This document shows, piece after piece, positions 1 through 64,000 of a stretch of DNA of 64,000 bases; position 1 is the stretch's first letter; each line of letters begins with the position of its first letter. The translations under genes and the position numbers were made by a program. The notes under the pieces are model-generated. The model had not been told where the DNA came from. It made no database searches and worked only from the letters and a program-made list of their open reading frames with translations. Source of the DNA: Armatimonadota bacterium (GTDB lineage: Bacteria; Armatimonadota; SYMT01); the NCBI GenBank assembly GCA_041690135.1, contig JAWLHY010000001.1:1408001-1472000 (forward strand), given 5' to 3'.

Positions 1-1
1 C

Positions 2-370
2 CGCGGCCAGTGTGCGGTCTATGCCTACTGCCTGATGCCGGACCATCTCCACATCATCCTTCGGCTGGTGCCCGCCGGGGCGACTTCTGCCGGAGAATTC
101 GATTCTGTGGAAGATGAGCCTGCACAGGGCTTGAAGGCCATCGTGGCCAACTTCAAGCGCTACACCACCACGCAGGTGGCCTGGCGTCATGGTCTTACTG
201 GCAGGCTGTGGCAAAGAGACTTCTACGACCACGTCGGCCGCAAATCCGATGACATCGAGGCGCAGTGCCGGTATGTCCTCAATAATCCCGTCCGCGCAGG
301 CCTAACGGAGGATTGGCAAGATTATCCCTGGTGCGGAATTCTCGATGAGTGGCGTTGGGAGCAGAGTTGA
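2..370 (+). mobile_element. REP-associated tyrosine transposase (RAYT/TnpA-REP, IS200-like HUH Y1), 5'-truncated by window edge
   Basis: Frame open from nt 2: AYCLMPDHLHIIL (HUH), NFKRYT, LWQRDFYDH, RYVLNNPVRAGL..WQDYPW (catalytic Tyr/NP motif); GTAG REP hairpins directly downstream. Confidence 0.88.
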
Positions 371-469
371 TCCGGCGGGGGCGGTGTCCCGGAGCGGGCG
401 CAATTGTCGGCGCGCCGCTGTTCACGGACCTCTTGCAACTGAACGGTTTTGTGTTGGTCACGGAACGGT

Positions 470-496
470 GTAGGGCAGGCTTTCCTATGCCTGCCC
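470..496 (+). repeat. GTAG-type REP hairpin
   Basis: GTAGGGCAGGC-TTTCCTAT-GCCTGCCC, perfect 8-bp stem, 100 bp downstream of RAYT. Confidence 0.8.
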
Positions 497-644
497 TGGA
501 TTGGGCTTTGTCTTCGTACTGCCAGGCGGCACAAGCCTCAACGCGTGATGCCCAATGGCGGGTGCCCCTGGATCAGAACCCTAGCGTTGGAGCGGTTCCA
601 GCGTGTTGGCCCGGCCGGCGAGACAGGTACCGTGCACATCACCA

Positions 645-669
645 GGCCGGGACTGAGATCCGGCCCTAC
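645..669 (-). repeat. GTAG-type REP hairpin (inverted partner of 470-496)
   Basis: Minus strand GTAG-GGCCGG-ATCTCAGTC-CCGGCC. Confidence 0.75.
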
Positions 670-795
670 ATTGCACGCGGCCCAGGCACGCGACCCCCTG
701 GCACGCGCGTAGGCACGCCGCAGTACGCGCACATGAACGTGCAATGCCGAATGCCCGGCATTGATCCCTACTGTGGGGCCTCGACGCCAAATACC

Positions 796-1566
796 TCAGG
801 CCGTGATTAACGGCACGCGGGTGGCGCGTTGGGTGGCGGCGAGGAGACCGCGGAAGTAGCCGACGGCCTTAGCATAGGCCAGGGGTCCGGAAAGACCATC
901 GATGAGAAGAGGTCCCTCGAAGCCGCTCTTCACCAACAGCCGCATCACCGCCGGCCAGTCGATGTCGCGGCTCTCTTCCGGCTTGCCGTTGAGGAGGGTG
1001 TCGAAGGTGAGGATGCGACCCGCCGCCGTGCCGAGACTCGCGCGGTTGCCGCGGAAGTGGTCCGCCCCGGCGCCGATCCCCAGCCAGGGTGAGCCCATGG
1101 ACTGCGTGATGGTTGCCAGTTCCGAGAGGGGCATCGTCCCCTGGAAGGCGATGTGGACCCCGGACGTCTCCGCTTCCGGGAGGAGGCCTTCGAGGAACGG
1201 TTCGATCACCTCGCGCCCTACCCGTGGCAGCCAGGTGACGTCCAGGGGCTCCACCCCCGCCTCACCCAGCGCCGTGAGAAGGGCCCGGGTCTCGAAGAGC
1301 CACTGGGCACGCCAGGACTCGTCCTCCACGGGCGCATCCGGCGGCACTCGCAGCCGTTCCGGTACCACACCGATCCCCTCCGCCTCCAGGCGCACCTTCA
1401 TCGCGAGTAGCGCCGGTCCGTTGGGCTGATCGTCGGCGCCCAGTGGAGGCATCAGGCGCACCGCGTCGGGACGGCATTCGTGAAGGTAGTCGAATAGCGG
1501 CTCCAGGTCGAGGATGGAGTCCGCGATTTCGCGGCCGTGGGCGGTGGCGGGGATGGTGATGAGCAT
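796..1566 (-). CDS. Xylose-isomerase-like TIM-barrel protein, mannonate dehydratase (UxuA)-like C-terminus, probably degenerate
   Basis: DIDWPAVMRLLVKSGFEGPLLID and AYAKAVGYFRGLL resemble the UxuA/AP-endonuclease-2 C-terminus; start uncertain (1566 or 1632). Confidence 0.5.
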   Translation of the reverse strand: MLITIPATAHGREIADSILDLEPLFDYLHECRPDAVRLMPPLGADDQPNGPALLAMKVRLEAEGIGVVPERLRVPPDAPVEDESWRAQWLFETRALLTALGEAGVEPLDVTWLPRVGREVIEPFLEGLLPEAETSGVHIAFQGTMPLSELATITQSMGSPWLGIGAGADHFRGNRASLGTAAGRILTFDTLLNGKPEESRDIDWPAVMRLLVKSGFEGPLLIDGLSGPLAYAKAVGYFRGLLAATQRATRVPLITA

Positions 1567-1680
1567 AGAAGATTCTGTGTCGATCGGTTGCAATTGCGAA
1601 ATCGGCCCGGTCGCGGGCTTCTCCGCATGCACTTACCACCGGTCGAACGGGCGCCAAACGCGGCCCCGCTCTTCTCCGGT

Positions 1681-2739
1681 TCAACCGCCGATCTGACTCA
1701 TGTTCCGCTCCGGCTTCTCAAAGCCGGATTGATTGATGAGATGCCCGGTCCACTTGTCCTGCACGCAGTCGACGAAGAGCCATGCCAGCTCCTCGTCCGT
1801 GGCGCCCGCGCGCAGCGGGGTCTTGAGGTCGGTTTCCGCGACGGCGAAAAGGCAGTGCCGCAGCTTTCCGTCGGCGGTCAGGCGGATCCGGTTACAGGTG
1901 CCGCAGAACGGTTCCGTCACGGTGGGGATGATCCCGATCTCCCCCCGCCCGTCGCTGAAGCGATAGAGGGTGGCCGGATCGGAAGAACCGGCGGGGCTCG
2001 CGCGCTCCAGGGGATACACGGCGGAGATGGTGTCCAGGATCTCCTGTGCCGTTAAGACCTGGGAGCGGTCCCAACCGCCGTCGCCGTCTAGCGGCATGAA
2101 CTCGATGAACCGCACCTGATACGCCTTTTCCCGGGCCAACTCCGCGAAGCGCAGCAACTCCGGCTCGGTGAAGTCCTTCATCGCGACGGCATTCACCTTG
2201 ATGGGCGAGAAACCCACGCGGGCCGCCGCCTCCAGGCCGCGCATCACCGCGTCGAACAGGGGACGGCGGGTGACCTCAGCAAACTTGGCCGGGTCGAGGC
2301 TGTCGAGGCTGACGTTCAAGCGCCGGAGGCCGCCATCCCACAACTCCTGGGCCATCGCCTCCAGGCGCACGCCGTTGGTGGTGAGGCTCAGATCGCGCAG
2401 TCCCTCCAGACCGGTCAAGCCGCGTACCAGGATCGGGAGGTCGCGCCGGACCAGGGGTTCCCCGCCTGTCAGCCGGATCTTGTCCACGCCCAGCGCGGTC
2501 GCGATACGGGCCAGGCGCATGATCTCCTCATAGGTGAGGATTACCTCTTTCGGGTAGAACTCCATCTCCTCCGGCATGCAGTAGACGCACCGGAAATTGC
2601 AGCGGTCGGTGATGGAAATCCGGAGGTTGGTATGCACTCTGCCGAACCGGTCCACCAGCCGCGACGGCAAGGGCTCCCGTCGTTCGGCCGGGGGCCGGTG
2701 GGCCGCCTGAAGTTGGTTGAGCGGGATGAGGCCGGACAT
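1681..2739 (-). CDS. moaA: GTP 3',8-cyclase MoaA (radical SAM)
   Basis: LRISITDRCNFRCVYCMP, RLTGGEPL, TTNG, RFIEFMP, FCGTCNRIRLTADG, C-terminal MSQIGG; start taken at ATG 2739. Confidence 0.97.
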   Translation of the reverse strand: MSGLIPLNQLQAAHRPPAERREPLPSRLVDRFGRVHTNLRISITDRCNFRCVYCMPEEMEFYPKEVILTYEEIMRLARIATALGVDKIRLTGGEPLVRRDLPILVRGLTGLEGLRDLSLTTNGVRLEAMAQELWDGGLRRLNVSLDSLDPAKFAEVTRRPLFDAVMRGLEAAARVGFSPIKVNAVAMKDFTEPELLRFAELAREKAYQVRFIEFMPLDGDGGWDRSQVLTAQEILDTISAVYPLERASPAGSSDPATLYRFSDGRGEIGIIPTVTEPFCGTCNRIRLTADGKLRHCLFAVAETDLKTPLRAGATDEELAWLFVDCVQDKWTGHLINQSGFEKPERNMSQIGG

Positions 2740-2741
2740 AT

Positions 2742-2855
2742 TGCGTGATGCGTAATGCGTAATGCGTAATGCGTAATGTTTCGTGCAGTTGGAGCTTGGG
2801 GGCGTGACGGGCGCCTCCGACGCTGGTTGCGTATTGCGTATTTCGTATTGCGTAA
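2742..2855. repeat. Heptamer tandem repeats (TGCGTAA/TGCGTAT)n in two blocks
   Basis: tgcgtga tgcgtaa tgcgtaa tgcgtaa tgcgtaa (2742-2776) and tgcgtat tgcgtat ttcgtat tgcgtaa (2828-2855). Confidence 0.9.
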
Positions 2856-2950
2856 GGGAGCGTAAACAGAGTATAGCCCGAGTTTCGCCAGAGGTGAATG
2901 TCGGCTCGATTGCCGACCCGTCATGCTCATATCCCAGGCAGGACCTTCCG

Positions 2951-3130
2951 TCAGTCCCGGTAACGCGTGTGGCGGAGGAGCAGTGCCGCCACGATCGCCA
3001 CCGCGACCAGGATGAGCGGCACTCCCACTCCTTCTCCCAGGCTGGTGATGCCACGCACCGCCAGGGCCACGGCGGCGATGACCCCGGCCACGGTCCAAAC
3101 GGTGCGGTAGGTACTACTCTGACGAGGCAT
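2951..3130 (-). CDS. Small two-TM membrane protein (59 aa; below ORF-track cutoff)
   Basis: MPRQSSTYRTVWTVAGVIAAVALAVRGITSLGEGVGVPLILVAVAIVAALLLRHTRYRD*; start overlaps end of upstream gene. Confidence 0.65.
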   Translation of the reverse strand: MPRQSSTYRTVWTVAGVIAAVALAVRGITSLGEGVGVPLILVAVAIVAALLLRHTRYRD

Positions 3131-3485
3131 GGGATTCAGGCGTTTCCTCTTCCAACGCTCGCACCGGATCCGGGAAGTCCCGGTAGAGCGCGAAGCGGAG
3201 ATCCTTTACCGCAGAGTATACCGCCGCGTGGAGCGGCTCGACCTCCCCATCGCGGGTGGCGGCGCGGTTGAAAGCGCGGTCTAACTGCGTGAGATCCCGG
3301 ACCTCGATGATGAGGTGAAACTCCCCGAGGTCGTTCGGCGCCAGCCCCAGCTTTTTGCGGGTGATCCGGTAGCCGGCGATCAGGTCCCGTTCCTGGAGAT
3401 AGTTCATCCACTCGCGGAACGCGCGCACGAACTCCAGGTCGCTCTTCTGCCCGTTCAGGTTGCACCAGATGTGGTAGTAGTTCAT
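3114..3485 (-). CDS. DUF6614-like protein
   Basis: YHIWCNL..SDLEF..YRITRKKLGL..EFHLIIEV..LDRAF..FALYRDFPD, recognised from memory as the DUF6614 pattern. Confidence 0.7.
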   Translation of the reverse strand: MNYYHIWCNLNGQKSDLEFVRAFREWMNYLQERDLIAGYRITRKKLGLAPNDLGEFHLIIEVRDLTQLDRAFNRAATRDGEVEPLHAAVYSAVKDLRFALYRDFPDPVRALEEETPESHASSE

Positions 3486-3943
3486 CAGTTGACTGACCAG
3501 ACGTAAACCGTTCGCATCCCGACCCCTTCGGGCTCCACCAGCACCCCTACCCCGGGCGCTTCAGTGAAGGCCCCTCCCGCCACCTTCTGACCGTCCTTCG
3601 GTTGGAGACTCCATCTCGCCTGGAGATGCCGCGGCAGGCTGCGGATGAACCGGCACACCACCTCGGGGCGCTCATTTTGGGTCCCCCGGAGCATCGATTG
3701 ACCGAGGAAGCGCCGCAGACCGGGATTGGTCATCTGCATACGGGCCACGAGGTATCTTCCCGATTGGAGCGTGATGTAGAGCTCGCCGCCATCCAGCTTC
3801 GCGTCATCGGGTAATTCGAGGTTGGTGTAGTCTTCTACCGTCGCCAGGTCCCTCACGTGAAGAGTCCGCTCGCTGCCGAACATCAGGAACGCGAGAGGTA
3901 GTATTACTGCCACACCCAGCGCCAGTTTCCACGCAAGTTTCAT
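3485..3943 (-). CDS. Hypothetical protein with N-terminal membrane anchor/signal
   Basis: KLAWKLALGVAVILPLAFLMF; TGATG coupling with downstream gene; GAGGTGG upstream. Confidence 0.7.
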   Translation of the reverse strand: MKLAWKLALGVAVILPLAFLMFGSERTLHVRDLATVEDYTNLELPDDAKLDGGELYITLQSGRYLVARMQMTNPGLRRFLGQSMLRGTQNERPEVVCRFIRSLPRHLQARWSLQPKDGQKVAGGAFTEAPGVGVLVEPEGVGMRTVYVWSVN

Positions 3944-4382
3944 GGCAGTTCCACCTCGCGCGCTTCCGTCACGGGGTGGGCCGCGGCCCAGTCCCCTTGT
4001 GGATCATCTTATCCGGAGTTCAATCCATCCAGAGTAGATGTCACAGGAACGGGACGAGGCAGCAGTGGCGCGAATACGAAGTTTATACTCGCTCGTCAGC
4101 ACCAGGACAGGGCAAACACAGCGTCAGTTCTACAGTGCCTCCGATTGGCAAGAACAAGGAGCAGCCGAGTCCGCCCAGCGAGTTCTTCCGTGCCGATCCG
4201 TCCGCTCCGTGTCATCCGTGTCCAGAATTCGGAAACTCCAAAGCTAAGAAACCAAACTGGGGCAAGGCATTCAGGCCGGCGATAACCAATATAGGAAATG
4301 GAGGGCGCAGGGCGCCTCCGGGCGGCGGCTCTCCCCGGCAGAGGTGGGAAGCGGCGGGACCGAGTCGACACGAGGAGTGAGC

Positions 4383-5906
4383 ATGCGACGAGAAGTATGG
4401 ATCGCCGGCGGTGTGATGGGAGCCTTGCTCGGGGTGGTGTTTCCGGCGGCCAGCCAGGGTCCGGCGGCCCCCGCTCCGATCGTCCAGGTGGGCGGGGATC
4501 CGGGCGGGGAGCGGGCGCTCACCTTCCACGTGGATCAGATCGATGTCAATGCCGGTCGCTATCTCCTGAAGAAGCTTGCTCCCCTGGGTAAGGCGATCTT
4601 TGAGGCGGCGTTCACCGATGAGGACGGGCGTGGTCGCCCGAACCACACCGGCGAGTTGCCGCCGCGGACCCGCACGCCCCGGTTCGGGCTGGACGGCTTC
4701 AACCGGGTGAGCGGTCCGGAAGCCGATTCCTGTGCCGGGTGTCACAATCGCCCGCGGGTGGGCGGCGGTGGGGACAACGCCACCAACGTCTTCTCGCTGG
4801 CGGAGCGGTTCGCCTTTTTCGACGATCCGAGCCAGCCGGATGAAAACAACGAGGCGCCGGTCTATACGTTGCAGGCGGCGGGGAACGAACGGAATGCCCC
4901 CAGTCTTTTCGGTGCGGGCCTGATCGAAATGCTGGCAAGGGAGATGACCGACGAGCTCCATGCCGCTCGCGCCCTGGCGTCGCAGCTTGCGGCCCAGCGC
5001 GGCAGCAATGTCCGCCACCCGCTCGTGGCCAAAGGCGTGAGCTTCGGGTTCATCACGGCCAAGCCGGACAACACCTTCCTCACCCACGAAGTGGAAGGCG
5101 TGGACCCCGATCTCGTTATCCGCCCCTTCGGCGCCAAGGGGACCGTCGTCTCCATTCGCGAGTTCGCCGACCGGGAGCTCTTCCAGCGCCACGGTATGCA
5201 GACCGTGGAGCGCTTTGGGCAGAACACGGACAGCGATGGCGATGGAGTCGCTAACGAGATCACTCCCGGAGACCTCACGGCCCTGGTTTCCTACATCGCC
5301 CAGCTCGGAACGCCGGGCCACATCATCCCACGCAACCCGCGCTACTCCCTTCCCGCGCGCCGGGGCGAGCAGTTGTTCCGCCAGGTAGGGTGCAACAGCT
5401 GCCACGTGCCAGAGATGACAATCAACAGCCCCTATTACACGGAGCCGAACCCGCACAACCCGGATGGACTGCTCAAGCTCAGCCAGGTGTCGCGACCGTT
5501 CCGGTTCGACCTGCGCCGGGAGAGTGAGGCCCCCCGCACCGATACCCGTGCGGGCCTGTTGATCGTGCAGCCGTTCACCGATCTCAAGCGCCACAACATG
5601 GGCAACCATCCGCTGATGAACAGCGAGCCGTACACGGAGCGCGGGTTGCCGACCAATGTCTTCATCACCCGCAAGTTGTGGGGCTTCTACAGCGAGCCGC
5701 ACTTTCTGCACAACGGCCGGGCGACGCGGGTCACCGATGCCATACTGGCGCATGGTGGTGAGGGCCAGGACGCCCGCGACCGTTTTGCCGCGCTCAATGA
5801 CCTGGACAAGGGCGCCGTCATCGAGTACTTGAAGACGTTCCGGGTACTCCCCGAGGGTAGCCGTTTCCGGGTCATCAACGACCTGGGACGCGCGACCTCC
5901 TTTTGA
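4383..5906 (+). CDS. Di-heme oxidoreductase (DHOR)/cytochrome c peroxidase-like exported protein
   Basis: Signal peptide; CAGCH and CNSCH heme motifs; RNAPSLFGAGLIE, FTDLKRHNMG, T..LWG....FLHNGRA, AILAHGGE; RBS GAGGAG. Confidence 0.85.
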   Translation: MRREVWIAGGVMGALLGVVFPAASQGPAAPAPIVQVGGDPGGERALTFHVDQIDVNAGRYLLKKLAPLGKAIFEAAFTDEDGRGRPNHTGELPPRTRTPRFGLDGFNRVSGPEADSCAGCHNRPRVGGGGDNATNVFSLAERFAFFDDPSQPDENNEAPVYTLQAAGNERNAPSLFGAGLIEMLAREMTDELHAARALASQLAAQRGSNVRHPLVAKGVSFGFITAKPDNTFLTHEVEGVDPDLVIRPFGAKGTVVSIREFADRELFQRHGMQTVERFGQNTDSDGDGVANEITPGDLTALVSYIAQLGTPGHIIPRNPRYSLPARRGEQLFRQVGCNSCHVPEMTINSPYYTEPNPHNPDGLLKLSQVSRPFRFDLRRESEAPRTDTRAGLLIVQPFTDLKRHNMGNHPLMNSEPYTERGLPTNVFITRKLWGFYSEPHFLHNGRATRVTDAILAHGGEGQDARDRFAALNDLDKGAVIEYLKTFRVLPEGSRFRVINDLGRATSF

Positions 5907-5937
5907 CTCGGTATCTGAATTCCGGTAAGGTGGTGCC

Positions 5938-6387
5938 GTGAGAGCCGTAGTCCAGCGTGTCCGGCAGGGTCGAGTCCGTGTCGGTGAAGAGACGGTCGGG
6001 GAGATTGGCCCCGGCCTGATGGTCCTGGTGGGCGTCCGGCAGACGGATACCGCCGTCGATGTCCAGTACATCGCCGACAAGATCGCCAACCTCCGGATCC
6101 TGGACGACGAGCAGGGTCGCATGGACCGCAGCGCCCTCGACCGCGGCGCGGAGGTACTGGTGGTCAGCCAGTTCACCCTGTTCGGCGATGTCCGGAAGGG
6201 ACGCCGGCCCTCCTATTCCGAGGCAGCCCGCGGCGAGCAGGCCGAAGCTCTTTACGAGGCGGTGTGCGACCGTTTACGCGATGCCGGTCTGCGGGTAGCA
6301 ACCGGGCGGTTCGGTGCGGAAATGCTGATCGACATGATCGGCGACGGTCCCGTCACCATTCTGCTGGATAGCGAGCGAGTGTTTTAG
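5938..6387 (+). CDS. dtd: D-aminoacyl-tRNA deacylase
   Basis: MRAVVQRV, VVSQFTL, KGRRPS, TGRFGA.M, DGPVTILLDS. Confidence 0.97.
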   Translation: MRAVVQRVRQGRVRVGEETVGEIGPGLMVLVGVRQTDTAVDVQYIADKIANLRILDDEQGRMDRSALDRGAEVLVVSQFTLFGDVRKGRRPSYSEAARGEQAEALYEAVCDRLRDAGLRVATGRFGAEMLIDMIGDGPVTILLDSERVF

Positions 6388-6400
6388 AACCGGAAACCAG

Positions 6401-7285
6401 ATGTCCGACCGCGAATATCAACGGCGAACCCCCGTTCCCGGCCCGGCCGGCAATCCGGGGGAAGAACTGCCCCCCACGGCCGACGCCTTCACCACGTTAG
6501 GCGACAACCTGGCCGCGCAGGGGCGCCTGGAAGAGGCGATCGACAACTACAAGCAGGCCCTCCGGCTCGAAGGGGACAACCCCGACCGTCATACCCGGCT
6601 GGGGGATGCCTACGTTTTTGCCGAGAACAGCAGTCAGGCGCTGTACCACTACCGCCGGGCGCTGAAGGCGAACCCCCAGCACGCGGACACCCACTTTTCG
6701 CTCGCGGAAGTCTATCGGCGGTTCGGGAAGCTGAAGGGCGCGATCACGCTGTACCGGAAGGCGATTGACCTCGAGCCGACCAACCCCTACTACCACTACC
6801 GGCTGGGCACGGCCTTCCACCAGGCGGGAAACGTGGATGCCGCCGTCCGGGAGCTCTCCGAAGCGATCCGCCTGGCCCCGCGAGACGGCTTCTATCACTT
6901 CTGGTTGGGAGACCTCTTCCTCCAACTTCAGCGCGTGAAGGAGGCTTTGGCCGAGTTGGAAGCGGCCGTCAAACACGCGCCATTCGACGACTACTATTGC
7001 GTGCGCCTCGGCATGGCGTATGCGGTAATGAGCCGAGAGGAAGACGCCGTGGCGATGTTCCAGCGGGCGATCCGCCTGCGGCCCGGCAATGCCTCCTACC
7101 ACTACCTGATGGCGGACTCTTTCGCCCGGATGGGCTATGCCCTGCGCGCCGCCATGCACTACGAGATCGCCGGTGACCTGGATCCCTACGACCGCGAGTA
7201 CGTAGACCGGATGCGCAACCGCTTCACGCAGGCGGGCGGCGGACTCCGCCCCGAGGACTTCGGCCTCTCACCGTTCGAGAGTTGA
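6401..7285 (+). CDS. Tetratricopeptide repeat protein
   Basis: About 7 consecutive 34-aa repeats (LG..L...G..EEAI..Y..AL.L.P). Confidence 0.92.
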   Translation: MSDREYQRRTPVPGPAGNPGEELPPTADAFTTLGDNLAAQGRLEEAIDNYKQALRLEGDNPDRHTRLGDAYVFAENSSQALYHYRRALKANPQHADTHFSLAEVYRRFGKLKGAITLYRKAIDLEPTNPYYHYRLGTAFHQAGNVDAAVRELSEAIRLAPRDGFYHFWLGDLFLQLQRVKEALAELEAAVKHAPFDDYYCVRLGMAYAVMSREEDAVAMFQRAIRLRPGNASYHYLMADSFARMGYALRAAMHYEIAGDLDPYDREYVDRMRNRFTQAGGGLRPEDFGLSPFES

Positions 7286-7346
7286 TCCCCAGATCAGCGC
7301 TTTTCACAGGGCGAATGGAAGAAGTGAAGAAGTAGGGAATGGGAGT

Positions 7347-7378
7347 GTGGGAGAGGTCTTAATCAGGATCTCTCCCAC
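7347..7378. terminator. Stem-loop between convergent genes
   Basis: GTGGGAGAG-GTCTTAATCAGGAT-CTCTCCCAC. Confidence 0.45.
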
Positions 7379-7506
7379 TACTTAGTTTCTGGTGCTCCGA
7401 CACTTACTCCGGAGCCAGGTGGTGCGTCCGGGAAGTCCATTACGGCTTTCTGTCGACATCCGGTGAAGTGGTTCGGGCTCGCGCAGCGTCACGTATGCTC
7501 TGGATG

Positions 7507-7654
7507 GTAGGGAATGTGACGCCGTTCCATTCCGCAGGCACTGTTATTGATCCCGTTCGGCCAAACGGGACCGATCCTGACACGGGACGGCTACGGGTGG
7601 GCAGGACGGGATCAGCCCCAGGACGGCGGAACGCTGCGGCGAGACGTTCCCTAC
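7507..7654. repeat. Inverted GTAG REP doublet (REPIN-like)
   Basis: + GTAG-GGAATG-N11-CATTCC (7507-7533) and - GTAG-GGAACG-N11-CGTTCC (7654-7628). Confidence 0.8.
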
Positions 7655-7743
7655 CGCTGCCGTTTGCCAAAGTTTGCCGATCGGAATCCATTCCGCGCCG
7701 TCGCGCGTTGCGTTCCATTTTTCTACTTGCCAGATGTACCGCC

Positions 7744-9453
7744 TTACGGCGTGCTGCTCACCGAAGTCGCGGGCATCGGCTCCGTGTCGGGCATCTCCGG
7801 CATCATGGCGGGCTGGCTCATGTCGATGACCGGCTCCGAAGAGGTAATCGGCGCCAGGCTCTCGGTGGCCACCTGCGTCTCCGACTCTGAGGGAACGAAG
7901 TCCGGATCGCCGGGCACCAGCGATCGCTCCTCCGTACTCCGGACGATCCGGACTCTCGGCTCCGGCGCGCGGGCCGGGACGAAGGACTCTGCTATCCGGC
8001 GCACGTCCGCTTCCGGCATGTCCGCCGCCGAGAGGGTCAGCCGGGTGCCCCCCTGCTTCCAGGTGAGGAACACCTGGGGGTAGGGCTCCTTCAAGCGCAC
8101 CAGGCGTCCTTCGACGGTCCCTTGCGGCGTTTCCAAGTTGATCACCTGGCCGTTGGCCAGGTCGCCTGGTGGCTCGTTGGCCGCATCCTGCTGAACCAGC
8201 TTCAGCACCTGGCTGGCCTTCTCCCCTTCCCGCAGCCAGTGGATGTCCAGCCAAGCGCCGCGCCGCGCCCGCACCCGCATCAAGCGGTAGTCCGCGGGCA
8301 GCCATTCCGGAGCCAGCACTGGGAAAGAGACCCGATCCGACCGGTTCCAGGCCAGCTCGTGCGCCGTGGTAACGGGTTTCCGATCGAATTCCTCGGTCCG
8401 CTTCGGAACGTAAGGCAGGGCCAGCGTGTGGGGATCCACATCCCCGTGCACCACGAAGGCGCCATCCGGGATCTGGAAGTCGAACGTGCCGGCGGGCAAC
8501 ACGTCGTAATTCACCTGCAGGTCCGCGGCCTCGGTCACGATGTGGTTCTGTTCATCGCGGTACCAGTGGATCCGGCGCGGGATGTAGGTCTCCTTGTCGA
8601 TCCACACCTGGTACTGGTCCTGCCGGGTGCCTCCGGGAGGCGTGGCGGCGAACTTGAGCCGGTAGCACTCGCGTGGGCCGACCCACTCCGAGCCGGTCAT
8701 CTCCACGTCCGGGCTCTGGGTCAACTGCCGGACCATCTGCTCCAGGCTCACGTTCCCGCCGTTCTGCCAGGTAACGCCGAACGGGAACGGCAGCGCCTCT
8801 TGACCCTCTCGGCGCGGCCGGACGATGACCACCGGGCCCCGGTCGTTCCATCGTGCGCCAGGGATGTAGTGGATGACGCGGTCCTGGTAGACGTAGGTCT
8901 GCAGGCGGTAGTCCTTCGCCGTGTCCAGGCGAAACTCGCCCGGGCGCCGGAAGAACTGCCGCTGTTTGAAGGTGCGCGGCTGCCCCTGGTAGGTGCCGGT
9001 GCTTACGAAGACACAGCCGTAGTTGTGGATGTTGCGCCAGGAGACGCTGGCCCGCCGGGCCACTTCCGCGGCGTTGATACTCCGCGTGGAGGCGAAAGCA
9101 CAGAGCCCGACGGCCACCACGGCGGTGGTAAGACCGCTTGCCAGGCGCAGGCGCGGTGGTGCCGGCAGCAGCCGTGCCAGGAACTCCCCGAGGCGCGCCG
9201 GGGACAGCGGGTGCCGGCGGCGCTCACGGCGATGCCGGGCCAGACGCACCTGCAGGCTGGCGCTGAAGTGAGCCGGCACGTCCTCCAACTCTTCTTCGTG
9301 GAGCATGCCGACCACGGCCTGCATCCGGGCATATTCCGCGCGGCAGCCGGAGCATTCTTCCAGATGCGCGAGGACCTTGCGGCTCTCGCGGGACTCGAGC
9401 TCTCCGTCGAGGAGGGCGCGGATCCGGGATTCGACAAAGTTACAGCCAGTCAT
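7744..9453 (-). CDS. Anti-sigma factor: ZAS (zf-HC2) + TM + LolA/RseB-like + C-terminal DUF4367-like region
   Basis: LLDGEL....HLEECSGC; TM LTTAVVAVGLCAFA; RRPGEFRL, VWIDKETYIPRRI, FDFQIPDGA; FPVLAPEWLPADY. Confidence 0.85.
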   Translation of the reverse strand: MTGCNFVESRIRALLDGELESRESRKVLAHLEECSGCRAEYARMQAVVGMLHEEELEDVPAHFSASLQVRLARHRRERRRHPLSPARLGEFLARLLPAPPRLRLASGLTTAVVAVGLCAFASTRSINAAEVARRASVSWRNIHNYGCVFVSTGTYQGQPRTFKQRQFFRRPGEFRLDTAKDYRLQTYVYQDRVIHYIPGARWNDRGPVVIVRPRREGQEALPFPFGVTWQNGGNVSLEQMVRQLTQSPDVEMTGSEWVGPRECYRLKFAATPPGGTRQDQYQVWIDKETYIPRRIHWYRDEQNHIVTEAADLQVNYDVLPAGTFDFQIPDGAFVVHGDVDPHTLALPYVPKRTEEFDRKPVTTAHELAWNRSDRVSFPVLAPEWLPADYRLMRVRARRGAWLDIHWLREGEKASQVLKLVQQDAANEPPGDLANGQVINLETPQGTVEGRLVRLKEPYPQVFLTWKQGGTRLTLSAADMPEADVRRIAESFVPARAPEPRVRIVRSTEERSLVPGDPDFVPSESETQVATESLAPITSSEPVIDMSQPAMMPEMPDTEPMPATSVSSTP

Positions 9454-9455
9454 TC

Positions 9456-9998
9456 TCACGATCCGACCTCCACGTAGGGCCGCAGTACCGTCGCCAGGCG
9501 CTGGGTGGCATAATGCAGGCGGCTGCGCACCGTACCGATCGGACACCCCACGATCTGGGCGATCTCTTCGTAGCTCAACCCGTGCAGGTCGCGCAATACC
9601 ACGACGAGCCGCAGCTTGTAGGGAAGCTGCTCGATCGCGGAGCGGACCCGTTCCTGCAGTTCGCCGGAAATGGCGAGGTGCTCCGGGTTATGACCCTGAT
9701 ACTGATCAGGCTCCTGCTCGTCCAGGTCGGTGGTGTCCAGCCGGCGCTTGCGCAGGTGATGCGAGCAAACGTGGACGGCGATCCGGTAGATCCAGGTGCT
9801 GAAGGTGGAGTCGCCGCGGAAGTTCGGCAGCGCCTTGTAGGCCGCAATAAACACATCTTGCGCCAGGTCGTCCGCTTCCGCGGGTGATACCAGCCGGCAG
9901 ACCAGGCTGTACACGCGCTTCCGGTGCCGTTCGACCAGAGCGTCGAAGGCATCCTCATCTCCGCGCTGGAACTGAGCTACGAGCCGATGATCATCCAT
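9456..9998 (-). CDS. ECF RNA polymerase sigma-70 factor
   Basis: GDEDAFDALV, ADDLAQDVF, FRGDSTFSTWIYRIA, LSYEEIAQIVGCPIGTVRSRL. Confidence 0.95.
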   Translation of the reverse strand: MDDHRLVAQFQRGDEDAFDALVERHRKRVYSLVCRLVSPAEADDLAQDVFIAAYKALPNFRGDSTFSTWIYRIAVHVCSHHLRKRRLDTTDLDEQEPDQYQGHNPEHLAISGELQERVRSAIEQLPYKLRLVVVLRDLHGLSYEEIAQIVGCPIGTVRSRLHYATQRLATVLRPYVEVGS

Positions 9999-10124
9999 TG
10001 GGCCTCTGCACCTATTTCGTCTTAGATGATTACGGGATTACCCGGACAGATGGTGGCCCCTTGCCCGCAAAGAGTTCGGTTTTCCCACAGCCGTTTTTCG
10101 TTGGCTTCAGATCGTCTCGCTCCC

Positions 10125-11501
10125 CTATCCGCCGGGGGAACCCAGGTGTACCTGCCACTGCTCCACATCCAGCGTCGGTAGCCGGGATCGGTCGAAGCGC
10201 CACTCACGCCGGGGTATCTGGTTCTCCAGGTCCCTTTCCAGCGCGCGCAGCAACCGCTCCGGGTCGCGGAGACCTTCCCGCTCCACCCAGGCGTCGAACG
10301 CTTCCGGAGTGGTAATGCCCAGGCCTTCCGCACACGCCCGCAATGCCCCGGTGCCGCTCCCGCGCCGCTTCCATTGGGCCGACGCCTCGCCGCTCAATTC
10401 TTCAACGAGTGCGGAATAGGCCGCCAACCGGTAGGAGATCGGCCCCTCAAGCTGCAGGTATGCGGCCGGCCAGAGGGCCACCTGCGCATTCCGCTCCGCC
10501 GGTGTCGCCACCCGCATTCCCAGCCACAGGGCCTGAAGCACTACTTGCGAGGGAGAAGCGGGTGCACTGGCGGCCAGGTTGGTGAGCACCCGATAGAGGT
10601 CCGGCCACGCTTCCGCTGCCGCGAGCCTGTCCACCGCGGCCAGGAGGAACTCGGTCTTCCGTAACGCATCCACTTCCCGACCGGCCCACCGCCCAAAGAG
10701 CAGCCCCATCTCCCGGAGAGTCACGGCCTTTCCGGCCGTGTTCCCCGACTGCTCCGTTAGAGCCAGGGCTGCCTCGAAGTGTCCCAGCGCCTCGGTCATT
10801 CGCAGTTGCGCGGCCGCCGCCATCCCGCGATGATGCACGATCGTGCCACGCTCCCACAGAATATCCTGTTCGGTGGAAGCCGGACACAACTCCAGGGCAC
10901 GTTCTAACGCCTGGTCCGCGGAACTCCACTTCTCCGCGTGATACAGGGCGAGGCCGAGCTGGTGCCATAGCCGGTAGTCTTCCACTATCCGTAGCGTGCG
11001 ACGGCAAAAGCTCACCGCGACGCCCGGCCGTCCCGCGTTGTTGGCCTGCTGGGCCAGAACGAGCCCCAGGTTGAGCGCAACCTCCACCTGGTTGCCCAGT
11101 TCGGCCAGCCGGAAGTACTCCTGGGCCTCTTCCGCGCCACAAGTCTCCACGGTGAGCCAGTATCTTTCGAACCAGCACAATGCCCCGCGGGCCGCCGCTT
11201 CCCGACGCTCATTCATTTCCAGCCTGTCGGCCAACTCCGTCCGGAGCTCCGGCGCCAACCGGAACCGCTCGCCGCCGGAGGGCGAGTGGACCTCCACCTG
11301 GATCAGCCCCAGAGCGGCGGCCCTCCGCAGGCAGACCTCGAAGGGTGCCCCTCCGGCAACCGCGGATAGGACTGCCCAATCCGCGGGCAATCCCAGTACC
11401 GTGAGGCACGTCAGCACCTCTTTCGCGGCAGATCCCAGTTCGCTGCTGAATTCCTCCAGGCGCCGTGTTATGCCGTCATCTGGGCTTTCTTTTCCGAACA
11501 T
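10125..11501 (-). CDS. Winged-helix + TPR protein
   Basis: TPRs (LWHQLGLAL.., IVHHRGMAAAAQLRMTEALGHFEAALAL, AVTLREMG); N-terminal region resembles the WH of STAND proteins; start uncertain. Confidence 0.7.
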   Translation of the reverse strand: MFGKESPDDGITRRLEEFSSELGSAAKEVLTCLTVLGLPADWAVLSAVAGGAPFEVCLRRAAALGLIQVEVHSPSGGERFRLAPELRTELADRLEMNERREAAARGALCWFERYWLTVETCGAEEAQEYFRLAELGNQVEVALNLGLVLAQQANNAGRPGVAVSFCRRTLRIVEDYRLWHQLGLALYHAEKWSSADQALERALELCPASTEQDILWERGTIVHHRGMAAAAQLRMTEALGHFEAALALTEQSGNTAGKAVTLREMGLLFGRWAGREVDALRKTEFLLAAVDRLAAAEAWPDLYRVLTNLAASAPASPSQVVLQALWLGMRVATPAERNAQVALWPAAYLQLEGPISYRLAAYSALVEELSGEASAQWKRRGSGTGALRACAEGLGITTPEAFDAWVEREGLRDPERLLRALERDLENQIPRREWRFDRSRLPTLDVEQWQVHLGSPGG

Positions 11502-11687
11502 GGCCTGCAGTTTTCTGGAGCTTGTCGCCTTGCCTGTCCAGTCCCTTCCACTGGGGTACCTATTCGCCGGACAGACGTATTCACCTTTGCGCCCGTCGCC
11601 GAACCGGAGCGGGCCCAAGGGGTGCTCGCCTTCCGGCCTGCTTTCGCTGTGGGGTGGAACCGGTTTGCGCGCGCGGCTATCCCACAG

Positions 11688-11734
11688 TTGACAGGCCGGC
11701 AAGGGTATGCAACACTATATCCGGATGGACGGAT
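11688..11734 (+). promoter_or_regulatory. Putative sigma-70 promoter of metH with adjacent palindromic operator
   Basis: TTGACA (11688)-17 bp-AACACT preceded by TGn; ATCCG-N6-CGGAT at 11719-11734. Confidence 0.55.
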
Positions 11735-11808
11735 GAATGCCCTCCGCAGGCCGATCAGAATGGCCGTGCCCGTAGCGGCCTTCACGGCACGCACCTGGGC
11801 CACCCGTC

Positions 11809-11863
11809 TCACGCATCACGTATTACGCATCACGTAATATGCATCACGAATTACGCGTCACGC
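11809..11863. repeat. Degenerate heptamer tandem repeat (TCACGCA/TTACGCA)n
   Basis: tcacgca tcacgta ttacgca tcacgta atatgca tcacgaa ttacgcg tcacgc. Confidence 0.85.
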
Positions 11864-11880
11864 TCCCCCTTACAACCGCC

Positions 11881-15576
<3,696 letters not shown>

Positions 15577-15582
15577 GGCATC

Positions 15583-15866
15583 TCACCGCAAAGGGCCGCA
15601 ATGGGCCGCAAAGAGAGGGAAAGGAGGGGGCTGGTGCTGAAACCGGTCCCCTCTCTGGCTCACCTGTCCGTTCGAGAGATGTCTCGCCTTCACGAAAGGC
15701 TTGGTATCGAGTTCTTCCTTTTCCCTTTGCGTCATTGCGCACCCCTGTGGGGCGTAAACCTTTGCGAGAGCTAATTTCCTTCCGTGTCTTTCCGCGTGTT
15801 CCGCGGGCAATCGCACGGGTAATCCGTCCCTCTCCTGCTTTGCGGATGCGCGTCTTTGCGCGAGAC
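15583..15866. repeat. Intergenic CGCAAAG/CTTTGCG and TCCGTG short-repeat cluster
   Basis: ccgcaaagggccgcaatgggccgcaaag; ctttgcgtcattgcg; cctttgcgag; tccgtgtctttccgcgtgttccgcgg; ctttgcggatgcgcgtctttgcgcgag. Confidence 0.55.
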
Positions 15867-15957
15867 CCTCCTCTTCAGGTTCGGTGGATGGGAGTTTCCC
15901 GGCACAGGCATTCGGGAAAGTAGGGGTGCCAATCGACTGCGGACACGGAGGACCCAA

Positions 15958-16215
15958 ATGCCGGAAGTGAAGTGCACCGTGAGCAACTGCGAGTACTGGG
16001 GCGTCAGCAACGTCTGCACTGCCGACCAGATCCTGATCACCGCCGGGCCGACGGCCGGCAAGGACAAGCACGGCTCCGGAGCGGAGCGCATGAACGATAC
16101 GCCGGTCGCCATTTCGGAACACACCTACTGCTGGACCATGACGCCAAGCGAGTTGGCGGAGCTCGAGGAAGAGGATTATGTAGGAGACACGACCTACACC
16201 GCCGGCTCGGCGTAG
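15958..16215 (+). CDS. DUF1540 domain-containing protein
   Basis: MPEVKCTVSNCEYW....CTADQILI....T.CWT; RBS GGAGG. Confidence 0.85.
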   Translation: MPEVKCTVSNCEYWGVSNVCTADQILITAGPTAGKDKHGSGAERMNDTPVAISEHTYCWTMTPSELAELEEEDYVGDTTYTAGSA

Positions 16216-16225
16216 CCCTCACACG

Positions 16226-16735
16226 CTATCGGGTGATGACACTGATGCGGCCATCGCCCTCCATAAATGCTTCCTTCACCTGGCCCAGCTCTTCGATGCC
16301 CTTTTCGCGGAGTTGGGTCATCAGTTCTTCTTCAGTGATCAACTCCCGGCTCATGTTCCGGCGCAGCATGCGTCCGTCTTTCACGAGCAGCAATGCTTCG
16401 GGGTGGACGAACCGGCGGATGGGTGGGAAACGGTAGCCCAGCCACTCGAGCGCGTAGCACCAGAACACGATCGTGCCGACGAGCACCAGCCCATCGCCCA
16501 CGGAACGGTACTGTCCAGCCATGGCGTTCTGGGCGGCGTCCGCGATCAGCACTACTACCAGCAGGTCGGTGATCCCAATTCCGCCAGACTCACGCTTCAA
16601 GACCAGGCGCAACAAAGCAAAAAGCGCCAGGTAAACCACGGTCCCCCGGAGCGCCAGTTCGGGCACCGCGGCGGTCGGAGCGAAGGTCTCCATCCACTCG
16701 ATCTGCGGCAGTTGCGGAGTTTGCAGCCCGCCCAT
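16226..16735 (-). CDS. DUF421 (YetF-like) membrane protein
   Basis: LRGTVVYLALF..LR..KRE.G..DLLVVVLIADA; LVKDG....N..RE.IT.EEL..QLRE.GI; A.ME.DG.ISVI; start uncertain. Confidence 0.9.
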   Translation of the reverse strand: MGGLQTPQLPQIEWMETFAPTAAVPELALRGTVVYLALFALLRLVLKRESGGIGITDLLVVVLIADAAQNAMAGQYRSVGDGLVLVGTIVFWCYALEWLGYRFPPIRRFVHPEALLLVKDGRMLRRNMSRELITEEELMTQLREKGIEELGQVKEAFMEGDGRISVITR

Positions 16736-17003
16736 CCCACGCTCCTTCAGGGGTGAGGGGAGTTCTTCCGCCACTGTACCCGGCGGGTTGGAGAGGCAAA
16801 ACCAACGGGGATGTTACGGGCTACCTACTTCCTGCGGATTGTTAAGTGTCGCCTCGTGCAAAGGGGTATGTTCACGAGTCGGCGAATCTTCCTGGGACTC
16901 CCCTAGCGGGTGGGAGGGTCTCAAGGCGTAGACGGGGTAGGGTGTTGTTCACCGGCCGTCGGGGTTACGCATCGAGCTGACCATCGCCCAAGGAGTAAGG
17001 TTT

Positions 17004-18311
17004 ATGAGCAATGATAGGGATGCGCGTTTGCACCTGGTCTGCATTTCCGGACCGGACCAGGGCAAGCGGATCGCCCTGGGCGATCAGGAGACGGTCATCG
17101 GCAGTGCCTCGGACGCGGGGCTCCTCAGCGGCGATCCGGATGTCGCGGAACGGCACGCGGGCGTTTGCCTGTTGAACGGTGTGGTGCACTACCGTTCACT
17201 GGCCGGCACTCCCCTTTTCCAGGACGGGGTCGGCCGGTCGGACGGAACCCTCGGGCCGGGCGCGCAGCTTCGGATTGGGCGCTCTTTCTGGCAGATGCAG
17301 GCGCCGGGCCGGGTGGTGGGATCTCCGGCCGGAGGGCTCTTCGACGCGGTGGGCCGGCACGTCCGCAGCATCACCGGCACCGAGGAGTTGGAAGGCTTCA
17401 GCGTCGAGGAGTTTTTCTCGGACGTCTCCAAGCGCCGGACGGATGAGGACATCGAGGAGTTCTTCATCGTCGGCACCCGCCTGACGACACCTTCGCTCCG
17501 GGACGTGAACACCAAGTGGCCCAAGCCCTGGCTGTTCTTCAAGGCGTTGACGCTCTCGCTGCTGATCTATCTCGGCTTCGCGTTCGCGTTCAACACCTTC
17601 CACAACCCGAACCTGATCCCCGGCCTGATCATGATGGGTTCGTTCGCGGTGCCGCTCAGCGTGGTGTTCTTCTTCTTCGAGATGAACGTGCTGCGAAACA
17701 TTTCCGTGTACCACGTCTTCAAGTCGCTGCTGGCGGGAGGCGTGCTCTCCCTGATCACCTCGCTTTACGGGTTCCAGATCCTGCAGTTGAGCTGGCTGGG
17801 AGCCTCTTCGGCCGGAATCATCGAGGAGACCGGTAAGCTGCTGGCCCTGCTGATCCTGTACCGCCAGACGGAGCGGCGCTGGACCTTGAACGGCCTGCTA
17901 CTCGGTGGGGCCGTGGGCGCCGGGTTCGCGGTGTTCGAATCGGCCGGTTATGCGCTGCGGATCCTGATCCTCGGCGGGCCCGAGGCGATGTTCGACAATA
18001 TCTGGATCCGGGGGCTCCTCTCGCCGGGAGCGCACGTGGCATGGACCGCTCTCGTCGGTGCGGCCTTGTGGCGCGTGCGGGGCAACCAGCCGACCACGGG
18101 GGTGGTCCTCCAGGACCTCCGCTTCCTGCGGGTCTTCGGCCTGGCGATCGGTCTGCACATGATTTGGAATGCGCCCATCGACCTGCCGTTCTACGCCAAG
18201 CACATCGCTCTGACGGTGATCGCCTGGATGGGCATTCTCGGGTTCGTCCAGGAGGGCCTGAAGCAGGTCCGCGCGGAGCAGGCCGAACTCTCGCCGGTTT
18301 CCGGGAACTGA
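17004..18311 (+). CDS. FHA-like domain + PrsW family glutamic intramembrane protease
   Basis: N-terminal SGPDQGKRI..VIG..DPDVAERHA (FHA fold); IIEETGK, GFAVFES, AHVAWT, LHMIWN. Confidence 0.88.
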   Translation: MSNDRDARLHLVCISGPDQGKRIALGDQETVIGSASDAGLLSGDPDVAERHAGVCLLNGVVHYRSLAGTPLFQDGVGRSDGTLGPGAQLRIGRSFWQMQAPGRVVGSPAGGLFDAVGRHVRSITGTEELEGFSVEEFFSDVSKRRTDEDIEEFFIVGTRLTTPSLRDVNTKWPKPWLFFKALTLSLLIYLGFAFAFNTFHNPNLIPGLIMMGSFAVPLSVVFFFFEMNVLRNISVYHVFKSLLAGGVLSLITSLYGFQILQLSWLGASSAGIIEETGKLLALLILYRQTERRWTLNGLLLGGAVGAGFAVFESAGYALRILILGGPEAMFDNIWIRGLLSPGAHVAWTALVGAALWRVRGNQPTTGVVLQDLRFLRVFGLAIGLHMIWNAPIDLPFYAKHIALTVIAWMGILGFVQEGLKQVRAEQAELSPVSGN

Positions 18312-18409
18312 TTCGCGCGCTGCTGATCTCGAAGTGGGGAGCCTCCTGTTCCGGCGTGAGAGGGTGCGGGAGTTTGAGGACTGTGCTCGAGACGTCGTGA
18401 GCGAGGAGT

Positions 18410-18587
18410 TCCCCTCTCCCGCAGCGTGGGAGAGGGGCAGGGGTGAGGGTACTCCTGGTATGAGTGGTGCAAGTGGGCTACTTGCCTGGTGGGGTCCCAT
18501 GCCCACTTGCCGGGCGTTGGGACCCCACTCCACACGGCACGACGGGTGCAAAGCCACAGCCCGGCGGGTACGGAGACTCCGCCCTAC
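18410..18587. repeat. Mosaic of palindromic repeats: CCCCTCTCCC/GGGAGAGGGG element, GTGG hairpin and GTAG REP
   Basis: cccctctcccgcagcgtgggagaggggcaggggtgaggg; gtggggtccca..tgggaccccac (18489-18528); minus GTAG-GGCGG-N11-CCGCC (18587-18563). Confidence 0.75.
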
Positions 18588-18622
18588 TTCTGCGGGTGCA
18601 AGTACTGAGGCCATACCATTCC

Positions 18623-19639
18623 TCAGTCGCCTTGGTGGGACAGGATGTGCCGGCACAGGCCCAGCAGCCGGTGGGTGTAGCCCATCTCATTGTCATACCA
18701 GGCTACTACCCGCGCCAGGTTGCCCCGCACCTCCAGGCTCGGTTCCACCACGATGCTGGCTCGCGGATCTCCGACGAATGCCCGCGACGGCAGGTGAGCG
18801 TCCGTCGTCAGTCCGTAGGCCTCCTCGCGGCCCGCGGCGTAGGTCCGTAGCGCGGCGCGGAGTTCCTCGCGCGAGATGCTCTGCTCTAATTGGAAATGCG
18901 CTTCGAGTAGGGAGCCGGTCAACGTAGGCACGCGGGCGGCCTGGCCGGTGATCTTCCCCTCCAGGTCCGGGAAGATCATGGCGATCGCCTTCGCGGCTCC
19001 CGTCTCGGAGATGATGATGTTCTGGAAAGCGCTCCACGAGTCCGGCAGATCCTCCGCGGGGGCATCCACCAGTCGCTGGCTGTTGGTGACCGCATGGATC
19101 GCCACGAAGAAGCCGGCGGCGATTCGCATTCCCGCCTCGCGCAGCGCCATCACGGGATGCACCAGGCAGTTGGTGGTGCAGGAGGCGGCGGAGAGAATGC
19201 GGTGACGCCGGGGATCGAAGTCCGTGTGGTTCACGTGGTGCAGGAGTACCGCGTCCGCATCCTCGCGCGTCTTCGGCGGCATTGTCACCAGCACCTGGCG
19301 CGCCCCCAACTGCAGGTGCGCTTCGGCGGGCTCTCGTCGGCTGGCTCGCCCGGTGGCCTCGACCACCAGTGTGGCGCCGATCTCCTCGTAGTTCGCCTCC
19401 TCGGGGCGGAAGAACGGCACCCGTAAGCCCTCCCCCAGGTCGAAGGCGCCATCCACATAACGCACCGGCCGGAGCGAGCGTCCGTAGCTGGTATCGAACT
19501 CCGTTAGGGCGGCCAGCTTTCGCGGGTCGGCGGTGTCCACTACCCCCGCCAGACGAAACTGCCGCGGATTTCGCTGCCACTCTCGCAGGAACACTCGCCC
19601 GATCCGGCCCGCTCCCACCAATACCACTCCTGGTTGCAT
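18623..19639 (-). CDS. gap: Type I glyceraldehyde-3-phosphate dehydrogenase family protein (divergent)
   Basis: GAGRIGR, VVEATG, SAASCTTNCL, IHAVTNSQ, TGAAKA, RVPT, AWYDNEMGY; RBS GGAGGT. Confidence 0.88.
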   Translation of the reverse strand: MQPGVVLVGAGRIGRVFLREWQRNPRQFRLAGVVDTADPRKLAALTEFDTSYGRSLRPVRYVDGAFDLGEGLRVPFFRPEEANYEEIGATLVVEATGRASRREPAEAHLQLGARQVLVTMPPKTREDADAVLLHHVNHTDFDPRRHRILSAASCTTNCLVHPVMALREAGMRIAAGFFVAIHAVTNSQRLVDAPAEDLPDSWSAFQNIIISETGAAKAIAMIFPDLEGKITGQAARVPTLTGSLLEAHFQLEQSISREELRAALRTYAAGREEAYGLTTDAHLPSRAFVGDPRASIVVEPSLEVRGNLARVVAWYDNEMGYTHRLLGLCRHILSHQGD

Positions 19640-19826
19640 TCGTTACCTCCGTGGATCTACTCCGGGAACCGCCTTTCCATCGTCCTCGATGGGCGCGGCT
19701 CCCTACCTCAGCGTATCGAGGCGCGAGAGGCGTGATCCACGCCGAAGACGACTTTCGTACGGTGCAGCGGTACAATTAACGGCAATGCAATACGCATCGT
19801 GGGTTAAATGGGGACAGAAAGCTGAC

Positions 19827-20261
19827 ATGACGGAAACACGACGTGGGAAGAATGGTATAAGCAACAATCTTCGGCGCGAGCGAGAGGCCCGCCGGCTGTC
19901 CCTGGAGCAGTTGGCGCGGAAAGCGGGGATCCGCCGGGGATCGCTCTGGCAGATGGAAAATGGGGAGATCGGCCCCAGCCTGGAGACGGCGCTGCGCTTG
20001 AGCCGCGCGCTACGCGTGCCGGTCGAGCACCTGTTCTGGTTGGAAGGTGAAGACGAAGAGGCCGAAACCCGCACGGCCCGGCCGGAGCCCGACGTGATGG
20101 TCCGCGCCGTGCTCGGGGCGCTTGCGGAGAGCCTGCAGGATGAACTGTTTGTACGCCAAACCCTGTTCCGGCTGCGGCGGAGTCTGCTGGTGGAGGCGCA
20201 GCGGGTGCTGGAAGAAGAGGAACGGCAGGCGCGGGAGGCCTACGCCAAGAGTTTCATTTAA
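19827..20261 (+). CDS. XRE-family HTH transcriptional regulator
   Basis: NNLRRERE..RLSLEQLARKAGI.RGSLWQMENGE..PSLETALRLSRALRVPVEHLF plus helical C-terminal tail. Confidence 0.9.
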   Translation: MTETRRGKNGISNNLRREREARRLSLEQLARKAGIRRGSLWQMENGEIGPSLETALRLSRALRVPVEHLFWLEGEDEEAETRTARPEPDVMVRAVLGALAESLQDELFVRQTLFRLRRSLLVEAQRVLEEEERQAREAYAKSFI

Positions 20262-20344
20262 TCGGCAGTGGGTGAAGGATTGCCTACAGTGCCGTGTGGA
20301 AGTTATCCGTGTTGGTGATGCCCTCCAGGAAAGGAGACGCTCCG

Positions 20345-20707
20345 ATGTTAGTTCCTCTGCTTCTTACGGCGCTTAAGGGAAATCTGAAGTCGGTGGTTAG
20401 CGGCACCCTGAGTGACCTGGGGCAACGGGGTGTGGACGAGAAGATGACCGCCGCCATTCCGGTAATCGTGGCGGAGATGGAGTCGGACGGCGCCACGCCG
20501 GCCGACCTGGAACTCCGGCAGGTGGTCCGAGGCGCCATGTTCCGCTTGTGGAAGGTGGTGGTCAACAATGGCCACGCGGCCGATGCCTTCCGGGACGCGC
20601 AGGACGACAAGGTGGTCGCCGCGGTCCTGGTAGCGATCAACCGTGAGACACCGCTTGCCGAGATCGTAACGAAGACCAAGGACGAGATCATCTCCCTGAC
20701 CTTCTGA
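20345..20707 (+). CDS. Hypothetical all-helical protein (120 aa)
   Basis: RBS AAGGAG; coding-like GC3 bias; no recognised motif. Confidence 0.75.
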   Translation: MLVPLLLTALKGNLKSVVSGTLSDLGQRGVDEKMTAAIPVIVAEMESDGATPADLELRQVVRGAMFRLWKVVVNNGHAADAFRDAQDDKVVAAVLVAINRETPLAEIVTKTKDEIISLTF

Positions 20708-20874
20708 GGTCCGCGAGAGGGTCGGAAATAGCGCGGCAGCCCGCAGCCAGAACGTCCCGGCTGCGGGCTATGTCCGTTTAGGTAGCGTTCCGCGGCGGCC
20801 ATTCCACCGGGGCTTTGTCGGAATGCGGTACAATTCTTGTGTCGCGATCTCGCACCCGCGGTAGGATCACGCCC

Positions 20875-22065
20875 ATGCCGTCCGCAGCCTCCCATCCAGA
20901 CCTGCGCCAAAATCATGCATGCCCGCGTTCTATCCGAACGCCGGCCCGGTTGCTCGGGCCGGTGGCGGTGCTGCTCGCTATGGCCTTGCCTGGGGCGGCC
21001 GACCCGATCCCCTCTTACGTCAAGCTCCCCGAAGACGTGCGCGCGGAGGTACGGGCCCTGGATCAGGCTCGGGGACGAGCGACAGGGCCGCTCACCGCAG
21101 CCCAACTCCGGCGCTTCGCGGGGTCACTGCCTCGGCCCCCCACGCAAAAGGGACAACTCTACTTCGCGGTCGCCTCCGCGGACCTGTCGCTCTTTGACGC
21201 GTTGGCGGGCGGTTCCCGATCCGAGGGCGCGCAAGACCCGGAGACCGGGATGACAGCCCTGATGATCGCGGCGGAGATCGGCCAGTGGGACGCGGCCACC
21301 CGGCTGGTGCGGCTCGTGCGGGGCGACGACGGCGAGTTTGTGTTCCGCTGTGAATACGGGGACGCCTACTACAAGCACCGTTGCGATCGATACGGCTACA
21401 CCGCGCTGATGCACGCGGCTTCCGCCGGGCAGACGGAAATCGTCAACTATCTCCTCAACGCCGGGGCGCCGCCGGACAAGCGGTGCTACGTGGCCCGCTT
21501 CGATGCCCTGCAACTCGCGCAGAATAACCGGCACGATCTCGCCGCGGCCGCCCTCCAGCGCCGGTTGTCCGAACAGGAGGCGCGGCGCCGTGAGGAGCAG
21601 CGCCTTCAGGAAGAGCAGGACCACCAGTTTCTCCATTCCGGCTGGTGGCGTGACATGCTGATGAACAATGGAGACCTGTTCGCCTCCCTGCTGGTGACGG
21701 CGCTCCTCTCGCTGGGCGGTTTCCTGTTCGTGCACGTCACGGTCCGGGGGATGATCGGTCGCGACCGCCGTGAATTATTGGTGGGGCTGCTCACGCGCGC
21801 GTTCGTCGAAGAGGCCGAGCGCGATCCTGGAGCCACGCGCTGGACCTATACCGAGGTCGAGCGCCTGGTGCGCACTTTTGTGGGCGAGCTGCGGTGGCGT
21901 CGTGACTTCATGACGCGCTGGCACCCCGCCCACTGGCCCCCCTCGTTCGATCAGGTGGTTGGAATTGCCCGGGACTATCAGTCGGAAACCGCGGAGTATG
22001 TGTGGAAGACCCTCCGCCCCACCGGTGCGGTTTCGGCGGGCTCCCCTTCAGGGAGTTCCAAATGA
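20875..22065 (+). CDS. Ankyrin-repeat protein with signal-like N-terminus, coiled coil, TM helix and C-terminal domain
   Basis: GMTALMIAAEIG, GYTALMHAASAGQTEIVNYLLNAGA; TM LFASLLVTALLSLGGFLFVHVTV; start uncertain. Confidence 0.82.
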   Translation: MPSAASHPDLRQNHACPRSIRTPARLLGPVAVLLAMALPGAADPIPSYVKLPEDVRAEVRALDQARGRATGPLTAAQLRRFAGSLPRPPTQKGQLYFAVASADLSLFDALAGGSRSEGAQDPETGMTALMIAAEIGQWDAATRLVRLVRGDDGEFVFRCEYGDAYYKHRCDRYGYTALMHAASAGQTEIVNYLLNAGAPPDKRCYVARFDALQLAQNNRHDLAAAALQRRLSEQEARRREEQRLQEEQDHQFLHSGWWRDMLMNNGDLFASLLVTALLSLGGFLFVHVTVRGMIGRDRRELLVGLLTRAFVEEAERDPGATRWTYTEVERLVRTFVGELRWRRDFMTRWHPAHWPPSFDQVVGIARDYQSETAEYVWKTLRPTGAVSAGSPSGSSK

Positions 22066-25007
22066 CCCTGGAGGGTACGAGCACGGGGGGAGACGCACTT
22101 TATGTGCGTGGCTGGTGGGGTCGGACCGTCGAGTACCTTGCCGGGCTGTTCGGCGCTTCCGGGGAAACGGAAGCTTCCCCAGCAGAGGGCGCCGCCGTGG
22201 CGGGAATCGTCCCGGCTGGCACGGCGAAATCGCCGCCTCTCGTGGCCAGCCTCGCCTGGGAACGTGAAGGCCCGCCTCTCTTCGGGCACGATTGGCCCCC
22301 CACCCCCGCCACTTACCAGGCGCCTCAAGGCGAGCGTGCCGCCGCGGCCACCCTCCTCCGGCAGGTCCTGGCGGATGCGACCCAGCCGGTGGTGTGCCTC
22401 CATGGACTTACGGGCATCGGCAAGTCCACGCTGGTCGTGGAAACACTGGAAGACGGTGAGCAGCTCTTCGGCCAGGAGTTCTGCGTTTGGATCAACTGCG
22501 AGCAATACCGCGGCCGGGAGCGGAAGGCGCTGGGAACATTCGTCAGCCAGTACCTGCTGGAGGCGATGCCGGGTCTTCAGCCTGCCGGTAGGACCGGAGC
22601 AGAAGCCGCCGATGTTCTTCCGCTGGAAACGGCGGCCCGCTGTCCCGCCCTGCTGGTGATGGACAACTTCGAGGCGATGCTCGATGCGCAGGACTGTTAC
22701 CAGGGCGACCCCTGGGTCTGGGACCTCCTGCGCCTGCGCACCCGCCAGGCCGCCCGGCGTGGGGGCCCGGGTCTCAAGGTTCTCCTCATCAGTTGGCGCG
22801 CGCCGCGGGACATGGATGCGCAGGGCAACGCGGTGGTGCGTCCCCTGGCGCTGGATGAGGGCCTGAGTGACGCGCAAATGCACGACCTCCTGGATGCGGT
22901 CTGGGCGGGCACGATCCAGGGTAAAGCATTGCGGCGGGCCAGCGGCGAGCAGAAGGCGGAGCTGGTACGCCTCTGTGGCGGCAACCCGGCGGCGCTCAAT
23001 GCAGCTTTGACGGCGCTCCGGTTGCAGGAGGGGATCCGCTCGCTGGAAGATCTGCTGGCGCTACCTTTTCTTCAACTCGTAACAGATAACCAGGGACGGG
23101 AGATCAACCTGCGCCGGTACGTCCGCGAGGTCATGCGCCAGGCACGCCAGAACCCGGAGCGGAGGGCCGTTTTGTACGCCCTGGCCCTCCTGCGTCTCCC
23201 TACCCCCGCGGATGATGCCGAGGACGGTGTGCCGAGCCTGGCCAACCGGGTTCACGCACTGGATGGTCGTGTGGAAGCGGCTGCCGATGATGGACCGGCG
23301 GTAGGCGAAGGGGGAGAGCGCGAGCCGGTTACGGGTGAGAATCGAAAGCGAAGAGCGTTGACGCCTCGCCAGGTGAGACAGCACCTGGAGCGCCTGGCGC
23401 CCGGTTTCGTGCGGGTTCACGACAGCGAGGGAGCGGGGCCGATCACCTACAGCCTGAGTCCCCTTTTCGCCAGTGCCGTCTACGAAGAGCTGCGCGAGGA
23501 ATCGGCTCCCGTCCTGGCGCGGCTGATGGAGGCCACGGCCCAGCACTATCAATCGCTGCTGGAAAACCTTCCCGACGCGCTGCGGCCTGAAGAAACGGGC
23601 GAGCCCGCCGGACCCTCGTCGATGGGCGCGCGCTATCGCCTGGAGACACCCGAATACCGCAAGTACATCGCGGAGTGGCTCCGGGCCATGTTGGGCAATC
23701 CCGAACGGGACCCACAGGAGAACCGCGCCAGCCTCGCGGCGGTCGTGCTGAAATTGCACTGGTGGTGGGCGACGTTCGTGCCGTGGGAAGTGTTCGACCA
23801 CGTGCTATCTACCATCGAGCTCGGTCTGCGCCTGGCCGGGCATCTGCAGACCGACGCGGACTTCGGCGAAGAGCGTCGCTTGGTGGAGAAGTTGCGGGAG
23901 TTCGATGTGCACTGGCCAAAGGAAAGCCGCTGGACGGTTGACCCCGATCCGGTGGAATGTCGCCGGGCGCGGGAAGCGCTCCTGGCGGTGCGTCGTGTTC
24001 TTGACTGTGATTATCCCGTCAACGAAGAAGGTGTCTCCCGCCCCACTCTTACCGGCGATCTGCGGGCGGTGGCGGCGATCACGGATATGTATCTGGGCGA
24101 TCTGTGGCTGTTCGAGTTTCGGTTCGGATCTCGGCAGGCAGCCGTGGTGGACCAGGCGGCCCTCTGGATGCAGAGTGCCCGCCGCCGTTACGCGGGGTCG
24201 GCGCACGACGCTGCCGAGAAGGTCCAGGATGAAGACCTCAGTTGGTCCGAGATCTACGTGATTGCCAGCCAGGGCTACCTGGAATGGGAGCGTGGTGACC
24301 GGCTCGCAGCGCTTCGGTTTGCGCGGGAAGGACTGGAGCGCTGCCTGGCAGCGGACCGCTCCGCGCAGGATGAGGCGGATGATGCGGATGCGGATGACGG
24401 CGGGTACGAGGAGCGGGATGCCCGGGCGAAGGTTTATGTAACGTTGGGTGAGGGCCTTCTGAAAGAAAATCCTCAGCTTGCGTTGGACTGTTTTCGGTTG
24501 GCCCACTGGGAAGCGTTCGCCTATCTGTGGGATCCGCCCACGGATCCGCCGAACGACGACTACACGCTGACGCATTACCGGATCACCTGCGAGCGATTCA
24601 TCCATGCACTGCGATGCGTATTTGCGGAAAGCGAAAGGCCCGAGATGGCGCTCGCGGTGGCACGCCAGACACGCGAGTTCTGGCTGGAATGGAGCCGCGG
24701 TGACTGCCATCCCTGCCCAGCTCCGAGGTTGGATCGGGAAGGGGAAGTGTGGGAGAATCTCCTCCGGGAGTGGTCTCCGCAAGAGCGAGGGTGGCTCACG
24801 CCGGATATCACTCCATCTGACCGCGCCCGTGCGCTGACGCAACAGTACCAGGCATGCGCGGCGGCATTATTTCCTGAACTACCGAACGCAGAGGATCGTG
24901 CGTACCGGGACGCGGCGCGGGCCTTTACCCGGACTCATTTTGCGGAACCGTTTCGGCTCCGAGATAAACTCCTGGATTACGTCCGTTGTCAGTTGGCCGA
25001 AGAATAG
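22062..25007 (+). CDS. STAND/NB-ARC-like P-loop ATPase with helical C-terminal region (NLR-like)
   Basis: Walker A GLTGIGKSTL, Walker B LLVMDNFE, sensor VLLISWR, GxP motif CGGNPAAL; ATGA coupling to ankyrin gene. Confidence 0.85.
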   Translation: MTLEGTSTGGDALYVRGWWGRTVEYLAGLFGASGETEASPAEGAAVAGIVPAGTAKSPPLVASLAWEREGPPLFGHDWPPTPATYQAPQGERAAAATLLRQVLADATQPVVCLHGLTGIGKSTLVVETLEDGEQLFGQEFCVWINCEQYRGRERKALGTFVSQYLLEAMPGLQPAGRTGAEAADVLPLETAARCPALLVMDNFEAMLDAQDCYQGDPWVWDLLRLRTRQAARRGGPGLKVLLISWRAPRDMDAQGNAVVRPLALDEGLSDAQMHDLLDAVWAGTIQGKALRRASGEQKAELVRLCGGNPAALNAALTALRLQEGIRSLEDLLALPFLQLVTDNQGREINLRRYVREVMRQARQNPERRAVLYALALLRLPTPADDAEDGVPSLANRVHALDGRVEAAADDGPAVGEGGEREPVTGENRKRRALTPRQVRQHLERLAPGFVRVHDSEGAGPITYSLSPLFASAVYEELREESAPVLARLMEATAQHYQSLLENLPDALRPEETGEPAGPSSMGARYRLETPEYRKYIAEWLRAMLGNPERDPQENRASLAAVVLKLHWWWATFVPWEVFDHVLSTIELGLRLAGHLQTDADFGEERRLVEKLREFDVHWPKESRWTVDPDPVECRRAREALLAVRRVLDCDYPVNEEGVSRPTLTGDLRAVAAITDMYLGDLWLFEFRFGSRQAAVVDQAALWMQSARRRYAGSAHDAAEKVQDEDLSWSEIYVIASQGYLEWERGDRLAALRFAREGLERCLAADRSAQDEADDADADDGGYEERDARAKVYVTLGEGLLKENPQLALDCFRLAHWEAFAYLWDPPTDPPNDDYTLTHYRITCERFIHALRCVFAESERPEMALAVARQTREFWLEWSRGDCHPCPAPRLDREGEVWENLLREWSPQERGWLTPDITPSDRARALTQQYQACAAALFPELPNAEDRAYRDAARAFTRTHFAEPFRLRDKLLDYVRCQLAEE

Positions 25008-25015
25008 GTGGGAGC

Positions 25016-25759
25016 GTGCTGGAACTTCACGAGATTGAGGGCGTCCTGGATTCGGAGCTGGTGCCGTTTGCCCGACTCATCCAAACGCTCTTCCCGCCCG
25101 AGGAGCAGGTTCTCTTCTCGGAGGTGATCGAGCTGGCGCAGGCGAAATCTCGCGGCGAAGCGAAGGAACACCACTTTCTTACAGCGCGGGATCCCGAGAG
25201 TCGTGAAACAGTCGCCATGGCCTGGTACTGGTTGACTTCCCCTGATCCGGGATCGGATCGGGGTGAGGATCCCACGGATGGAAAGGAGAAGCTGTCGTCT
25301 CCCGGCGTGCCGGACCTGCGTGTGGCGTGGCTGTGGTACATTGCGGTCGATCCCCGGCACCAGTCGCAAGGATGCGGAGGGTGGCTCTACCGCGAAATCT
25401 GCCGCCGAGTCTTCCATGAGCACGGCTGCGGGTTGATGGTCCTGGAAGTCGAGCGGGTCGATGTAGCCGCCCGCCACTCGGAAGCACGGGCGGCGGACGC
25501 GAGACGTCGCCTCCGGTTTTACCAGGACCGGTGCGGAGCGCAGCGATTGGAAGGCATCGAATACATCCAGGAGACGGGTTGGCAACCCGGACTGCCGATG
25601 CACCTGCTGATCCAGTGGCCCGATCCTGCCCGCCCAGGATTATCCGCGGAAGCGTCGTTCCATCTCCTTAAGGGACTGTTCGGAGATCAACTGCGAGGCG
25701 TGGAAGGCGTCTCTCCGTGGCTGGCTGGATCAACAGCGGCTGGATCGACAGTGGAGTAG
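25016..25759 (+). CDS. GNAT family N-acetyltransferase
   Basis: WLWYIAVDPRHQSQGCG (motif A), MVLEVE, RRLRFY; GTG start 8 nt after the STAND stop. Confidence 0.88.
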   Translation: MLELHEIEGVLDSELVPFARLIQTLFPPEEQVLFSEVIELAQAKSRGEAKEHHFLTARDPESRETVAMAWYWLTSPDPGSDRGEDPTDGKEKLSSPGVPDLRVAWLWYIAVDPRHQSQGCGGWLYREICRRVFHEHGCGLMVLEVERVDVAARHSEARAADARRRLRFYQDRCGAQRLEGIEYIQETGWQPGLPMHLLIQWPDPARPGLSAEASFHLLKGLFGDQLRGVEGVSPWLAGSTAAGSTVE

Positions 25760-26460
25760 CTTCCGGGCGGCGGAGGCGGAGGAGCGGCGATCGGACGCGG
25801 CGGAGGCTGGTTCTTCAGCAGGTGATCTACCGTGCGAGAAACGGTGGCGAATTGCGCCGGCCCCACGTTCACGAAGCTCCGATGGACTCTATGATCCTGG
25901 ATGATCAGAACCGTGCTGTCCACCATCGGGTTCAGCGACAACCAGGGCGGCACCGAAGTTGGTTGAAGGTAAAGCAGCGGAATTCTGGTGTGACGCTCGT
26001 CTGCCACCTTCTTGATGTGGCCGACGAGTTCGGTCCCGCCCATAAAGGCGACGCATCCTTCCAGCTTTTCACCTCGCGCCTGGTAGCGGGCCACGAGCGC
26101 ATCGATGTGCGCAGCCAGCCTGGCCGCATGCTCCAGTTCCGGTTTCACGAAGGCGGCGATTACCGGTCCGGAGCGCCAGTCTCACGTGTAGCAGTGTGTT
26201 TTCCCGCGATAGGGCCCCGTAACATCCACCATGGGGCTCGGCCCGATCCCCCATCCTACCGTGGGGCCTGAACGACCGGAGAGGAAATAGGCCCACCTGG
26301 CAACCGGCCGAAAATAGCCCTGCTGACCCAGGATGCCGATCCAGGCACTTGCCGCCAGTCCCACGAGAACTCCGGCCAATCGCTTGCGCCGCATACGCTT
26401 TCTTCTTCCTGCCTTCTTGCGGGCGGAGCGGTCCCGGAAACCTTTCCGGCGCCACGGCAT
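25687..26460 (-). CDS. Putative selenoprotein: membrane-anchored thioredoxin-like protein with CxxU motif (in-frame TGA at 26184-26182 = Sec93)
   Basis: ORFs 26182..26460 and 25687..26148 are in the same frame: DVTGPYRGKTHC-Y-T-[TGA]-DWRSGPVIAAFVK; strong RBS AAGGAGG before 26460. Confidence 0.72.
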
Positions 26461-26765
26461 TCGGCCTCCTTAGTCAGGCACTTAGACGATGTGCCTAGGG
26501 TGTCGTTAATCCGCTCTCTCCTCCAGCCGTTGGTCGCATGCGGCTTTTGGGCTCCGCCCGGCTGGAAGCGCGGGCGCACCACGATGCCGTGCCGCCCGCC
26601 GGCTAGTCACCCCTTCGGACCTACTGGGGGAAGAGATTCGGTCACAGGCCCTCATCGGTCAGGTCCGGGTGCTCGCGGGTCCGTTGAAAACGTAGAACAA
26701 GAGGGGCGCTTCCGGTCGGATAACGGCGGTCCCGATGGTGTGCGGATCGAATAACAGGTGGGCGT

Positions 26766-27482
26766 GTGGTGCAGGCAGGGAACACAGGGGCGGAAGTATC
26801 GCCCATCATCGAAGTGCGCGATCTGAAGGTGAAGCTCGCCCACGGCACCGCAGCCTCCTGGGTCCTGGATATCCCCCACTGGAATGTGCATCCCGGCGAG
26901 CAGGCGGCTCTATTTGGCCGGTCGGGTTGCGGGAAGTCGACTCTCCTCCACGTGCTCTCCGGGGTTCTGATGCCCACCTCCGGCAGCGTCCGGGTCTGCG
27001 GCACGGACCTGACCACGCTCGACGAGGCGAAACGGGATGCTTTTCGCGCGCACAAGATCGGCTATGTCTTCCAGAACCTGAACCTGCTCCCCGGTTACAC
27101 GGCTCTGGAGAACGTGCTCCTGGGTGCGTCCTTCTCCGGTCGCGTGGATCGGGCGAAGGCGGTAAGCCTGCTCAAAGCGATGGATCTTGCCGATCGCCTG
27201 AATCAGCCGCCGAACGCGCTTTCCCTGGGAGAACAACAGCGGGTGGCCGTCGCCCGCGCCCTGGTCAAGGAGCCGGAACTGGTGCTGGCGGACGAGCCGA
27301 CCGCATCGCTCGACCCCCGGAACTCCGCGCGGGTGATCGACCTGTTGCAGGCTGCATGCCGTGGCTGCGGCAGTACCCTGGTGCTGGTGACCCACGAACC
27401 GGAGGTGCTGACGCGTTTCGAGCGACAAGTGCCGTTCCGGGATCTGAACCGTCCGGGCGAAGAAGTGGAGCGCCGGCGGTGA
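26766..27482 (+). CDS. ABC transporter ATP-binding protein (LolD/MacB-type)
   Basis: GRSGCGKST, IGYVFQNLNL, LSLGEQQRVAVARAL, LADEPTASLD, VTH. Confidence 0.95.
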   Translation: MVQAGNTGAEVSPIIEVRDLKVKLAHGTAASWVLDIPHWNVHPGEQAALFGRSGCGKSTLLHVLSGVLMPTSGSVRVCGTDLTTLDEAKRDAFRAHKIGYVFQNLNLLPGYTALENVLLGASFSGRVDRAKAVSLLKAMDLADRLNQPPNALSLGEQQRVAVARALVKEPELVLADEPTASLDPRNSARVIDLLQAACRGCGSTLVLVTHEPEVLTRFERQVPFRDLNRPGEEVERRR

Positions 27483-28723
27483 GTTTCTTGCAGATCCTGC
27501 TGCGCAGTCTCCGGCGGCATCGCCTCTCCGGCGCGCTCGCCCTGCTCAGCACCGCGCTCGGGGTGGCCCTGATTGTGGCGGTCGTCTCCTTCCGCGAACA
27601 GTCGCACCGGCAGTTCGAAACGGAGGGCATGGGCGTCGACGCGATCCTTGCCCCCCGGGGATCGGCGCTGCAGGTGGTGCTCAACAGCCTCTACCACCTG
27701 GATGAAATGCCGGGAACGCTTCCGTGGCGCGAGTACGAGCGCGTCCGGCAGGACGAGTTGGTGGTGGAAGCCTTCCCTTTTGCCACCGGGCACTCCTATT
27801 CCGGATTCCGTGTGAACGCGGTCGAGCCGCGGTTTTTTGCCCGGTTCGAGCACCGTCCCGGGCGGGGCCTTTCGTTCGCGCCCGAAGACGGCGGGCAAGG
27901 CCGTCCGTTCGACGCACGGGGAGAGGCGGTAGCCGGCTGGGCCGCGGCGCGGACGCTAGGTCTGACCGTGGGCCAGACCTTCCATCCCGTGCACGGGGTC
28001 CGCGCGGGAGATCCGCCCCATGCGGAGGACGCGCTGCGCATCGTCGGCATTATGGCGCCCACCGGCACCCCGCACGACCGGGTCCTGTATATCCCGCTGG
28101 CGTCGTTCTACACTCTGGGCGGACACGGTGAGACGGTGGCGCGTATGGCGGATCATCCGGGTGAGCGGGAGATCAGCGGCGTCTACTTGCGCCTTCGGCA
28201 CATCCGGGGCGGCGCCCTACACCCAGGAATCCAGCAGTTAAAATATGAGGTGAACCGCCGCCCCGCGGTCCAACTGGTGGTGCCGAACGAGGTCCTGCCC
28301 CAACTGCTGGATATCATTGGTTGGGCTGACCGGGTCCTCTTCCTGCTGGGAACACTGGTAATTGGACTGGGCGGAGCGTTTCTGTTCGTGGTACTGGTGA
28401 CCGCGCTACGGGAACAACGCCGCGACCTGGCGCTGCTGCGGATGCTCGGAGCGGGTCGAAAAACGGTGTTCGGATTGATCCTGGCCCAGGCTCTACTCCT
28501 CAGCCTGGGCAGCGCTATACTGGGCCTTGCGGCGGGGCATGCCGTGATAGCTTGGGGTAGCCAGGCGGTGGCCCAGGAAACCGGGCTGCGGTTTTCGGAG
28601 GGGTTCCTTTCGACAGCCGATGTCTGGACTATTCCGGCGATGCTGGTGCTGGGCGCGGTGGCCGGTTTGTTTCCGGCAGTCCAGGCCTACCGGATGGACG
28701 TACTAGAAGGGCTGCGAGCATAG
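27479..28723 (+). CDS. ABC transporter permease (MacB/FtsX-type, ZrgC-like)
   Basis: GTGA overlap; RGSALQVVLNSLYHL, VGIMAPTGTPHDR.LY, REQRRDLALLRMLGA, PAVQAYRMD. Confidence 0.92.
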   Translation: MSFLQILLRSLRRHRLSGALALLSTALGVALIVAVVSFREQSHRQFETEGMGVDAILAPRGSALQVVLNSLYHLDEMPGTLPWREYERVRQDELVVEAFPFATGHSYSGFRVNAVEPRFFARFEHRPGRGLSFAPEDGGQGRPFDARGEAVAGWAAARTLGLTVGQTFHPVHGVRAGDPPHAEDALRIVGIMAPTGTPHDRVLYIPLASFYTLGGHGETVARMADHPGEREISGVYLRLRHIRGGALHPGIQQLKYEVNRRPAVQLVVPNEVLPQLLDIIGWADRVLFLLGTLVIGLGGAFLFVVLVTALREQRRDLALLRMLGAGRKTVFGLILAQALLLSLGSAILGLAAGHAVIAWGSQAVAQETGLRFSEGFLSTADVWTIPAMLVLGAVAGLFPAVQAYRMDVLEGLRA

Positions 28724-28729
28724 GGCGTT

Positions 28730-29848
28730 ATGTTGTACATTCGCAATCGCCGCTGGTTGAGTGTGGGGTTGGTGCTTTGTCTCGCACTGGTAGCAGCCAA
28801 CCGGGCGGAGGCTTTCCTGCGCGGCCGAGCCGCCCGGGAGAGCCGGGCGCGGGCGATCGGTCGCAGCGTGCGCCTGGAAACAAACTCGCAGGGACATAAC
28901 TCCATCGGCATCGATGAAGCGGCCCTGGCACAGGCGGAAGCGGAGCGTTTTCTCTATTTCGGCACCCTGGCGCAGTGGGAGTACTCCCGGGAATTACCCA
29001 TTGAGTGCCCGCCCGCGGTGAAGCAGCTCAGCGGCCGGCGGTTCACCAGCGTCGGGTTCATGTATCCGCTGGAAGCCGGGGAGAAGATCCGCACCTTCTG
29101 CCTGCTCCGCAGTACGCAAACCTGCTGCTACGGGCCCCGGCCCCAGTACAACCAGTACCTGCTCGTGGAGACCCCCACTCCCGTCTCCTTCGAGCGGTTC
29201 GCCCCGGTGGCCGTTTCCGGCAAGCTCGTGGTGGAGGCAAACCCGGACGAGGGCTACATTTACCGGATGGAGGCGGACGCAGTCTGGAGCGCGGAAGGCG
29301 AGATCCCGGAAGTCGATCCCGTTTCGGCCGCTGCCCGGGCACGGCTGCCGCTGTTCAATTTCGCACCACTGGAAACAATGGGTGCTTCCGTTGGTAAGAC
29401 TTCGAAGGCTCCCGCGGAACTCCAGGCGCTCGACGGTCGCAAAGTGGTTATTTCCGGCTTCTGCGTGGACCGCACCCCAGGCGGTCAGCCGCAGATCACC
29501 GTGGGAAAGCGGTGGTGGGATGGCGTAAGCCAGGGCGAGCCCCCTACCATCCACAATGCGGTCATTGTAGAGCCGGCGGATGCGGACCAAGTCCCCCCCG
29601 TCTGGCAGCCGGAGCAGACGTTCACCGGAACCCTGCACATTACCGAGGACCCGGACCGCTGGCGTGATGAGGGCATCCTCCAGATCCGCGAAGCGGTGCT
29701 GGGCGTGCCGGGTGTGACCCCGCCCGCGGGAGCGCGGCGCGGGCGGCCCCGGATACCGTGGCCGGGAGAGGCGTTAGCGCTGTGCCTGGCGGTCCTGCCT
29801 GCGCTCGGAATACACCGTAAGTCCTCGCCGGAAGGGATCCATCCATGA
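28730..29848 (+). CDS. Protein with two DUF3299-like domains, N-terminal signal and C-terminal anchor
   Basis: PPAVKQLSGR....GFMYPL...F.L...TCCYG..P..NQ (domain 1); PAELQALDGRKVVISGF..PP..NAVIV..FTGTL (domain 2). Confidence 0.75.
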   Translation: MLYIRNRRWLSVGLVLCLALVAANRAEAFLRGRAARESRARAIGRSVRLETNSQGHNSIGIDEAALAQAEAERFLYFGTLAQWEYSRELPIECPPAVKQLSGRRFTSVGFMYPLEAGEKIRTFCLLRSTQTCCYGPRPQYNQYLLVETPTPVSFERFAPVAVSGKLVVEANPDEGYIYRMEADAVWSAEGEIPEVDPVSAAARARLPLFNFAPLETMGASVGKTSKAPAELQALDGRKVVISGFCVDRTPGGQPQITVGKRWWDGVSQGEPPTIHNAVIVEPADADQVPPVWQPEQTFTGTLHITEDPDRWRDEGILQIREAVLGVPGVTPPAGARRGRPRIPWPGEALALCLAVLPALGIHRKSSPEGIHP

Positions 29849-30855
29849 GCCGACATGTTTCTTTCCCACGCATGCGCCGGGCCCGGGGTCCCCTGAGGAG
29901 CGTCTCTACCCGCCGCGGCCTCGTGCTGCTCCTGGTGGGTGCCACGTCCCTTGCCGGACTTGGCGCAGAAGCGTTTGCCCAGTCAACCTCCGCACCGGTG
30001 GAGATCGCCGCGCGCGTCAACGGCGAGAGCATCACGAGGCAGCAGGTGGATGCGGGCGTGCCCGCCGATGCGTTCTCCCGCCGGGCCGCCGTGATCCGAC
30101 GGAACCGTCTCGAGCGCCTGGTGGATCAGGCCCTGGTCCGCCAGTTCCTCCAGTCGCAGAAGATCGCGGTGTCGGCCAAAGCCGTGGATGTCGGGGTGGC
30201 CGCCCTGCGGAAACTGCCGCCCGCGCAGCAGTGCCCCTGCTGCCGTTTTGCCACGCTGGACGAGTACCTGAAAGTGGAATCGATGACCCTGCCGGAACTG
30301 CGGGAGCAGGTCCGCAATGACCTGGGCCTGGAGCGGTACCTCTTCGGACTGTGGGAGAAGGCTTATCCCACCCGGCAGGCCCGGCTGTCCCGTGCCGCTG
30401 CCGAAAGCAGCCGCATCCGCGAGGAGTACGCTCGCGCGTGGCAGATCTTCTTCAACACCCTGCAGGTACCGGACGGGGAGAAAGACCCCACCGTGCTGCT
30501 GGCCCGAGCGCGCGCGAACTCCGCGAAGGCGTGGGACCGCCTTCAACGCGGCGAGCCTTTCGATCAAGTGGCGCGGGAGGTCTCCGAGGACCGGATGAGC
30601 CGCGGCCTGGGCGGCAAGCTCGGCTTCTTCCGCAAGCAGGTGTACGGTGGGGAGTTCGCGGCCCAGTTGGAGAAGATGAAGCCCGGCGAATTGAGCGAGC
30701 CGTTCCGCACCGTGTTCGGTTACCACATCGTGCGGCGGGAAGCGCTCACCGTGGCCGATGAGGTCTCCATTTGCAAGCGCGAGTTCATGGATGGGAAGCG
30801 CGCGGAGTTGATGGAGCGCCTCCGGAAGCAGGCGACCATCGAGCGCCGGCCATGA
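29845..30855 (+). CDS. SurA/PrsA-like parvulin peptidyl-prolyl isomerase
   Basis: [25 protein letters not shown]...[22 protein letters not shown]; CPCC motif. Confidence 0.88.
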
Positions 30856-31454
30856 ACCCACCCATGATGAACCGAGCCGAACCGGAGCCCCTCCCGCGGG
30901 AGTTTTACCTTCAGCCCACCCTGGACGTGGCGTCACAGCTCCTCGGGTGTCTGCTGGTACACGAGTCGCCCGAAGGGATCACGGTGGGGAGAGTCGTGGA
31001 AACGGAAGCCTACCTCGTCGGCGATCCGGCCTGCCACGCCTACCGCGGACAAACGCCGCGCAATGCCGTAATGTTCGGACCTCCGGGCCGGGCCTACATC
31101 TACTTCACCTACGGGATGCACTGGTGCTTCAACGCGGTGACGGCTCCGGAGGGCATGGCCGAAGCGGTCCTGATTCGCGCCGTGGAACCCCTGGAAGGAC
31201 TGGAGTTGATGCGGAGTCGGCGGGGCGAGGTGGCCGACCGGCTCCTCTGCGCGGGACCCGCCCGCCTTTGTAGCGCGTTCGGCCTTTCGGGAGAGCAGAA
31301 CGGTTGGGACCTGGCCAGCCATCGGTTGCGGATCGGGGGAGAGCCGGGTACAGTGAGGGAGTGGGTGCAAACCACCCGCATCGGCATCTCGCAGGGTGCG
31401 GAACTGCCCTGGCGCTTCTATGAGAAGGACAGCCGCTTCATCTCCCGTAAATAA
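30852..31454 (+). CDS. mpg: DNA-3-methyladenine glycosylase (AAG/MPG family)
   Basis: [60 protein letters not shown]. Confidence 0.95.
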
Positions 31455-31460
31455 CTTTCC

Positions 31461-32630
31461 ATGAGCGAAGTTGCCCTGCCGTTCGGGGATCGGGTGGGAG
31501 ATTACCACTTGCTGCGGGAGTTGGGCCGCGGCGCCATGGGCGTCGTGTTCGAAGCTCGCGCGCCCGGTGAGGCGATTGTCGCTCTGAAGCTGCTCGTGCC
31601 CCCGCCACTTCTTCCGGACGCGGAACGGGAAGGTCTTCAGCGCCGGTTCACCCGGGAAGCCCGCGCCCTGAGTGCCATCGACCATCCGAACGTGGTGCGC
31701 GTCCACGAGTTCGGTGAGGCCGGCGGCAATTTCTACCTTGCGATGGAGCTGCTGGACGGCGCCAACCTGCGGGAGCTCCTTTCCGGCCGCGGTCCCCTTC
31801 CCCCCGCGGAAGCTGTGTCCATTGCCGTGCAACTGTGTCGGGCTCTCGAGGCGGTTCACCACGCGGGGATCATTCATCGGGATGTTAAGCCGGAGAATGT
31901 AATCGTTCTGCGGGATGGAACGGTGAAGCTCACCGACTTCGGGGTCGCATGGATGGAGAACGAAGCGACGCTCACTCGCACGGGAGGCATCCTGGGATCT
32001 CCGGCCTACATGTCTCCTGAACAGATCCTCGGGCGATCGGTAGACCGGCGCAGCGATGTATTCTCGGTTGCGGCGACGCTATACCAGTTGCTCACCGACC
32101 GTCTTCCGTTCACGGGTTCGGGATTGATGGAGATGGCGCACAACGTCGCCTACGCCGATCCGTCGCCCCTCCCCTCCGACATTCCCCGGGCGATTGTCCG
32201 GGTCGTTGAGCAGGGGCTGCAGAAAACCCCGGCAGCCCGATTTGCTTCCGCCGCGGACCTGGCGGGGGCTCTGGAGCGGGCCCTGGCAGCACCTTCCGGC
32301 AATCGGGTGTCGCCCCCTTCCCCGGTCGCCACCACCCCAACGTTCCTGGCACAAGTTGTTGCACCTGCGCAAACGCCCACGGTTCACGATGCAATCGCCT
32401 GGTGCGCGCGCCACCCCCGGCGCCACGCGCTCGGCTACTGCCAGGCCTGCGGTCGCTCCCTTTGCTCCCTTTGCACCCGCCAGACGCAGGCGCCGCACTT
32501 CTGCGCGCTCCATGCACCGGTAACCGTTTGCGGTATCAACCTGGTGCGCCTGGAGGTGGCGTTGATGGCGGCGTTCTTCCTGCTGCTGCTGCTGGTGCTC
32601 AGTCCGCTGGGGTACGCCTTTTATCGATGA
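31461..32630 (+). CDS. Hanks-type Ser/Thr protein kinase with B-box-like zinc finger and C-terminal TM
   Basis: LGRGAMGVV, VALK, HRDVKPEN, DFG, GSPAYMSPEQ; CARHP....YCQACGRSLCSLC......FCALH. Confidence 0.93.
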   Translation: MSEVALPFGDRVGDYHLLRELGRGAMGVVFEARAPGEAIVALKLLVPPPLLPDAEREGLQRRFTREARALSAIDHPNVVRVHEFGEAGGNFYLAMELLDGANLRELLSGRGPLPPAEAVSIAVQLCRALEAVHHAGIIHRDVKPENVIVLRDGTVKLTDFGVAWMENEATLTRTGGILGSPAYMSPEQILGRSVDRRSDVFSVAATLYQLLTDRLPFTGSGLMEMAHNVAYADPSPLPSDIPRAIVRVVEQGLQKTPAARFASAADLAGALERALAAPSGNRVSPPSPVATTPTFLAQVVAPAQTPTVHDAIAWCARHPRRHALGYCQACGRSLCSLCTRQTQAPHFCALHAPVTVCGINLVRLEVALMAAFFLLLLLVLSPLGYAFYR

Positions 32631-32638
32631 TGGGTGCT

Positions 32639-32762
32639 GGTTGAAGGCTGAAAGTTGGGGGTTGAAGGTTGAAGGTTGAAGGTTGGGGGTTGGGGGTTGA
32701 AGGTTGAAGCCCATGCGAAGGCGAGGGGTTGAAGCCCCCGCGGGGCGAGGGGTTGAAGGTTG
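32639..32762. repeat. Heptamer tandem repeat (GGTTGAA/GGTTGGG)n
   Basis: ggttgaa ggctgaa agttggg ggttgaa ggttgaa ggttgaa ggttggg ggttggg ggttgaa ggttgaa, plus two downstream copies. Confidence 0.9.
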
Positions 32763-32916
32763 GCGACCCTACCGTAGTGCAGTGCGGGAGCGGAGGCGTG
32801 ATCCTGGTCGGGGACAGCGACCGCGACCCTACCGCCACCATTCCGGCTACCGTGTTGCGGTACGAGTGCGGGGATGATCCTGGTCGGTGGGGCGGGCGTC
32901 TCGCCCGCCCCACCGA
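32749..32916. repeat. REP cluster: two minus-strand GTAG REPs and a perfect 15-bp GTGG hairpin
   Basis: Minus GTAGGGTCGCCAACCTTCAACCCC; minus GTAG-GGTCG-..-CGACC (32832-32806); tcggtggggcgggcg-tct-cgcccgccccaccga (32884-32916). Confidence 0.75.
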
Positions 32917-33016
32917 GTTACCACGGGGATGCAATACGGGTGCGGAAGCAAGATCCGGTGCTACCCCCAGCACCCTCGCGCGAATCTGCCACTTGCACCA
33001 GTAGGCTAGTGTCGCC

Positions 33017-34159
33017 CTATAACGCCGCCTGGTAGAGCGAGGCGAGATCCTCTTTCGTTACGGGGCGCGGGTTGCACTGGTGGCAGCCGTCCTGGTAGGC
33101 GAGCTCGGTCATCGGGCCGATCAGCGCGGAGGTCACATTCACCTGGTGCAGGCGGGTGGGTAGCCCGATGCTCTCGAAGAGTCGCTCCAGGGCGGCAGCG
33201 ATCCGCTCCACGGTTTCCCCCGGCACGGTGGACGCCGGAACCCCCAGGGCCTCGGCGGCGCGGTCCGCACGAAGGGCGATGGTGTCGCGGTTGTACCGGA
33301 GCACGTGCGGCAGCATAATGGCGTTGGCGGTGCCGTGATGCACGCCGGCCACGCTGGAGAGCGGGTGCGCCAGGGAGTGGGTGGCGCCCAGGCCTTTCTG
33401 GAAGGCGACGGCTCCCATCATCGCGGCCAGCATCATTTCCGCGCGGGCTTCCAGGTTCAGCCCGTCGTGCACGGCCACGGGCAGCCAGCGCGCCGCTTTC
33501 CGGAGCCCCTCCAACGCGATGGCGTCGCACACCGGGTTGAACCCCTTCGCAAAGTAGGCCTCCAGGTTGTGGGTGAGCGCATCTGCCCCAGTGCCGGCCG
33601 TCATCCTTGCCGGAAGGGCCACGGTCAAACGGGGGTCGCAAAGCGCGATGGTGGGAATCAGGTGGGGACTGAAGAGGACCGTCTTCCGCCCGTCAATCGT
33701 CACCACGGCGCTGCGACCAACCTCACTGCCGGTGCCGGCGGTGGTGGGGATGGCTACCAGCCGCGTCATTTCCGCCCGGATGCGGGCGGTGCCGCCCTGG
33801 AGATCGTCGTAGTCGGCGAGGGGTCCTTGGTGGGAAGCTGCCAGCCGGATCGCCTTCGCGGCGTCGATCACACTCCCACCACCCACGGCGATCAGGAAGT
33901 CGCAATCTTCCCGGAAGCGCCGTACCCCCTCGCGGATGTTCGCTTCCCCGGGATTGGGCTCCACGCCGTCGAACACGCGGAAGTCGAGATCGGTACCGGT
34001 GAGGGCGTCCAGGACCGGCTGGACCGCTCCAGACGCGAGCACCCCGGTATCGGTGACGATCAGGGCCTGTTTACCCCACCCTGCCACCAACTGCGGCAGT
34101 TCGCCCACTCTTCCCGCTCCGAACACCACGCGGGTAGGGATATCCCATTCGCCTCGCAT
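33017..34159 (-). CDS. Iron-containing alcohol dehydrogenase
   Basis: VEPNP, GGGSVIDAAK, IPTTAGTGSEV, DALTHNLE, GATHSLAH, HHGTANA. Confidence 0.95.
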   Translation of the reverse strand: MRGEWDIPTRVVFGAGRVGELPQLVAGWGKQALIVTDTGVLASGAVQPVLDALTGTDLDFRVFDGVEPNPGEANIREGVRRFREDCDFLIAVGGGSVIDAAKAIRLAASHQGPLADYDDLQGGTARIRAEMTRLVAIPTTAGTGSEVGRSAVVTIDGRKTVLFSPHLIPTIALCDPRLTVALPARMTAGTGADALTHNLEAYFAKGFNPVCDAIALEGLRKAARWLPVAVHDGLNLEARAEMMLAAMMGAVAFQKGLGATHSLAHPLSSVAGVHHGTANAIMLPHVLRYNRDTIALRADRAAEALGVPASTVPGETVERIAAALERLFESIGLPTRLHQVNVTSALIGPMTELAYQDGCHQCNPRPVTKEDLASLYQAAL

Positions 34160-34211
34160 CGATCGCCCCCGTTCTACGCGGCCTTCCGGATTTCGGCCGC
34201 TGCTGTTCCAA

Positions 34212-35567
34212 CTATATAATCTCGAAGTACCGCCGGAGCTCCCAATCGGTCACCGCCTGGCGGTACTTGCGGCACTCCCACTCCCGGCTGCCGGCGAAGT
34301 GCCGCACGAACCCGTCTCCGAAGAGTTCCCGCGCGGCCTCGCTGTCGCGGAATGCCGCCGTCGCCTCTTCCAGTGTAGTCGGAAGTCGCGGCGCCTGGCT
34401 CTCATACACGTTACCCGCAACGGGCGCGGGCGGCTCGATTTCCCGTTCGATTCCGTAGAGACCGCTGCCGATGCTCGCCGCCAGGGCCAGGTAAGGGTTG
34501 GCGTCCGCGCCCGGCAGCCGGTACTCCACCCGCGTCGCCTTGCCGCTGGTCCCACGAATCGCCCGGAGCGCCGCCGTCCGGTTCTCTTCGCCCCAGGCCG
34601 CGTGTGTGGGGGCCCAGAACCCGGGGACGATCCGCTTGTACGAGTTGATCGTCGGGCACACCAGCGGCATCAGTTCCCGCATCAACGCGATCTGCCCGCC
34701 GAGGTACTGTCGCATGGTGGACGAGTAACCGTGCGGGTCTTCCGGGTCGTGGAATCGGTTACGGGAGCCTTCCAGGTCCCACAGGCTCTGGTGCAGGTGC
34801 CCGCCGCTGCCCGATTGCTCCTCGCTCCAGCGCGCCATGAACGTCGCCGCGCACTCGTACCGGGAGGCGATCTCCTTTACCGTCAGCTTAAACAGGGCGG
34901 CCTGGTCCGCAGCCTCGAGCGCGTCTTCCACGGCGATGGCCGCTTCGTAGACGCCAGGCCCCGTCTCCGTGTGGAGACCTTCCACATTCACCTGTAAGCC
35001 GGCGCAAGCGTCCATCAAGTCGTGGACCAGCCGCGCGTTCTCGCCGGTCCGCAGCACGCTGTAACCGAAGCTGCCGGGCGAAAGGGTCGCGAGGTTTCGG
35101 AATCCCTTTTCCTGCAGCGACTGCGGCGTTTCGCGGAAGATCCAGAACTCGTACTCCACGGCGGCGCGGGGGCGAAAGCCGTGGGCCTCGGCGCGAGACA
35201 CCACCCGCTTGAGCAGGTTGCGCGGGCAGACCGGCAGCGGCGTTTCCGTGTCGGTCCAGAAATCGCAGAAGAAGGTGGCGGTGCCATGCTCCCACGGCAC
35301 CATCCGCATCGTCTGCAGATCGATCTTCGCCAGGGTGTCGGGGTAGCCCGTGTGCCAGCCGGTGACCGTGGGGAAGTCGTAGCACTCGTCCTGGCTGTCC
35401 CAGCCGAAGATCACGTCGCAAAACCCGAAGCCGTCCTGGGCCGCCGAAGAAAACTTCTCCAGGGAGACGTACTTGCCCCGGAGTACGCCGTCGATGTCGG
35501 CCCCCATCAGTTTGATCTTCCGGATTCCGTGCTGCTCCAGGAAGGTGACGATCTGTTCCAGCTCCAT
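34212..35567 (-). CDS. Glutamine synthetase family protein (gamma-glutamyl-amine ligase, PuuA/GlnA4-like)
   Basis: DIDGVLRGK, EYEF, HTETGPGVYE, SGSGGHLHQSL, NSYKR, WGEENRTAALR, RVEYRLPGADANPY; RBS GAGGAG. Confidence 0.9.
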   Translation of the reverse strand: MELEQIVTFLEQHGIRKIKLMGADIDGVLRGKYVSLEKFSSAAQDGFGFCDVIFGWDSQDECYDFPTVTGWHTGYPDTLAKIDLQTMRMVPWEHGTATFFCDFWTDTETPLPVCPRNLLKRVVSRAEAHGFRPRAAVEYEFWIFRETPQSLQEKGFRNLATLSPGSFGYSVLRTGENARLVHDLMDACAGLQVNVEGLHTETGPGVYEAAIAVEDALEAADQAALFKLTVKEIASRYECAATFMARWSEEQSGSGGHLHQSLWDLEGSRNRFHDPEDPHGYSSTMRQYLGGQIALMRELMPLVCPTINSYKRIVPGFWAPTHAAWGEENRTAALRAIRGTSGKATRVEYRLPGADANPYLALAASIGSGLYGIEREIEPPAPVAGNVYESQAPRLPTTLEEATAAFRDSEAARELFGDGFVRHFAGSREWECRKYRQAVTDWELRRYFEII

Positions 35568-35733
35568 CCGGCTCCTCTTGTCCAATACGCGCACACCCGA
35601 CGACGAAAAGGTTGGCTGGCGGTGTTGCAGATCCCTGCCCCACACGTACTGAGCGAAAGGAATTGCGAGCCGGAGGACGAATTGGAAGAGTATTCAACAT
35701 CCCTTTCGGCGGCAGCGCTTCAGGAGGGCCAGC

Positions 35734-37872
35734 ATGCGCGCATGTAAGCTTCCCTACGGGCAATTGACCTCAGTCTTACTTTGGATCGCGATCGCCGGAG
35801 TGGTCTCCGGTGCCGCGCCGCGGGTCACCGCCGCAGCCAAGAGCGACTTTGCCGGCGAACCCCAGTTCCAGCGGCCACTGACTGTCCGCGTTGCCGGAAT
35901 GCCTCTGGATCAGCTCCTGCCCCGGATCAGTCGTGAGCTTGGCGTCTCCCTCCGACCCGGCACACCGGACGTAGGCGACATTCGCGTGGCGCTCTTTGCC
36001 GAGGAGATTCCCGCCCACCGCAGCCTGGACGCGCTCACGGAGATGCTGAACTTCACCCGGGAGCGCGGGTTCACCTGGGAAAAGACGAAGCGCGGAGAGC
36101 GAACGGAATACCGGTTGTTTCTGGATGCCCGCGCCCGCGCGGAGGGTACCCAGCGAATCCGCAAGCTGCATGAAGAGACGGATGCGCGCTTCCTGAAGCA
36201 ACTGGCGGAGTTGCGCCAGGACCCGGAATTGAAGAAACGCGGGGAGGACGCCACGCCCCTACCGGGATTCGGTCGCGCGCCGTACCTCCTCACCACCCTC
36301 TCCGACGCACAGCTCAACCGGTTGTTGAAGGACGGCGTCTTCGTCCTGCGGTACAGCGAAGCCACCCCGGCCCAGCAGCAGACGCTAGCTAAAATGGGGC
36401 CGGACCTGCTCCAGGGGGTGGACCGGCTTCTGCAGCAGGCTCCCGAGCTCGTCCCGCTCTACAGCAACCTCCATCCGCCGGACTTTACCGTGGTGTTCGA
36501 GCTGGAGCGGAACTCCGCCAACCTCAAGGTGATGGGGGAGCTCAAGTGCGGGCCGGGAAAGGGCGGGGTCCGCTACGAGGTTTTCCCTGCACCACCGGGA
36601 TCCGGGGCTCGATCGGCACGGTCCGGTTCGCCGGGAGTGGGTGGCGCGAAGACCACGCCAGCCGGAAAGCCGGGTGCGGTTCCCCCCGACCAGAACACCC
36701 AGCGGATTGAGCTGCGGCCGCGGAGTTGGTCGATGGCGGATGTACTCAGCGACTATGCCCGCCGCACGCGACAGCTCCTCGCTTCCGACTGCTACTCCAT
36801 GTCGTGGCAGCCACTTCGTGGGTTGGGGCCGGCCACGCCGGAGCAGATCCAGCGGCGCATCGACGCCCTCTGGGGCGTGCAGTGGGAGCGACGAGAGGGC
36901 TTTACCCTGGCCCGGAGCCGCGTCTATTACGCGCGGCAGGCACGGGAGATTCCGCAGCGGCTTATCGATGGGTGGATCTCCACGATGGAAGCCGATCCCC
37001 GCCTCAAGCTGGAAATGCTGGGCCAGATGGCGGCGCTCACGAATCCCCAAATCGAGGCCCTGGAGGAGTGTGCTGAGCTGCAGCAGGCGGCGCCCAGTAT
37101 CCATGCCCTGGCCATGCACCTGCGCGCCCCGCTGCAGTTTTACCAGTTGCTGCCGCAAGCCTTGCGCAACCGGGTGCGCGGTCCTGGGGTTCATGTGTCC
37201 GTCGACGATATGACGCCCGTGATGCGGTACCAGTTCTTCCGGTGGATGCTGAACCGCAATCCCCACATCCCCGAGCGGGATTACGCCAGTGGTTACATGC
37301 GGCTTCAGCACCATCCCGATAGTCGTCTGGAGCTAACGTGGAAGGCCGGGGAAACTACGGGAGCTCAAACGTACTGGCTCGACCTCACTCGAGATTGGGT
37401 CCAGGGTCAACCGCGAGAACTCCGGGCGCCGACCGCCGAGACGCTGGTCGGCAAGACCGCGCCGGAAGCGCTTGTCCAAACGCTTGACGGCCGGTCACAG
37501 CCCCTGTTTCCGGAGAAGGGCGGGAGAACACTGGTCTACTTCCGCGACCCATGGCTGGTGCCGTACGTAGGATCGGAAGCCGATGACGCGGACCTGCGAG
37601 CGCTGGACGCCCTGGTGGCGCGACGGCCCGAGTTGGCCCGACGCATTCAGATGGTCTGCCCCTACGCCACGTCGGAAGAGCTGAAGGCGTGGGCCGCGGA
37701 GCGGAAACTGAAGCTCTCCTGCTTTGCCGATCCGGACGGCGCCGCCGCGCGTGCCTACGGCGCCCAGCGGGAGCCCCGGGCGATCTGGGTGGATGAGGCG
37801 AACCGGGTGACGCGCGTGGTTTCCGGTCACGACAACCTCAGTCGCGTGGATTGGGAAACTGCCTGGAGGTAA
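35734..37872 (+). CDS. Exported hypothetical protein: N-terminal STN/secretin-N-like segments and C-terminal redoxin-like domain lacking CxxC
   Basis: Signal peptide; LTVRVAGMPLDQLL..ISRELGV; VGKTAP..QTLDG..LVYF..W..; ADPDGAAARAYG...PRAIWVD. Confidence 0.7.
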   Translation: MRACKLPYGQLTSVLLWIAIAGVVSGAAPRVTAAAKSDFAGEPQFQRPLTVRVAGMPLDQLLPRISRELGVSLRPGTPDVGDIRVALFAEEIPAHRSLDALTEMLNFTRERGFTWEKTKRGERTEYRLFLDARARAEGTQRIRKLHEETDARFLKQLAELRQDPELKKRGEDATPLPGFGRAPYLLTTLSDAQLNRLLKDGVFVLRYSEATPAQQQTLAKMGPDLLQGVDRLLQQAPELVPLYSNLHPPDFTVVFELERNSANLKVMGELKCGPGKGGVRYEVFPAPPGSGARSARSGSPGVGGAKTTPAGKPGAVPPDQNTQRIELRPRSWSMADVLSDYARRTRQLLASDCYSMSWQPLRGLGPATPEQIQRRIDALWGVQWERREGFTLARSRVYYARQAREIPQRLIDGWISTMEADPRLKLEMLGQMAALTNPQIEALEECAELQQAAPSIHALAMHLRAPLQFYQLLPQALRNRVRGPGVHVSVDDMTPVMRYQFFRWMLNRNPHIPERDYASGYMRLQHHPDSRLELTWKAGETTGAQTYWLDLTRDWVQGQPRELRAPTAETLVGKTAPEALVQTLDGRSQPLFPEKGGRTLVYFRDPWLVPYVGSEADDADLRALDALVARRPELARRIQMVCPYATSEELKAWAAERKLKLSCFADPDGAAARAYGAQREPRAIWVDEANRVTRVVSGHDNLSRVDWETAWR

Positions 37873-37876
37873 CCTC

Positions 37877-39404
37877 GTGGTCTGTCGCCTTCCCGTCATC
37901 CTCGTGTCGCTGTGCGCGTGCCTCCTGGGGACCTCTTCCACTCCGGTGGCGGCCGAGGTGGACGGTGCTTTCCGCGGGGATAGCCGGCTGACGCAGCCCC
38001 TGACGGTCCGCGTCAGCGGGATGTCGCTCGACCGCTTGCTGCCACGCATCAGTAAAGAATTGGGGGTCACGCTCCGCCCGGGCTCAACCGCTGTTGGCGA
38101 TATCCGGGTCGCCGTATTTGCCGAGGGGTTGCCAGCCGACTTTCTATCAGAACCAAATTCTGCCAATCCCGCCCGGCCCTGTCATGCCGGGTAGTGACCC
38201 CGCGCCTGAAACCGTCTCTAACCGTAGCGAGACGCCCATAGAGCTCCGGCCGCGGGTCTGGTCCATGGCCGAGGTGCTTTCCGAAATCGCACGTCGCACC
38301 CGGAAGCCGTTGGTCTCCGACTGTTACCTCATGTCCTGGCACCGGGTGCGGGCCCTCGGTCCGGCCACGCTTCCTCAGATCCAGTCGCGCATCGATCGCC
38401 TGTGGGGCGTGGAATGGGATCTTCAGGATGGCTATATACTGGGCCGCAGTCGCACCTACTTCGCACGCCAGGCATGGGATGTGCCGGAGCGTCTGGTTAC
38501 TGCGTGGCTCGACGAGATTCGGAACGATCCTCGCTTGCGACTGGACACGCTGGCCCGGTTGGCCGAGTGGCCGGAGAGCGCGTTGACCGCATTGGAGTTC
38601 CATCCTGAACTCCAGGAGACCGCGCCGGATGCCAACGGCTTTCCGGTTTATTACAACGGTCCGCTGCGCTTCTACGGCCTGCTGTCGCCGGCCCAGCGCA
38701 AGCGCGTCCACTCCGAGGGGCTCCAGCTTGCCTATCCGGAGTTGTCTTCGCCAATGCAGCGCCACTTTCACCGCTGGCTACTGGAGCAAGCTCCCCACGT
38801 GCCGGAAGCCGGCCTGGCAGAGGCGAGCCTGCGGATTGCTTACTCGTCGGAGGGACACTTCCAGTGCCACTGGAAGATTGGGAATACCAGCAGTGCGTCT
38901 GACTCCTGGCTCGATATCCGCCGCGACTGGCTTACCGGCGAGTTGCAAGTGCGGGAGGTCGACTTCCCCCAGCGCCTCGCCGGCAAGCCGTTGCCCGCGA
39001 TGACGCTTCGTTCACCTGCCGGCGAACCGGTTTTGCTGCCGCGGGATGCCAGGGCACTTCGCGTGCTGTTGATCCGGTCACCCTGGCTGATGCCCAGCGT
39101 AGCGCGGGGTACGGGCGATGAAGACCTCCAGAAACTGTCGGCGCTTCTAACCGCACGACCCGAGTTGGCCGAACGTATCCGGCTCATCTGTCCCGATACC
39201 ACTCCCGCCGAGGTGAAGGCCTGGATAGCGGAACGAAAGCTGGCACTCCCCTGCCTCGCCGACCCGGACGGAAGCGTGCGCGATGTTGTTAGCGGGTTGC
39301 GGGAGCCGCGGGCCATCGTCGTCGACGAGGAGAAAAAAGTCGTCCGGATCATCTCCGGGTACGACCAGATCCGGTCCGTCGACTGGAGCACGCTCTTCCA
39401 GTAG
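37877..39404 (+). pseudogene. Tandem paralog of 35734..37872 with internal deletion and frameshift near 38140
   Basis: 37877 frame matches the paralog up to GDIRVAVFAEGLPA; the +1 frame resumes at ..IELRPRVWSMAEVLSE..SDCY.MSW..; roughly 185 aa of the paralog are missing. Confidence 0.7.
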
Positions 39405-39522
39405 AAAGATGTGAGGGCGAAGTCGTCCGAAACGGCCTCACGCGAGTTTGGAGCCAGTGCTTGTCCCGAGTTCACCAGCAGAAGCCACCATAAGAACCGC
39501 GGAGACAGCGGTCGGAAAGTGG

Positions 39523-40107
39523 TTAGAGTGAGTAGCTCAAACGCTCCGCACCCTCGGCTACCTTTCCCTCAGCGAACAGGCGGTCGACCATGCGGGTGAT
39601 CTCTGCTTCCGGAAGCTTCTTGTGGAACATGGCGGAGAGATGGGCGATTAAGGTCGCTCGCGTTCGCGGACGGGCGTGCGTCGCCAGCTTTGTCAGTAGT
39701 TCCATTACACGCAGATAGTTCGGATCGGGTGCCGCTGCTGGTGCCGCCTTGAGTTCCGCCAGGGACTCGATTCGTCGGCATTGATGGCCGTTTCCCGTAA
39801 GATGGGCCAGCAAGGGATCGAAGCCTCGGTCCCTGGAGAGGACGATGCACTCCAGCTTGGGAGAGTGTACCAGCCAGCGTCCCATGTAGTAGGCAATGTG
39901 GAAATCGAGAGCATTGCTGCCGTTCCCATCCACCTTGATCCACTCTATGCGCTTGCCCAGCTTCTGCGCATCGCGTACGAGCTCGATCGGAATCGACTTC
40001 TGCGAGCTGCCGACAAAGATGGCGACATCGAGATCCTCGGGCAGCTTGGCAAGGGAGAGAGCTTGCACGTTCTCGAAGTCGACGAGAAGGCGGCGTTTGC
40101 CTGTCAT
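39523..40107 (-). CDS. PIN/NYN-like nuclease domain protein (PIN7-type)
   Basis: LLVDFENVQ, GSNALDFHIAYYMG, IVLSRDRGFDPL. Confidence 0.85.
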   Translation of the reverse strand: MTGKRRLLVDFENVQALSLAKLPEDLDVAIFVGSSQKSIPIELVRDAQKLGKRIEWIKVDGNGSNALDFHIAYYMGRWLVHSPKLECIVLSRDRGFDPLLAHLTGNGHQCRRIESLAELKAAPAAAPDPNYLRVMELLTKLATHARPRTRATLIAHLSAMFHKKLPEAEITRMVDRLFAEGKVAEGAERLSYSL

Positions 40108-40480
40108 CGGCAGTTTTCCGGGGATCAACAGCCGTCCGGGTGTGTGAGGGGCGGACAGTATCGCCGGTCGGCAGAGGGGCTTGCTGTCGAATGGTAAGGA
40201 AGGATAACGAATGGTTGCCTGGAGTGTCAACCTATGAGGTGGACCTGACCCCCGCTATCCTCCTCACCTTCACAAAGGAGCAACCGAGACGAGATGGGGT
40301 GCAACGGGAGGCGCTAGGACACGGTACGCATCTGCAGGTGCTGAAAAGCTCTCCTTGTGATTCTGGTGGGCTGCGGCTACAAACGAATTGGAATTCCGTT
40401 GCAGGAGTTTTGGGAGCTGATATCTAAATGCTTTCTGGGCGTTGCCCTATTTCTCACATCTAGCAGCGAAGGAGACCCTC

Positions 40481-41206
40481 ATGCACAGACAGGTCCGGCG
40501 GCGGGCGTTCACCCTCATCGAACTTCTCGTTGTGATTGCAATCATTGCTATCCTTGCAGCTATTTTGTTTCCCGTCTTCGCTCGGGCACGGGAGGCCGCT
40601 CGGGCCACCTCATGCAAGTCCAATCTGAAGCAGATCGGCACGGCGTTCATGATGTACGCGCAGGACTATGACGAGACGATGGTGTCCGGGCGTCCAGCGG
40701 ACCCCCATACAGCAGCGCTTACGAACTACCATGCCTATAACGGCTGGCCTTCTCACCTGCAGCCATACACGAAGAACAAGCAGATGTTCTACTGCCCGAG
40801 CAGTCCGGCGGCGAAACCTGCCGACTACCTCAATCCGGCCGTCAACCCCACCGTCGCCTATCCGGCCCAGCATTACGCTTACAACTGGGACTTCTGGGCA
40901 TGTGGCGCGGGAATCGGTAGTGATGGGGCGGGAGGACGATCCCTGGCTGCCGTGCAAGCTCCGGCAGACATCCTGCTCGTGAGCGATGCGACCAACGGCA
41001 CTCGGTTCTTTGTTTCCAGTACCAACACAATGGCTTCGGCGACGGCAATCGTCAGTTCCACCAACCGCCACTCCGAAGGCATCAATATTGCCTTCGGGGA
41101 TGGTCATGTGAAGTTCATGAACTCCAAGTCCGTCATTGCCAGGTTCGTTCCCGGCACGGGATCGACCCTAAACGAGAACTGCATCCTCGGCTACAACCTT
41201 CAATAG
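40481..41206 (+). CDS. DUF1559 prepilin-type N-terminal cleavage/methylation protein with H-X9-DG C-terminus
   Basis: [51 protein letters not shown]; [17 protein letters not shown]. Confidence 0.95.
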
Positions 41207-41518
41207 GAACTTGCTTGAGTGCCACATTGGGCCGAAAAGGCGCGTGGGTGTGCCAATGCACATGGCGCGTACGACACGGTGATAGCTTCCAGTGATGGCT
41301 ATCTAAATCAGCCAATAGCAAGCCTGGCCGGACATCCTCCCCGGAAAGCGGCCAGGTTTGCTTGTCATGAGGCCGGAAAGCAGTCGCCGTCATCATTTAT
41401 GTGGTGACGGCGTAAGCTGGTCGCGTTTCACCCTTGTTCTCGTCGCGTCTCGCTGGGCGGAGAAAGGTTACCCCTATCCCCTTTCGGCAATAATTGCCTC
41501 GTTTAATTCATTCCGAAG

Positions 41519-42847
41519 TCACGGTTCCACCACGCGCACGGAGTTCACATAATCCCCATCTTGCTCTGTGTCCGGATTGGCCGGATCGAGGATCCACTGC
41601 CCGTCGACAATAAACTTGTAGCTGATGCGTCCCGGCACGGTTTCCACAACCACCTGCCAGACGCCGCCCTTCCGCGTCAGCGGGTTGGCTTCCGCGTCCC
41701 AGTTGTTGAACGTGCCGGCAATCCGCACTTCCCGAGCGCCGGGATATCCCGAAAGCGAGAAAGCCACCTTCTTGAAACGGGTTGCCTGCCGCTCGACATC
41801 GCCGAGCACCCGCTTCAGGGCATTCTGCCAGCCTTCTTCCGTCGCTCCGGCAATCAACTGTTTCAGGACCGCCTGGTGCGCGGTGTGCAGCGCACGCGGC
41901 GCGGGGACGGGCACGTCCGGCGCCACTCCCACCCCTTCCCAGTTTGTTTTCGTGATGGGATTAATCGCCCGGCCCATCGGTACCCACACGCTGAAATGGT
42001 CGTTCGCCCGCTGGGTGCCGCCAGGGTTCGCTCCGCCGCCGGTGGTCTCACCGACTATCGTCGCCCGCTTCAGGTTCTTCAGGTCGTATGCGAGCTCTTC
42101 GGCACCGGAAAAAGTGCTCCGGCTGGTCAACAGGTAGATCGGTTTGTTCAGATATCGCTTGCCTGGAACGTGTGCCCACGTCCAGAGTTGTCGTGTCTTG
42201 TTGCCCGCCCGCCAGTAGAGATCGTTCAGGTGGGTGGGCTCGGCGAAGAAGTAGCTGCAGAGCATTGGGATGGCGTCCTGGGAGATACTCCCCCCGCAGC
42301 TGCGGAGATCAATGATCAGCGCATCGGTGTTGGCGAGGTAGCTCATCGCTGCGCTGTACGTGTCGCCTGCGAACTCCGGCGGCGCCAGATAGCGGAACTG
42401 AAGAAACCCGACGTTGCCCGGGAGGATGTCCAGCTTGCTCAACCCGAAGTTGTCCCGCGCCCTGGTGCGGCGGGCCTCTTCCCGCTGTTCCGGGGTCGGA
42501 CTGTGTGACGGGGACGGCTGCGGCGGCAGGACCGCGGAGGAGTAGGTCACGCGGATGTGCCGGTCCTTGCTGATGGCCCGCAGGTCTCGCGTGAGGACTG
42601 CGGCCAGTTCATCCCCAGTCGTGATGGAGTCGTAAAGTTTGCGGGCGGCGTGTTCGCGCACCGTCTGCGCCATCTTCTGCGCCACGTCGGGAAAGACGTA
42701 CCCGTCCGTCAACCGTCGGAGCACGGCTTCGATGGCGTCGGTTCTTGCTGCGGCGTCCAATTTCACCTCCGGCTGGGCGAGGACCGCCGATGCCGACAGG
42801 ACCATAGCGGATAACATGGCGATCATCCAGGTTGCTTTCTGCCTCAT
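41519..42847 (-). CDS. S41 family peptidase (IRBP-like) with C-terminal CBM48/AMPK-type glycogen-binding domain
   Basis: DALIIDLR..GG, TFSGAEELAY.LK..KRATIVGETTGGGA, NWEGVGVAPDV; V.IAGTFNNW..YKFIVDGQWILDP.NP. Confidence 0.9.
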   Translation of the reverse strand: MRQKATWMIAMLSAMVLSASAVLAQPEVKLDAAARTDAIEAVLRRLTDGYVFPDVAQKMAQTVREHAARKLYDSITTGDELAAVLTRDLRAISKDRHIRVTYSSAVLPPQPSPSHSPTPEQREEARRTRARDNFGLSKLDILPGNVGFLQFRYLAPPEFAGDTYSAAMSYLANTDALIIDLRSCGGSISQDAIPMLCSYFFAEPTHLNDLYWRAGNKTRQLWTWAHVPGKRYLNKPIYLLTSRSTFSGAEELAYDLKNLKRATIVGETTGGGANPGGTQRANDHFSVWVPMGRAINPITKTNWEGVGVAPDVPVPAPRALHTAHQAVLKQLIAGATEEGWQNALKRVLGDVERQATRFKKVAFSLSGYPGAREVRIAGTFNNWDAEANPLTRKGGVWQVVVETVPGRISYKFIVDGQWILDPANPDTEQDGDYVNSVRVVEP

Positions 42848-42938
42848 TTCCTTCTCCTTGCGAGCTTTTGGTGCCGGTTGTGCGGATGGCTTCCGGCGTA
42901 CGTTTAGTGGGTGAACCGGTGAGAGCCCGGTCGACGGT

Positions 42939-42961
42939 GGGCGGCTACGTACGCGCCCTAC
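42939..42961 (-). repeat. GTAG-type REP hairpin
   Basis: Minus GTAGGGCG-CGTACGTAGC-CGCCC. Confidence 0.6.
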
Positions 42962-42970
42962 CGCATCCGG

Positions 42971-43516
42971 TCATGCGTCAAGTACATCCGGCAGGTCCGG
43001 AATCATCGCATGGGCGAAGACCACCCGGCGGCGGTTCGAATCCGTCCCAGCTTGCTGCCAGGGCTCCAGACACTCTAGCAGCCGCCGCATGAACTCGGGA
43101 TAGTCGTCCGGGCTCAGATAGAGCGGCGTCATGAGTGCGTGCACGGAATCACGGGTGGGATCGGCGTCGTCCATCTCCAGGTAAGCGCGATGGAGCCCAC
43201 CGAGCGCGTTCAAAAAGGTCGCGAAGTAGGTCAGGTGCTCTGCCGGCGTGGCGTCTTTCACTTCTGCCGGTGCGATCCGTGCCCGTTCCTTCTGCACTGC
43301 GTACACCTTGGTCGCGGTACCGTTCACGCGCACCTCGTCTACCGGTGCGATGATTCCTCCCTCCGCCAGGAGCCGGACATGCCGGTAGATTGACGATAGC
43401 GGTACGTCCGGCAGGAGTTGGCCTACCTGCAACGCCGTGAGTTGGCGCCCCAAGAGGGCCGTGAGGATCCTTGAACGGACCGGATGGGCGATCAGTTGGG
43501 TCTTTTCGATGGGCAT
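42971..43516 (-). CDS. ArsR-like (HTH_20) transcriptional regulator
   Basis: [12 protein letters not shown]....LT......LPDVP.SSIYRHV..L..GG.I....E..V.G...K.Y. Confidence 0.88.
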
Positions 43517-43542
43517 TGGCTGGACCGGTCCTCGGATACGTC

Positions 43543-43579
43543 TATCATTATTGATATTGATATACGAGCGCCGCCGGCT
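43543..43579 (-). promoter_or_regulatory. Putative autoregulatory operator and promoter region of the ArsR-like gene
   Basis: AT-rich palindrome TATCA-TTAT-TGATA (43543-43556) just downstream of a minus-strand TATATC -10-like box, with TTGTCG 17 bp upstream of that box. Confidence 0.5.
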
Positions 43580-43747
43580 TTCGACAACCTCTCTTGAACA
43601 AAAGAATCATGGTTATTGGAAAGCGAACACCGCCCGTACGCTGATTGCGTCCAGCCCTTTTGACGCTTTGCAGCACCGACGTTAAGGTTCGGGATGAAGG
43701 TACATCCCTCGGAACACATCTGAAGCAGCGGCAACCTGGCAGTAGCT

Positions 43748-44728
43748 ATGATCCCCTTCTCCGTTCTTGATCTTTCTCCTATCGTTGCAGGTGGCGATGC
43801 CGCGCAGGCGCTGCGCAATACGTTGGATTTGGCCCGACACGCGGAAAGCTGGGGTTATCATCGGTACTGGCTGGCCGAGCACCACAATCTGTCAGGAGTG
43901 GCCAGCGCCGCGACTTCGGTTGTCATCGGCCAGGTAGCGGCGGCTACTTCGACTATGCGCGTGGGGGCGGGTGGGATTATGCTGCCGAACCACGCTCCTT
44001 TGATGGTGGCGGAGCAATTCGGCACGCTGGAGGCGCTGTTCCCGGGCCGCATCGACCTGGGCCTGGGGCGCGCGCCCGGTACCGATCCCTACACCACGCG
44101 CGCCCTCCGGCGGAACCTCGCCGCAGGTGCCGAAACCTTCCCGCAGGATGTGCTGGAGCTGATCTGCTACTTCCGCCCCGCGGAACCGGGGCAGGCGGTA
44201 GTGGCCGTGCCGGGCGCGGGGCTGCGCGTGCCGATCTGGATTCTGGGCTCCAGCCTGTTCGGGGCTCAACTAGCCGCGACTCTTGGCCTTCGCTACGCCT
44301 TCGCTTCCCACTTCGCCCCCGCCCAACTGTACGAGGCGATCGACCTCTACCGCAGCGAGTTCCGCGCTTCCGAGCAGCTCGAGAAGCCGTACGTGATGCT
44401 GGGCGTTAACGTCTTTGCGGCCGATACCGAAGCGGAAGCTCGCTATCACTTTAGTTCCTTGCAGCAAGCGTTCCTCAATCTACGCCACGGGCGGCCGGGT
44501 CCCCTACCGGCTCCCGTGGAAGGCTTTGATCGGCAGTTGGAGCCGTGGGAGCGGTCGACCCTCGCTAACGCGTTGGCCTGCTCCGTCGTCGGCACTCCGG
44601 AGATCGTCCGGCGCGGCCTCCAGGAGTTCATAGCGCGCACCGGCGCCGACGAGGTTATCGTAACAGCGCAGATGTTCGACCACGCGGCCCGTCTCCGCTC
44701 GTTTGAGATCACCGCGGAAGCGCGTTAA
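43748..44728 (+). CDS. LLM class flavin-dependent oxidoreductase (luciferase-like, YhbW-type)
   Basis: [62 protein letters not shown]. Confidence 0.95.
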
Positions 44729-44886
44729 GGATGGGATAGCGGATGCCACGTCGAAAGACAGCGTGAGAGGCACTCCCCTCGGGCGTTCCGGTGCGGGAGC
44801 TTACCGCAGAGGCTTAGCGCGGAGTGCTACTCGTGCAGCCGGTGACGATTCCCGGCCCAGAACAGCTTGTTAAGGATCCTCGCCAC

Positions 44887-46266
44887 ATGTGTCCCGGACG
44901 TTTGCCCGTCCTGCTATCGCTTGCCATTACCCTTCCCGCTCTGGCACTGCAGGCGGCCCCAAAAGTGGACCTCACCGTCGCTCCCTTGGCGGAGCTCCAG
45001 CGCCAGATGCCGGTTACTCTGCGCTCCACGCGACCGGACTACGTGGTATTCGTCCCGCAGGTGACCGATGCGGGGGTCAGTGATACCGGCAACGAGCATT
45101 TTTTGGTCTTCGACGGTCCGAACCGGTCGCTGATGGCTGTCTGGACGCAAAGCTCACACGAGGGCGAACCGGACCAGCACATCGTTTTCTCGCGCAGCGA
45201 GGATGAGGGAAAGTCATGGTCCAAACCCCGCGTCATCGCCGGGCCGGCACGGGCCGGACAGGAGCCGATCGCGAGTTGGGCGTTCCCCCTGGTCAGCAAG
45301 CGCGGGCGGATCTACGTGCTCTACAGCCGGCACGTCGGCAAGTTCGATACCTTCTTCCATACGACGGGGCGAATGGAAGGGATCTATAGCGACGATAACG
45401 GTCGCACCTGGTCCGCGCCGGAAACAGTGGCCATGCCGCGGACTCCGCGCGATAACCCGGACTCCTCATTTCCGGCGAATTGGATTTGCTGGCAGAAGCC
45501 GGCGCGACTAACGCGAGACGGCCGTTACCTGGCGGGCTTCACCCGGTGGACGAGCAAGGCGGTGAAGAAGAACCCGACGAAGTCCTGGATCTCGCACGAC
45601 TCGGTCACGGAGTTCATGCGGTTTGACAACGTGGACCAGCACCCGCGAGTGGGAGAGTTGCGGATCACCTGGTTGCCGGAGGGCGGCCGGCCGTTGACCG
45701 TCCCTTTCCCCGGCTACCCGGAAACGAGCGTATGCCAGGAGCCCGCGCTGGTGAAGCTGCCGGACCAACGCCTCTTTTGCGTCGTGCGAACCTCCGCAGG
45801 TAGTCCGTACTGGAGCGTGAGTGGGGATGATGGCAGGACCTGGAGCACTCCGGAGCCACTCCGACGGCGTGATGGGGGGGAACTGCTGAAGCAACCTCTC
45901 TCGCCCGCCCCGCTCTTCGATCTCGCCGGAGATGCTGCGGGGAGCGGACGTTATGCTCTGTTCCTTCACGGACACGATGGCCACTACCAGGGTTTCGGGC
46001 CCACCGATACGAGCTTCCACCGGCGGCCCATCCAACTCCTGCGCGGTCGCTTCCAGCCCCAGGCGAAGCAGCCCGTCTGGTTCGACGCTCCCGAGTTCTT
46101 CATGGACCACGACGGCGTTCCGCTGGGAGGCCCCGAGAAGAGGGGGCGCCTGGATCTGGCGCTCTATTCCAGTCTCACGTATCGCCAGGGGCAGGCCGTG
46201 CTCTGGTATCCGGACCGGAAGTTTTTCTTGCTTGGGAAGAAGATCTCCACCGCCGAGCCGCGATAG
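44887..46266 (+). CDS. Exported sialidase/BNR (Asp-box) family protein
   Basis: Asp boxes SEDEGKSW, SDDNGRTW, SGDDGRTW; QEPALV.L...R; signal peptide. Confidence 0.85.
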   Translation: MCPGRLPVLLSLAITLPALALQAAPKVDLTVAPLAELQRQMPVTLRSTRPDYVVFVPQVTDAGVSDTGNEHFLVFDGPNRSLMAVWTQSSHEGEPDQHIVFSRSEDEGKSWSKPRVIAGPARAGQEPIASWAFPLVSKRGRIYVLYSRHVGKFDTFFHTTGRMEGIYSDDNGRTWSAPETVAMPRTPRDNPDSSFPANWICWQKPARLTRDGRYLAGFTRWTSKAVKKNPTKSWISHDSVTEFMRFDNVDQHPRVGELRITWLPEGGRPLTVPFPGYPETSVCQEPALVKLPDQRLFCVVRTSAGSPYWSVSGDDGRTWSTPEPLRRRDGGELLKQPLSPAPLFDLAGDAAGSGRYALFLHGHDGHYQGFGPTDTSFHRRPIQLLRGRFQPQAKQPVWFDAPEFFMDHDGVPLGGPEKRGRLDLALYSSLTYRQGQAVLWYPDRKFFLLGKKISTAEPR

Positions 46267-46271
46267 GCGGG

Positions 46272-46315
46272 CCGCACCAGGGTGGATCCGGATCCCCGCT
46301 TCCACCCTGGTGCGG
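46272..46315. terminator. 15-bp perfect hairpin between convergent genes
   Basis: ccgcaccagggtgga-N14-tccaccctggtgcgg. Confidence 0.55.
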
Positions 46316-46440
46316 TGACCCGGATCCACTTCCGTTAACGAAGGAGGACCGAACCCGCATCGATCCGCATTCGGAACTCCACCAGCACCAGTAGGCTCCA
46401 GGTTCTCATTGTCTTCCTCCGCGCACGCGAAATCTTCGAC

Positions 46441-47421
<981 letters not shown>

Positions 47422-47563
47422 AAGACTCCTTGCGTCCGCCTGCAGCTTTTTGCCGCTGGTAAGTCCAGGTGGGAGCATCGCAGAGAGTGTACCGCGCTGG
47501 TTCGCCGTCTACACGCGCAGAGCAGAAGAACGGTGATCCAGCCGCGAAAGGAAGAGCCAGAGC

Positions 47564-48283
47564 ATGCCGGAGACGGAAATATCCACGCCCACCCCCGCCG
47601 TACAGGGAACGCTGCTGACCTACGCTGTCCTTACCGGGCTCACTCCCCTGATTCCCATTCCGTTCGTGGATGATCTCGCGAAGGACTTCTTCCGGCGGCG
47701 ACTGGTGCGCACCCTGGCTGCCTCTCGCGGGATTACCCTGGGCCCGGGCGTGGTTGAGAACGTGACGAGTGAACCCTCCGGGTGCCTGATGACCGGCTGT
47801 CTGACCCAGGTGGTCCTCTATCCGCTCAAGAAGATCTTCCGCAAGGTCTTCTATTTTCTGGAGTGGAAGCGGGCACTCGACCTGACGAGCCAGACCTATC
47901 ATTTCGGCTTTCTCGTGGACTGCGCACTGCGCGACGGGTTTCTGGGAGCGGCTGGAGGGGCCTCTCCAGAGGGGGTGCGGGAAGCGATCGCGGGCGTGTG
48001 CCGGGAAGCTCCGATCCGACCCGTGGAGAGCGCCGTTGCCGGCACCTTCCGGCAGTCACGCGCGGCGATTCAGGCGACTGTGAGCTCCTTCGAGCGTCTC
48101 TTCCGGCAGGTTGCCGGGAGACCCGGACCGGCGCAGGTGGAAGAGACGCTAGGGCCGGCGGAGGAGCAGGAAAAACGGCAGGTGGCGGGAGTCGTGGAGA
48201 GCCTCCGGAGCCGGATGCAGGCGGTTCCGGATTCTCACTATCGCACTCTCCGCGAGCAGCTTCGAGCCCGGCTCCAGGGATAA
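47564..48283 (+). CDS. Hypothetical protein
   Basis: AVLTGLTPLIPIPFVDD pattern reminiscent of DUF697/EcsC-like proteins; ORF fills the gap. Confidence 0.7.
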   Translation: MPETEISTPTPAVQGTLLTYAVLTGLTPLIPIPFVDDLAKDFFRRRLVRTLAASRGITLGPGVVENVTSEPSGCLMTGCLTQVVLYPLKKIFRKVFYFLEWKRALDLTSQTYHFGFLVDCALRDGFLGAAGGASPEGVREAIAGVCREAPIRPVESAVAGTFRQSRAAIQATVSSFERLFRQVAGRPGPAQVEETLGPAEEQEKRQVAGVVESLRSRMQAVPDSHYRTLREQLRARLQG

Positions 48284-48363
48284 CCCCAGGGGGTGAGAGC
48301 TCCCATCGGGGTTTGATCCCTGTCCGCTCCTGCTACTACTGAGCAGGAGTGGGAGACGGAGCA

Positions 48364-48789
48364 ATGGATGGTCGGCAGTTGGTGGGAGAAGCGATTCTGG
48401 ATTGGGTAGTGCTGTATGCCAGTCTTTTCGCGGAGGCGGTGGCTGTCGTCATCATTGCCTATGCCGTGGCGCTCGCCACCTGGCACATCATACGGACTAC
48501 CTTCAACCAGCAAGACGATCCCCATCCCTGGCTCACCATCCGCCTCGACCTGGCCCGGAGCCTGGGCCTGGCGCTGGAATTCTTGCTGGCGGCCGATATC
48601 CTGCGTACCGCCGTGGCTCCTACCTGGGAAGAGCTCGGCAAGCTGGCCGCCATCGCCATTATTCGGACCGGCCTGAATTTCTTCCTGAACCGCGAAATGA
48701 GTCACGAGGAGCAGCGCGCCCGGGAAGATCGAGACCGGCGGGAGCGCAGTAATATGCCGACCTCCGAGCGCCATCGCCAGGCCGCCTGA
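48364..48789 (+). CDS. DUF1622 membrane protein
   Basis: IRLDLARSLGLALEFLLAADILRT.VAPTW.ELG.LAAIAIIRT.LN.FL.RE. Confidence 0.92.
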   Translation: MDGRQLVGEAILDWVVLYASLFAEAVAVVIIAYAVALATWHIIRTTFNQQDDPHPWLTIRLDLARSLGLALEFLLAADILRTAVAPTWEELGKLAAIAIIRTGLNFFLNREMSHEEQRAREDRDRRERSNMPTSERHRQAA

Positions 48790-48793
48790 TCTC

Positions 48794-49474
48794 CTACTGC
48801 GGGCGCAGAATCCCTACCGGAGTCTGCTCGGCCCCTTGCCCGAGGGGGTTGTCTTTGAGGGCCAGGCGCACCTCTTCCGGGTTCACCCCGCGCGAATGGC
48901 CCAGGACCGCGCTGTCGATGTCGTTCACATCCACCACGGCGGCCTTGCATCCCAGCGCGTCCGCTATCGACTGTGCCACCCGGTCCGGGTCCTTGGGGCC
49001 CTTGATGACGCAATTGCGGAACTGCTCGATCCCCGCGGTACCGGGAGCATCTATGGCGGCTGCCTGCACACCGGCGATCCGGTAGAAGTCGCCCCTGCGG
49101 CCCAGTAGTTTGCCGACGGCGCCGGCGGCGGCGGCAAGCAGGATTCGTCCCGCTCCGCATTCATCGATGGCGCACTGCATGCTGTACGGGTTCCGAAGGC
49201 CGATACCGTAGGGGACCTGGCGCACGAAGGGCCACAGGCGGTTCGCCAACCAACTCACGCGGATCTGGTCGGTGGGTACGGCTCGCCCCTGGGTGATTGC
49301 GACGATCTTCTCGCTGACGAAGACCGTATCCTCCGGTTGTACCTGCTCGCCCGCGTACCGGCGAACCACCTCCACGATGTCATCTTCCGGCTGGATGATG
49401 TGCGTCCGGATCGGGATTCGCAGGTAAGAACGACCCTCAACGGAAATGGTGGGAGATTTTTCCTTGGTTGCCAT
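48794..49474 (-). CDS. Coenzyme F420-0:L-glutamate ligase (CofE)-like family protein
   Basis: IPIRTH....DI, VFVSEKIVAITQGR, FYRIAG.QAAAID, P.DP, VVDVND, DNPLGQG.EQTP. Confidence 0.8.
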   Translation of the reverse strand: MATKEKSPTISVEGRSYLRIPIRTHIIQPEDDIVEVVRRYAGEQVQPEDTVFVSEKIVAITQGRAVPTDQIRVSWLANRLWPFVRQVPYGIGLRNPYSMQCAIDECGAGRILLAAAAGAVGKLLGRRGDFYRIAGVQAAAIDAPGTAGIEQFRNCVIKGPKDPDRVAQSIADALGCKAAVVDVNDIDSAVLGHSRGVNPEEVRLALKDNPLGQGAEQTPVGILRPQ

Positions 49475-49483
49475 CGACACTCT

Positions 49484-50689
49484 CTAACTGCTGCCGCGTC
49501 GCCCGCGCGAAGATTGCCCGCCCGATCCGCGCCGTCCCTGCTCGTTCTCACGTGGCGGCCTGCCGCTGGGACGATTGCCGCCCGGGCCGGACGGCCGGGT
49601 GCCACGATCGGTATTGCGCGGCCCGGGTCCGCTTGCACCCCGCCCGCCCCGATCGTCGCGACGGGTGGGAGTCCCTCTTCCGGTCTGGTCGTTCCGCGTG
49701 CCGTAAGAAGCACCGCGTCCGCCTCCCTGGCCATCTCTTTGGGTTCCCCGTCCCGCGCCCGGGCGAGATCCCGGCCGCGGGCCTCCTCCCTGATCCCGGT
49801 TCTGATCTCGGTCCCGATCCCGTTCGTTACCGCGTCCCGGTCCGGCGTCCCGGCTCTGGCGTCCGACGGACGTCTGCCGGTGGTCCGGGCGCTTCCGGGG
49901 TCGCGGCGTTGGGGCAGGTTCCGTCTCCGGTGCATTCATGGCGGCAAAGATCGCGTCCACCTCTCCCTGCATCAGGAACCGCCACTGCCCCAGCTTGAGG
50001 CGGTCCAGCTTCACCGGCCCAACGGCGACCCGTTTGAGGCGGTCGACGGGATGACCCACGGCCTGCAGCATGCGGCGGACCTGCTGCTGGCGACCCTCCC
50101 GCAGCTCGACCTCCAGGGTGGCGACTCCACGGGTGCGGTCAGCGCGTTTGATGGTGACCCGCGCCGGAAGGGTGCGCTGCCCGAAGAGGGGTACACCCGA
50201 TCGGAGCTTGTCGAGCGCATCCTGGTCGGGAATGCCGCGCACGTCCGCGACGTAGAGCTTCGTGATGCGATGGCTGGGATGAGTCACCGCGTTGGTGAAA
50301 GCTCCATCGTTGGTGAGCAGCAAGAGCCCTTCGCTCTGGGCGTCGAGGCGTCCCACCGGGTGCAGCGCATCGACCGCGGGGCTGTTCTTCCCGAACCGGG
50401 CCTCTAATGGAGGCCGGATCAGGTCCATTACCGTGTGCGTGGCGTGCGGGTCCTTACGCGTAGTGACGTAGCCCCGCGGCTTGTGAAGGGCGATGTAGAT
50501 CGGTTCGACCCGGGTCGAGATCGGCCGACCTTCCACCATGATGTGGTCGCGCTCGGGATCCACCTGGGTCCCGAGCTCTTTCACGACCTGTCCGTTAACT
50601 GTGACTTTCCCGCTCGCGATCAGGCTCTCCGCTTCCCGACGGGACGCGACGCCGGCGGCGGAGAGAACCTTTTGTAAACGCTCTTGCAT
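49484..50689 (-). CDS. rluB: 23S rRNA pseudouridine synthase (RluB-like) with R/G-rich disordered tail
   Basis: S4 domain ERLQKVLSAAGVASRR, HKPRGYVTT.KDP, VGRLD, GLLLLTNDG, EGRQQQVRRM; synteny with scpAB. Confidence 0.88.
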   Translation of the reverse strand: MQERLQKVLSAAGVASRREAESLIASGKVTVNGQVVKELGTQVDPERDHIMVEGRPISTRVEPIYIALHKPRGYVTTRKDPHATHTVMDLIRPPLEARFGKNSPAVDALHPVGRLDAQSEGLLLLTNDGAFTNAVTHPSHRITKLYVADVRGIPDQDALDKLRSGVPLFGQRTLPARVTIKRADRTRGVATLEVELREGRQQQVRRMLQAVGHPVDRLKRVAVGPVKLDRLKLGQWRFLMQGEVDAIFAAMNAPETEPAPTPRPRKRPDHRQTSVGRQSRDAGPGRGNERDRDRDQNRDQGGGPRPGSRPGAGRGTQRDGQGGGRGASYGTRNDQTGRGTPTRRDDRGGRGASGPGPRNTDRGTRPSGPGGNRPSGRPPRENEQGRRGSGGQSSRGRRGSS

Positions 50690-52040
50690 AGCGTGGTCCC
50701 AAAGTAAGGGCGGCCAGGAACATGGACAGCCCGGTCCACGGAACCAGCGCGAGAGTCTTGGCCTGATCGACGGCGCGGTCCGCCACCAAGTCTACCTCTC
50801 CCAGCGGTTGTCCGTCCACCACGGCGATTGCCCGTCCCACAACCTGCGACTGTCCTACCGGGGCCGGAAGGTCCTTGAGGAGCCTCACTTCCCGTTCCAG
50901 TTTCTTCCCATACTGGCGCGGAACAATCACCTGCAGATCATCCTGGGCGATGGCGGTGACGCTGGGGGCCGCTCCGTCCGCCACCGTGGTGACTCCCAGC
51001 GGCTGGTTTTTCTCCGCGAGGAAGATCGGCTGGAAATTCTTTCGACCCCAGTCCATCATCCGCGCCGTGTCTCCGTAGGTGTCGGAGCTGTTCAGGACGA
51101 CGGCCAGCAGCCGCCACGGCCGCCCCTGGTCCAGGCGGGTTGAGGAGGCCACCAGGCATTTCCCGGACTGCCGGACATAACCCGTCTTCACCCCGTCCGC
51201 GCCTTCGTAGCGGGTCAGGAGCTTGTTGTGGTTGCGGATCAGCCGATCTTTGGGGTTGAGGCTCCGCTCAATGATCTTTTCCTTGGTGGACACCGCCTCG
51301 TTGAAAAGCGGGTACTGGAAAGCGTGGCGCGCCATCAGCGCCAGATCGAAGGCGGTGCTGTAATGGTTCTTGTGGTACAGGCCGTTGGTGGTGACGAAGT
51401 TGGTATCGTTAGCGCCCAGCGTACGCGCGCGTGCCGTCATCTGCTGGGAAAACTTCCAGGCAGCTCCCGCCAGGTGCTCGCCCACCGCCACGCAGCTATC
51501 ATTGGAGCTGCGCAGCATCACTGCGTAGAGCAGGTCCCGCATCTTGAACTTTTCGCCGGGCTTGGCGTTCAGGTTCGCGTAGGGGGTAGCGCGAGCGTGC
51601 TGGCTGAAGGTGACCGTCTCGTCGAGGCGACCGCTCTCGATCATGAGGGTAGCCGTCATGATCTTGGTGGTCGAAGCCATGGGGCGGCGGGTCCGGCTGT
51701 TTTTCTCCCACAGCACCGTTCCCGTGGCGGCATCCACCAGGATGGCGGAAGCGGCGGTGCACTCCGGATCGGAAAGCGCCGGCAGCGCGGGTAACTTGCC
51801 CGCTGCCCCTGGAGGCGGGAGCACCGAGGGCGTGCCCGGCATGGCCGGCATCGGCTCCTGTGCCTGGCTCGCCGGCGGAAGCATGCCTACCCCCGCCAGT
51901 CCGGCGGAGAGAATGACGAGACTCACCGTACCGCAACGGCCGAGATGGCCGTTAGTCGCTGACGATCCCTTTGAACGACTGCAGAACCTGCGGAGCGACT
52001 CAAACCAGCAGGTCACGTTTGTCGGGCATTGCCGCGCCAA
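50595..52040 (-). CDS. D-alanyl-D-alanine carboxypeptidase (peptidase S11)
   Basis: MASTTKIMT (SxxK), SSND (SxN), GVKTGY, PBP5_C-like domain, C-terminal TM; TTG start with GGAGG. Confidence 0.92.
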   Translation of the reverse strand: MARQCPTNVTCWFESLRRFCSRSKGSSATNGHLGRCGTVSLVILSAGLAGVGMLPPASQAQEPMPAMPGTPSVLPPPGAAGKLPALPALSDPECTAASAILVDAATGTVLWEKNSRTRRPMASTTKIMTATLMIESGRLDETVTFSQHARATPYANLNAKPGEKFKMRDLLYAVMLRSSNDSCVAVGEHLAGAAWKFSQQMTARARTLGANDTNFVTTNGLYHKNHYSTAFDLALMARHAFQYPLFNEAVSTKEKIIERSLNPKDRLIRNHNKLLTRYEGADGVKTGYVRQSGKCLVASSTRLDQGRPWRLLAVVLNSSDTYGDTARMMDWGRKNFQPIFLAEKNQPLGVTTVADGAAPSVTAIAQDDLQVIVPRQYGKKLEREVRLLKDLPAPVGQSQVVGRAIAVVDGQPLGEVDLVADRAVDQAKTLALVPWTGLSMFLAALTLGPRYARAFTKGSLRRRRRVPSGSGEPDRERESHS

Positions 52041-52554
52041 GACTATCCTCCAGTTTCGGTAACTCGGAGAGATCCGCGAGGCCGAAGTGCTTGAGGAAGT
52101 ACTCCGTGGTCCGGTAGAGGATGGGCCGCCCCGGCGCGTCCTTCCGGCCTGCTTCGCGTATCAGTTCTCGCTCTAACAGGGTCTTGATGACCCCGTCGCT
52201 CTTCACGCCCCGCAAGGCGTCGATTTCCGGAACGGTGATGGGTTGCTCGTAGGCGACGATCGCCAGAGTCTCCAGCGCCTGCCGGGAAAGTCGCTGTGCG
52301 GCAGGCCGGAGAAAGGCCGAAACCACCGCAGCGAACTCGGGCCGGGTGCGCAACTGGTAGCCGCCCGCCACTCGGATGACGTGCAGTCCCCCGCCGTTCG
52401 TGTAGTGTAGCCGAAAGTCTTCGAGTGCGCGAGTCGCGGTCTCCTCGTCGAGGTCCAAAACCTCCCCTAACCGGCGGGGTGTCACCGGTTCGGGCGCCAC
52501 GAAAAGCAGGCACTCCAGCACTGAATGAAGCTGCCGCAGAGCTTCCTGGTCCAT
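52000..52554 (-). CDS. scpB: SMC-Scp complex subunit ScpB
   Basis: LECLLFVAPEP, VAGGYQLRT, LSRQALETLAIVAYEQPIT..EID..RGV, PGRPILY.TT..FL..FGL. Confidence 0.96.
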   Translation of the reverse strand: MDQEALRQLHSVLECLLFVAPEPVTPRRLGEVLDLDEETATRALEDFRLHYTNGGGLHVIRVAGGYQLRTRPEFAAVVSAFLRPAAQRLSRQALETLAIVAYEQPITVPEIDALRGVKSDGVIKTLLERELIREAGRKDAPGRPILYRTTEYFLKHFGLADLSELPKLEDSLGAAMPDKRDLLV

Positions 52555-52640
52555 GTTCACCCGCTGCTGCCGCGGCTGGGGCCGCGGTGTTCCACATCCA
52601 TTTCTTAGTTCGGCTGCTTGAACGGAGTTCCCGACTCGGG

Positions 52641-53486
52641 TTACTCCTGTTCTGCCGTTTTGTCTATGTTCTCTTCCGGAGCGATTTGCCCTGCCTCCTC
52701 CGGTGCGGAAGAGGGGGAAAGCGCGGGTAGAAGATAGATCTCGCCGGTGGGTCCTTCCTGCCAGGCGGAAACCTGAGCGAGGCGGATGAGTTCGAGAATC
52801 GCCAGGAAATAGATGAGGATCAGGGATCGGTCTCGCCGGAGGCCCCCCCGCGTCACGAGTGAGCTGAACGGCAAGGGTCCGGATTGCGTCCGCACCCGCC
52901 GCACGATCTCGTCCGCGGCCTGGCGGATGTTGATCGCATGGCGGCGAATGCGCAGTTGCGCCGTCTGGGCACCCTTGCCTTCCTCCTCCTCCGCCGACAT
53001 CCGCCGCAGTGCTTCGAGGAGGTCGCGCGCCTGGAGCTCCACCAGCGGGACGGCGCCTTCCCACTGCTCCACCACACTCCGCGTAAAGGTGCGTTGCGTT
53101 TGGACGGCCAACTCCTGAAGCTGTTCCGCCACCTGCTGGAAGCGCTCGTACTCCAACAGCCGCGCCACCAGCTCGGCTCGCGGGTCCTGTCCCAGCTCAT
53201 CCAGGCTGGTTTCGGGAAGCGGGTCGGGCCGGGGAAGCAGCGTACGCGATTTGATTTCCATCAAAGTCGCCGCGATCACCAGGAATTCGCCCGCTACGTC
53301 CAGATCCAGCGCGTCCATCATGGCGAGATACTCCATGTACTGCTCCGTTACGAGCGATATGGAGACCTCGCTGATATCCAGCTTGTTCGTCCGGATCAGG
53401 TGCAGCAGCAGATCGAGCGGACCCTCGAACACCGGCAGCTTCACCGGATAGGCACTGCGGGTGATTCGGAGGTTGGTAGCATTCAT
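52641..53486 (-). CDS. scpA: Segregation/condensation protein ScpA
   Basis: FEGPLDLLLHLI, EFLVIAATL.EIKSR.LLP, DPR.ELV.RLLEY, FLAILEL. Confidence 0.96.
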   Translation of the reverse strand: MNATNLRITRSAYPVKLPVFEGPLDLLLHLIRTNKLDISEVSISLVTEQYMEYLAMMDALDLDVAGEFLVIAATLMEIKSRTLLPRPDPLPETSLDELGQDPRAELVARLLEYERFQQVAEQLQELAVQTQRTFTRSVVEQWEGAVPLVELQARDLLEALRRMSAEEEEGKGAQTAQLRIRRHAINIRQAADEIVRRVRTQSGPLPFSSLVTRGGLRRDRSLILIYFLAILELIRLAQVSAWQEGPTGEIYLLPALSPSSAPEEAGQIAPEENIDKTAEQE

Positions 53487-53614
53487 AGTGGAGGTGGCGA
53501 GGGTAAGGGAGTAAGGGGGTATGCAAGTGGGAAATTGGGAAGTCACCAGGTTCTTGCGAGGTGCTGGTCACTGTCCGGCGGAATCACCCTTCCATCCCCT
53601 ACTCCCACACTACC

Positions 53615-54655
53615 CTACTTCGTAACCGTACTCCGGACCAGCTTCTCCAGGTCCTCCCGGGGTGCATCGCCCACGGCCAGGAAATAGGTGCGACCCTGCG
53701 CATCGTTGTGCTCGTAGCGCACCGTAAGGTCTGCGTCCGCCCCACGGGCGAAGCAGTTTGTCGTGGAGACGCAGTCCGGATGGCCGCACTCGAAGATGCT
53801 GATGGCGTTCAGCCCATCCCAGTACTCCAGCCGAGCCGCCTGGTGCGGGCGAGCGCACGAACAGGGGGTCTGGTACCCTCCGCGGAAGCGATAACCCGGC
53901 GGCAGCCACTGGGGCCGGCGCACCTGGAACCCGATCAACCGAGAAAGCCTTTCCGGATCGAAGGGAGTACCGGTGTCCCCGAGCTGTGCCGACCCGTACT
54001 TCCGGAGCAGGTCATCCGACGGCCGAAACTCCGCATCTTTCGGCGCTTCTACCTCGGATAGGTACCGCACCTGGGTGAAACGCGTGCTCCGCAGGAGTTG
54101 ATCGTTCTGCCCGTAGTCTTCACTGGCCAGGATTACCGAGGTTGCCGGGTCGATCCAGATCCGCTTCCAGCGCCCGTGCTCGCTCTTGGGACGCATTTCC
54201 ACTGTGACGGCACGTCGCCCGGCCACCTGCCCTGTGGCATCCATTCTGACATTGTAATTCTTGAGCAGCTGGAGTTCCGGCGCCTCCCCTTCCGGCTGAC
54301 GGGCATGGGCGACGGTGAGGCGCTTCCGCAGCGGGTTGTACCGGTACGTGCGCTTGCCGTCTTCCCAGATGGTCACGCCTTCGATCGGACTGGTCACATA
54401 CTTGATACGGATCCGGCCGTCCGCGGAGGAAAGCACCTCGGCCTCCACCTGGAGCGGTTTTCCGCCCTCTCCGGGCATTCGGATCTCCTGGCGCCCTTCC
54501 AGGGCTACGCGGCGTCCTTCCGTCCAAGCCTTTTGGACCAACGCGTGGGGGTCCTGTCTCGGGGCGGCGCCTACCTGGCGCATCCGCATGAGCCAGAGGC
54601 CTCCCCCGACCAGGGCACAAACTACGGCCACCAGCCAGGGTGTACTGCGTTCCAT
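53615..54655 (-). CDS. MucB/RseB-like sigma-E regulatory protein
   Basis: N-terminal TM; LLKNY....GQVAGR, RIWID.AT.VIL.SE.Y, PQWLPPGY, Y.DGLN.ISIFE; downstream of anti-sigma. Confidence 0.82.
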   Translation of the reverse strand: MERSTPWLVAVVCALVGGGLWLMRMRQVGAAPRQDPHALVQKAWTEGRRVALEGRQEIRMPGEGGKPLQVEAEVLSSADGRIRIKYVTSPIEGVTIWEDGKRTYRYNPLRKRLTVAHARQPEGEAPELQLLKNYNVRMDATGQVAGRRAVTVEMRPKSEHGRWKRIWIDPATSVILASEDYGQNDQLLRSTRFTQVRYLSEVEAPKDAEFRPSDDLLRKYGSAQLGDTGTPFDPERLSRLIGFQVRRPQWLPPGYRFRGGYQTPCSCARPHQAARLEYWDGLNAISIFECGHPDCVSTTNCFARGADADLTVRYEHNDAQGRTYFLAVGDAPREDLEKLVRSTVTK

Positions 54656-55230
54656 CACTGAACTCCTGGAGCTCCCTTCTCCCGATCCGGTTCCCGTTCG
54701 GGTTCCCGATCGGAACGCGGCTCCGCGTCTTCCTGCCTGACGAGCTGCGCCAGGGCTTCCCACGCCACCCGGTCGGTCAGCGGGCCTTCGCTGGCGGAGA
54801 GTGCATGCTGCCGGATCGATTGCGCCAGGGCCGTATTCGCAACACCCGGTCCGTTACCCGGGTGCACATCGATCGGCGGTGCGATCGCCGATTGTCCGAC
54901 CGGAAGGAACAGGCCCAGGGCCACAGATGCCATGGCCATGCCCATCGCCGCGGCACGGGCCGGCCGGCTGTAGAGGAACGACCACCACGCCGGCTGCTGT
55001 CGCACCACCCGTCCGGATTCGATCTGGTTTCGAACCGCATTGAACAGGCCCGCGGGAGGGGTCCGAGCCCCGAACTCCGCAACCAGGTCCCCCACGGATT
55101 CGAGCGCGCGGAGTTCCGCGCGGCAATCGGCACAGTCGTGAAGGTGAGCCTTCACCTGGGCCTCCTGCCCGCCGGAAAGGATCTCCACGGAGTAATCCGG
55201 CAGCAGATCGCGAATCTGCGAGCAATCCAT
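54655..55230 (-). CDS. Anti-sigma factor with zf-HC2 (ZAS) domain and TM
   Basis: MDC..IRDLL.DY....HLHDCADC; TM AAAMGMAMASVALGLFL. Confidence 0.9.
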   Translation of the reverse strand: MDCSQIRDLLPDYSVEILSGGQEAQVKAHLHDCADCRAELRALESVGDLVAEFGARTPPAGLFNAVRNQIESGRVVRQQPAWWSFLYSRPARAAAMGMAMASVALGLFLPVGQSAIAPPIDVHPGNGPGVANTALAQSIRQHALSASEGPLTDRVAWEALAQLVRQEDAEPRSDREPEREPDREKGAPGVQ

Positions 55231-55241
55231 TTTCCTACCCT

Positions 55242-55904
55242 CTACCCTTCCACATAGCCGGCGAGTTTCCGTCGCAGCGCGTCTCTTGCTCGGGCCAGCC
55301 GCGACTTCACCGTGCCGACCGAACAGTTCATCACTTTCGCGATCTCTTCTACAGGCATTCCTTCGATATGGTGCAGCGTCACCACCGTGCGATGGTCCGG
55401 CGAGAGGCCCTGGATGGCCCGCTGCACGGTATCCTGCATCGCCCGGGTTTGCGTGGCGTCGGCTGGGTCGCCGCTGTAATCGGCGATCTCCCGCTGCCCG
55501 CCTTCTTCCTCGCCGTCGTTAAACGGCTGGTCCAGGGACTCCTGGCGCACTCGCGTGTTGTCGCGGATCCAGTTCCGGGCCAGGTTTCCGGCGATCCGAT
55601 AGAGCCAGGAGGCGAAGGCCTCCGGCGCCTGGAGCCGGGGTAGTGCTTTCCATACCCGGACGAACGCATCCTGGGTCAGGTCCGCCGCATCCTGGTCGCT
55701 GCGCACCATCTGGTAGATGATGTTGTAGACGCCCCGATGGTACTGGTTAAAAAGTTGTTCGAAGGCCTCCAGGTCCCCAGCCTGGGCCCGGCGTACCCAC
55801 TCCGTCTGCGAATTATCAGCCAAGTCTCGCCTCAGGGCGCGGGTCTCACTATTTGGACCCAGGAAACGGGGAAACGTTCCCACGCTTTGGGGCGCAAATG
55901 CCAT
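55242..55904 (-). CDS. ECF sigma factor (RpoE-like)
   Basis: GDLEAFEQL, DAADLTQDAF, FASWLYRIA.N, EEIAKVMNCSVGTVKSRLARAR. Confidence 0.95.
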   Translation of the reverse strand: MAFAPQSVGTFPRFLGPNSETRALRRDLADNSQTEWVRRAQAGDLEAFEQLFNQYHRGVYNIIYQMVRSDQDAADLTQDAFVRVWKALPRLQAPEAFASWLYRIAGNLARNWIRDNTRVRQESLDQPFNDGEEEGGQREIADYSGDPADATQTRAMQDTVQRAIQGLSPDHRTVVTLHHIEGMPVEEIAKVMNCSVGTVKSRLARARDALRRKLAGYVEG

Positions 55905-56062
55905 TGGTTCACCCTCTATTTATACCGCAGGTGGCGCTTTCCGCGCGCTTACCTACCTGCTGGAGAAGTTGGCGTTACTTCTTGTTCTTGCTACGAGGGT
56001 CCAGACACGGGCCCGGAGCATCCGGTTCCCACGATTGTGGCGGTGTTCGGGCACTTGGCATT

Positions 56063-56097
56063 GGGTGTTCGGGTGTTCGGGTGTTCGGGTGTTCGGG
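56063..56097. repeat. Octamer tandem repeat (GGGTGTTC)4
   Basis: Four perfect copies plus a partial copy at 56042. Confidence 0.9.
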
Positions 56098-56107
56098 CCC
56101 CCAAGAT

Positions 56108-56269
56108 CGTCATTGCGAGGAGCAACGAATCTGCTGCAACTTCACAGTCGCGATCAGCCTCCCTTCGAAGCACCTAAGTCCTGCCATGATCCTGTAAGCG
56201 ACGCGGCAAGCCCCCTGGTCAGGGCACCTGTAACAGACCGGCACCCATTGCACCCGTCTCGCGATGACG
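56108..56269. repeat. CGTC-type element bounded by inverted repeats
   Basis: CGTCATTGCGAG (56108) ... CTCGCGATGACG (56269), 11/12 inverted match. Confidence 0.65.
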
Positions 56270-56295
56270 AACAGAGGCCGAGTGGGACCGCAACA

Positions 56296-56335
56296 TAGAA
56301 AGGGGCCAGGCTGCCGAACGCGCAACCTGGCCCCC
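56296..56335 (-). terminator. Rho-independent terminator after nuoN
   Basis: Minus GGGGCCAGG-N15-CCTGGCCCC-TTTCT. Confidence 0.65.
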
Positions 56336-56360
56336 TCCTTCAACCCTCTCGCGGCGGTTC

Positions 56361-57926
56361 CTATTGCTTCATCGCCGTGACGGGCGGCGGCACGCGGAAG
56401 AAACCATCGCCGACCCGCTGCGCCAGGGAGAAGGCGCTCCCCGCCCAGAGGCCGAGGGCGATCGTCCCGACCGCCGTGAGCGCCAGGGCGGTGCGCGTGT
56501 GCCAGCCGGTGCTCAGCACGGCGATCGGCTCGCCCTCTTCCGGCTTGTCGAAGTACATCGCCCGGACCACGCCCAGGTAGTAGTAGAACGACACGGCCGA
56601 GGTCAGCGCGAAGAGGACCACCAGCCACACCAGCGGGGCGTTCATCCCGATCAGGGCGCGGATGATGAACAGCTTGCCGAAGAAGCCCGCGGTAGGCGGA
56701 AGGCCCGCCAGCGAGAGCATGAAGAGCGACATCAGCCCGGCGAGAAGCGGGTACTTGGTGGCCACCCCGGCGAGGTCGCTCACCGTCTGCACCTCGTGCC
56801 CCTTCTTGCGAAGCGCCATGATCACGCCGAAGGCGCCCAGGTTGCTCACCGTATAGGTCAGGGCGTAGAAGAGCACCGCGCTCACGGCCTGCGTTCGCGG
56901 GTCCGGACCCATCATGAAGCCCCCGACGCCAGGACGTACTGCCGCAACGAGGCCCACTAGCATGTAGCCCGCGTGGGCGATGCTGGAGTAGGCCAGCATC
57001 CGCTTCAGGCTGGGCTGGACCACCGCCACGACGTTGCCGACGAGCATCGTCAGCGCCGCGATGCTGGCGAGGACCGCCGAGATCTGGAACTGAAGGTTCT
57101 GGTCCTGGAAGCCGGATGCGATCACTCGCAGGAACGCGGCGAACCCGGCGGACTTCGCGACCACCGACATGAACGCGGTCACGGAAGTCGGGGCCCCTTC
57201 GTAAACGTCCGGGGTCCAGATATGGAACGGAACCACCGCCACCTTGAACCCGAACCCGACCAGGATCATCGCCACACCGCCCAGGAGCATGAAGTTCTTG
57301 GCCGGCTCCGCGCCGCCCGCGGCAATGTCGCCCAATGAGGTGACGATGTTCGGGATGTCGATGTGTCCCGTAGCTCCGTAGACCAGCGCGATCCCGTAGA
57401 GCAGGAACGCCGAGGCGAACGCGCCGAGCAGGAAGTACTTCAGCGCCGACTCGTCGCTTTCGAGGCGTTCGGTCTGGTAGCCCGCCAAGATGTACAGCGA
57501 AATGCTGAGGATCTCGAGACCGATGAACACGCAGATCAGGTTCAGCGAAGCGGCCATCACGATCCCCCCGAGGGTCGTGAAGAGGATGAGCACGTAGTAC
57601 TCGCCCTGGTTGCCGCCTTCCCGCTCCAGGTAGTTCACGGAGAGCAGGATCGAAAGCGCCGCGCCCAGCACGAACACGATCGTAAAGAACGCCGTGTAGC
57701 CGTCGGCGATCACCATGCCGTTCATAGCCGGCTGGGCCTCCGCTTTAGGCCACGTTACTCCGGCGACCACGCCGGCGGCAATCAGGCCGAGGACGGAGAA
57801 ATTAGCTAACCCGCGCTTCGAAATCTTCGGCCAGAACGCGTCGGTGAGGAGGACGATCATCCCCACGACGGCGAGGATCAACTGCGGGCTGATGGCCAGC
57901 AGATCTTTATAAGATGGAATCGGCAT
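56361..57926 (-). CDS. nuoN: NADH-quinone oxidoreductase subunit N
   Basis: GLEILS..LY.LAG, ESALKYFLLGA, GFKVAVVPFHIWTPDVYEGAPT, KRMLAYSSIAHAGY. Confidence 0.97.
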   Translation of the reverse strand: MPIPSYKDLLAISPQLILAVVGMIVLLTDAFWPKISKRGLANFSVLGLIAAGVVAGVTWPKAEAQPAMNGMVIADGYTAFFTIVFVLGAALSILLSVNYLEREGGNQGEYYVLILFTTLGGIVMAASLNLICVFIGLEILSISLYILAGYQTERLESDESALKYFLLGAFASAFLLYGIALVYGATGHIDIPNIVTSLGDIAAGGAEPAKNFMLLGGVAMILVGFGFKVAVVPFHIWTPDVYEGAPTSVTAFMSVVAKSAGFAAFLRVIASGFQDQNLQFQISAVLASIAALTMLVGNVVAVVQPSLKRMLAYSSIAHAGYMLVGLVAAVRPGVGGFMMGPDPRTQAVSAVLFYALTYTVSNLGAFGVIMALRKKGHEVQTVSDLAGVATKYPLLAGLMSLFMLSLAGLPPTAGFFGKLFIIRALIGMNAPLVWLVVLFALTSAVSFYYYLGVVRAMYFDKPEEGEPIAVLSTGWHTRTALALTAVGTIALGLWAGSAFSLAQRVGDGFFRVPPPVTAMKQ

Positions 57927-57951
57927 TAACCCAGAAACCCTTCTGACCGCC

Positions 57952-59559
57952 TCACTTTGCCAGCGTTACGGAATGGCCCGACGGAAGCTGCACGGCATCG
58001 GCCGCCCGGCGCGCGTTCATCTGCAGGCGCGCGTCTTCCACGGGCCGGATCACCTTTTGATATACGGCCTGGTCGAACAACGTGATGACGGTGTTCGGCA
58101 CAATGCCGATCCAGAACATCAGGATCACGAGCGGCATCAGCACCACGATTTCGCGCTTCGTGAGGTCCGTCAGGCGCTGGTTTTCGGGCCGGTCGAGCGG
58201 TCCTTGCATCACGCGCTGGAACATCCACAGCATGTACACGGCACCCAACACCACGCCGGTCGCGCCGAGTACTGCCGCCCACTGGTTGGCCCGCGGTGCG
58301 CCCTGCGGACCCCAGGTGCCGATGAGGATGAGGAACTCACCCACGAACCCGTTCAGGCCCGGCAGCCCCACGCTGGAAAGCATCGTGATCAGGAAGATCG
58401 CCCCGAAGACCGGCAGCGCTTTCCAGACCCCGCCGAAGGCGGAGATCTCGCGAGTGTGGCGCCGCTCGTAGATCATCCCGACCAGGAGGAAGAGCGCGCC
58501 CGTGCTGAGACCGTGGTTGATCTGCTGAAGCACACTCCCCACGACGGCTTCCCGGGTGAAAGCGAAAAGCCCGAGGATGCAGAACCCGAGGTGGCTCACC
58601 GATGAGTAAGCGACGAGCCGCTTGATGTCGGTCTGCACGTAAGCCATCAACGCACCGTAAATGATGCCGATGACCGCCAGTGCCAGGAACCAGGGGGCCA
58701 CCTGCAGCGCCACATCCGGGAAGAGCGGGATACAGAAGCGGAGCAGACCGTACGTGCCCATCTTCAGCAGGACGCCCGCCAGGATGACGGAGCCGGCGGT
58801 CGGCGCTTCCACGTGCGCGTCCGGCAGCCAGGTGTGGAACGGGAACATCGGTACCTTGATCGCGAACGCTACCGCGAAGGCGAGGAACAGCCAGAGACGT
58901 GCGTTCGGGGCGATGGCCGAGGTCGCCGCCAGCGGTCCCGCGGGGTCGGTGAGCACCTCCAGGTCGAACGTCCCCTGCCCGCCCTGCGCCGAGGCGTTGT
59001 AGAGCCACACGATCGCCACGAGCATCAAGAGGCTGCCGGCAACCGTGTACAGCACGAACTTGATCGTCGCGTAGAGCCGTCGTGGGCCGCCCCAGATACC
59101 GATGAGGAAATACATCGGTATCAGCATCGCTTCCCAGAAGACGTAGAAGAGCACCAGATCCAGGGCGACAAGCGCGCCCAGCATCCCCGTTTCCAGGAGG
59201 AGCAGGAAGATGTAGTACTCTTTCACCCGGTCCCCGATCGCCGTGAACGACGCCAGGATGGCGATGGCGGAGAGCATCGTGGTGAGGAGTACCAGCACCA
59301 GGCTGATCCCGTCGATACCGATCTTGTACTCGATCCCGAACTGCGGGACCCAGGGGATCTCGGTGACGAACTGGTAGCGCGCGTTGTCCATCACCTGGAA
59401 GCCGGTGAGCAGCCCCAGGGAGATCACGAACGTCACCGCCGAAACGATCAGTGCGCCCCACTTGTGCAGGTTCGTCTGCTCCTTCGGCGCGAAGGCCAGG
59501 AGCAGCGCGCCCACCAGCGGGAGGTAGAGCACCAGGTTGAGTGTAGTCGCGGGATTCAT
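57952..59559 (-). CDS. nuoM: NADH-quinone oxidoreductase subunit M
   Basis: GIDGISL, FYVFWE..LIPMYFLIGIWG, KVPMFPFHTWLPDAHVEAPT, LLKMGTYG, LPGLNGFVGEF. Confidence 0.97.
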   Translation of the reverse strand: MNPATTLNLVLYLPLVGALLLAFAPKEQTNLHKWGALIVSAVTFVISLGLLTGFQVMDNARYQFVTEIPWVPQFGIEYKIGIDGISLVLVLLTTMLSAIAILASFTAIGDRVKEYYIFLLLLETGMLGALVALDLVLFYVFWEAMLIPMYFLIGIWGGPRRLYATIKFVLYTVAGSLLMLVAIVWLYNASAQGGQGTFDLEVLTDPAGPLAATSAIAPNARLWLFLAFAVAFAIKVPMFPFHTWLPDAHVEAPTAGSVILAGVLLKMGTYGLLRFCIPLFPDVALQVAPWFLALAVIGIIYGALMAYVQTDIKRLVAYSSVSHLGFCILGLFAFTREAVVGSVLQQINHGLSTGALFLLVGMIYERRHTREISAFGGVWKALPVFGAIFLITMLSSVGLPGLNGFVGEFLILIGTWGPQGAPRANQWAAVLGATGVVLGAVYMLWMFQRVMQGPLDRPENQRLTDLTKREIVVLMPLVILMFWIGIVPNTVITLFDQAVYQKVIRPVEDARLQMNARRAADAVQLPSGHSVTLAK

Positions 59560-59561
59560 GA

Positions 59562-61727
59562 TTACTTAAACGGCTGCTGGAGAATGATCAGGAAGCAGGC
59601 GACCACGAACACCGCCCCGGCCAGCATCACCAGTGCATAGTTGCGAACGTAGCCGGTCTGGAGCGTGCGGAGCGACTCCGCCAAGTAGTTGACGAAACCG
59701 CCGACCCCGTCCACCAGCTTGTCGATCATCAGGCGGTCGACCACGCTGTAAAGGACCTGGGAGATCGCCGTGCCGGCCCGCACCACCACCACGTGGAGAA
59801 ACCCCTCGTAGGCGTTCTGCGCCGCGCCGAGCAACTTCTCGGCGCCGGGCGACCAACCGCGAGCGAACTTCTCGGTCCCGAAGCCGACCCAGGCCAGGAG
59901 GACACCGGCAATAGCCGCCGCCGAAGAGAGCAGGGTCGGCAGTCCCGTGAGGGTGGCGACCGTCGGCCACGACCACACTCCCGGCTTGCCCGCGCCGTGC
60001 CCGGCCTCGGCCCCGTGTGCACCCGCGGCTGCGGCGGCCCCGTGAGCCGCCTCGGCAGCACCATGCGCCCCTGCGGCGGCGCCGTGAGCGGCGTCGGCCG
60101 CTCCGTGAGCGCCCGCCACCATCCCCTGCGTGACATCGTAGATGAAGCCGGGAAGGAAGAACACCACCAGGGCTCCGACGACCGAGAGGATGGCCAGCAC
60201 GATCAGCGGGATGTTCATCACCCACTGCTCCGGATGAACATGCACGTGACCGTGACCGTGACCGTGGCCGTGGCCGTGGCCGTGGTCATGCCCATGCTCG
60301 TGGCTATGGCCGTGCTCCTGTTGGTCGCCGCCGTGCCCCTCGTCACCCATCTCGATCCGCTCCGAACCGAGGAAGACGGTGATGAACATGCGGGTCATGT
60401 AGAAGGCCGTCAGCCCGGCAACGAACACGCCGATACCGAAGATCAGCGGCTGCCCGTGGTGCAGCGCGTTCTCCAGGATGGCGTCTTTGCTGAAGAAGCC
60501 GGAGCCGAACGGCAGGCCGCAGATCATATACCAGCCGACCGCGAAAGTCCCGAAGGTGACGGGCATATACTTGCGCATGTTGCCCATCTTCCGCATGTCG
60601 AGCTGGCCTTCGAGCGCGTGCATCACGGCGCCGGCCCCGAGGAACATCAGGGCCTTGAAGAAGGCGTGCGTCACCAGGTGGGACACCCCGGCCGCATACG
60701 CCCCCACGCCGACGCCAACAAACATGAAGCCCAACTGGCTGACCGTGGAGTACGCCAGGACCCGCTTGATGTCGTACTGCTTGATGGCGATGATCGCAGC
60801 GTACAGGGCCGTCAGGACGCCGACCCACGCCACTACTGTGTGGGCGAGCTCCGTCAGCCCGAACATCGCCGCGGAGCGAGCCACGAGGTAAACCCCCGCG
60901 GTGACCATGGTCGCGGCGTGGATGAGCGCGGAGACGGGCGTGGGGCCTTCCATCGCGTCCGGCAGCCAAACGTAAAGGGGAAGCTGGGCACTCTTGCCGC
61001 AGGCGCCGAGGAAAAGTAGGAGACAGGCGACCTCCAGGGCGGAGAACGGCCCGATGCGCACTTCCATCAGCCGCGCGGCCTGGTCGAGGGCGCCCGTGCC
61101 GTCCGGCGTGTTGTAGACGAGCGACCCGGTCACCCAGAAGATCACAAAGAGACCCAGGAGAAAGCCGAAGTCGCCAACCCGGTTGACCAGGAACGCCTTC
61201 TTACCCGCCTGGGCGGCCGAGACCCGTTCGAACCAGAAGCCAATCAGGAGATAGGAGCAAACGCCCACTCCTTCCCAGCCCACGAACATCAGCACGTAGT
61301 TGTTCGCGAGCACCAGGATGAGCATCGAGAAAAGGAACAGGTTCAGGTAGGTAAAGAACCGCCCGTACCGCTCGTCCCCCTTCATGTAGCCCATCGAGAA
61401 GATGTGGATGAGGGTCCCCACGCCGGTGACCACCAGGGTCATCATGATCGAGAGGGGATCGATCCGCACCGCCATCGGCAGTTCGAGGGATCCGGGGATC
61501 TCGATCCAAGTGTACCGGATGAGGTCGAGCCAGGGCCTGCCGGCGAGGATCTGCGACAGGTTGGCGGCAACGAGCACCGCGAAGACAAAAGACGCCGCGG
61601 CCGCCACACTGCCGACGGGACCGCAGAGCTTCTGACGGACATCGCGGCCCATCCCGGAGAGGATGAGGCCGTTGATGACCACGCCGATCAGCGGCGAGAG
61701 GAGCACAAACCAGATGAGTTCAGCCAT
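59562..61727 (-). CDS. nuoL: NADH-quinone oxidoreductase subunit L (with His-rich insertions)
   Basis: GWEGVGVCSYLLIGFW, KAFLVNRVGD, GKSAQLPLYVWLPDAMEGPTPVSALIHAATMVTAG, THAFFKAL. Confidence 0.97.
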   Translation of the reverse strand: MAELIWFVLLSPLIGVVINGLILSGMGRDVRQKLCGPVGSVAAAASFVFAVLVAANLSQILAGRPWLDLIRYTWIEIPGSLELPMAVRIDPLSIMMTLVVTGVGTLIHIFSMGYMKGDERYGRFFTYLNLFLFSMLILVLANNYVLMFVGWEGVGVCSYLLIGFWFERVSAAQAGKKAFLVNRVGDFGFLLGLFVIFWVTGSLVYNTPDGTGALDQAARLMEVRIGPFSALEVACLLLFLGACGKSAQLPLYVWLPDAMEGPTPVSALIHAATMVTAGVYLVARSAAMFGLTELAHTVVAWVGVLTALYAAIIAIKQYDIKRVLAYSTVSQLGFMFVGVGVGAYAAGVSHLVTHAFFKALMFLGAGAVMHALEGQLDMRKMGNMRKYMPVTFGTFAVGWYMICGLPFGSGFFSKDAILENALHHGQPLIFGIGVFVAGLTAFYMTRMFITVFLGSERIEMGDEGHGGDQQEHGHSHEHGHDHGHGHGHGHGHGHVHVHPEQWVMNIPLIVLAILSVVGALVVFFLPGFIYDVTQGMVAGAHGAADAAHGAAAGAHGAAEAAHGAAAAAGAHGAEAGHGAGKPGVWSWPTVATLTGLPTLLSSAAAIAGVLLAWVGFGTEKFARGWSPGAEKLLGAAQNAYEGFLHVVVVRAGTAISQVLYSVVDRLMIDKLVDGVGGFVNYLAESLRTLQTGYVRNYALVMLAGAVFVVACFLIILQQPFK

Positions 61728-61827
61728 GGTTTCGGTTTACGCTGGGCCCCACCGCACGCGGGCGGCGGGGCTGGCCACGCGGCGCACCCGCGGAAGCGGG
61801 GCTGCGGCAACGCGGCAGAGATCGGAG

Positions 61828-62142
61828 CTACCCTCGGAGGAGGCTCACCTCGTCGACATCGATGTTGTGGCGCTCGCGGAAAATGGAGACGATGATCCCG
61901 AGCCCGACGGCGACTTCGGCGGCGGCCACGGTCATCACGAAGAACGCGAAGATCTGTCCGTCGAACCCGCGCTCGCGGCTGAAGGTGATGAACGCCAGGT
62001 TCACGGCATTGAGCATCAACTCAATGCACATGAAAATAACGATGGGGTTCTTCCGGGTGAGCACTCCCAACGTGCCGATCGTAAACAGCACCGCGCTCAG
62101 TCCCAGGTAGTATTGGCTAGGGATTGCTTGTAGTGGACCCAT
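61828..62142 (-). CDS. nuoK: NADH-quinone oxidoreductase subunit K
   Basis: [34 protein letters not shown]. Confidence 0.97.
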
Positions 62143-62686
62143 CTGCGGTTACCGGCGCCCCGCGGCGCTTCGTGAGGATGAGCACCCCGATCACGCCGAC
62201 CAGCAGCAAGATCGAAGTCAACTCAAAGGGGTAGACATACTTCGTAAAGAGGTCGTAGCCGATCACCTGGATCTGCGTGATGCCCTGGGCCTCCGCCGCC
62301 CGGATCCGATCCGCGCCCGCCTGAAGGGCCGGCGCCGGGTTCGCAACCGAGAAGATTCCCGCGCCCAGACCGACGAGCAGGGCGATCCCCAGCAGGGCGC
62401 CGACGGAGCGCTGGCCGACCAGCGGATCGGTGGTGGTGTTCTCGCCGCCCAGGTTCAGGAGCATGATGATGAACATAAAGAGCACCATAATAGCCCCTGC
62501 GTAGACCAGGACCTGGAGCACCGCCAGCACCTGTGCGTTCAGTGCGAAATACACGAACGCGAGTGAGACGAAATTGAGCACCAGCAGCAGGGCCGAGCGC
62601 ACCGGGTTGCGGTGGAAAACCACACCCAGGGCCGTCACTACGGCCAGGATCGCCAGGATCCAGAAGAAGATCAGCGCACCCGTCAT
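62117..62686 (-). CDS. nuoJ: NADH-quinone oxidoreductase subunit J
   Basis: [37 protein letters not shown]. Confidence 0.96.
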
Positions 62687-62692
62687 TCTCGA

Positions 62693-63202
62693 CTAATCCC
62701 TCGTCATCGAGCCGTCGTTGATCGGCGCCGGCTCCAGCAGGCGCTCCTTATCGTAGAGCTGGTATTCCCGGCTGTAGCTCGCCAGCTCGTACTCGCCCGT
62801 CATACCGAGCGCTTCGGTGGGGCACGCTTCCACGCAGAACCCACAGAAGATACAGCGCAGCATGTGGATTTCGTAGACCTCGGCGTACCGCTCTCCTTCG
62901 GAAATGCGGTGCTGATCCGTATTTTCACCCGCGATTACCCGGATACAGTGGGCCGGGCATGCCGCCGCGCAGAGCGCGCAGCCGACGCACTTCTCCAGGC
63001 CGTTTTCATGACGGCGCAGCACGTGGCGGCCCCGGAAACGGGGGTACGGCACGTAGTGCTCCTCCGGGTAGAGCTGCGTGACGCGCTGCCCGGAGAGCGC
63101 TTCCACCGCGGTGGTCTTCAGGCCCTGTACCAGGGCGTTCACCTTGGCGAGGAGACCCGTGCGACGATCGGCAGGTACGACTAATTCCTGTTGTATAGGC
63201 AT
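62693..63202 (-). CDS. nuoI: NADH-quinone oxidoreductase subunit I
   Basis: [34 protein letters not shown]. Confidence 0.97.
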
Positions 63203-63246
63203 ATCTAAAGCCCTCCAGAGGCGGGCAACTGCTACTTTCTCACAGA

Positions 63247-64000
63247 CTATTCAGGCTGTCCGGCAGGGGCCGGAGCATTGGCAGCCGGAGCTTCGGCGGG
63301 TGGCGTCGGAGGCGGCGCTTCCGCCCCTGCGCCCTCGGCCGGAGCCGGAGCGCCTGGTCCATTTCCGCCGGGTGTGTCCACCTCGGGTGCAGCGGCTCCA
63401 GGGGTCTCCGCGGGCGCATTCGTCCCCGGCGCGGGGGCCGGTGCATTGGCCGCGGGCGCGTTACCCGCCGGAGCACCTCCGGCCGGTGCGTTGGCGGCCG
63501 GAGCATTCCCCGGCTGGTTGCCAAGCAGTACGGCCGGTACTGGCTGCGGGAAGGCGAAGGTCACCACCGTGGCGACGACCAGCACCAGCGCGAGAGAGCT
63601 CGGCATCAGCCACTTCCAGGTGAAGCTCATCAGGCGGTCGTAGCGGAGACGCGGAAGCGTTCCGCGGATCCAGATATAGACGAGGATGATGAAAGCCACC
63701 TTGGCCACGAACCAGAACAGCCCGTGCAGCGCATAGGCGATGCTCCCGTAGCCCAGGAACCGGTCCGGATACGGGGCGTGCCAACCGCCGAGGAACACGG
63801 TGGTGGTGATGGACGACACGTTCAGCATCGCCGCGTATTCACCGAGGAAGAACATCGCCCACTTCATGCCGCCGTACTCGGTGTGGTACCCGCCGATGAG
63901 CTCGGTTTCGGCTTCGGCCAGGTCGAACGGCGCGCGGTTCGTCTCGGCCAGACCGCAGATGTAAAAGAAGATCATCGCGATGAAGCCGAGGAACAGGAAG
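63247..64000 (-). CDS. nuoH: NADH-quinone oxidoreductase subunit H (5'-truncated by window edge) with Pro/Ala-rich C-terminal extension
   Basis: [37 protein letters not shown]. Confidence 0.96.

Follow-up and report, generated by a model that had tools for sequence, protein, structure and literature searches.

The minus strand between positions 26460 and 25687 of the window (the whole 64,000-nucleotide stretch analysed here) probably carries one gene for a 257-residue, membrane-anchored, exported redox selenoprotein, a reading to which we assign a probability of roughly 85%. When TGA was translated as selenocysteine (U), this segment formed a single frame of 257 codons, whose sole internal stop was the TGA at 26184-26182 and which closes with a terminal TGA. 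The read-through product has 257 residues, with U93 at the internal TGA, in the context ...DVTGPYRGKTH-C-Y-T-U-DWRSGPVIAAFVK.... The translation confirmed what the initial annotation had described, namely two open reading frames (ORFs) in one frame with a TGA alone between them and a 257-aa read-through protein with C-Y-T-U following DVTGPYRGKTH. In the ORF list, the two parts appear as 26182..26460 (minus strand, 92 aa, ATG start) and 25687..26148 (minus strand, 153 aa, GTG start). The strong ribosome-binding site reported for the upstream part, and for that part only, was also found: AAGGAGG precedes the ATG, and a purine-rich stretch is absent from the 18 nt ahead of the downstream GTG (26148). 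A public protein collection contains the exact 92-aa N-terminal fragment, and the downstream 153-aa ORF was not found in the same collection. As only the N-terminal fragment figures among public proteins, the gene is hidden in practice; the expectation that standard annotation would split it was borne out by the deposited protein set, which holds the 92-aa fragment only. Long open frames are common in the GC-rich DNA here, so the open downstream frame alone is weak evidence.

The protein belongs to a large family. An indexed protein search with the whole read-through protein (P0001) returned a single relative, P0002, an uninterrupted protein of 217 aa with 46% identity and the motif CYTC. The identities between the two were distributed over both sides of the selenocysteine column (41/69 upstream, 49/105 or 47% downstream). 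The same search with the downstream half alone gave no match, P0002 included, a result that is due to the word index and not to an absence of relatives. A six-frame search of seven genomes of the same taxonomic family yielded 19 matches in three subfamilies, with TGA or Cys at one column. Their consensus, VVDVxGPxKGKQLCYxCxxGxxPVVxAF, agreed with the pattern, bearing Cys at the TGA position, that the initial annotation had given for relatives. C90 and the C/U93 column were invariant in the 19 relatives, and the window gene retains the downstream family invariants F104, L165 and T183.

A family profile built from these 19 sequences was used for a sample of 401 genomes of the phylum and for an exhaustive cluster library. 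It matched 122 of the 401 genomes, as well as at least 2,252 representatives of 50%-identity clusters at E ≤ 0.001 (1,001 at E ≤ 1e-10). TGA forms were present in 35 of the 401 genomes among the matches listed. In all 37 TGA-bearing matches listed (33 distinct sequences first, then four more; 28 further matches lie outside this list), the TGA coincided exactly with the column of the second Cys, and the 33 sequences analysed first had no other in-frame TGA within the matched region. The 68 distinct sequences examined first comprised 33 with U, 29 with Cys, one with Arg and five distant ones without both Cys, which places U or C at the column in 62 of the 68; the sequences were fetched with a bias towards TGA forms, so that the U:C ratio has no meaning and the positional coincidence does. 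Among the best 150 of the at least 2,252 cluster representatives, 125 had CxxC, three had CxxW and nine were without the column. Eight of these 150 were fragments of 111-121 aa, whose match started at profile positions 56-66, just past the motif, as expected for selenocysteine genes cut by gene callers. The coordinates of the features discussed are collected below.

Features of the putative selenoprotein gene (window positions)
Feature	Position	Strand	Basis
Probable full selenoprotein gene (257 codons and terminal TGA 25689-25687)	25687..26460	-	one frame, one internal TGA; 46% identity to P0002 on both sides of the TGA
Shine-Dalgarno AAGGAGG, 4 nt before ATG (26460-26458)	26465..26471	-	direct sequence reading
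Predicted signal-anchor transmembrane helix, residues ~28-46	26323..26379	-	sequence reading; AlphaFold2 helix 14-46
C90-Y-T-U93 motif; Cys codon 26193-26191, putative selenocysteine codon TGA 26184-26182	26182..26193	-	sequence; column conservation
Predicted TlpA/ResA/DsbE-like thioredoxin-fold domain, residues ~60-220	25801..26283	-	AlphaFold2, Foldseek, VIA
Candidate SECIS-like stem-loop	26130..26174	-	minimum-free-energy folds
Pro-rich low-confidence C-terminal tail, residues ~217-257	25690..25812	-	pLDDT 61-79; without conservation in P0002

The initial annotation had proposed looking for a column in which Cys and TGA alternate and which is flanked by conserved sequence on either side; such a column was found, as were many homologs with TGA. 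The pairing holds for the family as a whole, but it was not seen within the window subfamily: the sole close relative found, P0002, has Cys, no TGA-bearing ortholog was found, and the TGA-bearing relatives are paralogs with 31-36% identity to the window protein. A pattern search from the alignment of P0001 and P0002, with patterns blind to TGA, gave 52 matches in metagenome contigs and 23 in genome contigs, none of them a relative. A degenerate DNA motif allowing TGA, TGC or TGT matched 16 + 14 loci, none of which passed the family HMM; one of the motif matches (L116) proved on inspection to be a chance match. We regard the selenocysteine reading of the TGA as well supported.

The source genome (9.1 Mb, 97% complete) has the complete selenocysteine machinery, the presence of which the initial annotation had suggested verifying. 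The genes selA (566.6 bits), selD (369.6 bits, directly downstream of selA) and selB (383.6 bits, on a different contig) all scored above the curated cut-offs, and a tRNA-SeC (anticodon tca, aragorn) adjoins selA-selD, after selD. The selD gene is itself interrupted by an in-frame TGA in the context KCGGU-ASK, and the same genome encodes a further selenocysteine paralog of the family with the motif CYVU (C1:180326-180796). Across the 401 sampled genomes, SelA (E ≤ 1e-60) was detected in 215. It was present in 33 of the 35 genomes with TGA forms among the matches listed, in 45 of the 87 with Cys forms only and in 137 of the 279 without the family, counts that describe a pattern and not a clean statistic, since the genomes are related to each other and are not independent. 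The two TGA-form genomes without SelA were 63% and 86% complete.

A quick tree of 62 sequences required at least seven changes between Cys and selenocysteine, and well-supported branches made at least three of these unavoidable. In this tree the window gene groups with selenocysteine-type paralogs from its taxonomic family, and its branch is long (2.27 changes per column), which could also be compatible with relaxed constraint. Only two sequencing runs contained the stretch, both soil metagenomes and both with small shares (0.08 and 0.07), and no RNA run containing it was listed. A 151-nt contig of a related strain from a soil metagenome, covering 26177-26327, had five differences, none of them in the TGA, which lies only 6-8 nt from the contig end. 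This contig thus retains the TGA. A second contig, downstream of the TGA, differed at 2 of 151 nt, and one of these differences, T143P, agrees with the family consensus GGPE. The hairpin region (26134-26176) had no contig coverage from the soil-metagenome runs.

The candidate stem-loop occupies +8 to +52 nt downstream of the UGA and consists of approximately 16 bp with small bulges and a 7-nt apical loop (CGCCUUC) that begins 26 nt past the UGA. Its z-score against dinucleotide shuffles was −2.45 (81 nt); over 60 nt from the codon, the window gene scored −2.37 with dinucleotide shuffles and −2.27 with synonymous resampling. When the resampling followed the genome's own GC-rich codon usage, the 60-nt value was −1.69, with 5.8% of the resamples as stable, and the values were −1.56 at 72 nt and +0.39 at 48 nt. 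The hairpin signal of the window gene itself is therefore marginal. For the family, the 33 selenocysteine members, 17 of which come from one clade, had mean z-scores of −2.33 (dinucleotide shuffles) and −2.04 (synonymous resampling) over 60 nt from the codon; the same test gave −0.51 and −0.58 for the 29 Cys members. The clade that supplied the 17, the f32 selenocysteine clade, had a 14-bp hairpin with 92.9% of the cells paired, versus 19-43% in slid controls, and two compensatory pairs. By eye, three members of three other taxonomic families had in common a GGU loop closed by 7 bp of stem without a mismatch. RNAalifold gave no or only a trivial consensus hairpin for 12 diverse selenocysteine members and for 21 CPVU members, because the hairpins occupy different registers, and Rfam at E ≤ 10 over 25600-26600 returned two matches at chance level (E 7.2 and 7.6) and no SECIS. 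Given the marginal genome-specific z-score and the lack of a consensus across subfamilies, the folded structure is no more than a plausible candidate SECIS for the window gene.

The AlphaFold2 model, obtained with the 19-sequence family alignment, had pLDDT values mostly above 90 over residues ~60-220. Foldseek matched it to DsbE, ResA, TlpA-like oxidoreductases and peroxiredoxin Q (E ~2e-8). The top VIA match was DsbE 3gl3_B (Z 18.3, rmsd 2.1 Å, 140/141 residues), and ResA 2f9s_A was matched with Z 16.3, model residues 68-218 lying on ResA 38-175 with 137 of 138 ResA residues aligned. Strand 88-90 (strand 2) and strand 99-105 (central strand 3) are separated by a one-turn helix (91-94), and C90 and U93 lie where this helix starts. 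The active-site Cys residues of ResA, according to the entry titles, are 74 and 77; since the ResA alignment is nearly complete, they map to model residue 103 at the earliest (FVKPELE, after strand 99-105), which makes the CxxU at 90-93 a different site. None of the 19 aligned family sequences had Cys at the columns matching ResA C74/C77. The residue preceding the invariant T183, at the start of strand 182-188, was N, S, V or A in all 19 sequences and never Pro, and this column is the one we take to be the cis-Pro position of TlpA-like proteins; we infer the equivalence from the fold match and the motif of such proteins. As modelled, the protein would be built on a TlpA-like scaffold from which the canonical CxxC and cis-Pro are absent, with a new CxxC/U centre ahead of the central strand. 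The thioredoxin-like CxxU protein proposed in the initial annotation was therefore upheld with respect to its fold, but its CxxU lies outside the classic active-site position.

Searches of domain databases were consistent with the earlier suggestion of a poorly described family, for which there is no Pfam or NCBIfam model. Pfam gave no family for P0001 at E ≤ 1; with nine further members, the best relevant match was Thioredoxin_8 (E 0.31) in one protein, with 27 broader members there was nothing on the thioredoxin-fold domain, and NCBIfam had no relevant model for ten members. A PDB sequence-profile search produced chance-level matches only, the best being a Pumilio repeat protein (E 0.01), and the hhalign comparison of the family profile with a neighbouring AhpC-TSA/Redoxin protein gave 6% probability, with no similarity past the signal peptide. 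The source names of five relatives were all 'hypothetical protein', and all 30 of the nearest ESM Atlas clusters to P0002 were unnamed. The nearest Atlas cluster with a Pfam family was YtfJ_HI0045 (0.88), which we note as a lead only. Table 1 of a 2026 review (PMC13188914) presents 119 prokaryotic selenoprotein families, each with a domain identifier, and none of these entries matched when compared by Pfam/NCBIfam models and selenocysteine motif. A full-text literature search, in which the related work included the deep-Sep paper (PMC12013277) and a 2022 review (PMC9312934), did not find a description of the family. The family is provisionally regarded as uncatalogued, on the basis of a comparison that covered the families of Table 1 with Pfam or NCBIfam models.

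The window protein resembles the TlpA/ResA/DsbE(CcmG) oxidoreductases in its fold, including the N-terminal beta-hairpin, and in having an N-terminal signal or membrane anchor, a predicted extracytoplasmic domain and a Cys-type pair spaced by two residues. It differs from them in that the family has no Pfam Redoxin, AhpC-TSA or Thioredoxin_8 match, and in that their CxxC stands at the start of helix 1, after the central strand, whereas the CxxU of the window protein precedes strand 99-105. The TlpA-like selenoprotein families in Table 1 of PMC13188914 likewise have selenocysteine on a TlpA-like thioredoxin fold and abundant Cys homologs. However, selenocysteine comes first in their motifs (UxxC or UGC) and second in the window protein (CxxU), and those families are defined by a canonical conserved-domain model, while the window family matches no Pfam or NCBIfam model. 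Peroxiredoxin Q/BCP and thiol peroxidases showed comparable structural similarity to the window model (Z 15-16), but the peroxiredoxin signature PxxxTxxC (PMC13188914) is absent around C90/U93 both in P0001 and in the family consensus, and Pfam gave no AhpC-TSA match. The SelW-like family (PF10262, likewise in Table 1 of PMC13188914) also combines Cys first and selenocysteine second with a thioredoxin-like fold. In contrast to it, the window protein has no PF10262 match and a larger domain, is predicted to be exported and membrane-anchored, and carries its motif outside the canonical active-site position.

The basic N-terminus and transmembrane anchor noted in the initial annotation were recovered: 16 of the first 27 residues are Arg or Lys, a hydrophobic stretch follows at residues ~28-46, and AlphaFold2 models residues 14-46 as a helix. 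Where the window protein has its transmembrane helix, paralogs have signal peptides of the cleavable type. Those of subfamily B are short, with an A-x-A-like site at the end, and subfamily C, which consists entirely of Cys forms, has twin-arginine-like motifs. According to the positive-inside rule, a protein with such a basic N-terminus should have its domain facing outward, and from the sequence we consider this topology likely. Ten loci (L057-L066) carry Cys forms and come from two other taxonomic families; in 7 of them, the next gene upstream, on the same strand, has both beta-propeller and di-haem cytochrome c peroxidase/MauG/cytochrome c hits, and one subfamily C locus has a CCP_MauG neighbour.

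In the mechanism that we propose, the ribosome would start at the ATG behind the strong Shine-Dalgarno sequence, and SelB with Sec-tRNA(Sec), probably brought by the stem-loop 8 nt downstream, would insert selenocysteine at UGA-93, after which 164 further codons would be translated. The basic N-terminus and the single hydrophobic helix would fix the protein to the cytoplasmic membrane, its thioredoxin-fold domain lying outside. There, Cys90 and Sec93 would constitute a redox-active thiol/selenol pair, forming a selenylsulfide when oxidised and exchanging electrons with an extracytoplasmic substrate. By analogy of motif and fold, we somewhat favour such a function, that of an extracytoplasmic thiol/selenol oxidoreductase, redox rather than metal-binding.

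The TGA might instead result from a recent nonsense mutation (TGC/TGT to TGA) in a Cys-type paralog, which would leave a pseudogene yielding the 92-residue N-terminal fragment only. A single nucleotide change turns a Cys codon into TGA, Cys is what P0002, the closest relative, has, the branch of the window gene is long, the stability of its hairpin is only marginally above expectation, and open frames are frequent in GC-rich DNA. However, 36 other family matches listed have TGA at the same column, in SelA-positive genomes, and the 164 downstream codons retain the residues invariant in the family and are 47% identical to P0002. The related strain, at 3% divergence, has kept the TGA, and the change T143P among the 2 of 151 nt that differ in its downstream contig goes towards the family consensus. 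In addition, the same genome decodes selenocysteine in selD and possesses a selenocysteine-type paralog. Such a mutation is thus very unlikely, and still less credible is an arrangement of two separate genes, with the TGA as a true stop and a separate translation start at the GTG of the 153-codon ORF. Mechanical calling gives both as open frames, and the 92-aa product is among public proteins, but the GTG lacks a Shine-Dalgarno sequence, the downstream ORF is absent from the protein collection, uninterrupted Cys homologs cover both parts, and the split would fall between strands 2 and 3, inside one compact domain. Taken together, the coincidence of the column, the conservation beyond the TGA, the evidence of the related strain and the position of the TGA inside a compact domain disfavour both explanations. 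Judged from the sequence, selenocysteine is, with high probability, actually inserted at UGA-93.

A genuine selenoprotein could also use its Cys-x-x-Sec to bind a soft metal such as copper or mercury and serve as a chaperone or sensor outside the cytoplasm. The motif lies off the thioredoxin active site, in a loop that leads into a one-turn helix, a geometry typical of CxxC metal-binding sites, and the structural matches include the copper-binding protein human SCO1 (Z 15.0). In two subfamilies (HCYTU, HCYVC) the residue before the first Cys is His, but it is not conserved, being Leu or Thr in other subfamilies, and no further conserved ligand was seen. The window gene adjoins a divergent MacB-type ABC exporter; its Cys-form relatives, however, adjoin haem proteins and not metal transporters. 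Several of the selenoproteins in Table 1 of PMC13188914 are metal-binding, but the best structural matches of the window protein are thiol-disulfide oxidoreductases and peroxiredoxins. We therefore consider metal binding unlikely, though less so than either of the two explanations that deny the protein its selenocysteine.

Taken as one joint claim, the window protein may be the first representative to be recognised of a widespread, uncatalogued family of exported selenoproteins with a new CxxC/U centre, repeated switching between Cys and selenocysteine and a part in an undescribed extracytoplasmic selenium-dependent redox pathway; we advance this tentatively, at slightly less than even odds. 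If it is true, the family works in some lineages with a beta-propeller/di-haem cytochrome c peroxidase-like protein encoded on the same transcript, and it is this partner that would point to such a pathway. The di-haem cytochrome c peroxidase-like neighbours of the Cys forms are in any case a concrete partner candidate. Selenoprotein genes are routinely truncated by annotation, and the window gene is an instance; recognition of the family would correct gene calls in every TGA-form genome (the 35 of 401 among the matches listed). It would also extend the catalogue of 119 families in Table 1 of PMC13188914 and name a large domain group outside Pfam and NCBIfam. Beyond adding another Cys/Sec pair, the family is predicted to work outside the cytoplasm, and its shifted redox motif would offer a natural system for studying the origin of new redox centres on an old fold and the reason for using selenocysteine there.

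In the window itself, the neighbours of the gene (a STAND NTPase, a GNAT protein, the MacB-type ABC transporter, a DUF3299 protein and a SurA-like PPIase) indicated no functional link. Elsewhere in the family, fusions to rhodanese, YceI and BlaR1-type M56 domains were observed. The C-terminal tail shares its last 73 nt with the 3' end of the GNAT ORF (24986..25759, plus strand), which is convergent with it.

The source genome (G000) carries a compact selenocysteine (Sec) machinery cluster, in which selD itself is interrupted by an in-frame TGA (context KCGGU-ASK), and approximately 33 nt 3' of this UGA lies a hairpin whose 8-bp stem carries a GUG loop. Paralogs of the predicted window selenoprotein gene in the same genome include a second Sec-type copy with a CYVU motif and a truncated CYRC copy. 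The CYVU paralog encodes a protein of 178 aa with a signal peptide, and the TGA is the sole interruption of its reading frame. A branched-chain amino-acid ABC permease adjoins this gene. The match of the CYRC paralog to the family profile was confined to positions 2-80, with divergent sequence thereafter, and this locus may be a decayed copy.

Paralogs and Sec cluster of the source genome, and genes surrounding the predicted window selenoprotein gene
Feature	Location	Strand	Remarks
Sec cluster, selA -> selD -> tRNA-SeC (tca)	G000:C1:1149453-1152363 (L001, L003)		outside window
Second Sec-type paralog, CYVU motif	G000:C1:180326-180796 (L022, L037)		outside window
Truncated CYRC paralog	G000:C2:264574-264810 (L031, L053)		outside window
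STAND-type NTPase, 1,001 aa	window 22002-25007	+	AAA_16/NB-ARC matches
GNAT acetyltransferase ORF	window 24986..25759	+	convergent with selenoprotein gene
MacB-type ABC exporter, then DUF3299, SurA-like PPIase	window 26766-30855	+	exporter: ABC_tran, MacB_PCD/FtsX matches

Within the window, the selenoprotein gene is flanked on one side by the NTPase and on the other by the divergently transcribed exporter stretch. Its Pro-rich 3' end overlaps the 3' end of the acetyltransferase ORF by 73 nt (window 25687-25759), and for one of the two genes the ORF may overstate how far the C-terminus extends.

In Sec forms, the N-terminus was either an anchor or a signal peptide of the ordinary type. Every examined member whose signal peptide is twin-arginine-like (SRRSIL, NRRSLL, SRRNLL; loci L026-L030, L032 and L045 of the Cys-form subfamily C) had Cys at the Cys/Sec column, and TGA was found there in none of them. 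Other residues at this column comprised Arg in one relative (CYTR; L070, G094:C632) and Trp (CxxW) in 3 of the 150 database representatives; these four could be one-step TGA derivatives, or TGA could have been rendered as Trp by a gene caller.

In Cys-form relatives from two other taxonomic families (L057, L060, L062-L066), a gene with beta-propeller (YNCE/Lactonase) and CCP_MauG/cytochrome c/RoxA-like matches was located directly upstream of the family gene on the same strand. A PSCyt2 and Cytochrome_CBB3 gene flanked the other side in L057 and L060, and a CCP_MauG neighbour was strongly matched at L049 (E 8.8e-57). Among the database proteins with fusion or tandem architectures (P0015, P0135, P0149, P0103, P0011, P0036, P0093), the family domain was joined to rhodanese, YceI or BlaR1-type peptidase M56 modules, or formed tandem arrays of two or three copies in proteins 530-560 aa long.
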